Source: an uncultured delta proteobacterium
GTDB lineage: Bacteria; Myxococcota; Myxococcia; Myxococcales; Myxococcaceae
Length of the DNA stretch: 64,000 bases
Assembly (NCBI GenBank): GCA_963776345.1
Contig: CAVZMH010000002.1
Location: 32,001-96,000, forward strand
Direction: 5' to 3'
The translations under genes were made by a program, and so were the position numbers. Shown here one piece after another: positions 1 through 64,000 of this stretch. The notes below the pieces were generated by a model. The model had not been told where the DNA came from. It did no database searches and worked only from the letters and a program-made list of their open reading frames with translations. The number at the start of each line of letters is the position of its first letter. Position 1 is the first letter of the stretch.

Positions 1-1
1 G

Positions 2-1453
2 TCCGAGCTGCAGTCTCGCTGGCGGCCCCGGCTCGAGCCGCTGCTCTCCGAGGTGCTGCGGTTCCCCACGGTGCACGGGAGCCAGGAGGCGCTCGCGGCG
101 CAGCGGGCCTGGCTCGCGCGGGTGGCCCCGGAGCTGGGGCTGGTGGTTCATGACCGCGAGACGATGACCGAGATCGATCTCCCCGGTCCCGAGGGTGCCC
201 CGGTGCTGGGGCTGGTGGTCCATGGAGACCTGCAGCCGGTGAACGCCTCCGAGTGGACCGTCCCGCCCTTCTCCGGGACGGTGAAGGACGGCGTGGTGTG
301 GGGCCGCGGCGCCGCGGACGACAAGGGGCCGCTGGTGCAGGCGCTGCTGGCGATGGCGGCGCTGAAGAGCTCGGGGCTGGCGCGGACCTACACCGTGCGG
401 CTCCTGGTGGGCACCGACGAGGAGGGAGGCGCCTCCGACCTGGAGGAGTACAAGAAGCGCTACCCGCTGCCGGACGTGAGCCTGGTGCTGGACAGCGACT
501 TCCCGGTGGTGGCGGGGGAGAAGGCTTGGGCGGAGTGGATCGTCACCGCGGACGAGCGGCCCGCGGCGGCGGAGGGGCCGGTGGAGGTGGTCGACCTCGC
601 GGCGGGGCAGGCGGTGAGCATCGTTCCGGACCGGGCCACGCTCACCCTCCGGTGGCGCTCGGGCACGCCGGACTGGGAGCGCTGGCTCGCCCCGGTGCGC
701 GCGGCGCGGTTGCCGCGGGACACGTCGCTGGAGATCTCCGGTACGGGCGCCGAGCGGACCCTGGTCGCGCACGGCCGGGCGGCGCACGCCGGGGTGGGGC
801 TGGTGCGGGGGCGCAACGCGCTGGTCGCCCTGGGGGTGGCGGTGCACGGGCGGCTTCCCCCGAGCGCGGCGGCAGATCTCCTGGAGTACACCCGGGTGGC
901 CGGCGCGGACACGCGGGGGCGCGGGCTGGGGCTGACCTTGAACGATCCGCTCTGGGGAGCGGTGGACACCAACTTCGGGATGATCCAGCGCGACGAGAAG
1001 GGCGGGCTCGCGCTGCACGTGAACCTGCGCTCCCCGCCGGCGCTCTGGGGTGAGGCCTTGAAGGCGCGGGTGGACGCGCACGCCCAGGCGTTCGCGACGC
1101 GGAGGGGCGCGCGGTTCGAGACCGGAGGTGAGTTCGGGTACGAGCCGTTCGTCGTCCCGGCGAGCGCGCCGCTGGTGCAGCGGCTGCTCGGGGCGTACGC
1201 GCGCGGCGCCGGCCGGCCGGGGAAGCCGGTGGTGAGCGCGGGCGGGACGTACGCGCGGCGGATGACGAACGCCATCGCCTTCGGGATGTGGTTCCGGGAG
1301 GACGGCGTGTACCCGGGCCACAACTCGGACGAGCGCGTGGAGATCCGCTCGCTCGAGCGCGGGCTCCACGTCCTGGCCGAGGCCCTGGGCGACCTGGCCA
1401 CCGGTCCAAGGCTGGAGCACCCCCTCGAGGCAGCCGCGCCCGCTCGACCCTGA
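2..1453 (+). CDS. M20 family metallopeptidase (PepV/Sapep-like dipeptidase), 5' truncated by window edge
   Basis: Metal-binding motifs HGD, GRGAADDKGP, TDEE, GGTYAR and a C-terminal H(NSDE). The frame is open from position 2. Confidence 0.85.
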   Translation, partial: SELQSRWRPRLEPLLSEVLRFPTVHGSQEALAAQRAWLARVAPELGLVVHDRETMTEIDLPGPEGAPVLGLVVHGDLQPVNASEWTVPPFSGTVKDGVVWGRGAADDKGPLVQALLAMAALKSSGLARTYTVRLLVGTDEEGGASDLEEYKKRYPLPDVSLVLDSDFPVVAGEKAWAEWIVTADERPAAAEGPVEVVDLAAGQAVSIVPDRATLTLRWRSGTPDWERWLAPVRAARLPRDTSLEISGTGAERTLVAHGRAAHAGVGLVRGRNALVALGVAVHGRLPPSAAADLLEYTRVAGADTRGRGLGLTLNDPLWGAVDTNFGMIQRDEKGGLALHVNLRSPPALWGEALKARVDAHAQAFATRRGARFETGGEFGYEPFVVPASAPLVQRLLGAYARGAGRPGKPVVSAGGTYARRMTNAIAFGMWFREDGVYPGHNSDERVEIRSLERGLHVLAEALGDLATGPRLEHPLEAAAPARP

Positions 1454-1480
1454 ACGCACGGGTCCAGAGGACGGCACGCC

Positions 1481-1972
1481 TCACTCGCAGGTGAGCTTCG
1501 TCCGTGCGTTCACCTCCGCCCCCCAGCGGATGCAGGTCCGGACGCCGCTCTGGCTCCCCTCGAACTCCCGGCAGGGCCGGAGCCGGTAGACGAGAAGCGT
1601 CGGCTTTCCGTTGCTACCGATCACCTGCACCGGTGGCGGCGTGCCGGTCGCGTCCAGCCGCACGAAGGCACCTCCGGCATCCGGGGAGAAGACGCCGCGG
1701 AACGTCCAGGGCACTCCCCCCGTGGTTCCCTCGAACAGCCAGGCGCCTCGATCGGGGCGCACGTGCGTCCACGCCGGATCCGTCGGCCAGACGAACTCGC
1801 GCCAGGTGTACCGGCTGGGCTTCTCGTCGACGGTGCCGTCGGGGTTCATGGCCACGAACGGCACCGGCGCCGCGCCGATGTTCGTGCCGTCGAAGATGCA
1901 GTACTGCGGTCCGCGCTGGCAGGCAGTGAGGAGCTGAGCGAGGGAGATCGCGGCGAGCAAGGAACGGCGCAC
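1481..1972 (-). CDS. Hypothetical lipoprotein
   Basis: Signal peptide with lipobox LTAC; 163 aa; no family recognised. Confidence 0.6.
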   Translation of the reverse strand: MRRSLLAAISLAQLLTACQRGPQYCIFDGTNIGAAPVPFVAMNPDGTVDEKPSRYTWREFVWPTDPAWTHVRPDRGAWLFEGTTGGVPWTFRGVFSPDAGGAFVRLDATGTPPPVQVIGSNGKPTLLVYRLRPCREFEGSQSGVRTCIRWGAEVNARTKLTCE

Positions 1973-2090
1973 GGACGCCGGTCTCGCAGCCGGGCGCCGC
2001 GCCGGTCAAGCGTTCAGGACCTGGCGGCCGCGCCTCGAGGTGGGATGAGGCGGTCGAGGTCGCGGCAGTCGCGGCGATGGGGAAGGGCAC

Positions 2091-2942
2091 CTACGTCGCC
2101 GCGCGGCGACTGCCGTGGCGCATCGAGTATACGTGGGTGAACTCCGCCCCGAGGTACAGGAGCATCGCGGAGTAGTGGACCCAGAGCAGCAGGATCACGA
2201 CCGAGCCTGCCGCTCCGTAGCTCGACGCCACGCTCACCTTCCCCAGATAGAAGCCGATCGCCAGCTTTCCGATGGTGAAGAGCAGGGAGGTGACCAGCGC
2301 GCCGAGCCACACGTCCCGCCAGGCCACCTCGGTGTCGGGGAGGACCTTGTAGATCATCGCGAACAGCCCGGTGGCCACCACCAGGCTCACCAGGGTGTTG
2401 AGGGCCTCGCCCACCGCGGCGCCGCCCGGGAGAAGGGCGCTCAGGTACCCGCCCAGCGCCGCGAGGATCAGCGCGACCAGCAGGAGGAACCCGATCCCCA
2501 GCACCATGCTGAAGGAGAGGAAGCGCACCCGGAGGAAGTCGACGATGCCTTTCGTGGTCGGCGGCTTCGCCTCCCAGATGATGTTCATCGCGCCCTGCAG
2601 CTGGGCGAAGACGCCGCTCGCCGCGAAGAGCAAGGTGGCCAGGCCCACGATGGTGGCGACGATGCCTCTGGACCTCTGCTGGTTCAGGTTGGCGACCAGC
2701 CGCTGGACCGCCCTGGCGCTCGCCTCGCCCATCATGCCCGCGAGGTGCGTGTAGAGCAGGCCTTCCGCCGCCTGCCGGCCGAAGACCAGGCCGGCGACGG
2801 CGGCGGCGATGAGCACCAGCGGCGCGAGCGAGAACAGCGCGTAGTACGCCAGCGCCGCGGCGAGCGTGCTGGCCCTGTTCTCGGTCCAGCGCTTCAACGT
2901 CTCCTTGCCCAGCGTGACCAACGTTCCGAGCGCGCCTGCCAT
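2091..2942 (-). CDS. YihY/virulence factor BrkB family membrane protein
   Basis: AAALAYYALFSLAPL, YKVLPD and YGAAGSVVILLLWVHYS motifs. Start taken at the ATG at 2942, inside the longer shadow ORF. Confidence 0.9.
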   Translation of the reverse strand: MAGALGTLVTLGKETLKRWTENRASTLAAALAYYALFSLAPLVLIAAAVAGLVFGRQAAEGLLYTHLAGMMGEASARAVQRLVANLNQQRSRGIVATIVGLATLLFAASGVFAQLQGAMNIIWEAKPPTTKGIVDFLRVRFLSFSMVLGIGFLLLVALILAALGGYLSALLPGGAAVGEALNTLVSLVVATGLFAMIYKVLPDTEVAWRDVWLGALVTSLLFTIGKLAIGFYLGKVSVASSYGAAGSVVILLLWVHYSAMLLYLGAEFTHVYSMRHGSRRAAT

Positions 2943-3077
2943 CGCGCGAATGCTACTCGAAGGCCTGGAGGGCGCACCGGCACTCGTCCATCGAGCGAAT
3001 CGTGCGCGGACGGCCCGCCGCTTGCTTCGTCCGGTCCGTCCGGCTGTCAGCAGCACCGGGCATTGTGGGGGACTTCC

Positions 3078-4439
3078 ATGGCCAAGCCGCGCACCCATTT
3101 CACCTGTCAGGCCTGCGGGTTCCAGGCCGCGAAGTGGCTGGGCCGCTGCCCGGATTGCAGCGGCTGGAACACGCTGGTCGAGGAGGCGGCGCCGGCGGAG
3201 GACCGCCGGCCGGCGTGGGGTGCCTCGGGTGGATCGGCCCGGCCGGTGAAGCTGGTCGACGTCGAGGGCGAGGCGGAGGAGCGACGGCGCACCGGCATCG
3301 GCGAGCTGGACCGCGTGCTCGGAGGCGGCGTGGTCCCGGGGTCGCTGGTGCTCCTGGGCGGCGACCCGGGAATCGGGAAGTCCACGCTCCTCCTCTCGGC
3401 GGTCGAGCGGCTGGCGGCCTCGGGTCCGGTGCTCTACGTGTCGGGCGAGGAGTCGCTGCGGCAGACGAAGATGCGGGCGGACCGGCTCGGCGTCCGCTCG
3501 AGCGCAGTGCACCTGTTCGCCGAGACGGACGCCGAGAAGGTCCTCGTCGCGGCCGAGTCGCTCCGCCCCGTGGCTCTGGTGGTCGACTCGATCCAGACCA
3601 TGTTCCTCGCCGAGCTGGGGAGCGCGCCCGGCACGCTCAGCCAGGTGCGCGAGGTGGCGGGCCGGCTGATGGCGCACGCCAAGCGCTCGGGCGTGCCGAC
3701 GTTCCTCGTGGGGCACGTGACGAAGGACGGGAGCATCGCGGGCCCCCGGGTCCTCGAGCACATGGTGGACACCGTCCTCTACTTCGAAGGCGAGCGCGGG
3801 CACCCGTTCCGCATCCTCCGGGCGCACAAGAACCGGTTCGGATCGACCAACGAGATCGGCGTGTTCGAGATGAAGGGCTCGGGTCTGGAGGAGGTCTCGG
3901 ACCCCTCGGCCCTGTTCCTGGCCGAGCGCCCCGCGGGGAAGCCCGGCTCGGCGGTGACGGCCACGCTCTCCGGCACCCGACCGCTCCTGGTGGAGGTGCA
4001 GGCGCTGGTCGCGCCGACGGGGTACGGGACGGCGAGGCGCACGGCGATCGGCGTCGACGGGAACCGGGTGGCGCTGCTCGCGGCGGTGCTGGAAAAGAAG
4101 GAGGACGTCCAGCTCACGGGCTGCGACACCTTCGTGAACGTCGCGGGCGGAATGACGCTCTCCGAGCCGGCGTCGGACCTGGCGGTGTGCGCGGCGCTGG
4201 TCTCGTCTCTCCGCAACGTCGCCATGCCGCAGGACGTCCTGGTCCTCGGCGAGGTCGGGCTGGCGGGCGAGGTGCGGGCGGTCGCGCAGATCGAGCCGCG
4301 GCTCGCCGAGGCCGGGAAGATGGGCTTCGGCCGCGCGGTGCTGCCGAAGGGGAGCGCACGGCGGGTGGAGTCGCGCGGTGTGAAGCTGCTCCCGGTCGAG
4401 ACGCTCGGCGAGGCGCTCGAGGTCCTGTTCCCGCGCTGA
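3078..4439 (+). CDS. radA: DNA repair protein RadA/Sms
   Basis: N-terminal CxxC..CxxC zinc finger, Walker A GDPGIGKS, KNRFG motif, Lon-like C-terminus. Confidence 0.97.
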   Translation: MAKPRTHFTCQACGFQAAKWLGRCPDCSGWNTLVEEAAPAEDRRPAWGASGGSARPVKLVDVEGEAEERRRTGIGELDRVLGGGVVPGSLVLLGGDPGIGKSTLLLSAVERLAASGPVLYVSGEESLRQTKMRADRLGVRSSAVHLFAETDAEKVLVAAESLRPVALVVDSIQTMFLAELGSAPGTLSQVREVAGRLMAHAKRSGVPTFLVGHVTKDGSIAGPRVLEHMVDTVLYFEGERGHPFRILRAHKNRFGSTNEIGVFEMKGSGLEEVSDPSALFLAERPAGKPGSAVTATLSGTRPLLVEVQALVAPTGYGTARRTAIGVDGNRVALLAAVLEKKEDVQLTGCDTFVNVAGGMTLSEPASDLAVCAALVSSLRNVAMPQDVLVLGEVGLAGEVRAVAQIEPRLAEAGKMGFGRAVLPKGSARRVESRGVKLLPVETLGEALEVLFPR

Positions 4440-4454
4440 GCCGGCAGGCCTCGG

Positions 4455-4829
4455 CTAGGCCGACGGGTCCGGGATGGCGCGGCGGATGGCGTCGGCGAGC
4501 GCGTCGGTCTCGCTGAAGGGCATCCCGAAGAAGCGCTCGAAGAGCTCGGCCTCGAGGTCCTCTCGCCAGGTGGGCTCGGCCGGGTCAATCTCGATCCCGA
4601 CCATCGAGGCGGCCCGGACCGCGAGCTCGGGGCGCCGGCGCTGTGCGAGGACCTGGATCATGGCGCGCGGATACTGCGTCGCTCGCCAGGCGGTGCGGAC
4701 GTCGTGCACGTCCACCGGCTTCCCGTCACGGAGCTTCCGCTCGAGCTGGACGAGCGGGTCCTCCGCCTCGCGCTCGGCTGCGGCATCGGCCCGGTCCTGT
4801 GGGTCACGGCGTGACACGTCGGGGAGCAT
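4455..4829 (-). CDS. Hypothetical protein
   Basis: 124-aa ORF with normal composition that fills the gap after radA. Confidence 0.6.
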   Translation of the reverse strand: MLPDVSRRDPQDRADAAAEREAEDPLVQLERKLRDGKPVDVHDVRTAWRATQYPRAMIQVLAQRRRPELAVRAASMVGIEIDPAEPTWREDLEAELFERFFGMPFSETDALADAIRRAIPDPSA

Positions 4830-4983
4830 ACCGGGAGCCCGGGTGGCTCCTGGGAGGGGTCATCACGGCCTGACGGGTCAAGTCAGGGAGGCGACCGTCC
4901 CGGGGCTCGGTCGCACTGTCCACTACGCCGGACGCATGCCCCGCTTGCCGAACTCGAGCTCGGCTCAGTGGAGGCGTCCAGCG

Positions 4984-5169
4984 GAGGTGTCCTCCCGGCG
5001 GGAGGTGTCCCCGGCGGGAGGTGTCCCCGGCGGGAGGTGTCCCCGGCGGGAGGTGTCCCGGCGGGAGGTGTCAGACACCTCGTAATGGACACCTCCTCAG
5101 GGGCGGAGGTGTCCCCCCGCGGGAGGTGTCAGACACCTCGTCGAGGGACACCTCGTCAGGGGACACCTC
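4984..5169. repeat. Cluster of GAGGTGTC/GACACCTC half-sites: a ~16-bp tandem array plus two perfect palindromes GAGGTGTCAGACACCTC (REP-like)
   Basis: Forward half-sites at 4984, 5002, 5018, 5034, 5050, 5065, 5106, 5123. Reverse half-sites at 5074, 5088, 5132, 5147, 5162. Palindromes at 5065-5081 and 5123-5139. Confidence 0.9.
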
Positions 5170-5170
5170 G

Positions 5171-5887
5171 TCAGGCGCCCGTCTCGGCCCCCTCGGCCTC
5201 CGGAACCTCGGCGCGGAGCCGCCGGCTGGCCGTCCGCAGCCCCCGGGCGGCCAGCCCGCTCGCCAGGGCCCAGGCGAGCCCGACCGACCAGCCGCCCAGC
5301 ACGTCCGTCGGGTAGTGCACCCCGAGGTACAGCCGCGTCAGGCCGATGACGACGGTCAGGATGCCGGCGACCGTGAAGACGTAGACCCGCTCGCGCCACC
5401 GCGTGCAGAGCTGGGCGAGAAGCGTCCCGAGCGTCAGGTAGACGACCGCCGACATCATCGCGTGCCCGCTCGGGAAGCTGGCCGAAGTCTCCAGCAACAG
5501 CGGAGGCACCACGGTCGGCCGCGGACGCTCGAAGGCTCGCTTGAGCGTGAGCATCAGGAGCAGGCCGCCCCCCGAGGCTCCGAGCACCAGCAGCAGATTC
5601 CGCCACAGCCGGGCGAGCGCCAGGAACCCCGCCACGGCCAGCACGACCAGGAGGAGCACCGGGAGGCTCCCCAGGGAGGTCAGATTCCTCGTCGCGCCGG
5701 GCAGCCACGCCGGCCCGACGGGCACCGCCAGGTTGCCTGGAGTCCGGAGCGAGCGCAGCACCCACTCGTCCATCCGCTGCGTCTCGCCCTCCCGCACCTC
5801 GTCCCCGAGCTTCAGGAAGACGAACGCCGCGCCGCACAGCACGAGCAGCACCGCCAGGGGTCGAAGCAGGGTGCGGGTGCGGCCCAT
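5171..5887 (-). CDS. PAP2 family membrane phosphatase
   Basis: KRAFERPRP, SFPSGH and TRLYLGVHYPTDV motifs. Confidence 0.93.
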   Translation of the reverse strand: MGRTRTLLRPLAVLLVLCGAAFVFLKLGDEVREGETQRMDEWVLRSLRTPGNLAVPVGPAWLPGATRNLTSLGSLPVLLLVVLAVAGFLALARLWRNLLLVLGASGGGLLLMLTLKRAFERPRPTVVPPLLLETSASFPSGHAMMSAVVYLTLGTLLAQLCTRWRERVYVFTVAGILTVVIGLTRLYLGVHYPTDVLGGWSVGLAWALASGLAARGLRTASRRLRAEVPEAEGAETGA

Positions 5888-5937
5888 GCACCACAGCGTT
5901 CGTCACCGGGCAACGCACGGCAAGGGGAACCGGCGTT

Positions 5938-6744
5938 ATGCCTTCATCGATCATGGACGCACCGGCGCTGTTCATCTCCCACGGCTCTCCCCAGATCGCC
6001 CTCGATCCGGGCGACTTCGGTCCGGCGCTGCACGGCTGGGCATCGGGGGCCCCCAGGCCGCGGGCGCTGCTCGTTGTCTCGGCGCACTTCCAGACCGGCG
6101 GCGGCGCAGCCGTGACCGGGGCCGAGCACCCCGAGACGGTGCACGACTTCAGCGGCTTCGACCCGGCGCTGTACCGGCTCCGCTACCCCGCGCCGGGCAA
6201 CCCGGGGCTGGCCGCGCGCGTCGTGGAGCTCGTCCGGGCCGGCGGCCGCCCGGCGACAGTCGACCCCACCCGAGGGCTCGACCACGGTGCGTGGATTCCC
6301 CTGCGCTTCCTGTTCCCCGAGGCGGACATCCCCGTGGTGCAGCTCTCGCTCCCGGCGGAGGCGGGCTGGGAGGACCTGGTCCAGCTGGGTGCGCAGCTGC
6401 GCCCGCTCCGGGCCGAGGGCGTCTGGGTCGTCGGCAGCGGCGGGCTGGTGCACAACTTCCGGAAGCTCGCGTGGAACGACGCGGACGCCCCCGTGGCGCC
6501 CTGGGCCACGGAGGCAGAGTCACGCTTCGTGGAGCGGGTCCGCACGCGGGACGTGGCCGGCGCGGTGCAGCTGGCCAGCGAGGACGCCGGGATGCGCCTG
6601 GCCGCGCCCACGCCCGAGCACCTCGCCCCCGCCTTCGTCACCCTCGGGGCGTCGACCGACCGGGACGCATTCCAGGACGTCTACCTCGGCTTCCGGCATG
6701 CGACGCTGTCGATGCGGACGTTCGCGTTCACCGCGGCAGCCTGA
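5938..6744 (+). CDS. DODA-type extradiol ring-cleavage dioxygenase (LigB/YgiD family)
   Basis: FISHGSP, SAH, GLDHGAW, GSGGLVHN and PTPEH motifs. The start could instead be 5953. Confidence 0.92.
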   Translation: MPSSIMDAPALFISHGSPQIALDPGDFGPALHGWASGAPRPRALLVVSAHFQTGGGAAVTGAEHPETVHDFSGFDPALYRLRYPAPGNPGLAARVVELVRAGGRPATVDPTRGLDHGAWIPLRFLFPEADIPVVQLSLPAEAGWEDLVQLGAQLRPLRAEGVWVVGSGGLVHNFRKLAWNDADAPVAPWATEAESRFVERVRTRDVAGAVQLASEDAGMRLAAPTPEHLAPAFVTLGASTDRDAFQDVYLGFRHATLSMRTFAFTAAA

Positions 6745-6867
6745 GCGGCCCGGCGCACCCGGCGAGGCAGGACGAGGCGCGATGGCCTGTCGCTCGGGGG
6801 GCCAGGGGGTTCCACGACGAGGCGAGGCGGCACGGGCAGCGAAGCTCCGCCCGTCCGCGCCGGAGCC

Positions 6868-7416
6868 TCAGACGCCGAGCACGGCGCGCGCCTTCGACAG
6901 CAGCCGCTTCATCTCCGGCGTCCCGGCCCCGTGGAGCGCCTCGTCGAACTCGAACCACCGCACGCCGCGGCTCTCCGCCGGGTCGACCCGCAGCGCTTCC
7001 GGCTGCTCGGTCAGCACGAGGAACCGGACGTCGAGGTGCAGGTGCGCGGGCTCCGTCCCCTGGCTCGGGATGGGGTGCACGTCCACGTCGAGCGGCCGCG
7101 GCGCCGCCGGGTGGGGAACGACCGGGCACCCGGTCTCCTCCTCCGCCTCCCGCAGCGCGGTGGCGAGCAGGTCCTGCCCGTCGCCCGGCTCGACGTGGCC
7201 ACCGGGCTGGAGCCAGCGCCCCAGCTTCCGGTGATGCACCAGCGCCACCCGCGTCCCGTCGGTCACCACGGCGCTCCCGGTGAAGTGCGCTGCCGGCTGG
7301 CTCCGGGAGAGCGGAGCCGGGAGCAGCCCGAGCTGCGCCTTCATCAGGGCGAGATCGGCCTGCTCCTTGTCATCCGTCGGCACCACGGCGGCGAGCAGCG
7401 CGTCCAGTCGGTCCAT
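6868..7416 (-). CDS. NUDIX hydrolase
   Basis: HFTGS, WLQPGGHVE and the Nudix box ALREAEEETG. Confidence 0.92.
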   Translation of the reverse strand: MDRLDALLAAVVPTDDKEQADLALMKAQLGLLPAPLSRSQPAAHFTGSAVVTDGTRVALVHHRKLGRWLQPGGHVEPGDGQDLLATALREAEEETGCPVVPHPAAPRPLDVDVHPIPSQGTEPAHLHLDVRFLVLTEQPEALRVDPAESRGVRWFEFDEALHGAGTPEMKRLLSKARAVLGV

Positions 7417-7548
7417 GGCGGCGGGCCGATGCTCCCACGGTTCACGCCACCGCGCATGGGCCCCGTGGCGCGGACATCGGTCCTGGTCCCGGCAGGGTGC
7501 CGGGCGACGAGCTCCGCCGGGGCCTTCACCCGGAGCCGGGCCGCGTTC

Positions 7549-9885
7549 CTAGTAGGGGTACAGGGATGACCAGTCCGAGAAGCCGCCCGCGAGCACCTCG
7601 GCCGGGCTGAAGAAGCGGCCCATCCGGTTCTCGTCGATGACCATCGTGGCCCCGCCGGGCGCAGCGCCGAACCGGCCGACGAACGCGCGGAAGACCGACT
7701 CGGTCTCCGCGTCCAGCGGATACTCGAAGGCATAGGTCTTCCAGCGCTGCCACGGCTCGATCCCGTTCCTGGAGCGCCACCAGGTGAGATCGACGTGCTC
7801 GTAGCTGACGCCGGCCACGCTGTAGGTGGAGACGTGACGCTCGAGGCTGAGCAGGTCGTCGATGTTGTCGTCGGGATCCATGTTCGCGATGTAGAGGTCC
7901 TTGACCGGATCGCCCAGTGTCGCGTTGAGCCGTTGCCAGGGCCCGATCGCCGACTCGGAGATCGCCCAGTGCCCGTCCACCACCGCCAGCACGTCGGTGA
8001 CGCCGTCGCCGGTGAAGTCCCCGAAGCGGAGCTCGCTCATCGGGAAGCTGGAACTCGCGACGGGGCTCCAGGCCGCTCCCGAGAGCGGGGTCACGTACCA
8101 CTGGCCGACGGGACTGCGGAAGAAGGCGTGCGTCGTCTGCAGCGTCACGCCGGGCCGGTGGTCCCTCACGGATGGATCGAACCGGCCGAGCTGGACCTCG
8201 GCGAGCGGAACACCGAACGCGCCGAGCGACCTCCACGGTCCGGTACCGCCGCTGGAGACGAGCCACTGTCCGTCCCGCTCGGTCAGCACGTCGCAGCGCT
8301 GGTCCCCGTCGAAGTAGCCGAGCCTGACCTGCTCCAGCCGCTCCGTCCTGGCGGCGAGAAAGGACCACTGGAGCTCGCCGTAGCTCGAGAACCACCAGGT
8401 CCTCCCGGTGGCGAGGAAGAGGTCGTCCACCCCATCCCCATCGAAGTCGCAGACGCCATACTGCCCGAAGGTGTCGACATCGTAAGTGTTGTGCGGGCCC
8501 ACCGTGACGTTGTCGTTCGTGTAGAGGTCGATCGCGTCGTCCTGTCCGTAGGGGAAGACGTTGCCGTCGATGAGCGCTCCGATCGCCGGCTTCCCGCGGA
8601 GGTGAATGTCGGTGTCCTTCCGGTACTGAAAGGCGTTGGAGAGGATCCAGAACTGGATCCCGGCGTCGCCACATTGATCGTGGCTCCACCAGCAGCCGCT
8701 CCCATGGGCGTCGAAGATGTGGGTGTACGAGTTGAAGAAGTCCCCCTGGTACCCGCCGCCCCTGAGCACCAGGTTCTGCTCCGCCCAGTACCCTCCGGTC
8801 GGGGCGCCCGCCGCGATCGCGTGCCGGTTGAAGTCGAAGACGTTCCTGGAGATCCGCGCCCAGGCTCCGTTGTCGGTGTTCACACCGTAGCCCAGGGCGT
8901 GCCCAAGCCCGATGATGGGATAACCGCCCTCATCGGGGTGCTGATTGTGGTGGATGAAGTTGTCGTGGATGCGGACCTGGTCCGGGTTCATGATTCGACC
9001 GCCGGGGGCGTTGCTCTCCGAGGCGTGGTCGGGACCGACCTCGTCGACCACCTCGATTCCGACCCCACCCCAGCCGGCGATCTCCATGTTGGAGATCTCC
9101 ACGTCGATGCACCGGAAGACCCGGATGCCCTTCTCGGAGGTCTTCTGGAATCCGAGGTACGGGCCGAAGAGCCGGAAGCCCGAGATCCGGGCCCCGTCAC
9201 CCTCGAATACCGGCGCACCGTCATTGCCCTGGGCGCAGGCGATGTGCAGGAAGATGCCGGGGCCCTTGTCGCGCGCCTTTCCGTACCGCAGCACGGGCCC
9301 GAGCGAATGCGGCGTCCGGCCCGGCCCCGCGGGCGTCGGGAGCCCCGCGCCGACAGGCGGCGGTGGCCCAGCGCCGACAGGCGTCGGGGCGTCGAACGAG
9401 GCCACGCTGGTCAGGGTGACGCATCGGCCGAAGATCAGCGGAAACCAATCGCCCGGAAGATCCGAGAAATCCAGGTCCACACCCGGTCCGAGTCGGACCA
9501 GCATGTTGTCCATCGCCAGCGAGTCCTTGAGCTGCTGGCGCTGGCTCCTCCGGACCGCGGGATCCTCGCTCGCCACGATGTCCACCACCTGGCGATGGGA
9601 GGGGCACTGCGGCTGTCGATGCCCCAGCTCGGGAACGTGAGGCGAGCCCACATCCCGGGCCGGCGGGTCGCGGTCGCGCCCGTTCCACGACCGGTGGCCG
9701 GGCCGGAAGCCTCGTCCCTCCGCGGCTTCCTCGGAGCGCGGGTCGACAGGTCCATCTCGCCGGGCGTGCGAACGCTCGCCGGCGTTCTCCGCCGCCTCGG
9801 AGCGGCTCCTCTCCTCGTGCTCGGCGCGAGCGCCTCCGCTGGCGATCAGCAGCGCGGCCGCCATGACGCAGGCTCTGGCAGGCAT
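7549..9885 (-). CDS. Secreted protein with a right-handed beta-helix region and C-terminal FG-GAP/VCBS-like repeats
   Basis: Signal peptide after a GGGGA RBS. Beta-helix-like strings (IHDNFIHHN, ISRNVFDFNRH). Repeats DFDGDGVDDL, YFDGDQRCDV and GDFTGDGVTDV. Confidence 0.75.
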   Translation of the reverse strand: MPARACVMAAALLIASGGARAEHEERSRSEAAENAGERSHARRDGPVDPRSEEAAEGRGFRPGHRSWNGRDRDPPARDVGSPHVPELGHRQPQCPSHRQVVDIVASEDPAVRRSQRQQLKDSLAMDNMLVRLGPGVDLDFSDLPGDWFPLIFGRCVTLTSVASFDAPTPVGAGPPPPVGAGLPTPAGPGRTPHSLGPVLRYGKARDKGPGIFLHIACAQGNDGAPVFEGDGARISGFRLFGPYLGFQKTSEKGIRVFRCIDVEISNMEIAGWGGVGIEVVDEVGPDHASESNAPGGRIMNPDQVRIHDNFIHHNQHPDEGGYPIIGLGHALGYGVNTDNGAWARISRNVFDFNRHAIAAGAPTGGYWAEQNLVLRGGGYQGDFFNSYTHIFDAHGSGCWWSHDQCGDAGIQFWILSNAFQYRKDTDIHLRGKPAIGALIDGNVFPYGQDDAIDLYTNDNVTVGPHNTYDVDTFGQYGVCDFDGDGVDDLFLATGRTWWFSSYGELQWSFLAARTERLEQVRLGYFDGDQRCDVLTERDGQWLVSSGGTGPWRSLGAFGVPLAEVQLGRFDPSVRDHRPGVTLQTTHAFFRSPVGQWYVTPLSGAAWSPVASSSFPMSELRFGDFTGDGVTDVLAVVDGHWAISESAIGPWQRLNATLGDPVKDLYIANMDPDDNIDDLLSLERHVSTYSVAGVSYEHVDLTWWRSRNGIEPWQRWKTYAFEYPLDAETESVFRAFVGRFGAAPGGATMVIDENRMGRFFSPAEVLAGGFSDWSSLYPY

Positions 9886-10019
9886 CTGGATTCCCCGTGA
9901 GAGGGGTGGCTCAGGCGCCGCCCCACCCAGTGACACGAAATCGCCCGCCGAAAGCGGACACCGGCACACGAAGGCCTGGCGTTCTCGCACCGGGTGTCCT
10001 ACCAACGCCGGTTCGGCGC

Positions 10020-10676
10020 ATGCCCGTCTCGCTGGAAGCCCGCCATCTCCGGAAGACCTACGAGGGTCGCGTGCTGCTCGACGGCGTCGACCTCCGGCTC
10101 GGGGGCGGGAGCATCACCACCCTCAGCGGGCCGTCGGGCGGCGGGAAGACGACGCTGCTCAGGATCCTCGGCCTCCTCGCCGAGCCGGACGACGGACAGA
10201 TGCTGCTCGACGGCGCGGACGTCCGCACGCTCTCGCCCCGCGCCACCCGGCGGCGCGTCGCGCTCGTGGCCCAGGCGCCGGCCATGTTCCAGGGCACGGT
10301 GCTGGACAACGTGCGGACGGGCCCACGGCTCGCGGGGGAGGAACTCGCGGAAGCCACCGCGCGCGAGCTGATCGTCCGCGCCGGCCTCGAGCCGCAGTTC
10401 CTCACCCAGGACGCGCGGGCGCTCTCGGGTGGCGAGAAGCTTCGAGTCGCCGTCGCACGGGCGCTGGCCCTGCGTCCGGAGGTGTGGCTCCTCGACGAGC
10501 CCACCGCGGCGCTCGACGTCGAGCGGGCGGATCTCCTGGTGGGCCTGCTCCGCGAGCTCGCGACGGCGGGCGCGGCGATCCTGGTCGTCACCCACGACGC
10601 ACGCGCGCTCGAGCAACTCGGCGGAAGACACCTCCTGCTCGCCGCCGGGCGACTGGCGGAGGAGGCAGCGGCATGA
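10020..10676 (+). CDS. ABC transporter ATP-binding protein (FetA/YbbL-like)
   Basis: GPSGGGKT, LSGGE, LLDEPT and the H-loop VTHD; lies next to a UPF0014 permease. Confidence 0.9.
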   Translation: MPVSLEARHLRKTYEGRVLLDGVDLRLGGGSITTLSGPSGGGKTTLLRILGLLAEPDDGQMLLDGADVRTLSPRATRRRVALVAQAPAMFQGTVLDNVRTGPRLAGEELAEATARELIVRAGLEPQFLTQDARALSGGEKLRVAVARALALRPEVWLLDEPTAALDVERADLLVGLLRELATAGAAILVVTHDARALEQLGGRHLLLAAGRLAEEAAA

Positions 10677-10857
10677 GCGCTCTCTCCGTTTCGCCGCCGG
10701 CCGCCGGTGCGCTCCTGCCGGTCGCTCCTGCGCCCCGGCGCATGGACTCGCCGCGGACGTCGAGCCGCGAGCGACCGAGGCGGCTCGCTCCTGGAGCTCT
10801 CGACGCCGGCGCCTCGTGGTCGCGCCTCGCGCCTGCCGAGAAGGAGAAGGTGGCGCC

Positions 10858-11658
10858 TTGAGCTACGTCAGCGTCTCGCTCCCGCAGCTCGTGCTCTCGC
10901 TGGGCCTGATGGCGCTGGCGATCGCCGTCTCCTCGCAGAACCGGCTCGGGCTGGAGAAGGACCTCCTGGTCGGCACCGTCCGGGCCGCGGTGCAGCTGTT
11001 CGCGGTCGGGCTGCTCCTGAGCCTCATCTTCCAGAACGAGCACCCGGCCGGTGTCCTCGGCCTGATCGGGATCATGGTCGTGGTCGCCGGCTGGACCGCG
11101 GCGCGGCGCATCGCCCACGGGCCCGGCACGGGCGTGCTGTTCCGCCACGCCACCCTGGCGGTCCTCGCCGCCGGCATGGTGGTCCTGGTCCCGGTGTTCG
11201 CCTTCGTCATCCGGCCGGCGCGCTGGTACGAGGCGCGGCTCTTGATCCCCATCTCGGGGATGATCCTCAGCAACGCGATGAACGGCGTGGCGCTGGTCTT
11301 CGAGCGGGTGTTCGCCTCGGTCCACGACGACGCCGCGGGGGTGGAGCAGCTCCTCTCGCTCGGAGCGAGCCCGAAGCAGGCGGTGGAGCGGCACGTCCGG
11401 GCGGCGATGAACGCGGCGCTCCGGCCCACCATCAACGGCCTGCTCACGGTGGGGCTGGTGGCGCTCCCGGGGATGATGACCGGCCAGATCGTCAGCGGCA
11501 CCGCGCCGGACCAGGCGGTGCGGTACCAGCTGGTCATCATGTACCAGCTGGTCGCGGTGGCCGCGGTGGCGGGCGCCCTCGCCGCCCGCTTTGCCCGCGC
11601 GCTGTCGTTCACGGACAGGGAGCAGCTCCGCACGTTCGCCGATCGCCGGGTGGGGTAG
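10858..11658 (+). CDS. ABC transporter permease, UPF0014/FetB family
   Basis: RAAVQL, IPISGMILSNAM and VGLVALPGMMTGQI..YQ motifs. TTG start after AAGGAG. Confidence 0.9.
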   Translation: MSYVSVSLPQLVLSLGLMALAIAVSSQNRLGLEKDLLVGTVRAAVQLFAVGLLLSLIFQNEHPAGVLGLIGIMVVVAGWTAARRIAHGPGTGVLFRHATLAVLAAGMVVLVPVFAFVIRPARWYEARLLIPISGMILSNAMNGVALVFERVFASVHDDAAGVEQLLSLGASPKQAVERHVRAAMNAALRPTINGLLTVGLVALPGMMTGQIVSGTAPDQAVRYQLVIMYQLVAVAAVAGALAARFARALSFTDREQLRTFADRRVG

Positions 11659-11670
11659 TCTCCCGGCCCG

Positions 11671-12771
11671 GTGAGGGTGCCCGCGACAGTCCTGGTCTCG
11701 CTGGCGCTCGCCTGCGCCACGCCGACGGAGCGTCCGCCGCCAGCGAGTGGCGAGCCCCCGGCGGCCACCCCTGGCCCGGGAGCCATCGCGGCGGACGGCG
11801 GATCGGCCGTGATCGGCCCCGCGACCCCCGCCGGGTTCTCCGAGGTGGACGCGCTCCTCGCGGAGTCACTGCCCGCGTGGGGCGGCGGCGTCCTCCGCGT
11901 GGAGCAGGGCGACGCGGTCATCTTCGAGCGGGCCTACGGCGGCTACACCGTTGCCGACGCCGTGCCCATCGCCTCGGCGACGAAGGTCCTCAGCACCCTG
12001 GTCATCCTCTCGCTGGTGAAGGATGGGAGGCTCGCGCTCGAGACCCCGGTCCGCTCGCTGGTCCCCGACTGGCCGAAGGACAAGGCGGCCGTCACGCTGC
12101 GGATGCTGCTGGCCCAGACCTCGGGGCTGCCGGCCCGCTCGCCGTGCCTCGAGACGCGCTCGACGACGCTCCCCGCCTGCACCCAGGAGATCGCCAGGAC
12201 GCCGCTCCGGGCGCCGCCGGGCACGGCCTTCATCGACGGCGGGGCGGGGTTCCAGGTGGCCGGGCGGATGGCCGAGCTCGCCTCGGGCCAGCCGTGGGCG
12301 CTGCTCATCCAGACCCGGCTGATGGATCCGCTCGGGTTCCGGAGCACCGGGTTCGGCCGGACCGACAACCCGCGCATCGCCGGCGGCGCCCAGGCCAGCG
12401 CGGCCGAGTACGCCCGCGCGCTGCGCCAGCTCCTCCCGGGCCCGAGCCCCGACCTCCTCGGGCCCGCGCTCCGGGAAGCGGTGCTCGCCGACCAGACCGG
12501 AGGCCTGCCGCTGGCCCAGTCGGCGTACTCGCTCGCCCCGGGACGCGAGTCGCTGCGGGCCGGGCTCGGCGTCTACCGGGATCGCTCCGCGCCCGACGGA
12601 CGGGCGCTCGAGGTCGTGGCCCAGGGCGTGTTCGGCTTCACCGGCTGGGTGGACACCGAGCGGCGACTGGTCGGCGTCCTGGTGGTCCGGGGAAAGGTCT
12701 CCGAGGTGTGGCCGGTGGAGCAGCGCGTCCGGGAGCTCGTCCGAAAGGCGGTGCCGGTGGCTGCTCGATGA
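11671..12771 (+). CDS. Serine hydrolase (beta-lactamase class C-like) lipoprotein
   Basis: Lipobox ALAC, SxxK motif IASATK, LLAQTSG. Confidence 0.85.
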   Translation: MRVPATVLVSLALACATPTERPPPASGEPPAATPGPGAIAADGGSAVIGPATPAGFSEVDALLAESLPAWGGGVLRVEQGDAVIFERAYGGYTVADAVPIASATKVLSTLVILSLVKDGRLALETPVRSLVPDWPKDKAAVTLRMLLAQTSGLPARSPCLETRSTTLPACTQEIARTPLRAPPGTAFIDGGAGFQVAGRMAELASGQPWALLIQTRLMDPLGFRSTGFGRTDNPRIAGGAQASAAEYARALRQLLPGPSPDLLGPALREAVLADQTGGLPLAQSAYSLAPGRESLRAGLGVYRDRSAPDGRALEVVAQGVFGFTGWVDTERRLVGVLVVRGKVSEVWPVEQRVRELVRKAVPVAAR

Positions 12772-13733
12772 GGGCACCCCTCTGCCTTCTCCTCCTCGCG
12801 GTCTCCGCCTGCGCGGCCGCGCCCCCCACGTCGCCCGCCAGCGCCGGGGCGCTGCGGGTCGCGGTCACCGTCGACGACCTCCCGCGCCACGGGCCCGAGG
12901 CTCCGGGGCAGGATCGGCTGGCGCTGCACCGCGCGCTGCTCGAGGCGCTGGCTCGCCACCACGTTCCGCGGGTCTACGGGTTCGTCAATTCCGGCCGCGC
13001 GCATCCGGGGGATCGGGCCGCGCTCGAGGCGTGGGTGGCCGCCGGGAACCCGCTGGGGAACCACACCGCGCACCACCCGGACCTCGGAAGCGTCGGCATC
13101 GACGCCTACCTCGCCGACGTCGACGCCGGCGAGCCCCTGCTGGCCGAGCTCCTCGGCCCGGGACAGGACCGGGTCTGGAAGGTGTTCCGCTACCCGTACC
13201 TCCGGCAGGGGACGGACGTGCCCTCGCGGCTGGCGCTCCGGCGGGCGCTCGTCGAGCGCCACTACCGCATCGCCGAGGTGACCATCGACTTCGATGACTG
13301 GGCGTACAACGGGCCCTACGTCCGGTGCCTGGAGCGTGGAGACACGGCCAGCGTCGAGGCGCTCGAGTCGATGTTCCTCGACTCGGCCATCTCGCAGCTC
13401 CGCTGGGCGGACGACACCCTGCGCCGGCTCGTCGGCCGGCCCGTGCCCCACGTGCTGCTGCTGCACGCGGGCGCCTTCGACGCGCACATCCTGGACCGGC
13501 TCCTCGCCGCATACGAGACGGCGGGAGCGCGCTGGGTCCCGCTCGACGAGGTGTTCGAGGACCCCGTGTACCAGCGCGAGCCCGAGCCGCCGCGGTCCTG
13601 GCGTGCCGAGCTCCCCGTCCAGATGGTCCGGGCGCGGCAGATCCAGGGGTTCGCCTTCCCCTCCTCCCCGGAACCGCTCCTGGAGCGACTCTGCCGCCGG
13701 GACGGGGAACGCGCCGAGCGACCCGATCCATGA
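12768..13733 (+). CDS. Polysaccharide deacetylase (CE4/NodB) lipoprotein
   Basis: TVDDLP, GNHTAHH, FRYPY and LLLH motifs. ATGA overlap with the upstream gene. Confidence 0.9.
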   Translation: MRAPLCLLLLAVSACAAAPPTSPASAGALRVAVTVDDLPRHGPEAPGQDRLALHRALLEALARHHVPRVYGFVNSGRAHPGDRAALEAWVAAGNPLGNHTAHHPDLGSVGIDAYLADVDAGEPLLAELLGPGQDRVWKVFRYPYLRQGTDVPSRLALRRALVERHYRIAEVTIDFDDWAYNGPYVRCLERGDTASVEALESMFLDSAISQLRWADDTLRRLVGRPVPHVLLLHAGAFDAHILDRLLAAYETAGARWVPLDEVFEDPVYQREPEPPRSWRAELPVQMVRARQIQGFAFPSSPEPLLERLCRRDGERAERPDP

Positions 13734-13786
13734 CCCTGCGCCGACCCCGTCGTCGGCTCCCGGCGCCCCGGGGCGAGCGCCGCGCT

Positions 13787-14098
13787 TCAGAGGTCGGCGA
13801 GCCGCTCGTCGATCTCCTCGGCGAGCGACGGATGGTTCTGGGCCAGGGCCCGCTCCCGGGCGCCCTCCAGCACGCTCCGCGCCTCGTCCCGGCGGCCTGC
13901 GCCGGCGAGCGCGTCGCCCAGGGAGACCAGCGCCGCCGCGTAGTCCGGCTGGAGCGACACCGCCGTCTTCAGGCTCTCCACCGCCTCGGCGTACCGGCGC
14001 TCCTCGAGCAGGAGCTTGCCCAGGGAGAGGTGCACCATCGGCGAGCCCGGATGATCGGCAGCCAGCTTCCGGAACTGCGCCTCGCGTTCGCTGCCCAT
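13787..14098 (-). CDS. Small tetratricopeptide repeat protein
   Basis: Two TPR-like units ([18 protein letters not shown].., [14 protein letters not shown]..). Confidence 0.85.
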
Positions 14099-14157
14099 CG
14101 CGATCGCCCTCGTACCACTCGCAGGGAGCAAGCGCTCTGTCTTATGGTGCGCCGCCG

Positions 14158-14616
14158 TTGAGCCCCGCCAAGAGCAAGTCCAAGCGCCCCCGCCCGGCCG
14201 CCGGCCGCGCCGGTCCCAGGAAGCGCCCTGCCCGCCGTCCGGCCGCGCCTGCCGCCCAGCCGCGGCGCGAGAACCCCGAGGCGCTGGCCCTCTCCCGGCG
14301 TGCGGCGCAGCTCCTGGTCGACCGCAAGGCGACCGACGTGGTGCTGCTCGACGTCCGGGGGATGAGCAGCTACGCGGACTACTTCGTCCTCGCCTCCGGC
14401 GACTCGGAGCGAGGGGTCGTCGCCACCGCCGAGCACGTGCGCGAGACGCTGAAGGCCGCCGGCCACCGGACCATCGGCACCGAGGGGTTCGACACCGGCC
14501 ACTGGGTGCTGCTCGACTTCGGCGAGGTGGTGGTCCACGTCTTCTTCACCGAGGTGCGCGCCTTCTACGACCTCGATGGCCTCTGGGCCGACGCACCCAA
14601 GGAGAAGGTGGTCTGA
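14158..14616 (+). CDS. rsfS: Ribosome silencing factor RsfS with a basic N-terminal extension
   Basis: [34 protein letters not shown] and [10 protein letters not shown] motifs. TTG start is uncertain. Confidence 0.92.
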
Positions 14617-15074
14617 AGCTGCGCGTCCTCTCCGTGGGGCGCGATCGGTCCGGTTGGTTCGAGCCCGGGGTCCAGGGCTACGCGGAGCGGCTCCGGCGGC
14701 ACCTCCAGCTCGAGCTGGTCGAGCTCCCCGCGGCGAAGGGCGCTCTCCCCCCTGCGGACGCACGCCGGCGCGAGGGCGAGGCGCTGCTCGCGAAGCTCGG
14801 TCCGGACAGCTGGCTGGTGGCGCTGGACGAGCGCGGCACGCTGCTCGACTCGGTGGAGCTCTCACGGCTGGTGGCCACCGCCCGGGACGCCGGCCGCGAG
14901 CTGGTCTTCTGCATCGGCGGCGACGAGGGCCTCGACCCTTCGGTGCGCGAGCGAGCGTGGAAGGTGGTCGCGCTGTCGCGGATGACGCTTCCCCACCGCC
15001 TGGCCCGACTGGTGCTGATGGAGCAGCTCTACCGCGCCTTCTCGCTGCTGCGTGGCGAGCCGTACCACAAGTAG
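14613..15074 (+). CDS. rlmH: 23S rRNA pseudouridine-1915 N3-methyltransferase RlmH
   Basis: [15 protein letters not shown] and [20 protein letters not shown] motifs. Follows rsfS. Probable CTG start overlapping the rsfS stop. Confidence 0.95.
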
Positions 15075-15117
15075 GCGCTGGCGCCGTGGCGGTCCCGGCA
15101 TTATCCATGCGCCGCGC

Positions 15118-15342
15118 ATGATCACCATCACCTACTGCAACGTCTGAGGTTACCTGCCGAGGGCCACCCGTGCGGCGGCCGAGCTGAAGAAGGCGCTGGG
15201 CGTGGAGGCGGAGCTGGTTCCCGGAAGCGGCGGCATCTTCGAGGTCGCGGTGGACGGGAAGGTGGTGGCGAAGAAGGGCCTGGGCGGCTTCCCGGACGAG
15301 CAGGCGGTGGTCAAGGCCGTGGGCGCCGCGCTCAAGCGCTGA
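15118..15342 (+). CDS. SelW/SelT/SelH (Rdx family) selenoprotein with CxxU motif; not called in the ORF track
   Basis: Translates as MITITYCNV-U-GYLPRATRAAAELKKALGVEAELVPGSGGIFEVAVDGKVVAKKGLGGFPDEQ...; in-frame TGA at 15145-15147; Rdx signatures GxFEV and FP. Confidence 0.92.
15162..15180 (+). promoter_or_regulatory. Putative bacterial SECIS hairpin of the SelW-like gene
   Basis: GGCC-A-CC [CGTGC] GG-C-GGCC. The loop starts 21 nt after the UGA and has G at loop position 2. An alternative fold is possible. Confidence 0.6.
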
Positions 15343-16435
15343 CCGGGCCGGCGGCGGACATCCGCCGCGGGGCGCTGCGCCGATCGAGACGCCGGTAGAT
15401 CTTGTCCGTCACCCAGGCGAGCGCGGCGGTCGCGGCGATGACGAGTGCGGTGAGTCCGGCGAAGCCCGCCCAGCCGCACCGGCCGCCGGCGACGCCGGCG
15501 AGCGAGACGCCACGGACCTCGTAGTAGATGAGCATCTCGTGGAAGAAGTACGCCGCGAGCGACGAGGTGCCGAAGAGCTCGAGGAGCCACACCGACGGTG
15601 AGCGCCGCGCGCCAGCGGGAGCGCGGGCCTCGATCGCCAGCAGCGCCAGGAGCACTGCCATCACCATCATGCCCCGGGCGCCCGAGTTCGCGGGGTCGGT
15701 GACCCAGAACGCGTGCGGCGGGTAGAGGGCGAGCCAGACTGGCCTGAGGAACCATGCCGCGGCCGAGCCGAGGGCGATGCCCAGCGCGAGCCGGCGCACC
15801 TGTGCCGCGCTCCCCTTCGCCGCGGTCGCTCCCGCCGCCCCGCCGAGGAACGCCCAGCCCGCCCAGGGGAGGAGGGGAAACACCGACCGGTGCGGGCCGT
15901 CCTTGTTGAACAGGTCCTGCAGCGGTCCGGTCACCCCGTCGGCGAACGGGGCCGCCAGGAAGAGCGCCACGCCGACCAGCAGCGAGGCGATGGCGAGCGT
16001 GCGCGGGCGCGGGGCGAGCGCCACGTCCAGCGGCAGGGCGGCGAGCAGCGTGAGCCCGATGCACTGGAGGATGTCCACCCGGAGGAGCCAGGCCGGCTCG
16101 ACGGAGATCGGGAACCACACCCAGTTGATCAGCGTGCCGACCGCGAGCACCTCGCCGATGCGCCGGAGCGAACGGAGCACGCGCGGGCTGCGCGCTCCGC
16201 CGGCCGACGCGGCACGCACCTGGACCAGAGCCAGCGAGAACCCGGCGGCGAAGATGAAGGACGGCGCCACCAGCCCGTTCACCCAGTCGAGCGCCCCGGC
16301 CGTCCAGGTGGCGAGCAGCTCCTTGCGCAGCAGGACCATCGCGTGGGTCTCGACCATGACCAGCACCGCGAGGCCACGGAGCCAGTCGAAGGCCCGGACG
16401 CGTGCCAGGGCGGAGGGCTGGGGCGGGCTGGACAC
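15332..16435 (-). CDS. Membrane acyltransferase, DUF1624/HGSNAT-like
   Basis: FDWLRGLAVLVMVETH, APSFIFAAG, DILQCIG and FPLLPW motifs; multiple TM segments. Confidence 0.85.
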   Translation of the reverse strand: MSSPPQPSALARVRAFDWLRGLAVLVMVETHAMVLLRKELLATWTAGALDWVNGLVAPSFIFAAGFSLALVQVRAASAGGARSPRVLRSLRRIGEVLAVGTLINWVWFPISVEPAWLLRVDILQCIGLTLLAALPLDVALAPRPRTLAIASLLVGVALFLAAPFADGVTGPLQDLFNKDGPHRSVFPLLPWAGWAFLGGAAGATAAKGSAAQVRRLALGIALGSAAAWFLRPVWLALYPPHAFWVTDPANSGARGMMVMAVLLALLAIEARAPAGARRSPSVWLLELFGTSSLAAYFFHEMLIYYEVRGVSLAGVAGGRCGWAGFAGLTALVIAATAALAWVTDKIYRRLDRRSAPRRMSAAGPVSA

Positions 16436-16489
16436 GGGCCGGTTGTACCAGGGAGGGAGCACGCGGGACGTCGAATCCCCCCGCGACCT

Positions 16490-16522
16490 GGGGTGCCAGA
16501 CACCTCATGGCCTCGACACCTC
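16490..16522. repeat. REP-like palindrome copy (GGGGTGCCAGACACCTC) plus a GACACCTC half-site
   Basis: Same motif as 4984-5169; lies between divergent genes. Confidence 0.75.
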
Positions 16523-16578
16523 GCTCCCTCGACCTGTCCGTGGTCGACGCTGGCCGGGGCGCTGGCTAGATAGGGCCC

Positions 16579-18120
16579 ATGCGACCGAAACACCGGGTGC
16601 TCCTGGCCATCCTCGACGGATGGGGCGTGCGCGCGGCGCGCGAGGACAACGCGATCCTGCTCGCCGGCACCCCCAACCTCGACCGCTTCGCCGGGAAGAT
16701 GCCTCGCACCGAGCTGCTGAGCTCCGGGCTGGCGGTGGGTCTCCCCGAGGGCCAGATGGGGAACTCGGAGGTGGGGCACACCAACATCGGCGCCGGGCGG
16801 ATCGTCTACCAGGACCTGGTGCGCATCAACCGCGCGGTCGAGCGGGGAGAGCTGGGCCACAACCCGGCCCTGGTCGCGGCGATGGACACTGCACGCTCCG
16901 GGGGGACGGCGCTACATCTGATGGGGCTCATCGGCCCCGGCGGGGTGCACGCCTCGCAGGCGCATCTGCTGGGGCTCCTGCGCGCGGCGAAGACCCGGGG
17001 CGTGGCGCGCGTCTTCGTCCACGCCTTCCTCGACGGCCGGGACACGCCGCCGATGAGCGCGCTGGGCTACCTCGAGGAGCTGGAGCGGTTCCTCCGCGAG
17101 ACCGGCACCGGGCGCATCGCGACCGTCATCGGCCGCTTCTACGCCATGGACCGAGACAAGCGCTGGGACCGCGTGCAGCAGGCGTACGAGGCGCTGGTAC
17201 GCGGCGTCGGCCGGCGGGCGCCGGGCGCGCTGGAGGCGGTGCGCGCGTCCTACGCCGAGAAGGTGGGCGACGAGTTCGTCCCGCCGACGGTGCTGGTGGA
17301 CGGCGACGCCCCGGTGGCCACCGTCCGCGATGGCGACGCGGTCATCTTCTTCAACTTCCGCGCGGACCGGGCGCGGGAGCTGACCCGCGCGCTGGCCGTC
17401 CCCGGCTTTCACGAGTTCGACCGGGGCGGGCTGCAGCTCGGCCGGATGGTCTGCATGACCCAGTACGACGAGACCCTCAATCTGCCACTGGCGTTCCCGC
17501 CCGAGCAGCCGCGGGAGATCTTCCCCGAGGTGCTGGCCGAGCAGGGCCTGACGCAGTTCCGCACCGCCGAGACCGAGAAGTACGCGCACGTCACCTTCTT
17601 CTTCAACGGCGGCCGGGAGGTGGTGTTTCCCGGCGAGGAGCGGGTCCTCATCCCCAGCCCGCGCGAGGTGAAGACGTACGACCAGAAGCCGCAGATGTCC
17701 GCGCCGGAGGTGACGTCGCGGCTGGTCCAGGCGGTGGGCTCGGGGAAGTACGACTTCCTCCTGGTCAACTACGCCAACCCGGACATGGTCGGGCACACCG
17801 GCAACCTGGACGCGGCGATCGAGGCGGTCCGGGTTGTCGACACCTGCCTCGGCCAGGTCGCGGACGCGTGCGCCCGGGCCAACATCGTGCTGGTCATCAC
17901 CGCCGACCACGGGAACTGCGAGCAGATGCGCGACCCGGTGACGGGGCAGCCGCACACCGCGCACACCACGAACCCGGTGCCGTTCCATCTGGTGCATCCG
18001 GACTTCGCCGGGGCGAAGCTGCGGAGCGGGGGAATCCTCGCGGACGTGGCGCCCACGCTGCTGCAGATCATGGGGCTTCCGCAGCCGAAGGAGATGGACC
18101 GGAACAGCCTGCTCGTCTGA
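16579..18120 (+). CDS. gpmI: 2,3-bisphosphoglycerate-independent phosphoglycerate mutase
   Basis: ILDGWG, GQMGNSEVGH, AETEKYAHVTFFFNGG, NPDMVGHTG and ADHGN motifs. Confidence 0.98.
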   Translation: MRPKHRVLLAILDGWGVRAAREDNAILLAGTPNLDRFAGKMPRTELLSSGLAVGLPEGQMGNSEVGHTNIGAGRIVYQDLVRINRAVERGELGHNPALVAAMDTARSGGTALHLMGLIGPGGVHASQAHLLGLLRAAKTRGVARVFVHAFLDGRDTPPMSALGYLEELERFLRETGTGRIATVIGRFYAMDRDKRWDRVQQAYEALVRGVGRRAPGALEAVRASYAEKVGDEFVPPTVLVDGDAPVATVRDGDAVIFFNFRADRARELTRALAVPGFHEFDRGGLQLGRMVCMTQYDETLNLPLAFPPEQPREIFPEVLAEQGLTQFRTAETEKYAHVTFFFNGGREVVFPGEERVLIPSPREVKTYDQKPQMSAPEVTSRLVQAVGSGKYDFLLVNYANPDMVGHTGNLDAAIEAVRVVDTCLGQVADACARANIVLVITADHGNCEQMRDPVTGQPHTAHTTNPVPFHLVHPDFAGAKLRSGGILADVAPTLLQIMGLPQPKEMDRNSLLV

Positions 18121-18361
18121 GCGGGACATCGACGTGGGCGCCCCGACAGCGGCCGGAGGTGTCCCTGGGCATCCTGCTCGGCGGACCCTTCAGTCTCGGC
18201 GGACGGTGCCTCCGACCGCTCCTACCGGGGCGCACCGGGAACCTGGGCGCACGCCACCGTTCGTGACCCTTCCCCGCCCGAAGTCGGCCGGCAGGCCACC
18301 GGCCTGGAACGCAGGCATCGACCGCTGACTGTCATATCTATCCGGACTTACACTAGTTTTT

Positions 18362-18462
18362 GAGGTGTCAAACACCTCGTTACCGAGTTACCGGTTACCG
18401 ACCGTGACCAGCTGACCACGAGGTACCAAACACCTCGTGACCGACCTCGTGACCGGACCTCG
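18362..18462. repeat. REP-like palindrome cluster with short tandem motifs
   Basis: GAGGTGTCAAACACCTC at 18362-18378, GAGGTACCAAACACCTC at 18420-18436, GTTACCG x3 and CCTCGTGACC x2. An extra half-site lies at 18156. Confidence 0.8.
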
Positions 18463-18538
18463 GCGCCCTGGCCCGAGGTCTCGTCGGGCCCCGAGCATCC
18501 GCCGGAGCGGGGTCCGGGCCTTGCTGTGGCGGGACCGG

Positions 18539-19276
18539 ATGTCCCTCGTGGCCGAGCTGCTCGCGCTGGTCTTCCCTCCGGCCTGCGCCGCCTGTGGCGA
18601 GGTCCTGGAGCAGGAGGCGCCCCTCTGTCCGCTGTGCACGCTGGCGACCGAGCCCGTGCCGCTCCCGGGGTGCCCGCGGTGCGGGGAACCCGTCGAGCGT
18701 CCCGGCGCGTGCGTCCGCTGCCGCCGCGCGCCGCCGCGGTTCGTCTCGGCCCACGCGCCCTTCGTGCATACCGGTCCGCTCGCCCGCGCCATCCACCGGT
18801 TCAAGTACGAGGGGCACAGCGCGCTCGCGCTCCCCCTGGCGCGGGCGCTCGCCGCCGGGTCCGGGCCCTGGCTCGGTCTGCTGCAGCGCCTCGGCCCCCC
18901 GCCCACGCTCGTTCCCATCCCGCTCCATCGCGGTCGGCTGCTAGGTCGCGGGTACGACCAGGCGGCCCTCCTCACCCGCGCGCTGGCCCGCGCCACCGGC
19001 CTCCCGCTGTGCTCGACCCTGCTCCGGCGCATCCGCGCCACCCGGCGGCAAGTGGGGCTCACCGAGGCCGAGCGCACCGAGAACGTGCACGGCGCCTTCG
19101 CGGTCACCGGGCCGCTCCCCGGAGGGCCGGTGGTGCTGGTCGACGACGTCTTCACCACCGGCGCCACCGCCCGGGCCGCGACCGCCGTTCTCCGCGAGGC
19201 CGGAGCCCGAGGGGTGTACGTCCTCACCCTGGCCCGGGCGGTCGGGGAAGCGAACCCCGGGCGCTTCGGGTTATGA
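18539..19276 (+). CDS. comF: ComF family protein (double zinc ribbon plus phosphoribosyltransferase)
   Basis: Four CxxC pairs, FKY, RGYDQA and VVLVDDVFTTGAT motifs. Confidence 0.9.
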   Translation: MSLVAELLALVFPPACAACGEVLEQEAPLCPLCTLATEPVPLPGCPRCGEPVERPGACVRCRRAPPRFVSAHAPFVHTGPLARAIHRFKYEGHSALALPLARALAAGSGPWLGLLQRLGPPPTLVPIPLHRGRLLGRGYDQAALLTRALARATGLPLCSTLLRRIRATRRQVGLTEAERTENVHGAFAVTGPLPGGPVVLVDDVFTTGATARAATAVLREAGARGVYVLTLARAVGEANPGRFGL

Positions 19277-19336
19277 CGGGGGAACGCGGCCCCGGACCAG
19301 CGCACTGGCTCCCGCACCCGCATCAGACGAGCCACC

Positions 19337-22300
19337 GTGGTCTCCAGCCTCCTTCTCTCGGCCTTCCTCGCCGCAGCGTCCGCTCCGCCTCCCGTCGCCG
19401 ACCCGCTCCCCGCCGAGGCCCAGCGCCGCGCAAACGAGGCGCTCGCCCAGTCCCGCTCGGTGCGCGGCGCCGCCGCGCTGATCCGGCTTCGCGGGCTCCG
19501 GGACGACCTCGCCGACCCGCGCCCGGTCGACACCACGCTCGCCCGCATCGCCGCCGACGGCCGCGCCGAGCCCTTCACCCGCACCCTGGCCCGTCAGCTC
19601 CTGGCGGACATCGACGTCTTGCAGGGTCGGGTGGACGCGGCAGAGCGCCGCCTGCACGCGCTCGGGTACCTGCAGGACGTCTACGTCCTCGGCGGCTTCG
19701 AGAACGAGGGCAAGACGGGCTGCGACACCGACTTCGGGCCGGAGGCGACGCTCGACCTGGACGCCTCGCTCCAGGCCAAGGGCCACCTCGCCCGCTGGCG
19801 GAAGGCGCCGGCGCGCTCGCTCGACGGCGGGATCGACCTCGGCGCCATGGTTCGCCCCTCCCGGGGCGTCGTGGCCTACGTGCTCGCGCTGCTGGACGAG
19901 CCGGCGCCCCGCCGCACCGTCCTCGCGCTCGGCACCTCCGGCGGGTTCCGCCTCTGGGTGAACGGCGAGAAGGCGGCCAGCGGCGACGCCTACCACCCCG
20001 CCCGGCCGGACCAGGACCGCGTCTCGGTGCAGCTCCGTGCCGGGGTGAACCGAGTGCTGCTCAAGGTCTGTCACGAGGACAGCGGCGTGCTCGGCGCCTA
20101 CCTCCGCGACGAGTCCGCGCGCGCCCGGGCGGTGACTCCCGGAACGCTCCCCGCGCTCCCCTCCGGCCCGGCGGTCTCGGTCAGCAAGCTCCCGACGCTG
20201 AGAAGCGCGCTGGAGGCCGAGGTGGCCCGGCGTCCGGACGATGGCCGGCTACGGGCCGACCTCGGCCAGGTGCTGGAGGCGACGCAGTCCTTCGAGGCGC
20301 GCGACCACGCCGACACCGTGGCCGCAGACCGGGCCGCGGCGGATGCCGCACGCCACGGCCATCCGGACCCGCGCATCGAGCTGCTCGCCGCCCGGCTCCA
20401 GCACGACGACAACCTCCGCCGCCGGCATCTCGAGACGGCGCTCGCCGCAGCCCCGGATCTGCTCGAGGCGCGGCTGATGCTCGCCCGCGCCGAGCTCGCC
20501 CAGGGGCACCCGGAGCGGGTGCTCACCCTGCTCCAGCCGGTGGTGCAGCGGTGGAAGGCCTTCGTCCCCGCGCAGGTCCTCCTCGCGCGCGCCGAGGACG
20601 ACCTCGGCGACGGCGTCTCCGCCACCCGGCGCATCGAGGCCCTTCCGGCCTCGGCCTGGCGCGTCCCGGAGGCGGGCCGGGAGCGAGTGCGCAGCGCGCG
20701 GCGCCTCGACCGATCCGACGAGGCCCTGGGGCGACTCCGCAGCGTGCTCGAGGCGCGTCCGGGAGACGGCGCGAGCCTCTCGCTCCTCGCGGAGATGCTG
20801 GCCGATCGCGGGGACGTGGCCGGCGCCGCCGACGCGCTCCGGAAGGCGCTCCGGCTGTCGCCCACCAGCAACGACGTCCGCCTGCGCCTCGCCGAGCTCC
20901 TCGCCTCCAACGGACGGCTGGACGAGGGGCTGGCGCTGTTCTCCGAGGCCGAGACGCTCTGCCCCGACGAGCCCGAGGTGTTCGAGCGCAAGGGCCGCGC
21001 CCTGCTCTACGCCGGCCGGAAGGCCGCCGCGCTCGAGGCGCTGGAGCGCTCGCTGGTGCTCCGTCCCCAGAACCCCGGGCTCCGCGATGCGGTCCGGGCG
21101 CTCCGGGGGAGCGAGACCTCCGCCGCGACCACCGACGCCATCGACGTCCGGCCGCTGGTCGCGGAGGCGGACAGCTACGCCGAGGACGCGGTGACGCTCG
21201 CCGACGTCACCCGGGTGCGCGTGCAGCGGAGCGGGCTCTCCAGCCGCTTCCACCAGCTGGCGGTGAAGGTCTACACCCGCCGCGGGGTGGACGCGTTCCG
21301 GAGCTACCCCATCACCTACAGCCCGAGCCGCGAGGAGGTGCGCATCCTCCGCGCGCGCATCACCAAGCCGGACGGCTCGCTGGTGGAGAGCTTCGGGGAC
21401 ACCAACCGCAGCCTGAACGAGCCCTGGTCCGGGATGTACTACGACGCGCAGGCCAAGATGCTCACCTTCCCGGGACTCGCCCCAGGGGACCTGCTCGAGC
21501 TGCAGTACCGGGTCGAGGACACCGCGAGCGACAACCTCCTCTCCGACTACTGGGGGGACCTCGCGTACGTGCAGGGCATCACTCCGAAGCTCCGCTGGGA
21601 GTACGTGGTCGACATGCCGGCAGGGCGCGCCCTGTACTGGAACGAGAAGACGCTGGGCGCCGGAGTCAGCGCCCGCCGCGAGCCCGCCACCGACGGCCGG
21701 GTGCTCTACCGCTTCGAGGCCAAACGCGTCTCACGGGTCACGCCCGAGCCGGGCATGCCGGGGTGGTCCGAGGTCGCCGCCACGCTCCACGTCTCGACCT
21801 ACCGGACGTGGGAGGAGGTGGGGCGGTACTACTGGAGCCTGATCCGCGACCAGCTGGTGCCCGACGACAGCATCCGCCGCGCCGCCGAGGGCGCGCTGGG
21901 GGGCGTGGACCGGAAGGACACCCGGGCGGTGGTGCGCGCGCTCTACGAGTACGTGGTGAAGAACACCCGCTACGTGGCGCTGGAGTTCGGGATCCACGGA
22001 TACAAGCCATACCGCGTGGACCGGGTGCTGGCGCGGCGCTTCGGCGACTGCAAGGACAAGGCGTCGCTCCTGCACGCGCTCCTCGAGGTCTCCGGGGTGG
22101 ACAGCCGCATCGTCCTGCTCCGGATGCGCCAGCTCGGCGCCGTCCCGCCCGAGCCCGCCTCGCTCGCCGTCTTCAACCACGCCATCGTCTACGTGCCGTC
22201 GCTCGACTGGTACCTGGACGGCACCGCCGAGTTCCACGGCGCGACCGAGCTGCCCATCCCCGACCGCCGGGCGAGCGTGCTGATCGTCGAGCCCGACGGG

Positions 22301-23047
22301 AAGAGCCGCTTCACCGTCACCCCCGAGGCCCGGCCGGAGGACAACGTCACCGACGTGCAGCTCGACCTGGCGCTCCGGCCCGGCGGCGCCGCCGAGGTGA
22401 AGGGCGAGAGCCGGGTGCGCGGGAGCGCCGCCCCCGAGTACCGCCGCAGCTACCAGTCCGCAGCCACGCGCCGCACCACCTTCGAGCAGGGCTGGGCCCA
22501 GACCTTTCCGGGCCTGAGCGTGGACAAGGTGTCGATCAGCGACCTGAACCGGCTCGACCAGGACGTGGCGCTCGACTACGAGCTGAGCATCCCGCGCTAC
22601 GCCGAGGCGGGCGGGGATACGCTGCGCTTCCTGCCCTTCGGCAGCCGCCGCGGCTACGTCGAGACGTACGCCGGGCTCACCGAGCGCCGGGGCGACCTGG
22701 TCCTCGACGGACCCAGCGTGAGCCGCTTCACCTTCCGCTACCGGCTTCCGCCGGGGTGGAGCGTGGACGCCCTGCCGCCCGACGTCACCACCACCACCGG
22801 CTTCGGGCGCCTGTCGCTGGTCTACGTCGTGGAGCAGGGCCTGCTGGTCTGCCGGGGCGAGCTGGTGTTCACCCGGGACCGCGTCTCGGCCAGCGAGTAT
22901 CCGGCGTTTCGCGCCTTCGTCGCCCAGGTGGACCAGGCGTTCGCCCGGAAGGTGCTGGTCCGGGGCCCGAGGAAGTCCATCCAGCCGCAGCGGGCCACGC
23001 GCCCGTCCGCCGGCGGCGCGCCGCTCGCCCTCGCGGCCACCCCATGA
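19337..23047 (+). CDS. Secreted TPR, DUF3857 and transglutaminase-like protein
   Basis: Signal peptide, a long TPR block, a DUF3857-like region, and a candidate triad in GDCKDKA / FNHAI / YLDGT. Confidence 0.85.
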   Translation: MVSSLLLSAFLAAASAPPPVADPLPAEAQRRANEALAQSRSVRGAAALIRLRGLRDDLADPRPVDTTLARIAADGRAEPFTRTLARQLLADIDVLQGRVDAAERRLHALGYLQDVYVLGGFENEGKTGCDTDFGPEATLDLDASLQAKGHLARWRKAPARSLDGGIDLGAMVRPSRGVVAYVLALLDEPAPRRTVLALGTSGGFRLWVNGEKAASGDAYHPARPDQDRVSVQLRAGVNRVLLKVCHEDSGVLGAYLRDESARARAVTPGTLPALPSGPAVSVSKLPTLRSALEAEVARRPDDGRLRADLGQVLEATQSFEARDHADTVAADRAAADAARHGHPDPRIELLAARLQHDDNLRRRHLETALAAAPDLLEARLMLARAELAQGHPERVLTLLQPVVQRWKAFVPAQVLLARAEDDLGDGVSATRRIEALPASAWRVPEAGRERVRSARRLDRSDEALGRLRSVLEARPGDGASLSLLAEMLADRGDVAGAADALRKALRLSPTSNDVRLRLAELLASNGRLDEGLALFSEAETLCPDEPEVFERKGRALLYAGRKAAALEALERSLVLRPQNPGLRDAVRALRGSETSAATTDAIDVRPLVAEADSYAEDAVTLADVTRVRVQRSGLSSRFHQLAVKVYTRRGVDAFRSYPITYSPSREEVRILRARITKPDGSLVESFGDTNRSLNEPWSGMYYDAQAKMLTFPGLAPGDLLELQYRVEDTASDNLLSDYWGDLAYVQGITPKLRWEYVVDMPAGRALYWNEKTLGAGVSARREPATDGRVLYRFEAKRVSRVTPEPGMPGWSEVAATLHVSTYRTWEEVGRYYWSLIRDQLVPDDSIRRAAEGALGGVDRKDTRAVVRALYEYVVKNTRYVALEFGIHGYKPYRVDRVLARRFGDCKDKASLLHALLEVSGVDSRIVLLRMRQLGAVPPEPASLAVFNHAIVYVPSLDWYLDGTAEFHGATELPIPDRRASVLIVEPDGKSRFTVTPEARPEDNVTDVQLDLALRPGGAAEVKGESRVRGSAAPEYRRSYQSAATRRTTFEQGWAQTFPGLSVDKVSISDLNRLDQDVALDYELSIPRYAEAGGDTLRFLPFGSRRGYVETYAGLTERRGDLVLDGPSVSRFTFRYRLPPGWSVDALPPDVTTTTGFGRLSLVYVVEQGLLVCRGELVFTRDRVSASEYPAFRAFVAQVDQAFARKVLVRGPRKSIQPQRATRPSAGGAPLALAATP

Positions 23048-23790
23048 GCCAAGTCTCCCAGCCACCGCTCCAGCTGACCGTCGCCATCTGCGCCTACGTG
23101 CTGCTCGTGGTCTGGGCCACCTTGCGCGGGCTGGACACGGGTCTGCGGCGGTCCGGCTGCGCGGGGCCGATTCGCCGGAGCCTCCTGGCGCGCCTCGGCG
23201 CGTTGCTCGGGACGTGGTTCCTGGCGATCACCGCGGCGGCGGTCTCCGGCGCGTGGCTCGATCCGGGAGTCCCCCGGGCGCTCGGGTATCTGGTACCAGC
23301 CCTCCTCCTCTCGCTGGTGCTCTGGCGGGCGGGCTGGCTCCAGGCCGCGGTCCAGACGCTGTCACCGGCCGCGATTCCCTGGCTGCAGACGATGCGCATC
23401 GGCGGCGGGCTCACCCTGTTCGCGGCCTGGGCCTCGGGCCTCGCGCCCTGGGGCTGGGTGGCGACGGCGGGGACCGGAGACATCCTGGTGGGGCTCGGCG
23501 CGGTGGCGGTCGCCCTGCTGCTCGGCACCGGCCTCGCCTGGTCCCGGACCGCGGCCCAGGTGTGGAACGTGTTCGGGCTGGTGGACATGGCCCACACCAT
23601 GGTCCGCGGGCTGCTCTCGGCGCCGGGGCCGCAGCAGCGCTTCTTCGAGAACCCGCCCAACCTCGTGCCGGCGATCTTCCCGTTCATCTACCTGCCGGCG
23701 TTCATCGTCCCGCTCACCATCCTGCTGCACATCCTGTCGCTGCAGCAGCTCGCACGGATGGGCCGGCTCACCCCGGCCTCTACCCGGTGA
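23044..23790 (+). CDS. Hypothetical multi-pass membrane protein
   Basis: About 7 hydrophobic segments, AGTGDILVG and WNVFGLVD. ATGA overlap with the upstream gene. Confidence 0.8.
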   Translation: MSQVSQPPLQLTVAICAYVLLVVWATLRGLDTGLRRSGCAGPIRRSLLARLGALLGTWFLAITAAAVSGAWLDPGVPRALGYLVPALLLSLVLWRAGWLQAAVQTLSPAAIPWLQTMRIGGGLTLFAAWASGLAPWGWVATAGTGDILVGLGAVAVALLLGTGLAWSRTAAQVWNVFGLVDMAHTMVRGLLSAPGPQQRFFENPPNLVPAIFPFIYLPAFIVPLTILLHILSLQQLARMGRLTPASTR

Positions 23791-24196
23791 AGAGCAGGCG
23801 GGCCTCGCCGCCGACCTCGCCCTGGACCACCGCCACCTGACCGAAGCGGCGGGCGAGCGCACGGGCCTCCTCCGGATCGAGATCGAGGACGCAGAGGCTC
23901 TCCTCGACCCAGTCGCGTCCGGGTGACTCGCCGCGGGCCGGCCAGGCGACCCGTCCGGGGCGGTCGAGCGCGGCGGTGAGCGCCCGCTGGGCGGCGGCGT
24001 TCTCCGGCTCGCTCCGGGGCACGCTGCCCGGATTCCACGCGGTCAGCACCACCCAGGAACGGCGGGAGGACCCGGTGAGCCGCGCGTCGAGCTCCGGGTG
24101 GCGCTGGCCGATGCGGAGCACGAGCTCGGGCGAGCCGGGCGGGAACACCCGGTAGAGGCTCTCGAGATAGGCCTGCACGAGCGTCGGGTCGACCAT
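23780..24196 (-). CDS. DUF3293 domain protein
   Basis: LTAWNPGS..EN, WVEES and ARRFGQ.A motifs. Confidence 0.85.
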   Translation of the reverse strand: MVDPTLVQAYLESLYRVFPPGSPELVLRIGQRHPELDARLTGSSRRSWVVLTAWNPGSVPRSEPENAAAQRALTAALDRPGRVAWPARGESPGRDWVEESLCVLDLDPEEARALARRFGQVAVVQGEVGGEARLLFTG

Positions 24197-24245
24197 GCGG
24201 CCTGGCGAGGATGCTCCGGGCGCGCGGCCGACGGAAGCGCTCGAG

Positions 24246-25499
24246 CTACTCGGTGCGCATGGCCTCGACGGGGTCCAGCCGCGCCGCCCGGGCCGCCGGG
24301 TAGATGCCGAACAGGAGCCCCACGCCAGAGCTCATCACCAGCGCGAGCATCACCGCCCAGGTCGGGACGGAGGTGGGAAAGCTGAACGCCCAGCGGGCGA
24401 GGAAGGCCACCAGGCCGCCTCCCAGCACGCCCAGCACCCCCCCCACCAGCGAGAGCATGATCGCCTCGGTCGCAAACTGGCCGAGGATGCGGTGCCGCCG
24501 CGCCCCGAGCGCCTTCCGGACCCCGATCTCCTGGGTCCGCTCGGTGACCGAGACCAGCATGATGTTGAGGATGCCGATCCCGCCCACGATGAGCGACAGG
24601 AGGCACACCCCGAAGCTCGCCGCGGTCACCACCGAGGAGATCTGGTTGAAGGCCTGGGTGGCCGACTCGTTGGAGAAGATGAAGAAGTCGTCCTCCTGCT
24701 CGGGCTTGAGGTTGTGGCGCCGGCGCATGAGCTGCCGCACCTCCTCCATCGCCCGGGGCAGGAGCTCGGTCGAGACCGCCTGCATGCTGATGTTCAGCGA
24801 CCGGTTCTTCCCCCACAGCTGGAAGAAGGCGTTGACCGGGATCACCACCACGTCGTCCTGCTGGAAGCCGCCGACGAAGGCTCCCTTGCGCTTGATGAGG
24901 CCGATGACCCGGAAGGGTCGGGTGCGGATCCGGACCTCCTGACCGATGGGATCCACCTGGGGGAAGAGCACCTCGGCCACGTTCGACCCGAGCACGACCA
25001 GGCGCTCTCCGTCGGCGACCTCCTTCACGTTGAAGGAGCGCCCGGAGGCGATGTCCATGGCGTTGGTGAGGAAGAAGTCGGCGGTGCCGCCGGCGATCTG
25101 GATGTTGGGCCGCGTCTCGTAGCGGTCGGTGGAGACCTTCACCCCGAAGTCCCAGGCCTCGCCGGTGGTGGCGATGACGTCCGGGAGCCGGCGCTCGATG
25201 TCGTCCCGGTCCTCGATGGTGAGGTTGGGCCTCTTCGAGAGGCGATCGAAGTCGAAGTTACCGAAACCATTGGGGAACTTCTGGATCTGGAACCCGTTGG
25301 ACCCGAGGCCGGTCAGGTCCTCGTCGACCTTGTTCCGCAGCCCCTCGAGCAGGGCCATCATCGAGACCACGGTGGCCGCCCCGATGACGATGCCCAGCAA
25401 GGTCAGCAGCGAGCGGAGCCGGTGTCCCCAGAACGTGGAGAACGCCAGCCGGAAGTTGTCGATCAGCGCGCGCACCCACAGTGCCTGACGGCCCGTCAT
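24246..25499 (-). CDS. ABC transporter permease, MacB/FtsX family
   Basis: LRSLLTLLGIVIG, GGIGILNIMLVSVTERTQEIGVRKALGA and PAARAARLDPVEAMR motifs. Alternative start at 25508. Confidence 0.93.
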   Translation of the reverse strand: MTGRQALWVRALIDNFRLAFSTFWGHRLRSLLTLLGIVIGAATVVSMMALLEGLRNKVDEDLTGLGSNGFQIQKFPNGFGNFDFDRLSKRPNLTIEDRDDIERRLPDVIATTGEAWDFGVKVSTDRYETRPNIQIAGGTADFFLTNAMDIASGRSFNVKEVADGERLVVLGSNVAEVLFPQVDPIGQEVRIRTRPFRVIGLIKRKGAFVGGFQQDDVVVIPVNAFFQLWGKNRSLNISMQAVSTELLPRAMEEVRQLMRRRHNLKPEQEDDFFIFSNESATQAFNQISSVVTAASFGVCLLSLIVGGIGILNIMLVSVTERTQEIGVRKALGARRHRILGQFATEAIMLSLVGGVLGVLGGGLVAFLARWAFSFPTSVPTWAVMLALVMSSGVGLLFGIYPAARAARLDPVEAMRTE

Positions 25500-25567
25500 G
25501 TCCCCCATTGCAGCAGATCCCTGCACCGGGCGCGCGGCTGGCCGGGCGGGAGAGCCCGGAGGGCGCC

Positions 25568-26566
25568 CTACCTCCCGAAGGCGAGCGAGGCGCTGGTCCT
25601 CTCGGCCGGCACCCAGCGCTGCAGCGGATAGCCCTCGGACACCCACGCGGCGTAGCCGCCCTCCAGGGGCCGGACCCGGTCGATGCCTCGTCGCTTCAGC
25701 CGGAGCGCCACCCGGGCGCTCGTCCACTCATCGGGTCAACTGCAGAAGAGGACCACCGGGCGGCTGCGGGCAATCTCCCCGTGCCGCCGGTCCAGCTCGT
25801 CCGGCGAGATGTGGAGCGCACCCGGCAGCGTGCTGCCCGACTCCTCCAGCTCGCGCCGGTGCCGCAGGTCCACCAGCACCAGGTCCTCGCCCCCGTCGAG
25901 CAGCCGCTTCAGCTCGACGGGCGACAGCCGCGCCACCCGGAGCGCGGTCCGGAAGCGCAACCGCTGGAGGAACTTCCACCCGAGGTACAGGGCGAACCCC
26001 GCGGCGAGGACGCCCGCCGCCGAGCCCGCGTAGGCCATCGCCAGCTCGAGCGCGCGGAAGAACGGGCCACCCGCGAGCCAGCCCAGGCCCACGAACGTCG
26101 TCGCCCAGAAGAAGTCCCCCATCGCGTCCAGCCCCAGGAAGCGCCGGAGCCGCATCCCCGACATCCCGGCCAGCGGCGGCGCGAGGGTGGTCAGCCCCGG
26201 GATGAAGGGGGCGATCACCAGCGCCCGCGCGCCGTAGCGGGTGAACGCGTTCTCGGTCCGCTGCACGCAGCTGTCGGGCTCGAGCGAGACGCGGCAGATC
26301 AGCCGCAGCACGCGGTTGCCCCAGCGACGGCCGGCGAGGAACCAGGCCGAGTGCCCCAGCGACGCCGCCACCGTGGCGAGGACGATCGGCACCGCGAGCG
26401 TCCCCTGACCGAGCCGCGCCAGGGCCCCCGAGGCGATGAGCCAGGGCGTGCACGGGATGGGCACCCCGCCCTGCTCGAGGAGCACGCTCGCGAAGACCAG
26501 CAGCGGTCCGTACGTCTGGAGGAACTCGATGCTGGCGTTCACGGCGGGTGGAACCTCCGGCGGCAC
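25568..26566 (-). CDS. DedA (VTT/SNARE-associated)-rhodanese fusion, predicted selenoprotein (C-S-U)
   Basis: N-terminal DedA domain (EQGGVPIP, FIPG). The rhodanese domain reads through TGA 25738-25736: PVVLFCS-U-PDEWTSARVALRLKRRGIDRVRPLEGGYAAW, ending at TAG 25570-25568. Confidence 0.88.
25703..25721 (-). promoter_or_regulatory. Putative bacterial SECIS hairpin of the DedA-rhodanese gene
   Basis: Perfect 7-bp stem GAGCGCC [CGGGT] GGCGCTC. The stem begins 14 nt and the loop 21 nt after the UGA. Confidence 0.7.
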
Positions 26567-26665
26567 CCGCGGGCGGGTGCAGAGCGGCGTGTGTAGCCGG
26601 ACCGGCGCCCCACCGCCACCGTGTCACCCTCGGGGGGTGGCCGTTGCAGACCGCCCGCGTCGGGG

Positions 26666-26893
26666 CTAGTTGGGGCGGGCCGACGGAGGCTGCCCGATCA
26701 GGTGGACCACCTCGTCCACCCGGACCGGCAGCTTTCCGCCCTTCCGCTCCAGGGCGAGCGAGAGCTTCCGGTGGTCGGACCGCGTCAGCCGCCGGTCGAG
26801 CACCACGTCCACCATGTACTCGAGCGAGTCGACGCCGAGCACCATCCCCACGCTGAACAGCATCAGCTCATCCGGGTCCACGTAGGCCGACAT
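26666..26893 (-). CDS. Small hypothetical protein
   Basis: 75 aa (MSAYVDPDELMLFSVG...), typical codon usage, fills an intergenic gap. Confidence 0.6.
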   Translation of the reverse strand: MSAYVDPDELMLFSVGMVLGVDSLEYMVDVVLDRRLTRSDHRKLSLALERKGGKLPVRVDEVVHLIGQPPSARPN

Positions 26894-26980
26894 GGCACCT
26901 GGAAGCCTTTGCAAGGAAGGATCCGACGGGACGCCGCCCCGGGAAGCGGGGGGCGGCCAGACCTGTTAGGGGTCCCAACC

Positions 26981-29116
26981 GTGCTTCCTGGCTTGCTCCT
27001 TTCCGTGCTCGTGGCCGCTGGCCCGGCACCCTCTCCGACCGCGAGCGGGGCCGTCCACGAGGGCAAGCCGAGGGTGCATGCGACCCTGGTCTCCGAGCTG
27101 ACCCAGGTGGAGCCGGGCGGCGCGTTCCGGCTCGGGGTGCAGCTCCGGATGGCGCCCGGGTGGTACGTCTACTGGAAGAATCCGGGCGAGGCGGGACTCC
27201 CGAGCGAGGTGGTCTGGGACGCGCCCCGCGTCACGGTGGGGCCACTCACCTGGCCTGCGCCGGAGGTGCACCGGAGCCCCGACGGCACCATCACCAGCTA
27301 CGGCTATGGCGGGGAGGTGGTGCTCTTCGCCACCGCCCGCGCGCAGCCCGAGGTGCAGCCGCCGCTGACGGTGGTGGCCACCGCCGAGGTGCTGGTCTGC
27401 CAGGTGCAGTGCATCCCGGCCCGCTTCGAGCTCACCCGCGTGCTCGGGGTCGGTCCCCGGCAGGCCGATGCGGCGGGCGCGGCGCTCCTCGAGGCCGCGG
27501 CGGCTCGCGTGCCCCGCCCCCCGGCCGCCGCGGGGCTGCGGGTGGCCATCCGGCGGACCACCGCCTTCGTGCCCGGCCAGCCGTTCGAGGGCGAGCTGAC
27601 GGTGGAGCGCGCCGACGGAAGCCCCGAGCCGCTCGCCGACGCCGACGCCTTCGTCCCGGAGCGGCTCCCCGGAGTCGTCTCGGTCACGGGCATCGCCGAG
27701 GGGCCCGGCCGGCTCCGGCTGTGGGGGAAGGCCGCCGCCGACGCGCCGGCCCCGCCGTCGCGGATGGCCGGGGTGGTCACCCTCGCCGGCGGCGGCGCCA
27801 TCGAGGTGAGCGGGCCGTTCGAGCTCCCGCCCGGCCTCGCTCCCCGGCCCGCCGCCGCGACGCCGCCGGTCGCGGCGCGGACGCCGGGGTTGCCGTGGGT
27901 GCTGCTGCTCGCCTTCCTCGGCGGCGTGCTCCTCAACGCCATGCCCTGCGTCTTCCCGGTGCTGGCGCTGAAGGCGTACGGGTTCGCGCGCACCGTCCAA
28001 GCCGACCACGGCTCGGTGCGAAGGCACGCGCTGGCGTACACCGGAGGAATCCTCGCCTCGCTGCTGGTCCTCGCCGTGGCGGTGCTGGGCCTCCGCGCCG
28101 CGGGCCACGCCGTCGGCTGGGGCTTTCAGTTCCAGGAGCCGCTCTTCGTCGCCGTCCTCTCCGGGGTGGTGCTCCTGTTCGCCCTCAACCTGCTCGGGGT
28201 GTTCGAGCTCACGCCGCCGAGCCACGGCACCGGGTCTCTGGTGGCGGCGGTGGATCACTCCCACGGCCCGCTCCGGAGCGCGGGCGAGGGCGTGCTCGCG
28301 GTGGTGCTCGCCACGCCCTGCTCCGCGCCGCTGCTCGGGACGGCGGTGGGCTTCGCCTTCGCGGCCAGCGCGCCGGTGGTCCTCGCCGTCTTCGCCGCGG
28401 TGGGCCTCGGCCTCGCCGCGCCCTTCTGCGCGCTGGTGCTGGTGCCGGGGCTCCGGACCCGGCTGCCGCGGCCGGGCGCATGGATGGAGCGCGGCAAGCA
28501 GCTCCTCGGCTTCGCGCTGCTCGGCACCGGGGTGTGGCTCGCGGGCATCCTCGGGGCGCTCGCCGGGGTGGACGGGGTGGTGCGGCTGCTCGCCTTCCTG
28601 GTGGTGGTCGCGCTCGCCGCCTGGGCCTGGGGCGCGTGGCGCCGCGGGCCGGTGCTCGCCGCGGGGCTGGCCCTGGTGCTGGTGACCGGCTTCCTGGCGC
28701 TGCGCTTCGGCGCGGGGCCGGCGTCGGCGGTCGGGCGCGAGGCCTGGAGCGACGAGGCCGTGGCCAGGAGCCTCGCCCAGGGCCGGCCGGTGCTGGTCGA
28801 CTTCACCGCGGAGTGGTGCCTGAGCTGCAAGTTCAACGAGCGCACCGTGCTCGCCTCCGAGCCGGTGCGGTCGGCGCTGGCCCGCACCCGGACCCAGCTG
28901 CTGGTGGCCGACTGGACGCGCCGCGACGCCGGCATCGCCCGCCGTCTTGCCGCGCACGGGCGGGCCGGCGTCCCGATGTACCTGGTCTACTCGCCGGCGC
29001 ACCCCGACCAGCCCGAGGTGCTGCCCGAGCTCCTCACCGTGGACCTGGTGGTCTCCGCGCTGGAGCGGGCCTCAACCGGACAGGGCGCGCTCGGGCTCTC
29101 CTCGTCCCCGAGGTGA
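26981..29116 (+). CDS. dsbD: Thiol:disulfide interchange protein, DsbD family
   Basis: N-domain YWKNPGEAG and CQVQC; TM domain MPCVFP and TPCSAP; thioredoxin domain DFTAEWCLSC. Confidence 0.9.
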   Translation: MLPGLLLSVLVAAGPAPSPTASGAVHEGKPRVHATLVSELTQVEPGGAFRLGVQLRMAPGWYVYWKNPGEAGLPSEVVWDAPRVTVGPLTWPAPEVHRSPDGTITSYGYGGEVVLFATARAQPEVQPPLTVVATAEVLVCQVQCIPARFELTRVLGVGPRQADAAGAALLEAAAARVPRPPAAAGLRVAIRRTTAFVPGQPFEGELTVERADGSPEPLADADAFVPERLPGVVSVTGIAEGPGRLRLWGKAAADAPAPPSRMAGVVTLAGGGAIEVSGPFELPPGLAPRPAAATPPVAARTPGLPWVLLLAFLGGVLLNAMPCVFPVLALKAYGFARTVQADHGSVRRHALAYTGGILASLLVLAVAVLGLRAAGHAVGWGFQFQEPLFVAVLSGVVLLFALNLLGVFELTPPSHGTGSLVAAVDHSHGPLRSAGEGVLAVVLATPCSAPLLGTAVGFAFAASAPVVLAVFAAVGLGLAAPFCALVLVPGLRTRLPRPGAWMERGKQLLGFALLGTGVWLAGILGALAGVDGVVRLLAFLVVVALAAWAWGAWRRGPVLAAGLALVLVTGFLALRFGAGPASAVGREAWSDEAVARSLAQGRPVLVDFTAEWCLSCKFNERTVLASEPVRSALARTRTQLLVADWTRRDAGIARRLAAHGRAGVPMYLVYSPAHPDQPEVLPELLTVDLVVSALERASTGQGALGLSSSPR

Positions 29117-29302
29117 GCGTCGGCAGCTCCGGCGCCGGCGGCGGCGGTCGGGCGCGCCGGGCGCACTGTCCGGTACGCCGAGACCGCGCCCGGGGGCGCT
29201 CGCCGGGGGCCGCACTCCGGCTAGAGTCCGGCACCGGCCGGTGGGATGGAGGGCGGCAGGTCCGGCTGTCGCCCGGGGCTGGCCTGAGGGGACGTCATTC
29301 CG

Positions 29303-29974
29303 ATGAGGATCGGCCTTGCCCGGGCGCCGCTGCTCGCGCTGTGCTTCGCCGCGACGGGGGTGAGCGCCGAGGAGCTGCCCACCCACTTCGAGGCGGCGGC
29401 GCGGGTGGGGATGGGCATTCCCATCGGCAACGCCGTGGGCTCTACCCAGAACACGCCGAACGGAACGAGCCTCGGGGACCTGGTGGCCTGGACGGTGCCG
29501 CTCCAGCTCGACATCGGGGCCCGCATCGGCCCGGCGTTCGTCGGCGGCTACCTGGCCTACGCCTTCGGCAAGACGGGCAGCGCGCTGGACACCGGGACCG
29601 CGCGCTCGGCGAGCGACGTCCGGGTCGGCTTCGAGGTGCTCTGGCATCTCGGGCCCGACCGCAAGGTGGACCCCTGGGTCGGCCTGGGGGTGGGCTACGA
29701 GTGGCTCAACCTCAGCGTCACCGGCAACGGCGGGAAGGTGTACGCCAGCGCCCGCGGCTTCGAGTGGACGAACCTGCAGCTCGGCATCGACTTCGTCCTC
29801 GGCCGGAACTTCCGGCTCGGCCCGTTCGTCATGGCCAACATCGCCGAGTACGACGTCGGGAGCCTGGGCCTGATCAACGGGCAGGGCACCGACGTCGGGG
29901 GCAGCAGCGATCTGCAGAGCAAGGCGGTGCACGCCTGGATCGACATCGGGCTGCGTTTTGCGTTCTTGCTGTGA
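29303..29974 (+). CDS. Outer-membrane beta-barrel protein
   Basis: Signal peptide, amphipathic beta strands, DPWVGLGVGYEW, aromatic-rich C-terminal strand. Confidence 0.75.
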   Translation: MRIGLARAPLLALCFAATGVSAEELPTHFEAAARVGMGIPIGNAVGSTQNTPNGTSLGDLVAWTVPLQLDIGARIGPAFVGGYLAYAFGKTGSALDTGTARSASDVRVGFEVLWHLGPDRKVDPWVGLGVGYEWLNLSVTGNGGKVYASARGFEWTNLQLGIDFVLGRNFRLGPFVMANIAEYDVGSLGLINGQGTDVGGSSDLQSKAVHAWIDIGLRFAFLL

Positions 29975-30126
29975 CAAGCGTTGACGGCTGTGCGCCCGGG
30001 TACGTGGGTCGCGACGCACGCCCTGGACCGCGAAGGTCGTCCACGACCCGGCCGGACCCGAGGCGAAGTGCCTGGATTCCCGCGGTTCCTCCTCTGGCGT
30101 GACAGCTGCAAACAGAGAGCCCAGCG

Positions 30127-30408
30127 ATGGCCAGCTCTGCACAGCGAACGAGGTGTCAGGTCCCCCAGTGCGGACGGCCGGTCCACAGCCGCGGCTACTG
30201 CGCCAGCCACTACCGGCAGCTGCTCCGTGGACGCGTGCCCAGCCGCCCCATCCGTCCCCGAGGGCGCGGCGAGAAGCCGGTGCTCGCGGTGCGGCTCCCG
30301 GCGCCGCTCATCTCGGCCATGGACCGCCAGCTGCGCCGCGCGGGCCTGAGCCGCGCCGAGCTGCTCGAGCAGCTGGTGCACCGCTGGGTGCGGCGGAACG
30401 GACGCTGA
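30127..30408 (+). CDS. Small protein: CxxxxC..CxxH zinc finger plus ribbon-helix-helix-like domain
   Basis: CQVPQCGRPVHSRGYCASHY followed by VLAVRLPAPLISAMDRQLRRAGLSRAELLEQLV. Confidence 0.7.
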   Translation: MASSAQRTRCQVPQCGRPVHSRGYCASHYRQLLRGRVPSRPIRPRGRGEKPVLAVRLPAPLISAMDRQLRRAGLSRAELLEQLVHRWVRRNGR

Positions 30409-30420
30409 GGCGCCGGGCGG

Positions 30421-31080
30421 CTACCGCTTCTTCCTGGCGAGGGTCAGGCCGTCGCCCACCGAGAGGACCACCGCGTCCACCCGCGCGTCGTCGCGCACCT
30501 TGAGGTTCAGGGCGCGGAGGGCCGCGGTGTCCGCGTCGTTCACCGCGGGATCCGCCACCCGGCCGTACCAGAGCACGTTGTCGATGGCGATGAGCCCGCC
30601 GGCCCGCACCAGCGCGAGGCACGCCTCGTAGTACCCGTCGTAGCCGGTCTTGTCGGCGTCGATGAACGCCAGGTCCTGGCTCCCCGGCCCCTCGGCGGCG
30701 AGCAGCGCCGCCAGCGTCTCGCTGGCCGGGGCGAGCCGCAGGTCGATGCGGTCCTCCACCCCGGCCTCGCTCCAGTAGCGCCGGGCGACGGAGGTGTACT
30801 CCTCGCTCACGTCGCAGCAGACGACGCGTCCCCCGGGGGGGAGCGCCATCGCCATCGCCAGCGCGCTGTAGCCGGTGAAGGTGCCCACCTCCACCACCCG
30901 CCGCGCGTCGAGCAGGCGGACCAGGAGCCCGAGGAGGAGGCCCTGGTCCGGGCCGATCTGCATCGAGGCCCGCGGATGGCCTCGCGTCTCCTGCCGCAGC
31001 CGCTCCTGGACGTCGGTGCGCGGCGAGAGCACGTCGAAGAGGTACCGCTCCAGGGGCTCGGGGAGGAAGCTGCGGGCCAT
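30421..31080 (-). CDS. SAM-dependent O-methyltransferase (caffeoyl-CoA OMT family)
   Basis: EVGTFTGYS, FIDADK and IDNVLWYG motifs. Confidence 0.93.
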   Translation of the reverse strand: MARSFLPEPLERYLFDVLSPRTDVQERLRQETRGHPRASMQIGPDQGLLLGLLVRLLDARRVVEVGTFTGYSALAMAMALPPGGRVVCCDVSEEYTSVARRYWSEAGVEDRIDLRLAPASETLAALLAAEGPGSQDLAFIDADKTGYDGYYEACLALVRAGGLIAIDNVLWYGRVADPAVNDADTAALRALNLKVRDDARVDAVVLSVGDGLTLARKKR

Positions 31081-31136
31081 CGCCACCGAACCTTGCGCGA
31101 GGTCGGCGCCCGGGGACAAGCTGCCCCCCGGCCCAG

Positions 31137-32078
31137 GTGACCAAGACGCCCTCCTCCGACGTGGACCTCAACCGGGTGGCGGTCTTCCTCCGGGTGGTGG
31201 AGCTCCGGAGCTTCACCGCCGCGGCCGAGGCGCTGGGCCTGCCCAAGTCCAGCGTCAGCCGGAGCGTGGCGCGGCTCGAGGAGTCGCTCGGGGTGCAGCT
31301 GCTCCAGCGCACCACCCGCAGCGTGCAGCTCACCGAGGCGGGCCGGGTGTACTTCGAGGAGGCCTCGCGGGCGCTGTCCACGCTCGAGCAGGCGCACCAG
31401 ACGCTGTCCCAGCTCGAGGGCCGTCCGCAGGGCGCGGTGCGCATCACCGCCCCGGTGGACCTCGGGGCGCGGGTGCTGGCGCAGCTCGCCGCGCGCTTCA
31501 CCCGCCGCACGCCGGGCATCACCCTGGAGTTCATCCTCACCGGCCGCCTGGTGAACCTGGTGGACGAGGGCGTGGACCTGGCGGTGCGCGCCGGAACGCT
31601 CCGGGACAGCTCGCTCATCTCGCGGCGGGTGAACCGGCTCGAGCCCTGGCTCTTTGCCAGCCCGGGCTACCTGGACGCCCGCGGGACGCCCACCGCGGTG
31701 GAGCAGCTCGCCGAGCACGACTGCGTGCTCTTCCGCCCCAGGCGTGGCCACGTCGAGTGGACGCTGACCGGCCCGGGAGGAACCGCCCGGGTCACCGTGC
31801 GCGGCCCCGTGGCCGGTGACGACTTCACCTTCCTCCGCGAGGCGGTGCTGGCAGGCGCGGGCATCGGGCTATTGCCTGCGCTGCACTGCGAACAGGACCT
31901 GGCCCGGGGCAGGCTGGTGCGTCTCCTCTCGCCCTACACCGGCGTCGCGGCCCCGCTCCACGTGGTCTGGCCGGCGTCGCGGCACGTGCCGAAGCGGGTG
32001 GTGCTGGTCCGCGAGTGGCTGGTGAAGGCGCTCGGGGCCATCGAGCCCGCGGCCGGGTCCGACGATCGCGAGGGGTGA
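31137..32078 (+). CDS. LysR family transcriptional regulator
   Basis: HTH SFTAAAEALGLPKSSVSR, LLQRTTRSVQLTEAG, and a substrate-binding domain. Confidence 0.95.
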   Translation: MTKTPSSDVDLNRVAVFLRVVELRSFTAAAEALGLPKSSVSRSVARLEESLGVQLLQRTTRSVQLTEAGRVYFEEASRALSTLEQAHQTLSQLEGRPQGAVRITAPVDLGARVLAQLAARFTRRTPGITLEFILTGRLVNLVDEGVDLAVRAGTLRDSSLISRRVNRLEPWLFASPGYLDARGTPTAVEQLAEHDCVLFRPRRGHVEWTLTGPGGTARVTVRGPVAGDDFTFLREAVLAGAGIGLLPALHCEQDLARGRLVRLLSPYTGVAAPLHVVWPASRHVPKRVVLVREWLVKALGAIEPAAGSDDREG

Positions 32079-32183
32079 GAGCGGTGGCGCCGGGGTGCGT
32101 GCCTCGCGCCCTGGGGCAATCCTGTCCCGTGACGCCCGTTCACTCTTGTCGCAGAAATCCGTCCGGAGCCTAAGCTCGATGCC

Positions 32184-32588
32184 GTGCAGCAGACGGACGA
32201 GCCCCGGACGCTCCTGGTGGTCGACGCGAGCTTCGACCTGGGGAACGCGCTCGCCGTCGCCGCGCTGGAGTACGGCTGGGAGCCCTTCCTCGCCGGCAAC
32301 GCCGAGGCCGCGCTGAGCATCCTCCCCGGCCTCCTCGGCGAGGTGCTGGTCCTGGTGGATCTCGGCTCGGCGGTGAGCCACGGTCTGTGGCTGGTGCTGA
32401 CGCTCCGTCGGAATCCGCCGCCGCCCTCGGTCCGGGTGGTGGTGATGACCTCCGGGCAGCCCATCCCCGAGGCGGTGCGGCGCTCGCCGTTCGTGGTCGG
32501 CGCCATCCGGCGCCCGCGTCACCCCGAGGAGGCCGGAGCGCTCGCCCGGGCGCTCCTCGGCCCTGCCGACGTGACGCGAACCGTCTGA
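32184..32588 (+). CDS. Atypical CheY-like receiver-fold protein
   Basis: LLVVD.., VLVDLG, VVVMTS and RRP pattern; the canonical acidic pair and Lys are altered. Confidence 0.5.
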   Translation: MQQTDEPRTLLVVDASFDLGNALAVAALEYGWEPFLAGNAEAALSILPGLLGEVLVLVDLGSAVSHGLWLVLTLRRNPPPPSVRVVVMTSGQPIPEAVRRSPFVVGAIRRPRHPEEAGALARALLGPADVTRTV

Positions 32589-32615
32589 GGGATCGCCGCG
32601 CCGGAGCCCGCCCGG

Positions 32616-33629
32616 TCAGTTGTCCAGCGCGCCCCGGAGGATCCAGGACTGCACACGCACCAGCTCGCCGGAGGAGAGCGGATTGCCCCCCTCGGGCATC
32701 CGGGTGCCGCAGCTGCTCCCGAGCAGCTTGTCCATCAGCCCCGAGCTGCCGGGGTCCCCCGCCACCACCCGCGTCGCATCGCTACAAGACTTGACCATGG
32801 CCTGGCCGACCAGCGCCGACCGGCTGGCCCCGGCGGTGAGGTCGAGCTGCCCGGACAGGGTCGTGGCGTCGTGACAGGGCAGGCACTGCGAGGTCCAGAT
32901 GGGCTGGATGTCGTTGGCGTAGGACGGCGTCGTCACGGTCACCGTGGCCTGCTGCTGCTGGATGGGGTTGAACCCGTCCCAGACCGTCACCTGGAACGAG
33001 AAGCCGAGCGAGTCCACGCCGAGCGGCGGGGAGACCCAGGTGGTCGTCGCCTTGGCCGGGCTGCCGAACGTGCCCTGCTGCGCAGGCGCGGTCTGCGTCC
33101 AGGCGATGGTGAGCGGGTCTCCATCGGGGTCGCTGGCGGTGATGGAGAGCGTGACCACGTCGCCGGTGACCGGCATCGCGGGCGACACGGTGATGGACGA
33201 GACGGTGGGGGGACGGTTCACCGTGGCGTGGTTCACGGTGACCTGGCAGGACTCGGTCGTCGAGCCTCCCTGCCCATCGGTGATCGCCACCTGGAAGGTG
33301 AACACCGTGTCGGCGGTCACCGCCGGAGCCGTCCAGACCGGGTTGCGCACGGTCCGCGAGCTGAAGGTCCCCTGGGGCGTGGCCGGCGCGGTCTGCGTCC
33401 AGGCGTAGCCCAGCGAGTCTCCGTCGGGGTCGGTCGCGGTGACCGAGAGCAGCGTCGCTCCACCCTCGGCGATCGGCGTGACGGTGGCGCTGGGGGCCAC
33501 CGTCACCACCGGCGCGTGGTTGGTGCTCGGCGGAGGGCCTCCGGTGCCGCCGCCCGGCGCGGTGATGGTTCCGCTCCCGCAGGCCAGGGCGAGGAGGGCA
33601 AGGGGCGCTGCGAGTCGACGCACGTCCAC
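32616..33629 (-). CDS. Lipoprotein with two Ig/PKD-like repeats and a C-terminal monoheme cytochrome c-like domain
   Basis: Lipobox ALAC; two repeats N.(A/P)P.V...DPDGD.L..AWTQTAPA..GTF; CLPCH with a distal Met in RMP. Confidence 0.75.
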   Translation of the reverse strand: MDVRRLAAPLALLALACGSGTITAPGGGTGGPPPSTNHAPVVTVAPSATVTPIAEGGATLLSVTATDPDGDSLGYAWTQTAPATPQGTFSSRTVRNPVWTAPAVTADTVFTFQVAITDGQGGSTTESCQVTVNHATVNRPPTVSSITVSPAMPVTGDVVTLSITASDPDGDPLTIAWTQTAPAQQGTFGSPAKATTTWVSPPLGVDSLGFSFQVTVWDGFNPIQQQQATVTVTTPSYANDIQPIWTSQCLPCHDATTLSGQLDLTAGASRSALVGQAMVKSCSDATRVVAGDPGSSGLMDKLLGSSCGTRMPEGGNPLSSGELVRVQSWILRGALDN

Positions 33630-33719
33630 GTCGCGGGCATGGTGTCACCGAGCGCGCGGGGGGTGGAACGTGCGCTCCCGTCCCACCGCCGAGGGGGCAG
33701 GGGTGCTACCTTGCCCGAC

Positions 33720-34013
33720 GTGACGACCCAGACCCCCCAGCGCATCGCCGGACTGACCGAGCCCACGGTGCGGCCGCTGGAGCGCCTGGCCATCCGACTC
33801 CGCGAGAGCACGGTGACGCTCTCGGCGTGGCGCATGGCCGCCTCCGGCACCGAGGGCGCCGGCACGCTGGTCCGGGTGGAGACGCCGGGCGGCACGCTGT
33901 TCCGCGGGGACGGCTGGTTCCTCGGCTGGACGCAGGAGGCGATGTCCACCGCCTGGGCCGCGCTGCTCCCTCCGCCTCCGTCCAGCGAGCTGGAGCTGGC
34001 CCAGCTCGGCTGA
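33720..34013 (+). CDS. Hypothetical protein
   Basis: 97 aa from GTG, contains LFRGDGWFLGW, typical codon usage. Confidence 0.6.
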   Translation: MTTQTPQRIAGLTEPTVRPLERLAIRLRESTVTLSAWRMAASGTEGAGTLVRVETPGGTLFRGDGWFLGWTQEAMSTAWAALLPPPPSSELELAQLG

Positions 34014-34030
34014 GCCTGGGTTCGGGGCGC

Positions 34031-34843
34031 CTAGAGCCCGGCGATCCCCGGCTCGAGGCGCACGTAGCCGCGCTCGATGGCCCAGAGGTCGAGCGACAGC
34101 GAGCGGAGCTCGTCCACCTCCGGCACCGCCCGCGCGTCCAGGCTCAGGTCCACCGACTTCACGTAGCGGTGGCAGGTCTCGCAGGCCTCCACCCGCGCCG
34201 CCGGGTGCGTCTCGCTCTGCCATCCCGGGAGCCGCTCGGGGTCCGTCTCTCCGCAGCTCGGGCAGCGGATGCGGTTGGTCTGCCACTCGGTCCCGCACAG
34301 GCCGCAGCCGAGGAAGCGCGTGGCGCCGTCGGACCCGGGCATCTCGCGGCGGAAGGCGATGCTCGGCGGAGCGCCGCACGCCGGGCACCTCCCGCTGCCC
34401 GGCTCGCGGGGGCGATCCAGCTCGACGCCGGCGTGCACCGCCGCCTCGGCGTAGGCCCGGAGCACGGCGTGCGAGAGGAAGTCCTGCCGCTCCTCGGGAC
34501 CTCCGCCCCAGGCGGCGCGCAGGCGCGCGGCGAAGAGGTCCGCCGGCTCGGCGACACGGGCTCCCGCCGAGTCCCGGAGCGCCACCGGCCCCGAGTTGGC
34601 GAGGAAGCGGAGCACCGAACGCAGCGGCGCCTCGACCCGCGGGAGGTCCCGGTCGAGCGTGCCGCTCAGCGGCGCCCGGCCGTGGGCCTCGAGCACTCCG
34701 GCGGCGGCGCGCGCTTGCGCCCGGAACAGCCCGGCGGCGAAGCGCAGCGGCTCCCGGCCGGACGAGGGGGACTCCGCCAGCGCCTCCGCGCGCGCGGCCC
34801 GTCCCTCGAAGCGTGCGCCGAGCTGCTCAGCGCTTGGTGCCAC
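34031..34843 (-). CDS. fdhE: Formate dehydrogenase accessory protein FdhE
   Basis: CPACG, CGLC.TEW, RIRCPSCG and CETCHRYVK motifs; last gene of the fdn operon. Confidence 0.93.
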   Translation of the reverse strand: MAPSAEQLGARFEGRAARAEALAESPSSGREPLRFAAGLFRAQARAAAGVLEAHGRAPLSGTLDRDLPRVEAPLRSVLRFLANSGPVALRDSAGARVAEPADLFAARLRAAWGGGPEERQDFLSHAVLRAYAEAAVHAGVELDRPREPGSGRCPACGAPPSIAFRREMPGSDGATRFLGCGLCGTEWQTNRIRCPSCGETDPERLPGWQSETHPAARVEACETCHRYVKSVDLSLDARAVPEVDELRSLSLDLWAIERGYVRLEPGIAGL

Positions 34844-35528
34844 TCGTCACGTCGCGGTACCAGGCGGGGTGGTGCAGGCGCGCCCAGGCCTTGGTCACCG
34901 TCCCCTTCACCATGGCGGAGTACGTCCCCGGCTCGGCGATGGCCAGGTAGATGTGGCCGAAGATCATCAGCATGAAGAGGATGAACGTCACGTCGTGGAC
35001 CACCCACGAGGTCTCGCGGAGTGCCGCGGACGGGAACAAGTCCGGCCACCAGAGGATGACACCGGTGGCGAGCAGCCCGAGCGAGGCCAGGCTGCTCAGC
35101 CAGAAGAGCATCTTCTGGCCGCCGTTGAACTTTCCGACCTCCTCGTCGTGCGTCTCCCAGCGCAGGTAGGCCCCGAAGCTCGAGGTGAAGCGCTTGTCGG
35201 CCGCGGTCATCTTCATCGCCCCTGCCCAGTGCACGAACTGGAGCAGCGCGAAGACCGCGAAGGCGACTCCGCTCCACGGGTGGAGCCAGCGGCAGACTTG
35301 CAGCCCGCCGAACAGCGGGGCCAGCCAGCCGAAGATGGGCGTCCAGATGGGGAGCCCGGTGAAGAGGCAGAGGAAGAAGAACAGCGCCACCCCCCAGTGC
35401 ACCACCCGGGTGTAGTAGCGGAAGCGGACCAGCTCGTCGCCGACGACCAGGTCCTCCTGCGCCTGGGCGAGGAGGATGCCCGGATCGGCGCTGGAGTGGG
35501 CGGGGACGGCGCGCAGCGGCTCGGCCAT
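34827..35528 (-). CDS. fdnI: Formate dehydrogenase gamma subunit (cytochrome b556)
   Basis: RVVHW, WLHPWSG, GKFNGGQK, His ligands and WARLHHPAW. Confidence 0.93.
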   Translation of the reverse strand: MAEPLRAVPAHSSADPGILLAQAQEDLVVGDELVRFRYYTRVVHWGVALFFFLCLFTGLPIWTPIFGWLAPLFGGLQVCRWLHPWSGVAFAVFALLQFVHWAGAMKMTAADKRFTSSFGAYLRWETHDEEVGKFNGGQKMLFWLSSLASLGLLATGVILWWPDLFPSAALRETSWVVHDVTFILFMLMIFGHIYLAIAEPGTYSAMVKGTVTKAWARLHHPAWYRDVTSGTKR

Positions 35529-35546
35529 GACGTGTCTCCTCGCTCT

Positions 35547-36428
35547 TCAGGCCGCGGGTGGAGTGGAGGACGGCGGGCCCTTGGGTGGCTCCCGGGGTCC
35601 GAAGCGGAGGTAGTGACCGACCAGGCCCACGATCACTGCGCCCATTCCCAGCAGCCCCAGTGGCCTCAGGTAGCTCTTCACGAACCGGACGGAGCCGGGC
35701 ACGGTCGGGTCGCGCGGCAGCCCGTAGAGCTCGGGCTTGTCGGCGTGCTTGAGAACGGTGACCACACCCGTTCCGCCCACGCCGGGTGGATCGTACACCC
35801 CGGCGTTGGCGTAGCCGTCGGCCTTGAGCTGCTTCACCCGCTCGTTTCCGAGCGCGAGCATGTCCTCCTTGGTGCCGAAGTGGAGGCACCCGGTGGGACA
35901 CGCCTTGATGCACGCCGGCTCGAGGCCCACCTGGGTCCGGTCCACGCAGAGCGTGCACTTGGACATCTTCCCGGTCTTCTCCGAGAAGCGCGGCACGTCG
36001 AACGGGCAACCGGTGCGGCACAGCTGGCACCCGATGCACAGGTCCGGATTCACGTCCACCGTGCCGTTGGAGTACTGGACGATGGCGCCGGGCGCGGGGC
36101 ACGCCTTGAGGCAGCCCGGATCGAGGCAGTGCATGCACTGATCCTTGCGCATCAGCCAGGCGAAGCTGCCGTCCACCTCCGCCTCGTGGAACTTGATGAG
36201 GTTCCAGAAGTCGGCGGTCATCGTGGGCAGCGTCTGGTAGCTGCCGTCCTGCACCGTCTTCGCGTTCGGCAGGTCGTTCCACTCCTGGCAGGCGACCTCG
36301 CAGGCCTTGCAGCCGATGCAGGTCGAGGTGTCGATCAGCTTGCTGACGACCGGCACCTTGCGCACGCCGGAGCCGGTGCCCCGGAGCGACGCGGAAGACA
36401 TCATCACCTCGAGACCAGGGATCGCCAT
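35547..36428 (-). CDS. fdnH: Formate dehydrogenase beta (iron-sulfur) subunit
   Basis: Four 4Fe-4S motifs (CIGCKAC, CMHC..PGC, CIGCQLC, KCTLC) and a C-terminal TM anchor. Confidence 0.95.
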   Translation of the reverse strand: MAIPGLEVMMSSASLRGTGSGVRKVPVVSKLIDTSTCIGCKACEVACQEWNDLPNAKTVQDGSYQTLPTMTADFWNLIKFHEAEVDGSFAWLMRKDQCMHCLDPGCLKACPAPGAIVQYSNGTVDVNPDLCIGCQLCRTGCPFDVPRFSEKTGKMSKCTLCVDRTQVGLEPACIKACPTGCLHFGTKEDMLALGNERVKQLKADGYANAGVYDPPGVGGTGVVTVLKHADKPELYGLPRDPTVPGSVRFVKSYLRPLGLLGMGAVIVGLVGHYLRFGPREPPKGPPSSTPPAA

Positions 36429-36430
36429 GG

Positions 36431-39400
36431 TCAGGCCCTCCCCACCTTCTCGAGCTTCACCTGGAACGCCTTGAACTCCGGTGTCCAGGTGTTCGGATCG
36501 ATGGCCGACGAGGTCAGGATGTTGGCCAGCGGCCCGGCGTGCTTGGCGTCACCGCTGTAGCCCCAGTGGATCGGGAAGCCGATCTGCCAGACCCGCTTGC
36601 CATCGAGCATGAAGGACGGCATGCGCTTGGTCACCATCGCCGGCCCCTCGATCGACCCGCGCGCCGACGAGATGCGCACCGTCTCCCCGTTCTGGATGCC
36701 CTTCTCCTTGGCCAGGTCCTCGGGGATCTCGAAGAAGATGCCGGGCTGCACCTCGTTGAGCCGTCCCCCCACCTGGTTCTTGGTCCAGTAGTGGAAGTGC
36801 TCGGTCAGCCGATAGGTGGTGCAGACGATGGGGAACTCGTCCGCCTTGCCCCACTTGTCCTTGTCGCTGTTGAAGCGCTTGAGGACGGGGCTCGCGGAGA
36901 CCTTGGGGTGGAGCACGTTGTCCACCGGCGCCTCCACCGGCTCGTAGTGCTCGGGGAACGGACCGTCGTTCAGCACCGGCGAGAAGAGCCGGCCCACGCC
37001 CTCGGGGAGCATGATGAAGGCGCCGAACGTCCCGGGCGGCGCGTCCGGCTTCATGTCCGGGACGTCACCCACCCACTTCTCGCCGTTCCACTGGATGCCC
37101 ACGCGCTTGGGATCCCAGGGCTTGCCCGCCGCGTCGGCGGAGGCGCGGTTGTACATGACGCGCCGGTTGGCCGGCCAGCTGAAGGCCCACTGGTGGAACT
37201 GTCCAAGCCCCATCGGATCGGTGGTGAGCCGGCGCGCGGAGTTGTTCCCGCCCTCGGTGAACACCCCGGTGTAGAGCCAGTTCCCGCAGGAGGTGCTGCC
37301 GTCGTCCTTGAGCTGGCCGAAGCTGTCCAGCTGCAGCCCGGCGGCCTTGAGGACCTTCGGCGGGTCCTTGGACTTCGGGTCCTTGGGCGGCTCGACCAGA
37401 TCGGTGATCGCCTTGCCGTTGATCTCCTTCAGCACCTCGGCGAGGTCGGGATTGGCCGGGTTGGTGTACGGCCAGGAGATGTTGAGCACCGCCTCGGGCA
37501 GCGCGCCCGGCTCCTTGCGGTACAGGTCCTTCAGCGCCAGCAGGAGGCGGCTGATGATCTCCTGATCGCTCTTCGACTGGCCGGGGCCGTCCACCGCCTT
37601 CCACTTCCACTGCACCCAGCGCGCGGAGTTGGTGAAGGTGCCGTCCTTCTCCGCGAAGTTGGTGGCGGGAAGCAGGTAGACCTCGGTGGGGATCTTCGAG
37701 GCGTCCGCGCCCCCGAGCTCCTTCGGCGCCTTCCAGAACGCCGCGGTCTCGTTCTCCTGGTTCTCCACCATCACCAGCCACTTCAGCTTGGAGAGGGCGG
37801 CGACCATCTTCAGCGAATTGGGACCTGTCCCGACCGGGTTCATGCCAAAGGAGATGAGGCCCTCGGGGGCCGGCTCCTCGCCCCCGGCGCGCTTCGAGTT
37901 CCCCCGGTACATGTCGTCGAACATGTAGCCCCAGGAGTAGTTGCCGTCGACCTTGGGCAGCCAGGCGTAGCCGAACTCGTTCTCCTTGGTGGCCGTCTTG
38001 CCCCAGACCGTCTTGAGCAGCGAGACCATGAACTTGGGGTAGTTGGTCCAGTAGTTCATCGACGCCCAGGCCATCTTGTTCAGCGTCCAGGGCGTGCTCT
38101 TCTCGAGGTAGGTGGCGAGGTCCGGCAGGTTGGAGCTGGGCGTCTTGAGGTAGCCGGGCAGGATGTCGAACGTCCCGCCCATGTCGGTGGCGCCCTGGAT
38201 GTTGGAGTGCCCGCGCAGCGCGTTGACCCCGCCGCCCGGCCGGCCCACGTTGCCCAGCAGCAGCTGGAGCATCGCGGCGGTGCGGATGATCTGCACCCCG
38301 ATCGAGTGCTGGGTCCACCCCAGCGCGTAGAGGATGGTGCCGACCTTCTCCGCGTTCCCGGTGGAGGTGACCATCTCCGCCACCTTGAGGAACTGCGCCT
38401 TCGGCGTCCCGCAGATCCGCTCCACCATCTCGGGCGTGTAGCGGTCGACGTGCTTCTTCAACAACTGGAAGACGCAGCGGGGGTTCTCCAGCGTCGGGTC
38501 CACTCCGTAGGCGCTGGTCTTCTCGTCCGCCTGGTAGCCCCACGCCGTCTTGTCGTACTCGGCCTTCTTTTCGTCGAAGCCGCTGAACAGGCCGTCCTGG
38601 AAGCCGTACTTCTCACCGACGATGAACTGGGCGTTGGTGTGCAGCTTGACGTAGTCGGCGTGGTAGCGCTTCGTCTCCAGGGCGTAGCGGATGATGCCGT
38701 TGAGGAAGGCGATGTCCGTGCCGGCGCGGAGGGGCGCGTAGAGGTCCGCCACCGCCGCCGTTCGCTGGAAGCGCGGATCCACCGACACGATCTTCGCCCC
38801 GCGCGTCTTCTTCGCCTCGATGGCCCACTTGAACCCGCACGGATGGTTCTCGGCAGGGTTACCGCCCATCACGAACACGACGTCCGCGTTCTTGATGTCC
38901 ACCCAGCCATTGGTCATCGCACCGCGACCGAACGTGGCGGCCAAACTGGCCACCGTTGGACCGTGTCATACTCGTGCTTGTGTATCTCGGTAGACGATGC
39001 CGAGGCCGGCGCCGAACTTGTACTGCAGCATGTTGAATTCGTTGGTGTCGGTGCAGCCGCCGATGAGCCCGATGCCCGGAGTGCGGTTCACCACCGCGCC
39101 CGCGGCGTTCTTGGCGACGAAGGTCCGGTCGCGCGTCTCCTTGATGTGCTTGGCGATGCCGGCGATCGCCGCGTCCCAGGTGATCTCCTCCCACCGGTCC
39201 GAGCCGGCCCGCCGCACCTTGGGGACGCCCAGCCGCCCGGGATGATGGATGTCGTTCTTGAGGCTGATGCCCTTGGGGCACAGCGTGCCGCGGTTGATCG
39301 GGTGGTCGGGGTCGCCCTCGATGTGCACCACCGAGCCGTGGACGTTCTTCGCCTTGTCCCCCAGCGTGTGGATGATCACCCCGCACGAGACCGAGCAGTA

Positions 39401-39547
39401 CGGACAGGTGCTGCGCGTCTCGGTGGTCCGGGAGATCTTCAGCTCGCGCATCTCCGCGCGCGCCTCGGAAAGATCGAAGAACCCCAGCCCCAGCGCTCCA
39501 CCGGCAGCGGCCGTCCCCTTGAGGAACGTGCGGCGGTCCACGTGCAT
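36431..39547 (-). CDS. fdnG: Formate dehydrogenase-N/O alpha subunit, selenocysteine-containing, Tat-exported
   Basis: Tat signal DRRTFLK, CPYCSVSC..C, and QARV-U-HGPTVASL with TGA at 38968-38966 joining the two track ORFs into 1038 aa; ALRGHSNIQG. Confidence 0.96.
38936..38954 (-). promoter_or_regulatory. SECIS hairpin of fdnG
   Basis: GGTGGCCA [GTT] TGGCCGCC begins 11 nt after the UGA, the spacing of the E. coli fdh SECIS. Confidence 0.85.
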
Positions 39548-39583
39548 GGAACCCCTCCAGCGCAATGAATCCGCGACGGGTGC

Positions 39584-39612
39584 ACGCTGAACCCGCTGCA
39601 CTCGGGTGTCAA
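39584..39612 (-). promoter_or_regulatory. Candidate sigma70 promoter of the fdn operon
   Basis: TTGACA (39612-39607), 17-nt spacer, CAGCGT (39589-39584); GGAGG RBS downstream. Confidence 0.5.
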
Positions 39613-39752
39613 GAAGCTCCGGAGTCGTAACGCCAGGCGTCATTCGACTCTGGGCGCGAGCGGCAACGGATGCCGTGCGCGGTGTCCGCGATGGCTCGAC
39701 CACGGGCCGCGGAGGGAGTCCATCGTCGAACAGCCGAGCGACGGCGCCGACG

Positions 39753-39853
39753 GTCACGAGGTGCGTCACGAGGATGTCACGAGGCGCTGGTCACGAAGTG
39801 TCTGGCACCTCGCTAGTCACGAGGTGTGGGGCACCTCGCCGGGGCACCTCGCC
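39753..39853. repeat. Degenerate REP-like palindrome cluster
   Basis: GTCACGA(G/A) at 39753, 39765, 39776, 39790 and 39816; GAAGTGTCTGGCACCTC at 39795-39811; GAGGTGTGGGGCACCTC at 39821-39837. Confidence 0.75.
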
Positions 39854-39959
39854 GGGAGCCTCCGCGGGTCGAGACGCGCTCGCGAGCCGCTCAGGCGGCG
39901 AGTCCACCGGACTCGACCACGAGCCGCGAGCCACGGGCCCACGGCCCGGCCGGTCTCGC

Positions 39960-40140
39960 GTCGCAGCGCGGCCGGGGAGAGCCAGCTCCGCCGGAGCGAG
40001 TCGGAGAGCCCATCGCTCAGGACCACGAGGCCGAAGATCACGAGCACCATCGTGCAGACCTGGTCGTGGAAGCCGAGCTGGATCGCGTTGTACAGCTTGA
40101 GCCCGAGCCCGCCGCCGCCGAGGCACCCGACCAGCTGGCG
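39960..40140 (-). pseudogene. C-terminal fragment of a PhnE/PtxC-like phosphonate ABC permease
   Basis: LVGCLGGGGLGLKLYNAIQLGFHDQVCTMVLVIFGLVVLSDGLSDSLRR resembles PhnE C-termini. No N-terminal part and no partner genes are present. Boundaries are approximate. Confidence 0.6.
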
Positions 40141-40271
40141 CGCCACCGGCGCCCGCTGGAACTTTCCGCAGCGGACGGTGCGCGGCGTCGAGCACACCCC
40201 TTTCCTCTGGAACCCACATCGCCCGGCGCGCGAAAGGAGTCCCCAGGGCCGGTCACAGCGGGAGGCAACAC

Positions 40272-40910
40272 GTGCGAAGAGTCGTCTTCGGGATGACGCT
40301 GGTGGCGGGGCTGGTGGCGGGGGAGGCGCGGGCACAGTCCTGGTCCGCGATGTCCGGGCAGACGCTGGGAACCGGCGCGGGGATGGTCTGGGGCCAGTTC
40401 GGCTGGCCGGGCATCTCCGCCGACCTGGCCTACGGCGTGAGCCCCACGGTCGATCTCGGCGGTCGCTTCACCTTCAACTACGGCGAGGAGGGAATCACCG
40501 ACACCGGCGTGCTGGGGCTGAAGTTCCAGTTCACGCTCCGGGCGCAGCTGGTCAGGAAGCCCAAGTTCGACCTGGCGCTCCGCTTCGACCCGGGGCTGCT
40601 GCTCTACTTCCCCAACAGCACCACGGTCACCGGGATGACCTTCCCGGTGGGGCTCGAGTTCGGCTTCCCCATCACCCCGGTGTTCCGGGCGATGGGCAGC
40701 TTCGACCTGCCGTTCTGGATCACCTTCAGCCCCTCACCCGTCGAGGGCTGGATCCCCATCCTCTTCGGCGGCGGGGTGGAGTACCTCGTCCAGCGGGATC
40801 TCGCGCTCACCGCGCGCATCAAGATGGGGCCCACCATCGGGACCGCGGACCGGACCCGGAACGCCTTCTTCACCCTCTACTTCCTGTTCGGGGTGGCCTA
40901 CCGCTTCTGA
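40272..40910 (+). CDS. Outer-membrane beta-barrel-like secreted protein
   Basis: GGAGG RBS, signal peptide ARA|Q, amphipathic strands, terminal YRF. Confidence 0.75.
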   Translation: MRRVVFGMTLVAGLVAGEARAQSWSAMSGQTLGTGAGMVWGQFGWPGISADLAYGVSPTVDLGGRFTFNYGEEGITDTGVLGLKFQFTLRAQLVRKPKFDLALRFDPGLLLYFPNSTTVTGMTFPVGLEFGFPITPVFRAMGSFDLPFWITFSPSPVEGWIPILFGGGVEYLVQRDLALTARIKMGPTIGTADRTRNAFFTLYFLFGVAYRF

Positions 40911-41554
40911 GCGTCTGCCGGCTGCGTCTGGACCTGCCTGGCGACGGCGTAGGCACGCTCCACCGCGGGGCGCTGGGCGATGGTGGCGAACCAGCGCTTG
41001 AGGTTCGGGAAGTCGTCCAGCCTCATCTGCTGCTTCTCGTGGGGAACCACCCACGGGTAGCAGGCGATGTCGGCGATGGAGTAGTCGGCCGCGAGGTACG
41101 GCCGGTCCGCGAGCCGGGTGTCCATCACCCGGTACAGGCGCGCGGTCTCCTTCACGTACCGCTCGATGGCGTAGGGAATCTTCTCCGGCGCGTACTGCAC
41201 GAAGTGGTGGTTCTGCCCGGCCATGGGCCCGAGCCCGCCCACCTGCCAGAACAGCCACTGCATCACCTCGGTCTTGCCGCGCGCGTCGCCCGGCAGCAGC
41301 CGGCCGGTCTTCTCGGCGAGGTAGGTGAGGATCGCCCCCGACTCGAAGATGGACAGTGGCCCGCCACGGTCCGCCGGCGCGTCGTCGACGATGGCCGGGA
41401 TGCGATTGTTCGGCGAGATGCGGAGGAACGCCGGGTCGAACTGCTCGCCCTTGCCGATGTTCACCGGCTTCAACCGGTACGGCAGCCCGAGCTCCTCGAG
41501 GGCGATGGTGATCTTGTGCCCGTTCGGCGTGGCCCAGTAGTAGAGGTCGATCAC
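40898..41554 (-). CDS. Glutathione S-transferase, YfcG-like (Nu class)
   Basis: TPNGHK, SPNNRIPAI, FESGAIL, QWLFWQ.GGLGPM and YSIADIA motifs. Confidence 0.93.
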   Translation of the reverse strand: MIDLYYWATPNGHKITIALEELGLPYRLKPVNIGKGEQFDPAFLRISPNNRIPAIVDDAPADRGGPLSIFESGAILTYLAEKTGRLLPGDARGKTEVMQWLFWQVGGLGPMAGQNHHFVQYAPEKIPYAIERYVKETARLYRVMDTRLADRPYLAADYSIADIACYPWVVPHEKQQMRLDDFPNLKRWFATIAQRPAVERAYAVARQVQTQPADAQKR

Positions 41555-41778
41555 GTGGCACGGCCCTCCAGCTGCTGTGGCTAGCGAGCCCGCCGAGACG
41601 CGCGCAACGAAATCAGCCCCGCACCGTCTCCCGGACGCCGAGCAGCGCGCGGCAGCGCAGCACCCAGGGGGACTGGCCCTCGACGTCCTGCGGCGAGCGC
41701 GGGGCACACGATGCGATCCGGTTGGACTTGACGACGACCGGCCGGCAGCGCAGCGATCTCCTGAGCGGAGGGCACCGG

Positions 41779-43044
41779 ATGGACGCGCGCGCGGTGGTGG
41801 AGGCCGTGATGTCGGGGAAGGACCGGCCCTTCGGGGTGCGGCTCTGGGACGGCACGCTGGTTCCGCCCGAGCCCGAGCCCGGCATGCCGGTCCTGGTGGT
41901 GACGCACGAGCGCGGCGCCGGCGCCTTCGGCATCCCTCCCTCCGAGGAGCGGCTGGCGGAGGCGTACCTCGCCGGTGACGTCGAGCTCGAGGGAGACCTG
42001 GTCGACTTCCTCCAGCGGGCCTCGAGCTGGTCCGGACCCGAGTCGCTTCCCGCCGCCGCGGTCGCCGCGGGGCTGATGGCCGAGGTCGGGGCGCGCGCGG
42101 GCGAGCTCCTGCGCTCTGCCGCCCGCCACACCCTGGCCCGGGACGAGGGTGCCATCCGGCACCACTACGACGTGGGCAACGACTTCTACAGCCTCTTCCT
42201 CGACGAGCAGCTGGTCTACTCCTGCGCCTACTGGACGCAGGGAGCGGACCGGCTCGAGCTCGCCCAGGTCGCCAAGCTCGAGCTCATCTGCCGCAAGCTC
42301 GGGCTTCGCCCCGGCCAGCGCTTCCTCGACGTCGGCTGCGGCTGGGGCGCGCTCATCGCCCACGCCGCCAGGGGCCACGGCGTTCGCGCCACGGGCATCA
42401 GCCTCAGCGACGCCCAGCTCGAGCTCGCGCGCGAGCGAATGAGGGCCGTGCTCCCCGCCGACGCCGTCCCCGACGTGCGGCACCAGGACTACCGGCAGCT
42501 CCCGCCCGACGAGCGCTGGGACGCCATGGCCTCGGTGGGCATGATGGAGCACGTCGGGCGCGAGCACCTGGAACGCTACTTCTCCAGCCTCGCCCGCCAC
42601 CTGGCTCCCGGCGGGCTCCTGCTGAACCACGCCATCGCCGATAACGGCGACGGGCGGCGCACCATCCCCTGGCTGCAGCGCATCCACGGCGGCTTCATCC
42701 AGCAGGAGATCTTCCCCGACAGCGACCTGCCGCCGCTGGACCTGGTCGTCTCCGCCGCGCAGCGCGCCGGGCTGGAGGTGCTGGACGTCGAGACGCTCCG
42801 CCCGCACTACGTCCGCACCCTCGTCGAGTGGCTCGGCCGGCTCGAGCGGCGCTTCACCGAGGCGGTACAGCTCGCGGGCAAGCGCCGGGCCCGGGCCTGG
42901 CGGCTCTACCTGGCCTCGTGCGCGGTCACCTTCCAGACCGGGCGCATCACCGTGGCCCAGGTGCTGCTCCGGAAGCGGGACGGCGGCGAGCTGCGGCCCA
43001 TCGACCGGCTCGGCTGGTACCGCGAGCTGGTGCCGCGGACCTGA
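41779..43044 (+). CDS. cfa: Cyclopropane-fatty-acyl-phospholipid synthase family methyltransferase
   Basis: HHYDVGNDFY, YSCAYW, LDVGCGWG, SVGMMEHVG and IFP motifs. Confidence 0.9.
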   Translation: MDARAVVEAVMSGKDRPFGVRLWDGTLVPPEPEPGMPVLVVTHERGAGAFGIPPSEERLAEAYLAGDVELEGDLVDFLQRASSWSGPESLPAAAVAAGLMAEVGARAGELLRSAARHTLARDEGAIRHHYDVGNDFYSLFLDEQLVYSCAYWTQGADRLELAQVAKLELICRKLGLRPGQRFLDVGCGWGALIAHAARGHGVRATGISLSDAQLELARERMRAVLPADAVPDVRHQDYRQLPPDERWDAMASVGMMEHVGREHLERYFSSLARHLAPGGLLLNHAIADNGDGRRTIPWLQRIHGGFIQQEIFPDSDLPPLDLVVSAAQRAGLEVLDVETLRPHYVRTLVEWLGRLERRFTEAVQLAGKRRARAWRLYLASCAVTFQTGRITVAQVLLRKRDGGELRPIDRLGWYRELVPRT

Positions 43045-43075
43045 GCCGCAGACCGGCCTCGGCGCGCCGGGGTCG

Positions 43076-43291
43076 TCAGCCGCCCGCGCTGGCGCCGAAC
43101 GGGTCCGGCATCAGGAGGTCCCAGCGCTCGAAGTCGCCGAGCCGCTCGCCGGGGCGAATCTCGCGGAAGACGCCCACGTCGCGGCGCACCTGGTAGACGG
43201 TCCCGTCCGCGGCCCGGAGCACCTCTACCGGCTGTCCGGACAGCTCGATCCGCCCCACGACCTGCATCACTCCGAGCTCGCTCCACCGCAT
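43076..43291 (-). CDS. Small hypothetical protein
   Basis: AGGAG RBS; 71 aa (MRWSELGVMQVVGRIE...). Confidence 0.55.
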   Translation of the reverse strand: MRWSELGVMQVVGRIELSGQPVEVLRAADGTVYQVRRDVGVFREIRPGERLGDFERWDLLMPDPFGASAGG

Positions 43292-43443
43292 CACGACAAC
43301 TCCTGGACACCGAGGATGCGCCCTCGTTGCACCCGCCGCAAGCCGCCGGGGCGCCACGCCGAACGAGCGGGCGAGCGCTGCCGCGTCGTGGTCCGGTGGC
43401 GCGAACCCGCGTTCTCGCGGTAGAGACGGCGGCTTCGGGACGC

Positions 43444-44589
43444 GTGTCGCTGCCGACCCTCGCACTGCTGTCGCTGCTGACCGCCTCCCCGCCCGCTCCG
43501 GGGCTGGAGACCGTGGCGGAGCTTCCCGAGCGCCCGGGCGCCATCGCGGTCGTCGGCGCGCGGGTCTTCGTCGCGCTCCATCCGCTCGGGCATCCGGAGA
43601 CCAAGCTCGTCGAGCTGGTCCCCGGCGGGCGCCGGGAGCCCTACCCCAGCGGCGTCCTCAGCCGCGCCTTCGCCGCGGTCACCGCGCTGGCCTCGGACGG
43701 AGCGGGCGGGCTGTGGATCCTCGACGGCGGCGGGGAGGGACGGCCGCCGCGGCTCACCGGCTGGAACACCACCGACGAGCGGCGCCTCCGGGCGCTCCGC
43801 ATCCCCGCCTCCGCCCTCGGCGCCAACTCCTGGCTGTGCGCGCTGGCGGTGGACCGCGGGCACCGGGTCGCCTACGTCGCCGACCGCTCGCGCGCCGACT
43901 GGACCGGCGACTCGCACCCCGCGGTGCTCGTCGTCTCGCTGGAGACCGGCGAGACCCGGCGGCTCCTCGAGGACCACCCGGGGCTCGAGCCCGACGCGGT
44001 GCCGGTCACGGTGGACCGCCGCCCGCTGGCGCACCGTGAGCTGGACGGGACGGTGGAACGGCTCCGGCTCGGGGTGAGCCAGCTCTCGCTCGATCCGTCC
44101 GGCACCTGGCTCTACCTCGCCGCGCTCAACGGGGGCTCGGTGTGGCGGGTGCGCACCGCGGACCTGGTGGACGCCAGGCTCGAGCCTGCCGAGCTCGCCA
44201 CCCGCGTCGAGTCCCACGCCGAGCGTCCCCCGGGGAACGGCCTGGTCGCGAGCGACGACGGGCGGGTGGTGGTCACCGACGTCGAGGGGCACGCCCTCCG
44301 GATCACCGCGCCGTCCGGGCAGGTCGTCCTGGTGGAGGACGCGCGGCTCCAGTGGCCCGACGGGCTCGCCCGCGGCCCGGACGACTGGATCCACCTCACC
44401 GTCAACCAGCTCAACCTCCACCCCGCGCTCGACCGCGGGGAGGAGGAGAGCCGGCCGCCGTACCTGGTCCTCCGGGTGAGGGCGCCCGGCGGGCTCCCTC
44501 TCCGCGGCTCCCGGCCGGCGCCGCCTCCCGTCGAGAGCCGGACGGACCCGGAGGTCGAGTCACGGACTGGCGGGGGTCGCGGACAGTGA
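43444..44589 (+). CDS. Yellow/major royal jelly (L-dopachrome tautomerase-related) beta-propeller protein
   Basis: LWILDG, AYVAD, AVLVVSLETGETRRLL and LQWPDGL..TVNQL motifs; signal peptide. Confidence 0.8.
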   Translation: MSLPTLALLSLLTASPPAPGLETVAELPERPGAIAVVGARVFVALHPLGHPETKLVELVPGGRREPYPSGVLSRAFAAVTALASDGAGGLWILDGGGEGRPPRLTGWNTTDERRLRALRIPASALGANSWLCALAVDRGHRVAYVADRSRADWTGDSHPAVLVVSLETGETRRLLEDHPGLEPDAVPVTVDRRPLAHRELDGTVERLRLGVSQLSLDPSGTWLYLAALNGGSVWRVRTADLVDARLEPAELATRVESHAERPPGNGLVASDDGRVVVTDVEGHALRITAPSGQVVLVEDARLQWPDGLARGPDDWIHLTVNQLNLHPALDRGEEESRPPYLVLRVRAPGGLPLRGSRPAPPPVESRTDPEVESRTGGGRGQ

Positions 44590-44777
44590 CGCGGCCGATG
44601 CCGCGCCAGACGCTGCTCGCCTGGTGGTACGACGGCTTGGCCGGTCTCTGACGCACCGGCCCGGGACGGCACTCGTGCTGGACGCGCGGGCGGCGGAGCG
44701 GGTTGATCGCCCGGCGTCCTGGAGACATGGTGGTCGCACCGCTACGCTCCGCCGCTCCGAGGGAGGAGACCCCGATC

Positions 44778-44999
44778 ATGCCCATCATCCAGTGCGACAT
44801 CCGCGAAGGACGCACGCCCGAGCAGAAGCGGGCGCTGGCCGAGGCGATCACCCGCGTGGTGCACGAGACCATCGACGCGCCCATCGAGTACATCTACGTG
44901 CTGATCCGCGAGACACCCGGCTCGCACCACGTGAAGGCCGGCAAGCCGTTGCCGGACTGGTCACCGGGGTCGAAGGGGGACCCCGGCCATGCGCGCTGA
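44778..44999 (+). CDS. 4-oxalocrotonate tautomerase family protein
   Basis: Catalytic Pro1 (MPII), [18 protein letters not shown]. Confidence 0.92.
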
Positions 45000-46527
45000 G
45001 TCCCCCCGCACCGGCGCCGGCCCCGCGCGGCTCTGGCACTGGATCGGCGGGCGCGCGGTCCCTGGCGAGGGCAACCGCCTGGGCGACGTCTTCGACCCCT
45101 CCACCGGGGAGCGGACCCGTCAGGTCCCGCTCGGGAGCGCGGCCGAGGTGGACGCCGCGGTCCGCGCAGCCGCGGCGGCGTTCCCCACCTGGTCCCGCAC
45201 GCCCCCGGTGGTGCGCGCCCGGGTGCTCTTCCGGTTCCGCGAGCTGGCGGAGGCCCGGGCCGACGAGCTCGCCCGGCTCATCACCTCGGAGCACGGGAAG
45301 ATCGTCTCCGACGCCCGGGGCGAGCTGGCCCGCGGCATGGAGGTGGTGGAGTTCGCCTGCGGCATCCCCCAGCTGCTCAAGGGCGAGATGACCGAGCAGA
45401 TCGGCCGGAGCATCGACTCGTGGTCGGTACGCCAGCCGCTCGGGGTGGTGGCGGGCATCACCCCCTTCAACTTCCCGATGATGGTCCCGATGTGGATGTG
45501 GCCGGTGGCGCTGGCCTGCGGCAACACCTTCGTCCTCAAGCCGTCCGAGCGCGACCCCTCGCCGAGCCTGGAGGTGGCCCGGCTGCTCGCCGAGGCCGGG
45601 TGCCCCGAGGGCGTGTTCAACGTGGTGAACGGCGATCGCGAGGCGGTGGACGCGCTGCTCCGCCACCCGGAGGTGGCCGGGGTGAGCTTCGTCGGCTCCA
45701 CCCCGGTGGCCGAGGCGGTGCACCGGACCGGCACCACGGCCGGGAAGCGGGTCCAGGCGCTGGGCGGGGCGAAGAACCACCTGGTGGTCATGCCCGACGC
45801 CGACCTCGACCTCACCACCGACGCGCTCATCGGCTCGGCCTACGGCTCGGCCGGCGAGCGGTGCATGGCCATCTCGGTGGCGGTGGCGGTGGGCGACGTG
45901 GCGGGACCGCTGGTGGAGCGGCTCGCCCCGCGGGTGCGCGCGCTGCGGGTGGGCCCCGGGACGGACGCCTCGGTGGAGATGGGCCCGCTCGTCACCCGCG
46001 AGCACCTGGACCGGGTGCGCTCCTATCTCGACACCGGGCTGGCCGAGGGCGCCACCCTGGTGGTCGATGGACGCGGGACACGGGTCGCCGGACGCGAGCA
46101 GGGCTTCTACCTCGGTGGATGCCTCTTCGACGGGGTCCGGCCCGGGATGCGGATCTACAAGGAGGAGATCTTCGGCCCGGTGCTCGCGGTCGTCCGGGTG
46201 CGCACCCTCGACGAGGCGCTGGAGCTGGTGGACGCCCACGCCTACGGGAACGGGACGGCCATCTTCACCCGCTCCGGCGCGGCGGGGCGCGAGTTCTCCA
46301 GCCGCGTCCAGTGCGGGATGGTGGGGATCAACGTTCCCATCCCGGTGCCGATGGCCTTCCACAGCTTCGGGGGATGGAAGCGCTCCCTCTTCGGCGACCA
46401 CGCCATTCACGGCCCGGAGGGCGTCCGGTTCTACACCCGCCTGAAGACCGTGACAGCCCGGTGGCCGGAGACGGCGGTCGGGGCGGAGTTCGCGATGCCC
46501 AGCAGCCGGAACCCCGGGAATCACTAG
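44989..46527 (+). CDS. mmsA: CoA-acylating methylmalonate-semialdehyde dehydrogenase
   Basis: [38 protein letters not shown] and NVPIPVP motifs. Confidence 0.95.
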
Positions 46528-46528
46528 G

Positions 46529-46545
46529 CCCCCCGCAACGGGGGG
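46529..46545 (+). terminator. GC hairpin immediately after mmsA (possible terminator)
   Basis: CCCCCCG [CAA] CGGGGGG; the U-tract is poor. Confidence 0.4.
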
Positions 46546-46605
46546 GGTTGCCCCGTGTCTTCCGGGCATGGTGGCCACTCTCTGGCTGACCCACAGGAGA
46601 ACGGA

Positions 46606-46779
46606 ATGAAGATCAAGAAGCTCTTTCAGGTGCTGGTGCTCGGCGGGACGACGCTCGGGCTCGGCGTCGTCGCGTGCGGTGGTGACAACGGGACCGGCAA
46701 CAACGGCGGGCAGCAGCAGACCCTGCCGGACGGTGGCACTCCCAACCCCGGAGGCGGCGGAGGGCCGCCGGGTTGGTAG
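46606..46779 (+). CDS. 57-aa lipopeptide with a Gly/Pro-rich tail ending in GW
   Basis: AGGAG RBS at 46595; MKIKKLFQVLVLGGTTLGLGVVAC|GGDNGTGNNGGQQQTLPDGGTPNPGGGGGPPGW. Confidence 0.8.
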   Translation: MKIKKLFQVLVLGGTTLGLGVVACGGDNGTGNNGGQQQTLPDGGTPNPGGGGGPPGW

Positions 46780-47501
46780 ACGCCGCTCGCCAGCACGTCG
46801 ATCGGGTCTGGGCGGGGCGCCACGGGGTCGAGACCGGCGCCGCGCTGCGGTTCGGCTCGCTCTCCCGCCGGATGTGGGAGGCGGGCGCGCCCGAGGCCCT
46901 GATCGAGCTGGCGGCGCGGGCCTCGCGGGACGAGACACGGCACGCCTTCCGCTGCGAGGAGATCCTCCGCGCGCGGCATGCGGCCGTGCCTCCCCCCGAG
47001 ACCCGGTTGCTGGAGTACGCCCCCCTGGAGCTCACCCCGGCGGAGCGCCTGACGTACGAGGTGGTGGCCCAGTCCTGCGTGTCGGAGACCGAGAGCATGG
47101 CCACCCTGGTCACCTTGCTGGACGAGGCCCGCGACGAGCAGCTGAAGTCGGTCATCCACGAGCTCGCCCGCGACGAGGTGAACCACGCGCGGATCGGCTG
47201 GGGCTACCTGGCCTGGGCGCGGCAGCGCATGGAGCTCGGCTTCCTCGCCCCGCTCCTGCCGGGCATGGCGGCGGGGAGCGCGGGCCCGGATCTGTTCCGT
47301 CCCGCCCTGCCGGGGACGGATGATCCGGCCTTGCTGGGCTCCGGCGTCGTGCCGCACTCCGAGCGGCAGCGCATCTACCTCGAGACGCTCGAGTCGGTCG
47401 TCATCCCGGGCATGGCCGAGCACGGGGTGGAGACCGGTCCGCTCCGCGCCTGGGTCGACCGGCAGCGCGCGGCGTGCCGGCCGGCGCCCCTCGGGGCCTG
47501 A
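46773..47501 (+). CDS. Ferritin-like diiron-carboxylate protein
   Basis: Ligand pattern E / DETRH / E / DEVNH. The TTG start overlaps the end of the peptide gene. Confidence 0.85.
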   Translation: MVDAARQHVDRVWAGRHGVETGAALRFGSLSRRMWEAGAPEALIELAARASRDETRHAFRCEEILRARHAAVPPPETRLLEYAPLELTPAERLTYEVVAQSCVSETESMATLVTLLDEARDEQLKSVIHELARDEVNHARIGWGYLAWARQRMELGFLAPLLPGMAAGSAGPDLFRPALPGTDDPALLGSGVVPHSERQRIYLETLESVVIPGMAEHGVETGPLRAWVDRQRAACRPAPLGA

Positions 47502-47512
47502 AGGGCCAGCGA

Positions 47513-48049
47513 ATGCCCCGACGCGCTCCCGCCCTCGCGCTGCTGCTCGCGCTGCCCCTGCTCGCGGCCGCCACGCAGGTCACCGGCGAGCCCACCGCGG
47601 GGTTCCACGGGCGCGGCCCCGGTGGATTCAGCCTGGAGGGGAAGACCCACCAGCTGCGCGTCGAGGACGACGGCACCCTCCTCCGGATCGTCGTCCCGCT
47701 CGCCGGCCTGCAGACCGGGATCGCGCTGCGCGACCGGCACATGCGCGAGCGCTACCTCGAGGTGGAGAAGTACCCCGATGCGGTGCTGGAGCTTCCCTGG
47801 TCGGCGGTGAAGCTCCCCGAGGACGGACAGACCGCCGAGGGAACGGCCGCGGGGAAGATGACGCTGCACGGGAAGAGCCACGAGGTGCAGGTGAAGTACC
47901 GCCTCTCGCGCAGCGGGAACCGCTACCAGGTCAGCGGGACCCTGCCCCTGAACATCACCCACTACGGGATCGACGTGCCGAGCTACTTCGGGATCACGGT
48001 GCAGCCGGACGTCGAGGCCAGCGCCACCTTCACCGCGGAGCGGGCTTGA
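47513..48049 (+). CDS. YceI family protein
   Basis: Signal peptide; TGIALRDRHMR..LEVEKYP, GKMTLHG and YGI motifs. Confidence 0.9.
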   Translation: MPRRAPALALLLALPLLAAATQVTGEPTAGFHGRGPGGFSLEGKTHQLRVEDDGTLLRIVVPLAGLQTGIALRDRHMRERYLEVEKYPDAVLELPWSAVKLPEDGQTAEGTAAGKMTLHGKSHEVQVKYRLSRSGNRYQVSGTLPLNITHYGIDVPSYFGITVQPDVEASATFTAERA

Positions 48050-49270
48050 GATCGAGCCTCGGCAGGCGCCTGCAGCTCCTGCGACTCGGACTGCTCGTCG
48101 GCCTGGCGCTCCCGGGCGCGGCGGCCCGGGCCTACCCGTGGATGATCCAGCACGGCTACACCAACTGCAGCGGCTGCCACGTGGAGCCCTCGGGATTCGG
48201 CCTGCTCACCGAGTACGGCCGGGCGCAGGCGCAGATCGTCCTCCCCACGCTCTGGGGAAAGAGCCCCGAGGAGGTCGAGCCGACGACCGGCATCCTCTAC
48301 GGCGCCGTCCCGCTCCCGAGCTGGCTGAACGTGGGGCTCTCGACGCGCGGGGCCGTCCTCAGCACCACCACCTCGCAGGGGACGCGCTGGCGCGACATCC
48401 TGATGATCGCCGACCTGCGCGCGGGCCTCACCGCCGGACCGTTCCTCGCCTCGGTCAGCTTCGGCTACGTGCCCACCGGCGCGACCCTGGCCGCGCTGAC
48501 CAACCAGCCCCGGGACAACATCGTCTCCCGCGAGCACTGGCTCGGCGTCCGGCTCGCGGACCAGAAGCTTTACTTGCTCGGCGGCCGGCTGAACCTCCCC
48601 TTCGGGCTGCGCAACGTCGAGCACAACGCCTTCGTGCGGAGCGCCACCCGGACCGACACCAACTCCGCCCAGCAGTACGGAGGGGAGCTGGTCTGGGACG
48701 GCCCCGGCCTCCGCGCCGCCCTCATGGGGATCGCCGGAAACCTCCTCATCCGCGACCCCGCCTACCGCGAGCAGGGCTACAGCGGGTACGTCGAGGGCGC
48801 CTTCAGCAACGCCTTCACCCTCGGTCTCAGCAGCCTGGTGACGCACGCCGACCTGGGTGTCTCCTCGTTCGCCAACCCCTTCCTGCCCGTCGATCGCTTC
48901 TCCAACGCCTCGGACGTCTGGCGGCAGTCGCACGGGCTGTTCACGCGCTGGCACGTGGGCGGGCCCTGGGTCCTCCTCGCCGAGGCGGATCTGCTGGTGG
49001 AGACCGCGGAGGGAGTTCCTCGGGACCTGGGGCGGGGCGGGCTTCGTCCAGGCGGACGTCGAGCCCATCCAGGGGCTGCACTTCATCCTGACCGGAGAGG
49101 CGCTCCGGCAGAGCGAGCTCAACAGCGTCGGCGCCTGGTTCAGCGTCTCCTGGTTCCTCTTCACCTACTGCGAGGTCCGGCTGGACACGGTCTTCACCGA
49201 GTTCGGGGTCCCCGGCGGTGGGCACGAGCCCAGCTTCAGCGTGCTCGGGCAGCTGCATTTCTCGATGTGA
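48046..49270 (+). CDS. Secreted protein with an N-terminal CxxCH and a porin-like beta-barrel; frameshift near 49010-49030
   Basis: Signal ..ARA|YPWMIQHGYTNCSGCH, GRLNLPFGLR. The coding pattern moves to the +1 frame (TWGGAGFVQADVEP...GQLHFSM). Confidence 0.7.
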
Positions 49271-49316
49271 GCCGCCGGAGGGGCGACGGGGTGCCGGGTT
49301 CCGGTACACTGTCCTC

Positions 49317-50084
49317 GTGGCCCGCAGAGCGCGGCTGGCACGGTGGTTCGCGGCCCTTCTCCTGCTCCTGGTGGCGCCGGCGCGCGCCGCCCGGACGAGC
49401 CACCTCTTCCTCGACGAGTCGCAGCTCATCCCCGAGGGCGGCATCGAGCTGGAACAGTGGGTCTGGGCCTACGGGCGCGTCCCCAACCGCATCGGGCGGC
49501 CGGCGTCGATGTGGCTCTGGTGGGGGCCGGCCATCTCCGTCTCCAACCACCTCGAGTTCGAGCTGCCGCTCCAGGTCGTCGCCATCCCGGACGACACCTA
49601 CCTGCACTCGATCGGCCTGGTCGTCCGCTACCGCATCTTCCCCCGCGAGGACGACGACGGGTGGCAGCCGCTCATCCGCGTGGCGTACGGGCACCCCCTG
49701 GACCCCGCCGCGGGGCCCCCCTCGCTCGAGACCACCTTCGTGCTCACCGTGGGCAGCGCCCAGGGCGTGCGGACCACCTTCAACGTCGGGGTGCTGATGG
49801 GGCTCCCCTTCCTCCAGGAGACGACCCCGGGCACGTTCTCGGTGCTGGGCCGCGGGGGCCTGGGGGTCTCGTTCCCGCTGGGCCACGAGTGGCGGGTGGC
49901 CGGCGAGTTCTTCGGACAGCTCCCCATCCACGGGGACACCCGGCCGAGCCAGGCACAGATGTACCTCGGGCCCTCGGTCGCCTGGACGCGCGGTCCGTTC
50001 TGGATCACCTTCGGGTCGCTGTTCGGCCTGACCGGCGACTCGTCCCGGTATTATCCGCGGGTGCTGTGGGGCATCGCGCTCTGA
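49317..50084 (+). CDS. Outer-membrane beta-barrel-like protein
   Basis: Signal peptide ARA|A and amphipathic aromatic-rich strands. Start is approximate. Confidence 0.65.
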   Translation: MARRARLARWFAALLLLLVAPARAARTSHLFLDESQLIPEGGIELEQWVWAYGRVPNRIGRPASMWLWWGPAISVSNHLEFELPLQVVAIPDDTYLHSIGLVVRYRIFPREDDDGWQPLIRVAYGHPLDPAAGPPSLETTFVLTVGSAQGVRTTFNVGVLMGLPFLQETTPGTFSVLGRGGLGVSFPLGHEWRVAGEFFGQLPIHGDTRPSQAQMYLGPSVAWTRGPFWITFGSLFGLTGDSSRYYPRVLWGIAL

Positions 50085-50725
50085 CCCTGGTGGTGCTGCT
50101 CCTCGCGGCCGCGGCCGCCGGGGGCGAGATCCGCGGCACGGTGCAGATCCGCGCCGCGGACGGAGGGGTGGAGCCCACCGGCGACCTGCCCGTCGTGGTC
50201 TACCTCACCGGGTTCCGTCAGCCGCCGCTGCCCGACACGCCGGTCATCAGCCAGAAGGACAAGACCTTCGTCCCCGACGTTCAGGTGGTGGTCGCCGGCC
50301 AGTCGGTGCAGTTCACCAACGACGACCCCTGGGTGCACAACGTCTTCTCCACCTCGACCGCGCGCTCGTTCGACCTCGGGCAGCCCGGGCCACACGAGAC
50401 GCGCACGGTGAGCTTCCCCAGCCCCGGCCTGGTGGACGTGTTCTGCAACATCCACGAGCAGATGAACGCCAGCGTGCTGGTGCTGCCGAACCGCGCCTTC
50501 GCCCGGGTGGCGCCCGACGGCAGCTTCGTCATCCGCGACGTCCCGCCGGGACGCCACTCGCTCCACGCCTGGGGGCGACAGACCGAGCCGTTCGAGATGG
50601 ACGTGGTGGTGGGCGAGGGCCAGCCTGCCGAGGTGCAGCTCACGCTGCGGCCGCGGCTCTTCAACCCAGCGCACCTCGACAAGTTCGGGCGGGCCTACAA
50701 GAAGCGGCCCGGCTACGCGCCATGA
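50081..50725 (+). CDS. Cupredoxin-like ('methylamine utilization') protein with a carboxypeptidase-regulatory-like domain
   Basis: QKDKTFVP, HNVFS and FCNIHEQM give a His/Cys/His/Met set. Start is CTG 50081 or GTG 50090. Confidence 0.8.
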   Translation: MTLVVLLLAAAAAGGEIRGTVQIRAADGGVEPTGDLPVVVYLTGFRQPPLPDTPVISQKDKTFVPDVQVVVAGQSVQFTNDDPWVHNVFSTSTARSFDLGQPGPHETRTVSFPSPGLVDVFCNIHEQMNASVLVLPNRAFARVAPDGSFVIRDVPPGRHSLHAWGRQTEPFEMDVVVGEGQPAEVQLTLRPRLFNPAHLDKFGRAYKKRPGYAP

Positions 50726-52674
50726 CCACCTCCGCCGCCGACCTCGAGGGCGGCCACCTCGACGAGAACGACGTCGCCCGCCACCTGGACGGCGACGGCA
50801 CCGACGCGGACCGGGCACGGGTGGGCGAGCACATCGACCGGTGCGACCGCTGCCGCGAGCTCCTCTCGGCGCTGGTCCGCACGATGTTCACGCCCGAGGA
50901 GGACATCCCGTCGCGGCGGCTCCTCGCCCGGGGCACCAACCTCGGGCGCTACGTGCTGCTCGACCCGGTGGGCCGGGGCGGGATGGGCGTGGTGTACGGC
51001 GCGTTCGACCCGGAGCTGGACCGGAAGGTGGCGGTCAAGTTCCTCCGTCCGGGACGGGACGGCAACCCCGCGGCGGCCAGGACCCAGCTGCTGGCCGAGG
51101 CCCAGGCGATCGCCCGGCTCTCCCACCCCAACATCGTCACCGTCCACGACGTGGGCACCTTCGAAGGCGAGGTGTTCTTCGCCATGGAGTACGTGAAGGG
51201 CGAGACGCTGCGGCGGGCCCAGCGGCCCGGCCTCGCTGCGCTCCAGGAGACCCTCGGCCTCTACGTCGCCGCCGGCCGGGGTCTCGCCGCCGCGCACCGG
51301 GCGGGCATCGTCCACGGCGACTTCAAGCCGGAGAACGTGCTGGTCGGAGAGGACGGGCGGGTGCGGGTGACCGACTTCGGCCTGGCCCGCGCGGTCAGCG
51401 AGCACGCGCCGCGCTTCGCGGGGACGCCGGCCTACATGGCGCCGGAGCACTGGCGTGGCCATCCGCCCGACGTGCGGAGCGACCAGTACAGCTTCTGCCT
51501 GGCGTTGCTCGAGGCGGTGGAGGGCCAGCGCCCGGACGAGGTCGAGGAGGCCTCGCCCTCCCGCCCCCCCGAGCCGGTGTCGCTGCGGCGGCGCACGCTG
51601 CCGGCCCGGCTCTCGCGGGTGCTCTCCCGGGGGCTGGCGGCGGATCCGGAGCAGCGCTGGCCGTCGATGGACGCGCTGCTCGACGCGCTCCGGGAGGCGA
51701 GGCTCCCCTTCCGGCGGCGCACCGGCGCTCTCGCCCTGGCGCTGCTGCTGGCCACCGCCCTGGCCTGGGGGCAGCACGTGGTCTGGGAGCGGCGGGTGGA
51801 CCACGAGCTCGCCGCGTCCGCCGCGCGGCTCCCCGAGCTGCTCCGGGCGCACAGCGAGCGCACGGATCTCCTGGTCCAGGCGGGACTGCGCGCCGAGGGC
51901 GTGCTGGGCGCGCTGGGGCAGGCCAGCAACATGGACGCGGCGCTGGGCCTGGTCGAGGACGAGAGCCGCGAGCACCAGCTCGCCGAGGCGCACGAGATCC
52001 TCCGCTCGGCGGACCTCCCCGGCCTGAAGAGCCGTGACGCGCTTCTGGTGGCCAACGCCTGGGGGCGCGTGGTCCTCAACCTCGCGGCGCCGCAATCGTT
52101 CGGCGCTCCCGCGCCCGCCCTCCCGATGCTGATGGAGACCATGGAGGGAACGCCCACCGACGCGCTCTGGTCCTCCGCCACGCTGTTGCAGGTCGGGTTG
52201 CCGCTGGTCAGCGGGGTCAGGGCAGACGACCTGCTCCTCGTCTCCGGGCGGCCCGTCGTCCGCGGCCGCTCCATCGTCGGGCTGGTGCTCACCGGCCGCT
52301 GGGTGGACACCGGGCTGCTCGACGAGCTCGGCCGGGCCGCCGGCGCCGAGGTCGTCCTCCATGCCCCGGACGGTGGATGGGCCGGCGCCCGCTGGCCCGC
52401 GACGCCCCCACTGGGACGGGTGGTGCAGCTCCAGGTCGGGGGAACGACACTCCGCGTCCTCGGACTCCGGCTGGGCGCCGAGGGGACGCGCACCCCGGCC
52501 GGAGAGGCCTACGTGGTGCGGATGCTCACCCCCGGTGAGAAGGGGGGACTCGGGGCGGCTTGGCTCCGGTGGGGGCTGCTGGCAGCTTCGGTGGCGATGC
52601 TGACCTGGCTGGGGTTAGTCACCCGGAAATCCGGCTGGTCCCTTCGTTCCAGGGGACGGGCTCCTCACTCGTGA
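50722..52674 (+). CDS. Membrane Ser/Thr protein kinase with an N-terminal HxxxCxxC zinc finger and an extracytoplasmic sensor domain
   Basis: HIDRCDRC; GRGGMGVVY, VAVK, HGDFKPEN, DFGLA and GTPAYMAPE; two TM segments flank the sensor region. Confidence 0.9.
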   Translation: MTTSAADLEGGHLDENDVARHLDGDGTDADRARVGEHIDRCDRCRELLSALVRTMFTPEEDIPSRRLLARGTNLGRYVLLDPVGRGGMGVVYGAFDPELDRKVAVKFLRPGRDGNPAAARTQLLAEAQAIARLSHPNIVTVHDVGTFEGEVFFAMEYVKGETLRRAQRPGLAALQETLGLYVAAGRGLAAAHRAGIVHGDFKPENVLVGEDGRVRVTDFGLARAVSEHAPRFAGTPAYMAPEHWRGHPPDVRSDQYSFCLALLEAVEGQRPDEVEEASPSRPPEPVSLRRRTLPARLSRVLSRGLAADPEQRWPSMDALLDALREARLPFRRRTGALALALLLATALAWGQHVVWERRVDHELAASAARLPELLRAHSERTDLLVQAGLRAEGVLGALGQASNMDAALGLVEDESREHQLAEAHEILRSADLPGLKSRDALLVANAWGRVVLNLAAPQSFGAPAPALPMLMETMEGTPTDALWSSATLLQVGLPLVSGVRADDLLLVSGRPVVRGRSIVGLVLTGRWVDTGLLDELGRAAGAEVVLHAPDGGWAGARWPATPPLGRVVQLQVGGTTLRVLGLRLGAEGTRTPAGEAYVVRMLTPGEKGGLGAAWLRWGLLAASVAMLTWLGLVTRKSGWSLRSRGRAPHS

Positions 52675-53573
52675 CCTCCCTCGTGACCGACTTCGTCCAC
52701 GCCGACGTGTTCTGGGATGCGCTCCCCGTGGCTCGACGCGTGGCCGACCGCGCCGCCCTGGACGCCCGGCTCGCCGGGCAGCTCGCCGCGGCCGAGGAGC
52801 GCTGGCCCGGGCTCGCCGTCGATCGCCGCCGGTTCGTGGCGCACTGGGCGGCGCAGCTCGCGCGCGCGGGCGACCTCGGGACGGCGCTCGACCAGATCCA
52901 CCTCCCGGACCTGTACCTCGCGTTCGCCTGCGCAGAGGGAGACACCGCGGCGCTGCGCGCCTTCGGCACCCTGCTGGGCTCGGTGGCCGGCGCGGTGCGC
53001 AGCGTGGACGCCTCGCCCTCCTTCCTCGACGAGATCCTCCAGCGGCTGCGGACCCGGGTGCTGGTCCCGGAGGAGGGAAAGTCGCCCCGCATCCTCGACT
53101 ACGCCGGGCGCGGCTCGCTGGAGAACTGGCTGCGGGCCGGCGCGCTGCGGCTGGCGCTGAACGCCCGGCGTGACGCCCAGCGCGGACCGGAGCAGATGCC
53201 CGAGGCGTCGCTCTGGGAGCCCATGGCCCCGGCCGTGGAGCGCACGTTCGAGCTGCTGCGGGGAGAGTACGCCGCCGATTTCGGCCGGGCGCTGCGCGAG
53301 GCGTTCGGCTCGCTCGAGCCCCAGGAGCGAAACGTGCTCCGGCTGCACTTCATGGAGGGGCTGAGCCTCAACCAGATCGCCGCCATGTACCAGGTGAACA
53401 AGTCCACCATCAGCCGGCGGATGTCACGGGCGCGGGAGACGCTCCTCGAGCGGACCCGGGCGACGCTGGAGCGTACACTGGCGCTCCCCCCCTCCGAGCT
53501 GGACAGCCTGCTCCAGCAGCTCGGACCGCGGCTCGACCTGAGCCTCACCTCGGTGCTGAACCCGAGCACCTGA
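52671..53573 (+). CDS. ECF-type sigma factor-like regulator with an N-terminal extension
   Basis: DLYLAFACAEGD, YAGRGSLENWLR, and a region 4 HTH LSLNQIAAMYQVNKSTISRR. GTGA overlap with the kinase. Confidence 0.85.
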   Translation: MTSLVTDFVHADVFWDALPVARRVADRAALDARLAGQLAAAEERWPGLAVDRRRFVAHWAAQLARAGDLGTALDQIHLPDLYLAFACAEGDTAALRAFGTLLGSVAGAVRSVDASPSFLDEILQRLRTRVLVPEEGKSPRILDYAGRGSLENWLRAGALRLALNARRDAQRGPEQMPEASLWEPMAPAVERTFELLRGEYAADFGRALREAFGSLEPQERNVLRLHFMEGLSLNQIAAMYQVNKSTISRRMSRARETLLERTRATLERTLALPPSELDSLLQQLGPRLDLSLTSVLNPST

Positions 53574-53589
53574 GCGAGCGCGCGCCGCC

Positions 53590-54543
53590 TCAGGCCCCGG
53601 CGGGCGCCCGCATGGCCCCGTCCACCGGGCTCGCCTCTCCCTCGGCGGGCTCGGTGTGGACGATCACGTCCACGTCGAGCACCGCGGCGCGGATGGCGTC
53701 CTCGGCGGCGTGGGCGATCTCGTGGGCCAGCTCGACTGGGAGCCCGCGCGCCACCTGGAGGATGACGTCGGCGAAGGTCCTCGGGCCCGAGCGCCGCACC
53801 CGGACCTGCGAGACGCCGACCACCTGGTCCACCGCGGCGGCGGCGCGGGCGATCGCCTCCAGCAGGCCGGTGGGCGCAGCGTCGAGCAGGTCGTCCACCG
53901 ACTTGCGGCCGAGCCGCACACTGACCAGGGCGGCGATGCCCGCGACCCCGAGCGCGGCGATGGCATCGGCGCGCACCAGCCACTCCAGACCGCTCCGGTG
54001 CGAGAACCACACCCCGGCCAGGCCCACCAGCACCACCGCCGAGGACCAGACATCGGTGGAGAAGTGGAGCGCGTCCGCCTCCAGCGCCTGGCTGCGATGC
54101 TTCCTGGCGACGGTGGCCAGGGCCCGCGAGCGGGAGAGGTCCACGACGATCGAGATCGCCATGATCACGAACGACCAGACCGTGGCCTCGACGTGCCTGC
54201 CGCCGACGACCAGCCGCTTGATGGCCTCGTAGGCGATCCACACGCAGGTGGCCAGCAGGAGCCCGGTCTCGAAGAGCGCGGAGAAGTTCTCGATCTTTCC
54301 GTGGCCGTAGAGGTGGTCCTGGTCGGGCGGCTTGGAGGAGGCCCGCACCGCCCAGAAGGTCATCAGCGCGGCGAGCAGGTCGATGCCCGAGTGCGCCGCC
54401 TCGGAGAGGATGCCGATCGAGCCGGTGGCCAGCCCCACCACGACCTTCATGGTGGTGAGGAGGATCGCCGCGCCCACCGACGTGAGGGCGACGAGGTTCT
54501 TCTCCCGCTGGGCCACTGCGGGATCGTGGACGACGGCGACCAT
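53590..54543 (-). CDS. Cation diffusion facilitator (CDF) transporter
   Basis: SEAAHSGID, HLYGHGKIE, ADALHFSTD and IVHTEP motifs. Confidence 0.93.
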   Translation of the reverse strand: MVAVVHDPAVAQREKNLVALTSVGAAILLTTMKVVVGLATGSIGILSEAAHSGIDLLAALMTFWAVRASSKPPDQDHLYGHGKIENFSALFETGLLLATCVWIAYEAIKRLVVGGRHVEATVWSFVIMAISIVVDLSRSRALATVARKHRSQALEADALHFSTDVWSSAVVLVGLAGVWFSHRSGLEWLVRADAIAALGVAGIAALVSVRLGRKSVDDLLDAAPTGLLEAIARAAAAVDQVVGVSQVRVRRSGPRTFADVILQVARGLPVELAHEIAHAAEDAIRAAVLDVDVIVHTEPAEGEASPVDGAMRAPAGA

Positions 54544-54602
54544 GGGCGGGGGGCATGTAACATGAGCCCGCGGGCGAGGGGGGAGATCACCGCCGCGCGA
54601 GG

Positions 54603-54953
54603 TCAGAGCGCGCGCAGGGCGCGGAGGAACCTCGCGAGCCGCTGCTCGTCGCGCCGGTAGAACGTCCACTGCTTGATGCGTCTGGTGCGGACCAGGCCGG
54701 CCTGGACGAGCACCCGCATGTGCTCGCTCACCGTGGGCTGGCTGAGGCCCAGCTTCTCGGCGATGAGGAGGCCGCAGACGCCGTCCGCCTCGAGATCTCC
54801 GTCCACCTGCGGCGGGAAGTGCCTCGTCGGCTCCTTCAGCCAGCGGAGGATCTGCAGGCGGCGCTCGTTGTCCAGCGCCCGGAGCGGGTCGAGGAGATCG
54901 GGCCCGGTGTCCGGCGGCGCCGACGCGACCCTCCTGCGCGCCGGCCGGCTCAC
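54603..54953 (-). CDS. ArsR/SmtB family transcriptional regulator
   Basis: RLQILRWL, GVC and LSQPTVSEHM..WTFYRR motifs. GTGA overlap with the RidA gene. Confidence 0.88.
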   Translation of the reverse strand: MSRPARRRVASAPPDTGPDLLDPLRALDNERRLQILRWLKEPTRHFPPQVDGDLEADGVCGLLIAEKLGLSQPTVSEHMRVLVQAGLVRTRRIKQWTFYRRDEQRLARFLRALRAL

Positions 54954-55330
54954 CTCTGCCGGTCCGCCACGGTCATCTCGATCTCCACCGCGGCGCCCAT
55001 GGGCAACTCGCGGACCGCGACCGTCGTCCGGGCGGGGAACGGTTGCCGGAAGTACCTGGCGTAGACCTCGTTCATCGCGCCGAAGGACTCCATGCCGGTG
55101 AGGTAGACACCGACGCGCAGCACGTCGTCGAGCGACGAACCGATGGACTCGAGCAGCGCGCGGATGTTCTCCAGCGTCCGCGCCGTCTGCGCCGCCACGT
55201 CTCCGGAGATCAGCCTCCCGGTCGCGGGGTCCAGGCCCACCTGGCCGCTGAGGTAGATGACTCCCGGCCCGCGCACGCCCGCCGAGAACGGCAGGCCGGG
55301 AGACCGCTCGCCCTGGATCGCGTCTCGCAT
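54950..55330 (-). CDS. RidA/YjgF family enamine deaminase
   Basis: YLSGQV, MNEVYARYF and PARTTV..LP...VEIE motifs; AAGGAGG RBS. Confidence 0.92.
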   Translation of the reverse strand: MRDAIQGERSPGLPFSAGVRGPGVIYLSGQVGLDPATGRLISGDVAAQTARTLENIRALLESIGSSLDDVLRVGVYLTGMESFGAMNEVYARYFRQPFPARTTVAVRELPMGAAVEIEMTVADRQR

Positions 55331-55344
55331 CGCACTCTCCTCCT

Positions 55345-56283
55345 TCAGCGGCCGAAGTCGACCGCGGTGGTGTTCCCGCCGCTGACCACGATGCCCACCC
55401 GTTCGCCGGGACGCGTCCGCACCTTGCCCGCGAGCAGCGCGGCGAAGGCGGCGGCCCCGCCAGGCTCGGCGACGACGCGGAGCAGCTCCCAGAGCCTCCG
55501 CTGTGCGGCGCGGATCTCCTGGTCCGTGACCAGCGCCACCTCCGCCACGGTGTCGCGGAGAACGGGGAACACCCGCTCGCCGATGCGCCGGGGCGCGAGG
55601 CTGTCGGCGGCGATGCTCCCCACCGGGGCGTCGACCGGCCGGCCCGCCTCCAGCGCGCGGGTGAGCGTGGGCGCGCCCTCGGGCTCCACGCCGACCAGCC
55701 GCACCCGCCGGCCGTACCAGCTGCCGATGCCCGCGAGCAGGCCGCCCCCGCCGACGCCGACCAGCAGCGTCTCCAGCTCCGGCGCCTGCGCCTCGAGCTC
55801 GAGGGCCAGGGTGCCCTGACCGAGGATGGTCTCCTCCTGGTCGAAGGCGTGGATGGGCATCGCCGCGCTGCGCTCGACCCAGGCCTCGCTGGCGGCCAGC
55901 GCCTCCGCGTAGGACTCGCCACCGACCACCAGGTCGGCGCCGTAGCCACGGATGCGGTCGATCTTCGCCGGCGACGAGATGCTGGGGACGAAGATCTTCG
56001 CCGGCACCCCGAGCCGCCTCGCGGCGAAGGCCACCGCCGCCCCGTGGTTCCCTCCCGAGGCGGCCACCACCCCGGCCGGGGGCACCCGGCGCAGCGTGAG
56101 GTTGGCGAACGCGCCGCGGACCTTGAAGGAGCCGGAGTGCTGGAACAGCTCGAGCTTGAGGGTGCCCGTCACCCCGTCCAGACCGAGCTCCTCGCCGGCC
56201 ACCTGGACCACCGGCGTGCGCCGGACCTGCCCGCGGATCGCCTGGTGGGTGGCGGTGATGCGCGGCCGGCGGTCGAGGCTCAT
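55345..56283 (-). CDS. Threonine/serine dehydratase (PLP, fold type II)
   Basis: KLE..QHSGSFKVRG, SGGNHG, VGGGGL, EPGGAA and SGGN motifs. Confidence 0.93.
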   Translation of the reverse strand: MSLDRRPRITATHQAIRGQVRRTPVVQVAGEELGLDGVTGTLKLELFQHSGSFKVRGAFANLTLRRVPPAGVVAASGGNHGAAVAFAARRLGVPAKIFVPSISSPAKIDRIRGYGADLVVGGESYAEALAASEAWVERSAAMPIHAFDQEETILGQGTLALELEAQAPELETLLVGVGGGGLLAGIGSWYGRRVRLVGVEPEGAPTLTRALEAGRPVDAPVGSIAADSLAPRRIGERVFPVLRDTVAEVALVTDQEIRAAQRRLWELLRVVAEPGGAAAFAALLAGKVRTRPGERVGIVVSGGNTTAVDFGR

Positions 56284-56374
56284 GCCCCTCTGTTACTTCG
56301 TCGCTTGGCGAAGTTCCAATACAGCACCGGAGCGCTCGCAGCGGATCAGTCGGACGGCGTATGCTGCACGCCAC

Positions 56375-57756
56375 GTGCGGGGGACCGACGTCCGACAGCG
56401 GCTGGCGGTCTGCGGTGCCCTGGCGCTGCTCGGGGTGCTCTTCGTTTCCGCGACCCGCGCCTGGAACCCGAGGTCGAGGGGCCGCAGCGCGTCGTTCCCG
56501 CCGCGGGTGGTGAGCGGTGACGAACCTCACTACCTCCTCGCGACCAACGCGCTCCTGAGGGGAGACGGATTCTCGGTGCGGGCGGGATACGCGCGCGTCC
56601 GGGCGGGGAGCCAGGAAGCCGGGCTCCGGTTCGCGGGGGTCGGCCTGGACCACCACACCTTGCTGCTGGCTCCCGGTCTCTCCTCGCCCGTGCGCTGGCA
56701 GGAGGCGTATCAGATCTCGAAGCCCAGACCCTGCCCGACCCCGGAGTGCACTCCCTTCACGCCGACCTCGGTGGACTTCGACACGATTCCCGGGGTCCGC
56801 GAGATTCCCGCGCACCCGCTCGCCTTTCCGTTGCTCGTCGCAGCGCTGCTCCGTCCGTTCGGCCTGGAGCCGGACCGGGTCGAGACGTTCGCCATCACCT
56901 GGAACGCGGTCCTCGCCTGGCTCGCCACCGTCGCGATCTACGGGGCCGCGCGCGCCAGCGCGTTCTCCCGCCCGAGCGCGCTGGCCGCGGCGCTGGTCTG
57001 CGGCCTGGCCAGTCCCCTCCTCGCCTACGGGCGCGGCTTCTTCCCCGAGGTGGCCATCGGGTGCGCGCTGGCCGTGGCGGCCTGGCTCTTCTTCCGGGGC
57101 CGGCTGGCGCTGTCCGGGGCGGCGTGTGCCGTGGCCTTCGCGCTGAAGCCGCCCTTTGCCCTCGCCGGCGCGGGTCTGGTGGCGGACCGACTGCTGGCCC
57201 GGCAGTGGCGGGAGGCGCTCCGGCTCGGCGCGCCCCTCGCCGGCGGCGTGGCAGTGGTGCTGGTGATGAACCGCTCATCGCCCGGACACCCCTGATCTCC
57301 GGCGTGAACCGGTGGGTCTGGGCTCAGGGGCTCGACGGGCTCCGGTCGACGCTCCTCGAGTCGACGTCGGGCCTCTTGCCCTTCGTCCCCTGGGCGGCGG
57401 TGAGCCTGGGGGCAGCGCTCCTCGGAGTCGTGCGTCCCGGCGCTCCGGGCGCTCCTCCTCGACCCGGCCGGGCGCTCGGGCTGGGAGTGCTCGCCACCCT
57501 GGTGCTGCTCGCGCTCCGCGGGGAAGGCGCCGGAGACTGCTGGGGGCCGCGCTACTGGGTCGGATGGTGCCCGTGGCTCGCGCTGCTCGCGGTGGACTTC
57601 GCACGACGGGGTGGCCGCCTGCGGGTGCTCGCGATCGGGGTGCTGGTGGCGCTGGCCATCCCCGTCTCGCTCGCGGGCGCCTTCCGCTACCCGGACGTCT
57701 GGAAGCACACGCCCATCGAGACGGTCCGGGCACAGTGGCGATGGTTTCCGCGGTGA
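56375..57756 (+). CDS. Polytopic membrane protein, GT-C glycosyltransferase-like; frameshift near 57272
   Basis: SGDEPHYLL in the first loop, many TM segments, WGPRY. The frame changes at ATG AAC CG CTC ATC, consistent with one missing base. Start is approximate. Confidence 0.65.
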
Positions 57757-57836
57757 GGCGCCGGGCTGCGCCCGGCGCCAGCTCCTCCTAGACTCGGGGC
57801 CCCAGCGGACCTCGAGCCGGCCTCCGCTTCCAAGAC

Positions 57837-59945
57837 ATGCACGGGACCCACGAGTTCCTCAAGGCGATCGCCGTCGTGCTCTGCGTGGCCGCGGTGACCA
57901 CCGTGCTCTTCCGGAAGCTCAGGCAGCCGGTGGTGCTCGGGTACCTCCTCGCCGGTCTCATCGTCGGCCCGCACGTCCCGATTCCCCTGGTGGCGGACCG
58001 TCAGACGATCGAGGCCCTCTCCGAGCTCGGCGTCATCCTGGTGATGTTCGCGCTCGGCCTGGAGTTCAGCCTCCGGAAGCTGGCGAAGGTCGGGCTCTCC
58101 GCCGGGCTGACGGCCATCTTCGAGTCGAGCATCATGCTCTGGCTGGGGTTCCTCGCGGGCCGCGCGTTCGGCTGGAGCTCGCGGGAGAGCATCTTCGCCG
58201 GGGCGGTGATCGCCATCTCCAGCACCACCATCATCGCCAAGGTCTTCGACGAGCAGCGGATCAAGGGCGGGCTCCGCGAGCTCGTGGTCGGGGTGCTGAT
58301 CGTGGAGGATCTGATCGCCATCCTCCTGATGGCGGTCCTCACCGCGATCTCCAGCGGGAGCGACGTGTCGGCCGGCACGCTGCTGGCCTCCAGCGCCCGG
58401 CTGGCCGCGTTCCTGGTGGGCCTGGTCTCGCTGGGGCTCCTGATCGTCCCGCGCACCGTCCGGATGGTCAACCGCCTGAGGCGGCCGGAGACCACCCTGG
58501 TGGCCAGCATCGGCTTCTGCTTCGCCACCGCGCTGCTCGCCCAGGCCTTCGGCTACTCGGTGGCGCTCGGTGCGTTCATCGCCGGCTCGCTGATCGCCGA
58601 GTCCGGCGAGGTGGCCGAGATCGAGCACCTGGTGCTGCCGGTGCGGGACCTCTTCGCGGCCATCTTCTTCGTCTCGGTGGGCATGCTGATCGACCCGGCC
58701 CTCATCGTCCGGAACTGGCTTCCGGTCACCGTCTTCACCCTGCTGGTCATCGGGGGCAAGGTGCTGGGGGTGACCGTGGGCGCGTTCCTGACGGGAAACG
58801 GGACCCGGACCGCGCTCCAGGCCGGGATGAGCCTGGCCCAGATCGGCGAGTTCTCGTTCATCATCGCCGCGCTCGGGCTCTCGCTGGGAGCGACCCGCGA
58901 CTTCCTCTACCCGGTCGCGGTGGCCGTCTCGGCGATCACCACCTTGACCACCCCCGCGCTCGTCCGCGTCGCCAGCCCGGTCGCGTCCTACGTGGATCGC
59001 AAGCTGCCGCGGCCGATCCAGACCTTCGCCGCGCTCTACGGGACCTGGCTCGAGGAGCTCCGGGCCAGGCCGCCCCGCCAGACGGAGGCCGCGAGAGTGC
59101 GCCGCCTGCTCAGGCTCCAGCTCCTCGATGCGGCGCTCCTCAGCGCGGTGGCGATCGGAACCGCGGTCTCGCTCCCCCACGTGGTGCGGTTCTTCTCGAC
59201 GCGGCTGGGCGCCTCCGGGGAGCTGGTGCGGGCGGCGATGCTGGTGGCCGCCGCGGCCCTGGCGGCGCCGCTGGTGGTCGGCCTCTTCCGGATCGCCGGC
59301 GCCCTCGGCGTCGCCCTCGCCGACCGTGCGCTCCCGAAGGCTGGAAGGGGCAAGACGGACCTCGCGGACGCGCCACGGCGGGCGCTGGTGGTCACGGTCC
59401 AGCTGGCGATGGTGCTCCTGGTGGGCCTCCCGGTGCTGGCGCTCACCCAGCCGTTCGTCTCCAGCTGGGTGGCGGCGGCGACCCTCGGCGCGCTCCTCCT
59501 GCTCCTCGGGGTCCACTTCTGGCGGAGCGCCACCAACCTCCAGGGCCACGTGAAGGCGGGGGCCGAGGTCATCGTCGAGGCGCTGATCGCGCGGGCGGGC
59601 AGACGCGCCGCTCCGGACCGGGCCGCGCTCGAGGGGGTCAGCGAGCTCCTCCCGGGACTCGGGGCGCCGGTCCCGGTGCGTCTGGGCGCCGGAAGCCCGG
59701 CGGTGGGGAAGACCCTCGCCCAGCTCGGCGTGCGCGGCGTCACCGGCGCCTCGGTCCTGGCCATCGTTCGCGGCGAGGCCGGGGTCATCGTGCCCTCGGC
59801 GGGCGAGGTGCTCCGGGCCGGCGACGTCCTGGCGGTCGCCGGGACGCGGGAGGCAGTCGCCGCCGCGGTGGAGCTGCTGAGCCGCGCCCCTCCCCGGGAA
59901 CCCGGACCGGTCCAGGACGTCGGCGAAGGCTCGGTCGCTCCCTGA
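57837..59945 (+). CDS. Cation:proton antiporter (CPA2) with a C-terminal TrkA-C/RCK domain
   Basis: QPVVLGYLLAG, LGLEFS, ISSTTII, LIVED, FFVSVG and QIGEFSF motifs; C-terminal RCK_C. Confidence 0.93.
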   Translation: MHGTHEFLKAIAVVLCVAAVTTVLFRKLRQPVVLGYLLAGLIVGPHVPIPLVADRQTIEALSELGVILVMFALGLEFSLRKLAKVGLSAGLTAIFESSIMLWLGFLAGRAFGWSSRESIFAGAVIAISSTTIIAKVFDEQRIKGGLRELVVGVLIVEDLIAILLMAVLTAISSGSDVSAGTLLASSARLAAFLVGLVSLGLLIVPRTVRMVNRLRRPETTLVASIGFCFATALLAQAFGYSVALGAFIAGSLIAESGEVAEIEHLVLPVRDLFAAIFFVSVGMLIDPALIVRNWLPVTVFTLLVIGGKVLGVTVGAFLTGNGTRTALQAGMSLAQIGEFSFIIAALGLSLGATRDFLYPVAVAVSAITTLTTPALVRVASPVASYVDRKLPRPIQTFAALYGTWLEELRARPPRQTEAARVRRLLRLQLLDAALLSAVAIGTAVSLPHVVRFFSTRLGASGELVRAAMLVAAAALAAPLVVGLFRIAGALGVALADRALPKAGRGKTDLADAPRRALVVTVQLAMVLLVGLPVLALTQPFVSSWVAAATLGALLLLLGVHFWRSATNLQGHVKAGAEVIVEALIARAGRRAAPDRAALEGVSELLPGLGAPVPVRLGAGSPAVGKTLAQLGVRGVTGASVLAIVRGEAGVIVPSAGEVLRAGDVLAVAGTREAVAAAVELLSRAPPREPGPVQDVGEGSVAP

Positions 59946-59979
59946 GACGCGCACGCCTCTGCGCTGGAATCGCCGGGCA

Positions 59980-61377
59980 TCACCGGGACCTGGACCACCA
60001 GGCATACGCCGGCAGCCCGCTACCGATGAGCGCGAGCCCGAGCAGGGAGCGGACCGGCGCCTGGACGAGGGTGACCGCCGCAAGCACCAGGCAGCAGGCG
60101 ACGAATCCGCCGGTCATCCAGGGATGCCCCCACGCCCGGGACGGCCTCGGCGCGTCCGGCCGGCGGCGGCGGAGCACGAACACCGCCGAGGCCGTCGCCG
60201 CGTGGAAGAGGACCCCGGCGAAGACCACCGTCGTGTAGAGCTCGGCGTAGGTCCCGGACAGCGCGAGCGCCGCCGCCAGCCCGCCCTGGGCGAGGAGGCT
60301 GGTCGACGGGGTGCGGCGCCGGGGGTCGATCCGCGCCAGCGACCGGAAGAAGACGCCGTCCTCCGCCATGGGCAGGTAGATCCGCGCGCAGCAGAGCACG
60401 TTGGCCGCGAGGCATCCGAACATCGACAGCAGGATGACCACCGAGACTGCACGCGCCGCACCGGGTCCGAGGAGCGCGGCCGCCGCCGCTTCTCCCACCC
60501 GCGCAGACCGGGCGAGCGTGCCCACGTCCAGCGCGCGCAGGTAGACAAAGTTGATGGCCAGGTAGAGCGCGGCGACGATCGCCACCCCGAGCACCAGTCC
60601 GCGGGGCAGGTTCCGCTCGGGCTGGCGGATCTCCCCCGCGGAGAAGGTGAGCATGTACCAGCCGTCGTACGTCCAGAGCACGGCCACCAGACCGAGCCCC
60701 ACGCCCCCGACGAGGCTGCCCGACGGCAGCGGCGTCCACCAAGGATGCGCTGACAGCGCCGGAGCTGACAGGCCGATCGCCACCAGGACCGCGAGCGCGC
60801 CGAGCTTGAGCACCGTGGCCACGTTCTGCACCAGCGCGCCTTCTCGCACCCCGAGCCAGTTCACTCCGGTGAGCGCGAGGATGGCCAGCGCGCCGGCGAC
60901 CTGCGGCCCCCTGACCGTCCACTCCAGCCAGCCGACATGGACCGAGAGGAGCTCCGTGTCAGCTCCGAGGAGCGGGACGAACGCCCCGAGGTACTCGCCG
61001 AAGCCGACGGCGATGGCCGCGATGCCCCCGGTCATGATCACCAGGAACGAGGTCCAGCCGAAGAGGAAGCCCCAGAGCCGGCCGTAGGCCTCCTTGAGGA
61101 AGTGGTACTGACCGCCCGCGCGGGGAAACATCGCCCCGAGCTCGGAGTAGGCGAGGGCGCCGGCGAGCGCGAAGAGCCCTCCCGCGGCCCAGAGGAGGAG
61201 GATCATCCCCGGCTGCGGGAGCCGCCGCGCGATGTCGCCGGTGGTGAGGAAGATGCCGCCCCCCAACGTGGCCCCGATGGTGATGAGCGCTCCGTCCACC
61301 GCGCCCAGCGAGCGGACCAGCGTCGCCACCGGCGCGGCGGTGTGCTCGGCCCGGTCCGGGCGGCGTGCGGCGGTCAC
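59980..61377 (-). CDS. APC family amino acid permease
   Basis: GGGIF, YSELG...PRAGGQY, WTYDGW and AEDG..F motifs. Confidence 0.92.
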   Translation of the reverse strand: MTAARRPDRAEHTAAPVATLVRSLGAVDGALITIGATLGGGIFLTTGDIARRLPQPGMILLLWAAGGLFALAGALAYSELGAMFPRAGGQYHFLKEAYGRLWGFLFGWTSFLVIMTGGIAAIAVGFGEYLGAFVPLLGADTELLSVHVGWLEWTVRGPQVAGALAILALTGVNWLGVREGALVQNVATVLKLGALAVLVAIGLSAPALSAHPWWTPLPSGSLVGGVGLGLVAVLWTYDGWYMLTFSAGEIRQPERNLPRGLVLGVAIVAALYLAINFVYLRALDVGTLARSARVGEAAAAALLGPGAARAVSVVILLSMFGCLAANVLCCARIYLPMAEDGVFFRSLARIDPRRRTPSTSLLAQGGLAAALALSGTYAELYTTVVFAGVLFHAATASAVFVLRRRRPDAPRPSRAWGHPWMTGGFVACCLVLAAVTLVQAPVRSLLGLALIGSGLPAYAWWSRSR

Positions 61378-61455
61378 AGGGGCGGCATCCTGCCACGGAA
61401 CCGGCGGCGGCCCGGTTTGAGGGGCGGCCGTGACCGGGGTAAGCCTCCGGATCGC

Positions 61456-62562
61456 GTGGACGCCTCGCTCGACGAGCTCCTGGCGGCGTTCGATCCCGGC
61501 CTTCCGCTGGAGCGGGCTCGCTCACTCCCCTCGACCTGGTACCGCGACCCGCGGGTCGACGCCCTGGAGCGCGAGCGCGTCTTCGGCGACAGCTGGCTGC
61601 TGGTGGCACGGGCCGAGCAGCTGGACCGACCGGGCGACTTCGTCACCACCGAGGTCGCGGGTGAGCCGCTGCTCGTTCTCCGGGACGACGCCGGGGACCT
61701 CCGCGCGTTCTTCAACGTCTGCCGGCACCGGGCGGCATGCGTGGTGACGGAGCCGGAGGGGAGCGCGCGCCGGCTCCGCTGCCGGTACCACGGGTGGACC
61801 TACGACCTCCGGGGGCGACTGCGGGGCGTGCCGGAGTTCGAGGGGGTCGAGGACTTCCGGCGCGAGGAGCACGGGCTGGTGCCTCTGGCCGTGGACCGCT
61901 GGGGCCCCCTGGTGTTCGTCCACCTCGGCGCCGAGCCTCCACCGCTGCGGGACTGGCTCGCCCCGCTCCCGGAGCGGATCGACGCGCTCGATGGGCTCCG
62001 CTTCCTCGAGCGCCGCGAGTACAGCCTGGCCTGCAACTGGAAGGTGTTCGTCGACAACTACCTCGACGGCGGATACCACGTGAACTCGGTCCACCCGGCG
62101 CTGGGCAGCGTGCTCCAGTACTCGGAGTACCGGACCGAGTGCTTCGAGCGGACCAGCCTCCAGTCCAGCCCTCTGCACGCCGGGGACGACCCGTCGGCGT
62201 CGGCGACCCGGAAGGGCGACCTCGCGCGCTACGGCTGGGCGTTCCCGAACGTGATGGTGAACCTCTACCGGGGGGTCATGGACACCAACGTGGTGCTCCC
62301 GCTGGGCCCGGAGCGCTGCCGGGTGGTCATCGACTTCTACTTCGCCGATCTGGACGGCGCGCGCGCCCAGGCCTTCGCCCGGGAGAGCGTGGAGCTGGGC
62401 CACCGCATCCAGCTCGAGGACGTGGGCGTCTGCGAGGACGTGCAGCGGGGGCTGGGCAGCCGCTCGTACCGAACGGGGCGGTTCAGCGTGCGCCGCGAGG
62501 TGGCCATCCATCACTTCCACCGGCTCCTCGCGGCGGCCGTTCGCGGGCCCGGCCCGGGCTGA
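61456..62562 (+). CDS. Rieske non-heme iron oxygenase alpha subunit (choline monooxygenase-like)
   Basis: NVCRHR..CRYHGW, NWKVFVDNYLDGGYHVNSVH and ED..VCE.VQ.GL motifs. Confidence 0.92.
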   Translation: MDASLDELLAAFDPGLPLERARSLPSTWYRDPRVDALERERVFGDSWLLVARAEQLDRPGDFVTTEVAGEPLLVLRDDAGDLRAFFNVCRHRAACVVTEPEGSARRLRCRYHGWTYDLRGRLRGVPEFEGVEDFRREEHGLVPLAVDRWGPLVFVHLGAEPPPLRDWLAPLPERIDALDGLRFLERREYSLACNWKVFVDNYLDGGYHVNSVHPALGSVLQYSEYRTECFERTSLQSSPLHAGDDPSASATRKGDLARYGWAFPNVMVNLYRGVMDTNVVLPLGPERCRVVIDFYFADLDGARAQAFARESVELGHRIQLEDVGVCEDVQRGLGSRSYRTGRFSVRREVAIHHFHRLLAAAVRGPGPG

Positions 62563-62566
62563 GGGC

Positions 62567-64000
62567 ATGGCCGGAGGACACGACCCTCGACGCCCGCCGG
62601 CGGTGAGCGAGGCGCCCTCTTCGCACTGGAAGCGCTGGGCGCGGATCGCGGCGCTCCTCGCGCTCGCCGGCATGGCGCTCACCGGGATCGGATTCCTGGT
62701 CGCCCGTCGATCGCCCGCGCTCGCGCAGCCGCCGCCCGCCACATACGTGGGCAGCGAGCGGTGCAAGGCGTGCCACCAGGCCGAGTACGACGCGTGGAAG
62801 GGCTCGCACCACGCGGCGGCGATGGCAGCCGCCCGCGACGGGACGGTCCTGGGCGACTTCCGCGACGCCCAGCTCGTGCACCGGGGAAAGACCTGGCGCT
62901 TCTTTCGCGACGGCCAGAAGTTCATGGTGCACGCCGAGGGGCCGGACGCGCAGATGCGCGACTACGAGGTGCTGTACACCTTCGGCGTCGAGCCGCTGCA
63001 GCAGTACCTGGTGGGGTTTCCCGGGGGACGAGCTCCAGACGCTGTCGGCGGCCTGGGACACGCACGCGCGGAGGTGGTTCCACGTGAACCCGGGTCCCGA
63101 GGCCCCGCCGGGCGACTGGCTGCACTGGACCCGCCCGGGCCAGAGCTGGAACGCGATGTGCGCGGACTGCCACTCGACGGACGTCCGGAAGCGCTACGAC
63201 CCGGAGAGCGACACCTACCGGACGACCTGGTCGGAGATCATGGTCGGCTGCGAGGCGTGCCACGGCCCCGCCTCGCGCCACCTGGCCTGGGCAGACCAGC
63301 CGGCGACACGGCGACCGGCCTTGGAGAACGCGGGGCTGCCGACCCGGACCGCGAAGCTCGCGGCTCCCGAGCTCGGCGCCCTCTGCGCCCCGTGCCACTC
63401 CCGGCGCGCGCAGTTCGAGGACCAGGGCACGCCCGGCGGCGAGCTGCTCGACCGCTACCTGCCGGTGCTCCTCTCGCCGGGCGTCTTCCACCCCGACGGG
63501 CAGATCCTCGACGAGGACTTCGAGTGGCAGTCGTTCACCCAGAGCAAGATGTACGCGAACGGCATCCGCTGCACCGACTGCCACGACGCGCACTCGGGGA
63601 AGCGGATCCGGGAGGGGAACGCGCTCTGCACCCGCTGCCACCGGGCGGACACCTACGACGACCGCTCGCACCACTTCCACGCGGCGGAGTGGCAGGGGAA
63701 GCCCAGCGCGGGGGTGCTCTGCGTCTCCTGCCACATGCCGGGCCAGAACTACATGCGGGTGCACTTTCGCAGGGACCACTCGATCCGCGTGCCCCGCCCG
63801 GACCTCACCGCGGCGCTCGGCGTCCCCAACGCCTGCAGCACCGCGGGCTGCCACGCGGACCGCCCGCTCCGGTGGGTCCAGGCGAAGTACGACGAGTGGT
63901 ACGGGAAGAAGAGGAAGCCGCACTTCGGCACCGTGCTCGCCGCCGGGCGGAGGCAGGACCCCGCGGCCGAGCAGGCGCTGATCAGGCTCGCGCAGGATGC
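62567..64000 (+). CDS. Membrane-anchored multiheme c-type cytochrome, 3' truncated, with a frameshift near 63030; not in the ORF track
   Basis: N-terminal TM; CKACH, CADCH, CEACH, CAPCH, CTDCH, CTRCH, CVSCH and CSTAGCH. One extra base at GGA CGA G CTC CAG. Start is 62567 or 62603. Confidence 0.85.
   Translation, partial: MAGGHDPRRPPAVSEAPSSHWKRWARIAALLALAGMALTGIGFLVARRSPALAQPPPATYVGSERCKACHQAEYDAWKGSHHAAAMAAARDGTVLGDFRDAQLVHRGKTWRFFRDGQKFMVHAEGPDAQMRDYEVLYTFGVEPLQQYLVGFPGGRAPDAVGGLGHARAEVVPREPGSRGPAGRLAALDPPGPELERDVRGLPLDGRPEALRPGERHLPDDLVGDHGRLRGVPRPRLAPPGLGRPAGDTATGLGERGAADPDREARGSRARRPLRPVPLPARAVRGPGHARRRAARPLPAGAPLAGRLPPRRADPRRGLRVAVVHPEQDVRERHPLHRLPRRALGEADPGGERALHPLPPGGHLRRPLAPLPRGGVAGEAQRGGALRLLPHAGPELHAGALSQGPLDPRAPPGPHRGARRPQRLQHRGLPRGPPAPVGPGEVRRVVREEEEAALRHRARRRAEAGPRGRAGADQARAGC

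Follow-up and report, generated by a model that had tools for sequence, protein, structure and literature searches.

A DedA membrane protein fused to a C-x-U rhodanese domain is a predicted selenoprotein in Myxococcaceae

On the minus strand of a 64,000-nucleotide stretch of DNA from an uncultured delta proteobacterium (hereafter the window), we identified a gene whose product is predicted to be a 324-residue selenoprotein. In the reading that we favor, whose chances we put at about even, a DedA domain holds a C-x-U rhodanese domain at the predicted cytoplasmic face and the protein is likely a membrane-bound thiol/selenol redox enzyme. The decoding step can be stated more firmly: the in-frame codon TGA 25738-25736 is almost certainly read as selenocysteine (Sec), SelB being expected to read the hairpin behind it and to insert Sec, because TGA alternates at this position with Cys codons only, the hairpin is tied to TGA and fits the bacterial SECIS model, and the host encodes the Sec machinery. 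Such a protein would extend the bacterial selenoproteome by an integral-membrane architecture. The features of the locus are collected in Table 1; residue numbers follow the 332-amino-acid form (P0001), which is the product if GTG 26566 is used as start instead of GTG 26542.

Table 1. Features of the DedA-rhodanese locus (positions in the window)
Feature	Positions	Strand	Basis
Full DedA-rhodanese gene, predicted selenoprotein, 324 aa	25568..26542	-	likely start GTG 26542; Pfam; homolog lengths
DedA/VTT core PF09335, residues 37-163	26078..26458	-	Pfam E 7e-15; model
C91-x8-C100 pair (CRVSLEPDSC), loop predicted cytoplasmic	26267..26296	-	conservation, charge bias
Rhodanese domain PF00581, residues 215-310, split by TGA in table-11 annotation	25637..25924	-	Pfam, model, fold matches
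C275 (TGC), canonical rhodanese catalytic position	25742..25744	-	GlpE alignment; follows strand 271-274 in model
In-frame TGA, likely selenocysteine U277, second position of C-x-U	25736..25738	-	codon comparison
Likely bacterial SECIS, 7-bp stem, loop CGGGU, loop begins 21 nt after UGA	25703..25721	-	conservation, bSECIS criteria
MacB/FtsX-type ABC permease, neighbor, probably outside the system	24246..25499	-	synteny in two genera only

The minus-strand frame 26566-25568 contains a single internal stop, TGA 25738-25736, within ...PVVLFCS*PDEWTSARVAL..., beyond which 55 sense codons lead to the terminal TAG. The original prediction, that the frame stays open past the TGA and completes a rhodanese fold, was borne out: the read-through part extends the match to positions 1-101 of the 102 of the rhodanese profile, and Pfam places both the VTT/DedA and the complete rhodanese domain in one read-through frame above their cut-offs (56 and 42 bits versus 33.9 and 22.2). 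Third-position GC is 0.97 before the TGA and 0.93 after it. Translation probably starts at GTG 26542 rather than at GTG 26566, since a stop at the UGA then gives a 268-amino-acid product, which matches most close database records in length; GGAGG lies 11 nt upstream of GTG 26542 and homologs start with MN.SIEFL. The structure predicted from a 62-row alignment, with C replacing U, has a mean pLDDT of 90.7 and a pTM of 0.71. Close relatives are labeled Myxococcaceae. Of the 24 listed runs, 4 gave DNA contigs that span the TGA codon, and none of the matches listed differs from it at this codon. The codon is also spanned, at about 97% identity, by a 244-nt contig from an RNA library, which is no proof of transcription.

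The comparison of homologs is the main argument for Sec. In 113 related loci, 33 from genomes (the source genome included) and 80 from metagenomes, the codon at the U277 column is TGA (68 loci), TGC (37) or TGT (8) and nothing else, which yields the Cys/TGA pairs that the original prediction had proposed to look for. Nine loci (L047-L055) were left out of these counts as apparent duplicates, and the metagenome loci are the best 80 of 592 confirmed stretches found in 5 of 64 parts scanned, with about 8000 estimated overall; the DedA-rhodanese selenoprotein appears to be common in soil bacteria. Among 60 related genomes, 15 encode a full-length relative, always with TGA at the U277 column; across the phylum, 29 of 400 genomes do so, 26 with TGA and 3 with TGC. 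At the protein level, 79 of 120 homologs end exactly at residue 276, 39 continue past it with Cys and the remaining 2 show neither pattern; residue 277 is Cys in all 39 homologs spanning that column, in agreement with the proposed position of the UGA at the second Cys of a CxC motif. Among representatives at 50% identity, 39 of 150 likewise stop at residue 276, and the NCBI and JGI records among the homologs carry plain VTT/DedA protein names. That so many of the closest proteins, and of the representatives, end just before the TGA exposes a systematic annotation error.

C91, C100, C275, P278 and E280 are invariant in all 113 loci. A quick tree built without the hairpin columns calls for at least four Sec/Cys switches, three of them forced by well-supported branches, and the hairpin motif tracks TGA at each switch, related loci not being independent of one another. 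Since the Sec/Cys exchange recurs there, the +2 loop residue (U277) is marked as chemically active. On the same tree, the TGA-bearing locus L115 branches within Cys forms; its hairpin is kept via a G-U pair, and it may represent a Cys-to-Sec gain.

The perfect 7-bp hairpin reported to follow the UGA is indeed present, with arms GAGCGCC (25721-25715) and GGCGCTC (25709-25703) around the loop CGGGT. Its stability by itself is not above that of shuffled sequences (z from -0.77 to +0.81 in four windows of this roughly 72% GC DNA) and was dropped as evidence for Sec; the hairpin rises above chance because it is conserved only in TGA homologs. The 15-nt core AGCGCC-CGKGY-GGCG is found in 68/68 TGA loci and in 0/45 Cys loci, including none of the six Cys loci that code for the identical peptide, all of which use other codons. 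At the TGA loci, Ser283 is always encoded by AGC, Ala284 always by GCC, Arg285 only by CGG or CGT and Ala287 always by GCG. The core occurs five times in the source genome, and behind a TGA only at the DedA-rhodanese gene. As given in the legend of Fig. 2 of PMC13188914, a bSECIS has a loop of 3-9 nt, a stem of 4-16 bp, a G in the first two loop positions, a distance of 16-37 nt from the UGA and an energy of -7.5 kcal/mol or lower. Scored against these values with a custom script rather than with bSECISearch, the hairpin studied here (loop CGGGU, 7 bp, 21 nt, -13.2 kcal/mol) falls within all of them, as do 67 of the 68 TGA loci versus 14 of the 45 Cys loci.

These results bear directly on the reading of the TGA as a genuine stop codon, as a sequencing error or as a site of Cys or Trp insertion, with the 268-amino-acid form as the product. 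Every annotated record seen, NCBI's included, ends there and the hairpin alone is not unusually stable; yet TGA sits at the same column in 68 loci with a conserved open frame beyond it, the codon choice of the hairpin is frozen only in the TGA forms, and a product ending at the TGA loses the helix at the active site. We regard this explanation as scarcely credible.

The source genome encodes selA, selB, selD and a tRNA-Sec (selC), all scoring above curated cut-offs, which excludes a host devoid of Sec machinery. Co-occurrence with this machinery, another check that the original prediction had suggested, held in that selA is found in all 29 TGA genomes tested (28 above the cut-off), but it discriminates little, because the gene is widespread across the phylum (291 of 401 genomes, a tally that takes in one unpublished genome) and three Cys-form genomes also carry selA and selB. 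Co-occurrence of selA was therefore rejected as strong proof of Sec; the presence of the gene is necessary rather than telling. The Cys-form loci L065, L071 and L072, all from one genus whose sister species carry the TGA form, are those that coexist with selA and selB; on the tree, the proteins they encode cluster separately from the remaining Myxococcota copies, which may reflect a separate acquisition. The selD gene of the source genome (contig C20, 109736-110665) has an in-frame TGA of its own (CAG*AAK) with a downstream hairpin. An operon for formate dehydrogenase (alpha, Fe-S, cytochrome b, FdhE) lies at 34031-39545 on the minus strand; its alpha subunit, 10 kb from the DedA-rhodanese gene and a known selenoprotein type, has an in-frame TGA at 38968-38966 (ARV*HGPT) and a downstream hairpin.

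Residues 211-318 of the model have matches among rhodaneses of known structure (best Z 17.3, rmsd 1.4, 100 aligned). Escherichia coli GlpE has the same fold (1gn0, Z 14.3, rmsd 2.5, 107 aligned) and the same position of the catalytic Cys, but lacks two residues of the loop and the Sec/Cys at +2. Its active-site Cys aligns with C275 and not with U277, in an alignment whose gap could be placed otherwise, the exact position of the two extra loop residues being ambiguous. Because the catalytic Cys of GlpE aligns with C275, Sec is likely a second reactive residue, placed two positions after the canonical catalytic Cys and beside an intact C275. For the same reason, the Sec-dependent sulfur/selenium transferase put forward in the original prediction is not implied, the canonical catalytic residue being the first Cys.

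The C-x-U rhodanese is a catalogued selenoprotein type, predicted by bioinformatics and described in passages of PMC13188914 (form 3) and PMC9312934 (COG0607 form 2). The closest described family is NF041203 (rhodanese_LYCAU), the best NCBIfam match of our protein, with which it shares the fold and the C-x-U loop after the last active-site strand that this family calls for (LFCSU here, LYCAU there; LFCSUPDEWTSA compared with LYCAUP[NS]E[AY]TSA in the listed examples). It would resemble that type in its working, but at 77.6 bits, under the cut-off of 115, it does not belong to NF041203 by NCBI's test, and three related DedA-rhodanese fusions score 76.6-85.3 bits. The architecture differs as well: the NF041203 model spans 126 positions, and the three examples listed from the deep-Sep supplement are stand-alone proteins of about 130-150 amino acids whose N-termini look like signal peptides by eye, whereas here the rhodanese domain, predicted to be cytoplasmic, follows the DedA membrane domain in a fusion of 324-332 amino acids. 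Stand-alone rhodaneses with YCT-TGA also exist in relatives (L033, L037, L041, L045) and share the 15-nt hairpin core of the fusion; the two that were scanned reach 82-95 bits on NF041203, under its cut-off, and therefore proteins of this kind may also be missed in annotation.

Cys-type DedA-rhodanese fusions (PF09335 + PF00581) are known, and their role is called unclear in the sections of PMC9881974 and PMC12893004 that deal with them. They have the same architecture with a C-x-C-P-x-E loop, as in Pseudomonas aeruginosa PA1209 (311 aa); our protein is 43-51% identical to Cys forms in an alignment of which PA1209 is not part. Unlike in these fusions, the second Cys is replaced by TGA with a SECIS-like hairpin, and in this clade Pro replaces Lys at the column of YghB R130. 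DedA is absent from the main texts of PMC13188914, PMC9312934, PMC13326102 and PMC12013277 and, among the BSepDB entries listed, from the supplements of PMC13326102 and PMC12013277; of the publications on DedA and rhodanese among the matches listed, none is on selenoproteins as judged by title or start of abstract. The C-x-U rhodanese type is already known, and its membrane-bound DedA fusion with Sec was not found in the papers searched.

The DedA part carries the other conserved thiols. C91 and C100 are absent from E. coli YghB in the alignment, and are invariant in 62/62 and in 113/113 loci, C91 having been part of one metagenome search pattern; in representatives found without that pattern, the pair is kept in 39/39 truncated and 89/98 full-length proteins. 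Loops face the cytoplasm when rich in Lys and Arg (positive-inside rule). Loops 79-112 and 198-215 are Lys/Arg-rich, consistent with such a topology, and the C91/C100 loop and the rhodanese linker are therefore predicted to be cytoplasmic, which makes it quite probable that the rhodanese domain and the C91/C100 pair share the cytoplasmic side. No DedA structure appeared among the PDB sequence matches or the top 50 fold matches.

The original prediction also considered a DedA flippase. With the COG0586 flippases YghB and UptA of E. coli the protein shares the DedA core and one of the four YghB residues (E39, D51, R130, R136) tied to undecaprenyl-phosphate flipping in the relevant part of PMC9881974: E39 is kept as E31, and E occupies this column in 96 of 113 loci. 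The other three are not kept, D51 falling in a T40/P41 region without acidic residue and R130 and R136 being replaced by the non-basic P120 and T126; differences from these flippases further include the added C91/C100 and the fused enzyme domain. Since its DedA part is without D51, R130 and R136, a standard undecaprenyl-phosphate flippase is unlikely. The particular proposal that the C-x-U domain exerts redox control over a standard COG0586 flippase has in its favor that passages of PMC9881974 place DedA-rhodanese fusions in COG0586, that weak UptA matches exist (35 bits versus cut-offs of 250 and 300) and that Lys stands at the R130 column in 80/113 loci; but Pro does so in 30/68 TGA loci, this one included, and in 0/45 Cys loci, T/P occupy the D51 position, Arg or Lys is found at the R136 column in only 4/113 loci (T here), and the source genome has a separate stand-alone DedA, all of which makes this proposal very improbable. 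Conservation of the C91/C100 pair instead argues for redox chemistry over lipid-carrier flipping, which gives a handle on the role of DedA-rhodanese fusions; that this near-invariant pair denotes a membrane redox enzyme seems to us plausible, if somewhat short of an even chance.

In the mechanism that we propose, C275 would accept, at the membrane, a sulfane sulfur or selenium species or a similar electrophile. The residue at +2, U277, would resolve the C275 adduct as a selenenyl-sulfide, and C91/C100 or cellular thioredoxin would re-reduce the C275/U277 site. The DedA part would act as an anchor and as a route to a membrane-borne substrate, not as an undecaprenyl-phosphate flippase. Taken as one mechanism, uptake by C275, resolution by U277 and reset by C91/C100 or thioredoxin is a tentative scheme, a little less probable than its opposite. 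A stricter version is a self-contained membrane relay passing electrons between the DedA Cys pair and the rhodanese Cys-x-Sec, in which a selenol switch would drive or gate the passage of a substrate linked to sulfur, selenium or lipid through the fold of the DedA domain; we regard it as distinctly unlikely. If true, it would make the protein a selenium-dependent DedA whose task is not to recycle lipid carriers, and it would account for what the widespread DedA-rhodanese fusions do. Of 98 full-length representatives, 82 keep both C91/C100 and C-x-C, 8 lose only the former, 7 only the latter and 1 both (Fisher p 0.55); as the two pairs are not lost together, obligatory coupling was rejected, and the result argues against an obligatory relay between C91/C100 and the C-x-U site.

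The same selenoprotein could instead be a plain sulfur/selenium transferase, in which a persulfide carrier is coupled to the transport of selenite, thiosulfate or related species by the DedA part. The rhodanese fold with its catalytic Cys, the conservation of YghB E39 as E31 (96/113 loci) and the selenite uptake linked to a DedA protein of Cupriavidus metallidurans, as cited in PMC8679861, speak for such a carrier, which we nonetheless judge to be rather unlikely, given the two-residue loop insertion relative to GlpE, the location of Sec off the catalytic position, the C91/C100 pair left unexplained and the lack of any selenium or sulfur-trafficking gene among the 18 neighbor-cluster representatives scanned. 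That scan returned no ars, mer or chr gene either, which weighs against a role of the four Cys/Sec residues in sensing or export through the binding or reduction of soft metals or metalloids (arsenic, antimony, mercury, chromate). The predicted location of four conserved chalcogen ligands on the same side, the fold relationship to the As-Sb reductase 2j6p (Z 12.0, rmsd 2.2, 104 aligned) and a weak ChrE match (38 bits versus a cut-off of 120) are compatible with that role, but the 2j6p match is no better than those to many other rhodaneses, and we consider such a role improbable. The membrane thiol/selenol enzyme remains our preferred reading.

No gene neighborhood is conserved across the family (113 loci). 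A MacB-type permease does lie downstream, as the original prediction stated, with a gap to its ATG (25499) of 68 nt instead of about 60. This gap contains no terminator-like site, a promoter scan found nothing, and co-transcription of the two genes is possible from their arrangement. The permease follows the DedA-rhodanese gene in 17/113 loci, all from two genera (g1 and g50), many loci having short flanks; we therefore interpret it as local synteny and reject it as a family partner. No ABC ATPase was seen among the window ORFs scanned. An alternative start at GTG 25727, which would extend the MacB frame (24246-25727, minus strand) over the read-through part, was rejected because MacB homology begins at residue 10 or later of the 417-amino-acid form and because it is the rhodanese frame that is conserved; this GTG is a trap for gene callers.

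Beside distant homologs, genes for a short-chain dehydrogenase (13 loci), a nitroreductase (10), a pirin (9), YceI (8) and an FAD oxidoreductase (8) recur, as do MarR and MFS genes, which weakly suggests a loose redox-stress context. Upstream of the gene, on the opposite strand, a DsbD-like thiol:disulfide interchange gene (26621-29116, plus strand, with its real start probably near 27000) is common to genus g1 only and was rejected as a redox partner. Directly upstream and on the same strand, a 75-amino-acid ORF (26666-26893, minus strand) without Pfam match lies in a region conserved within the genus.
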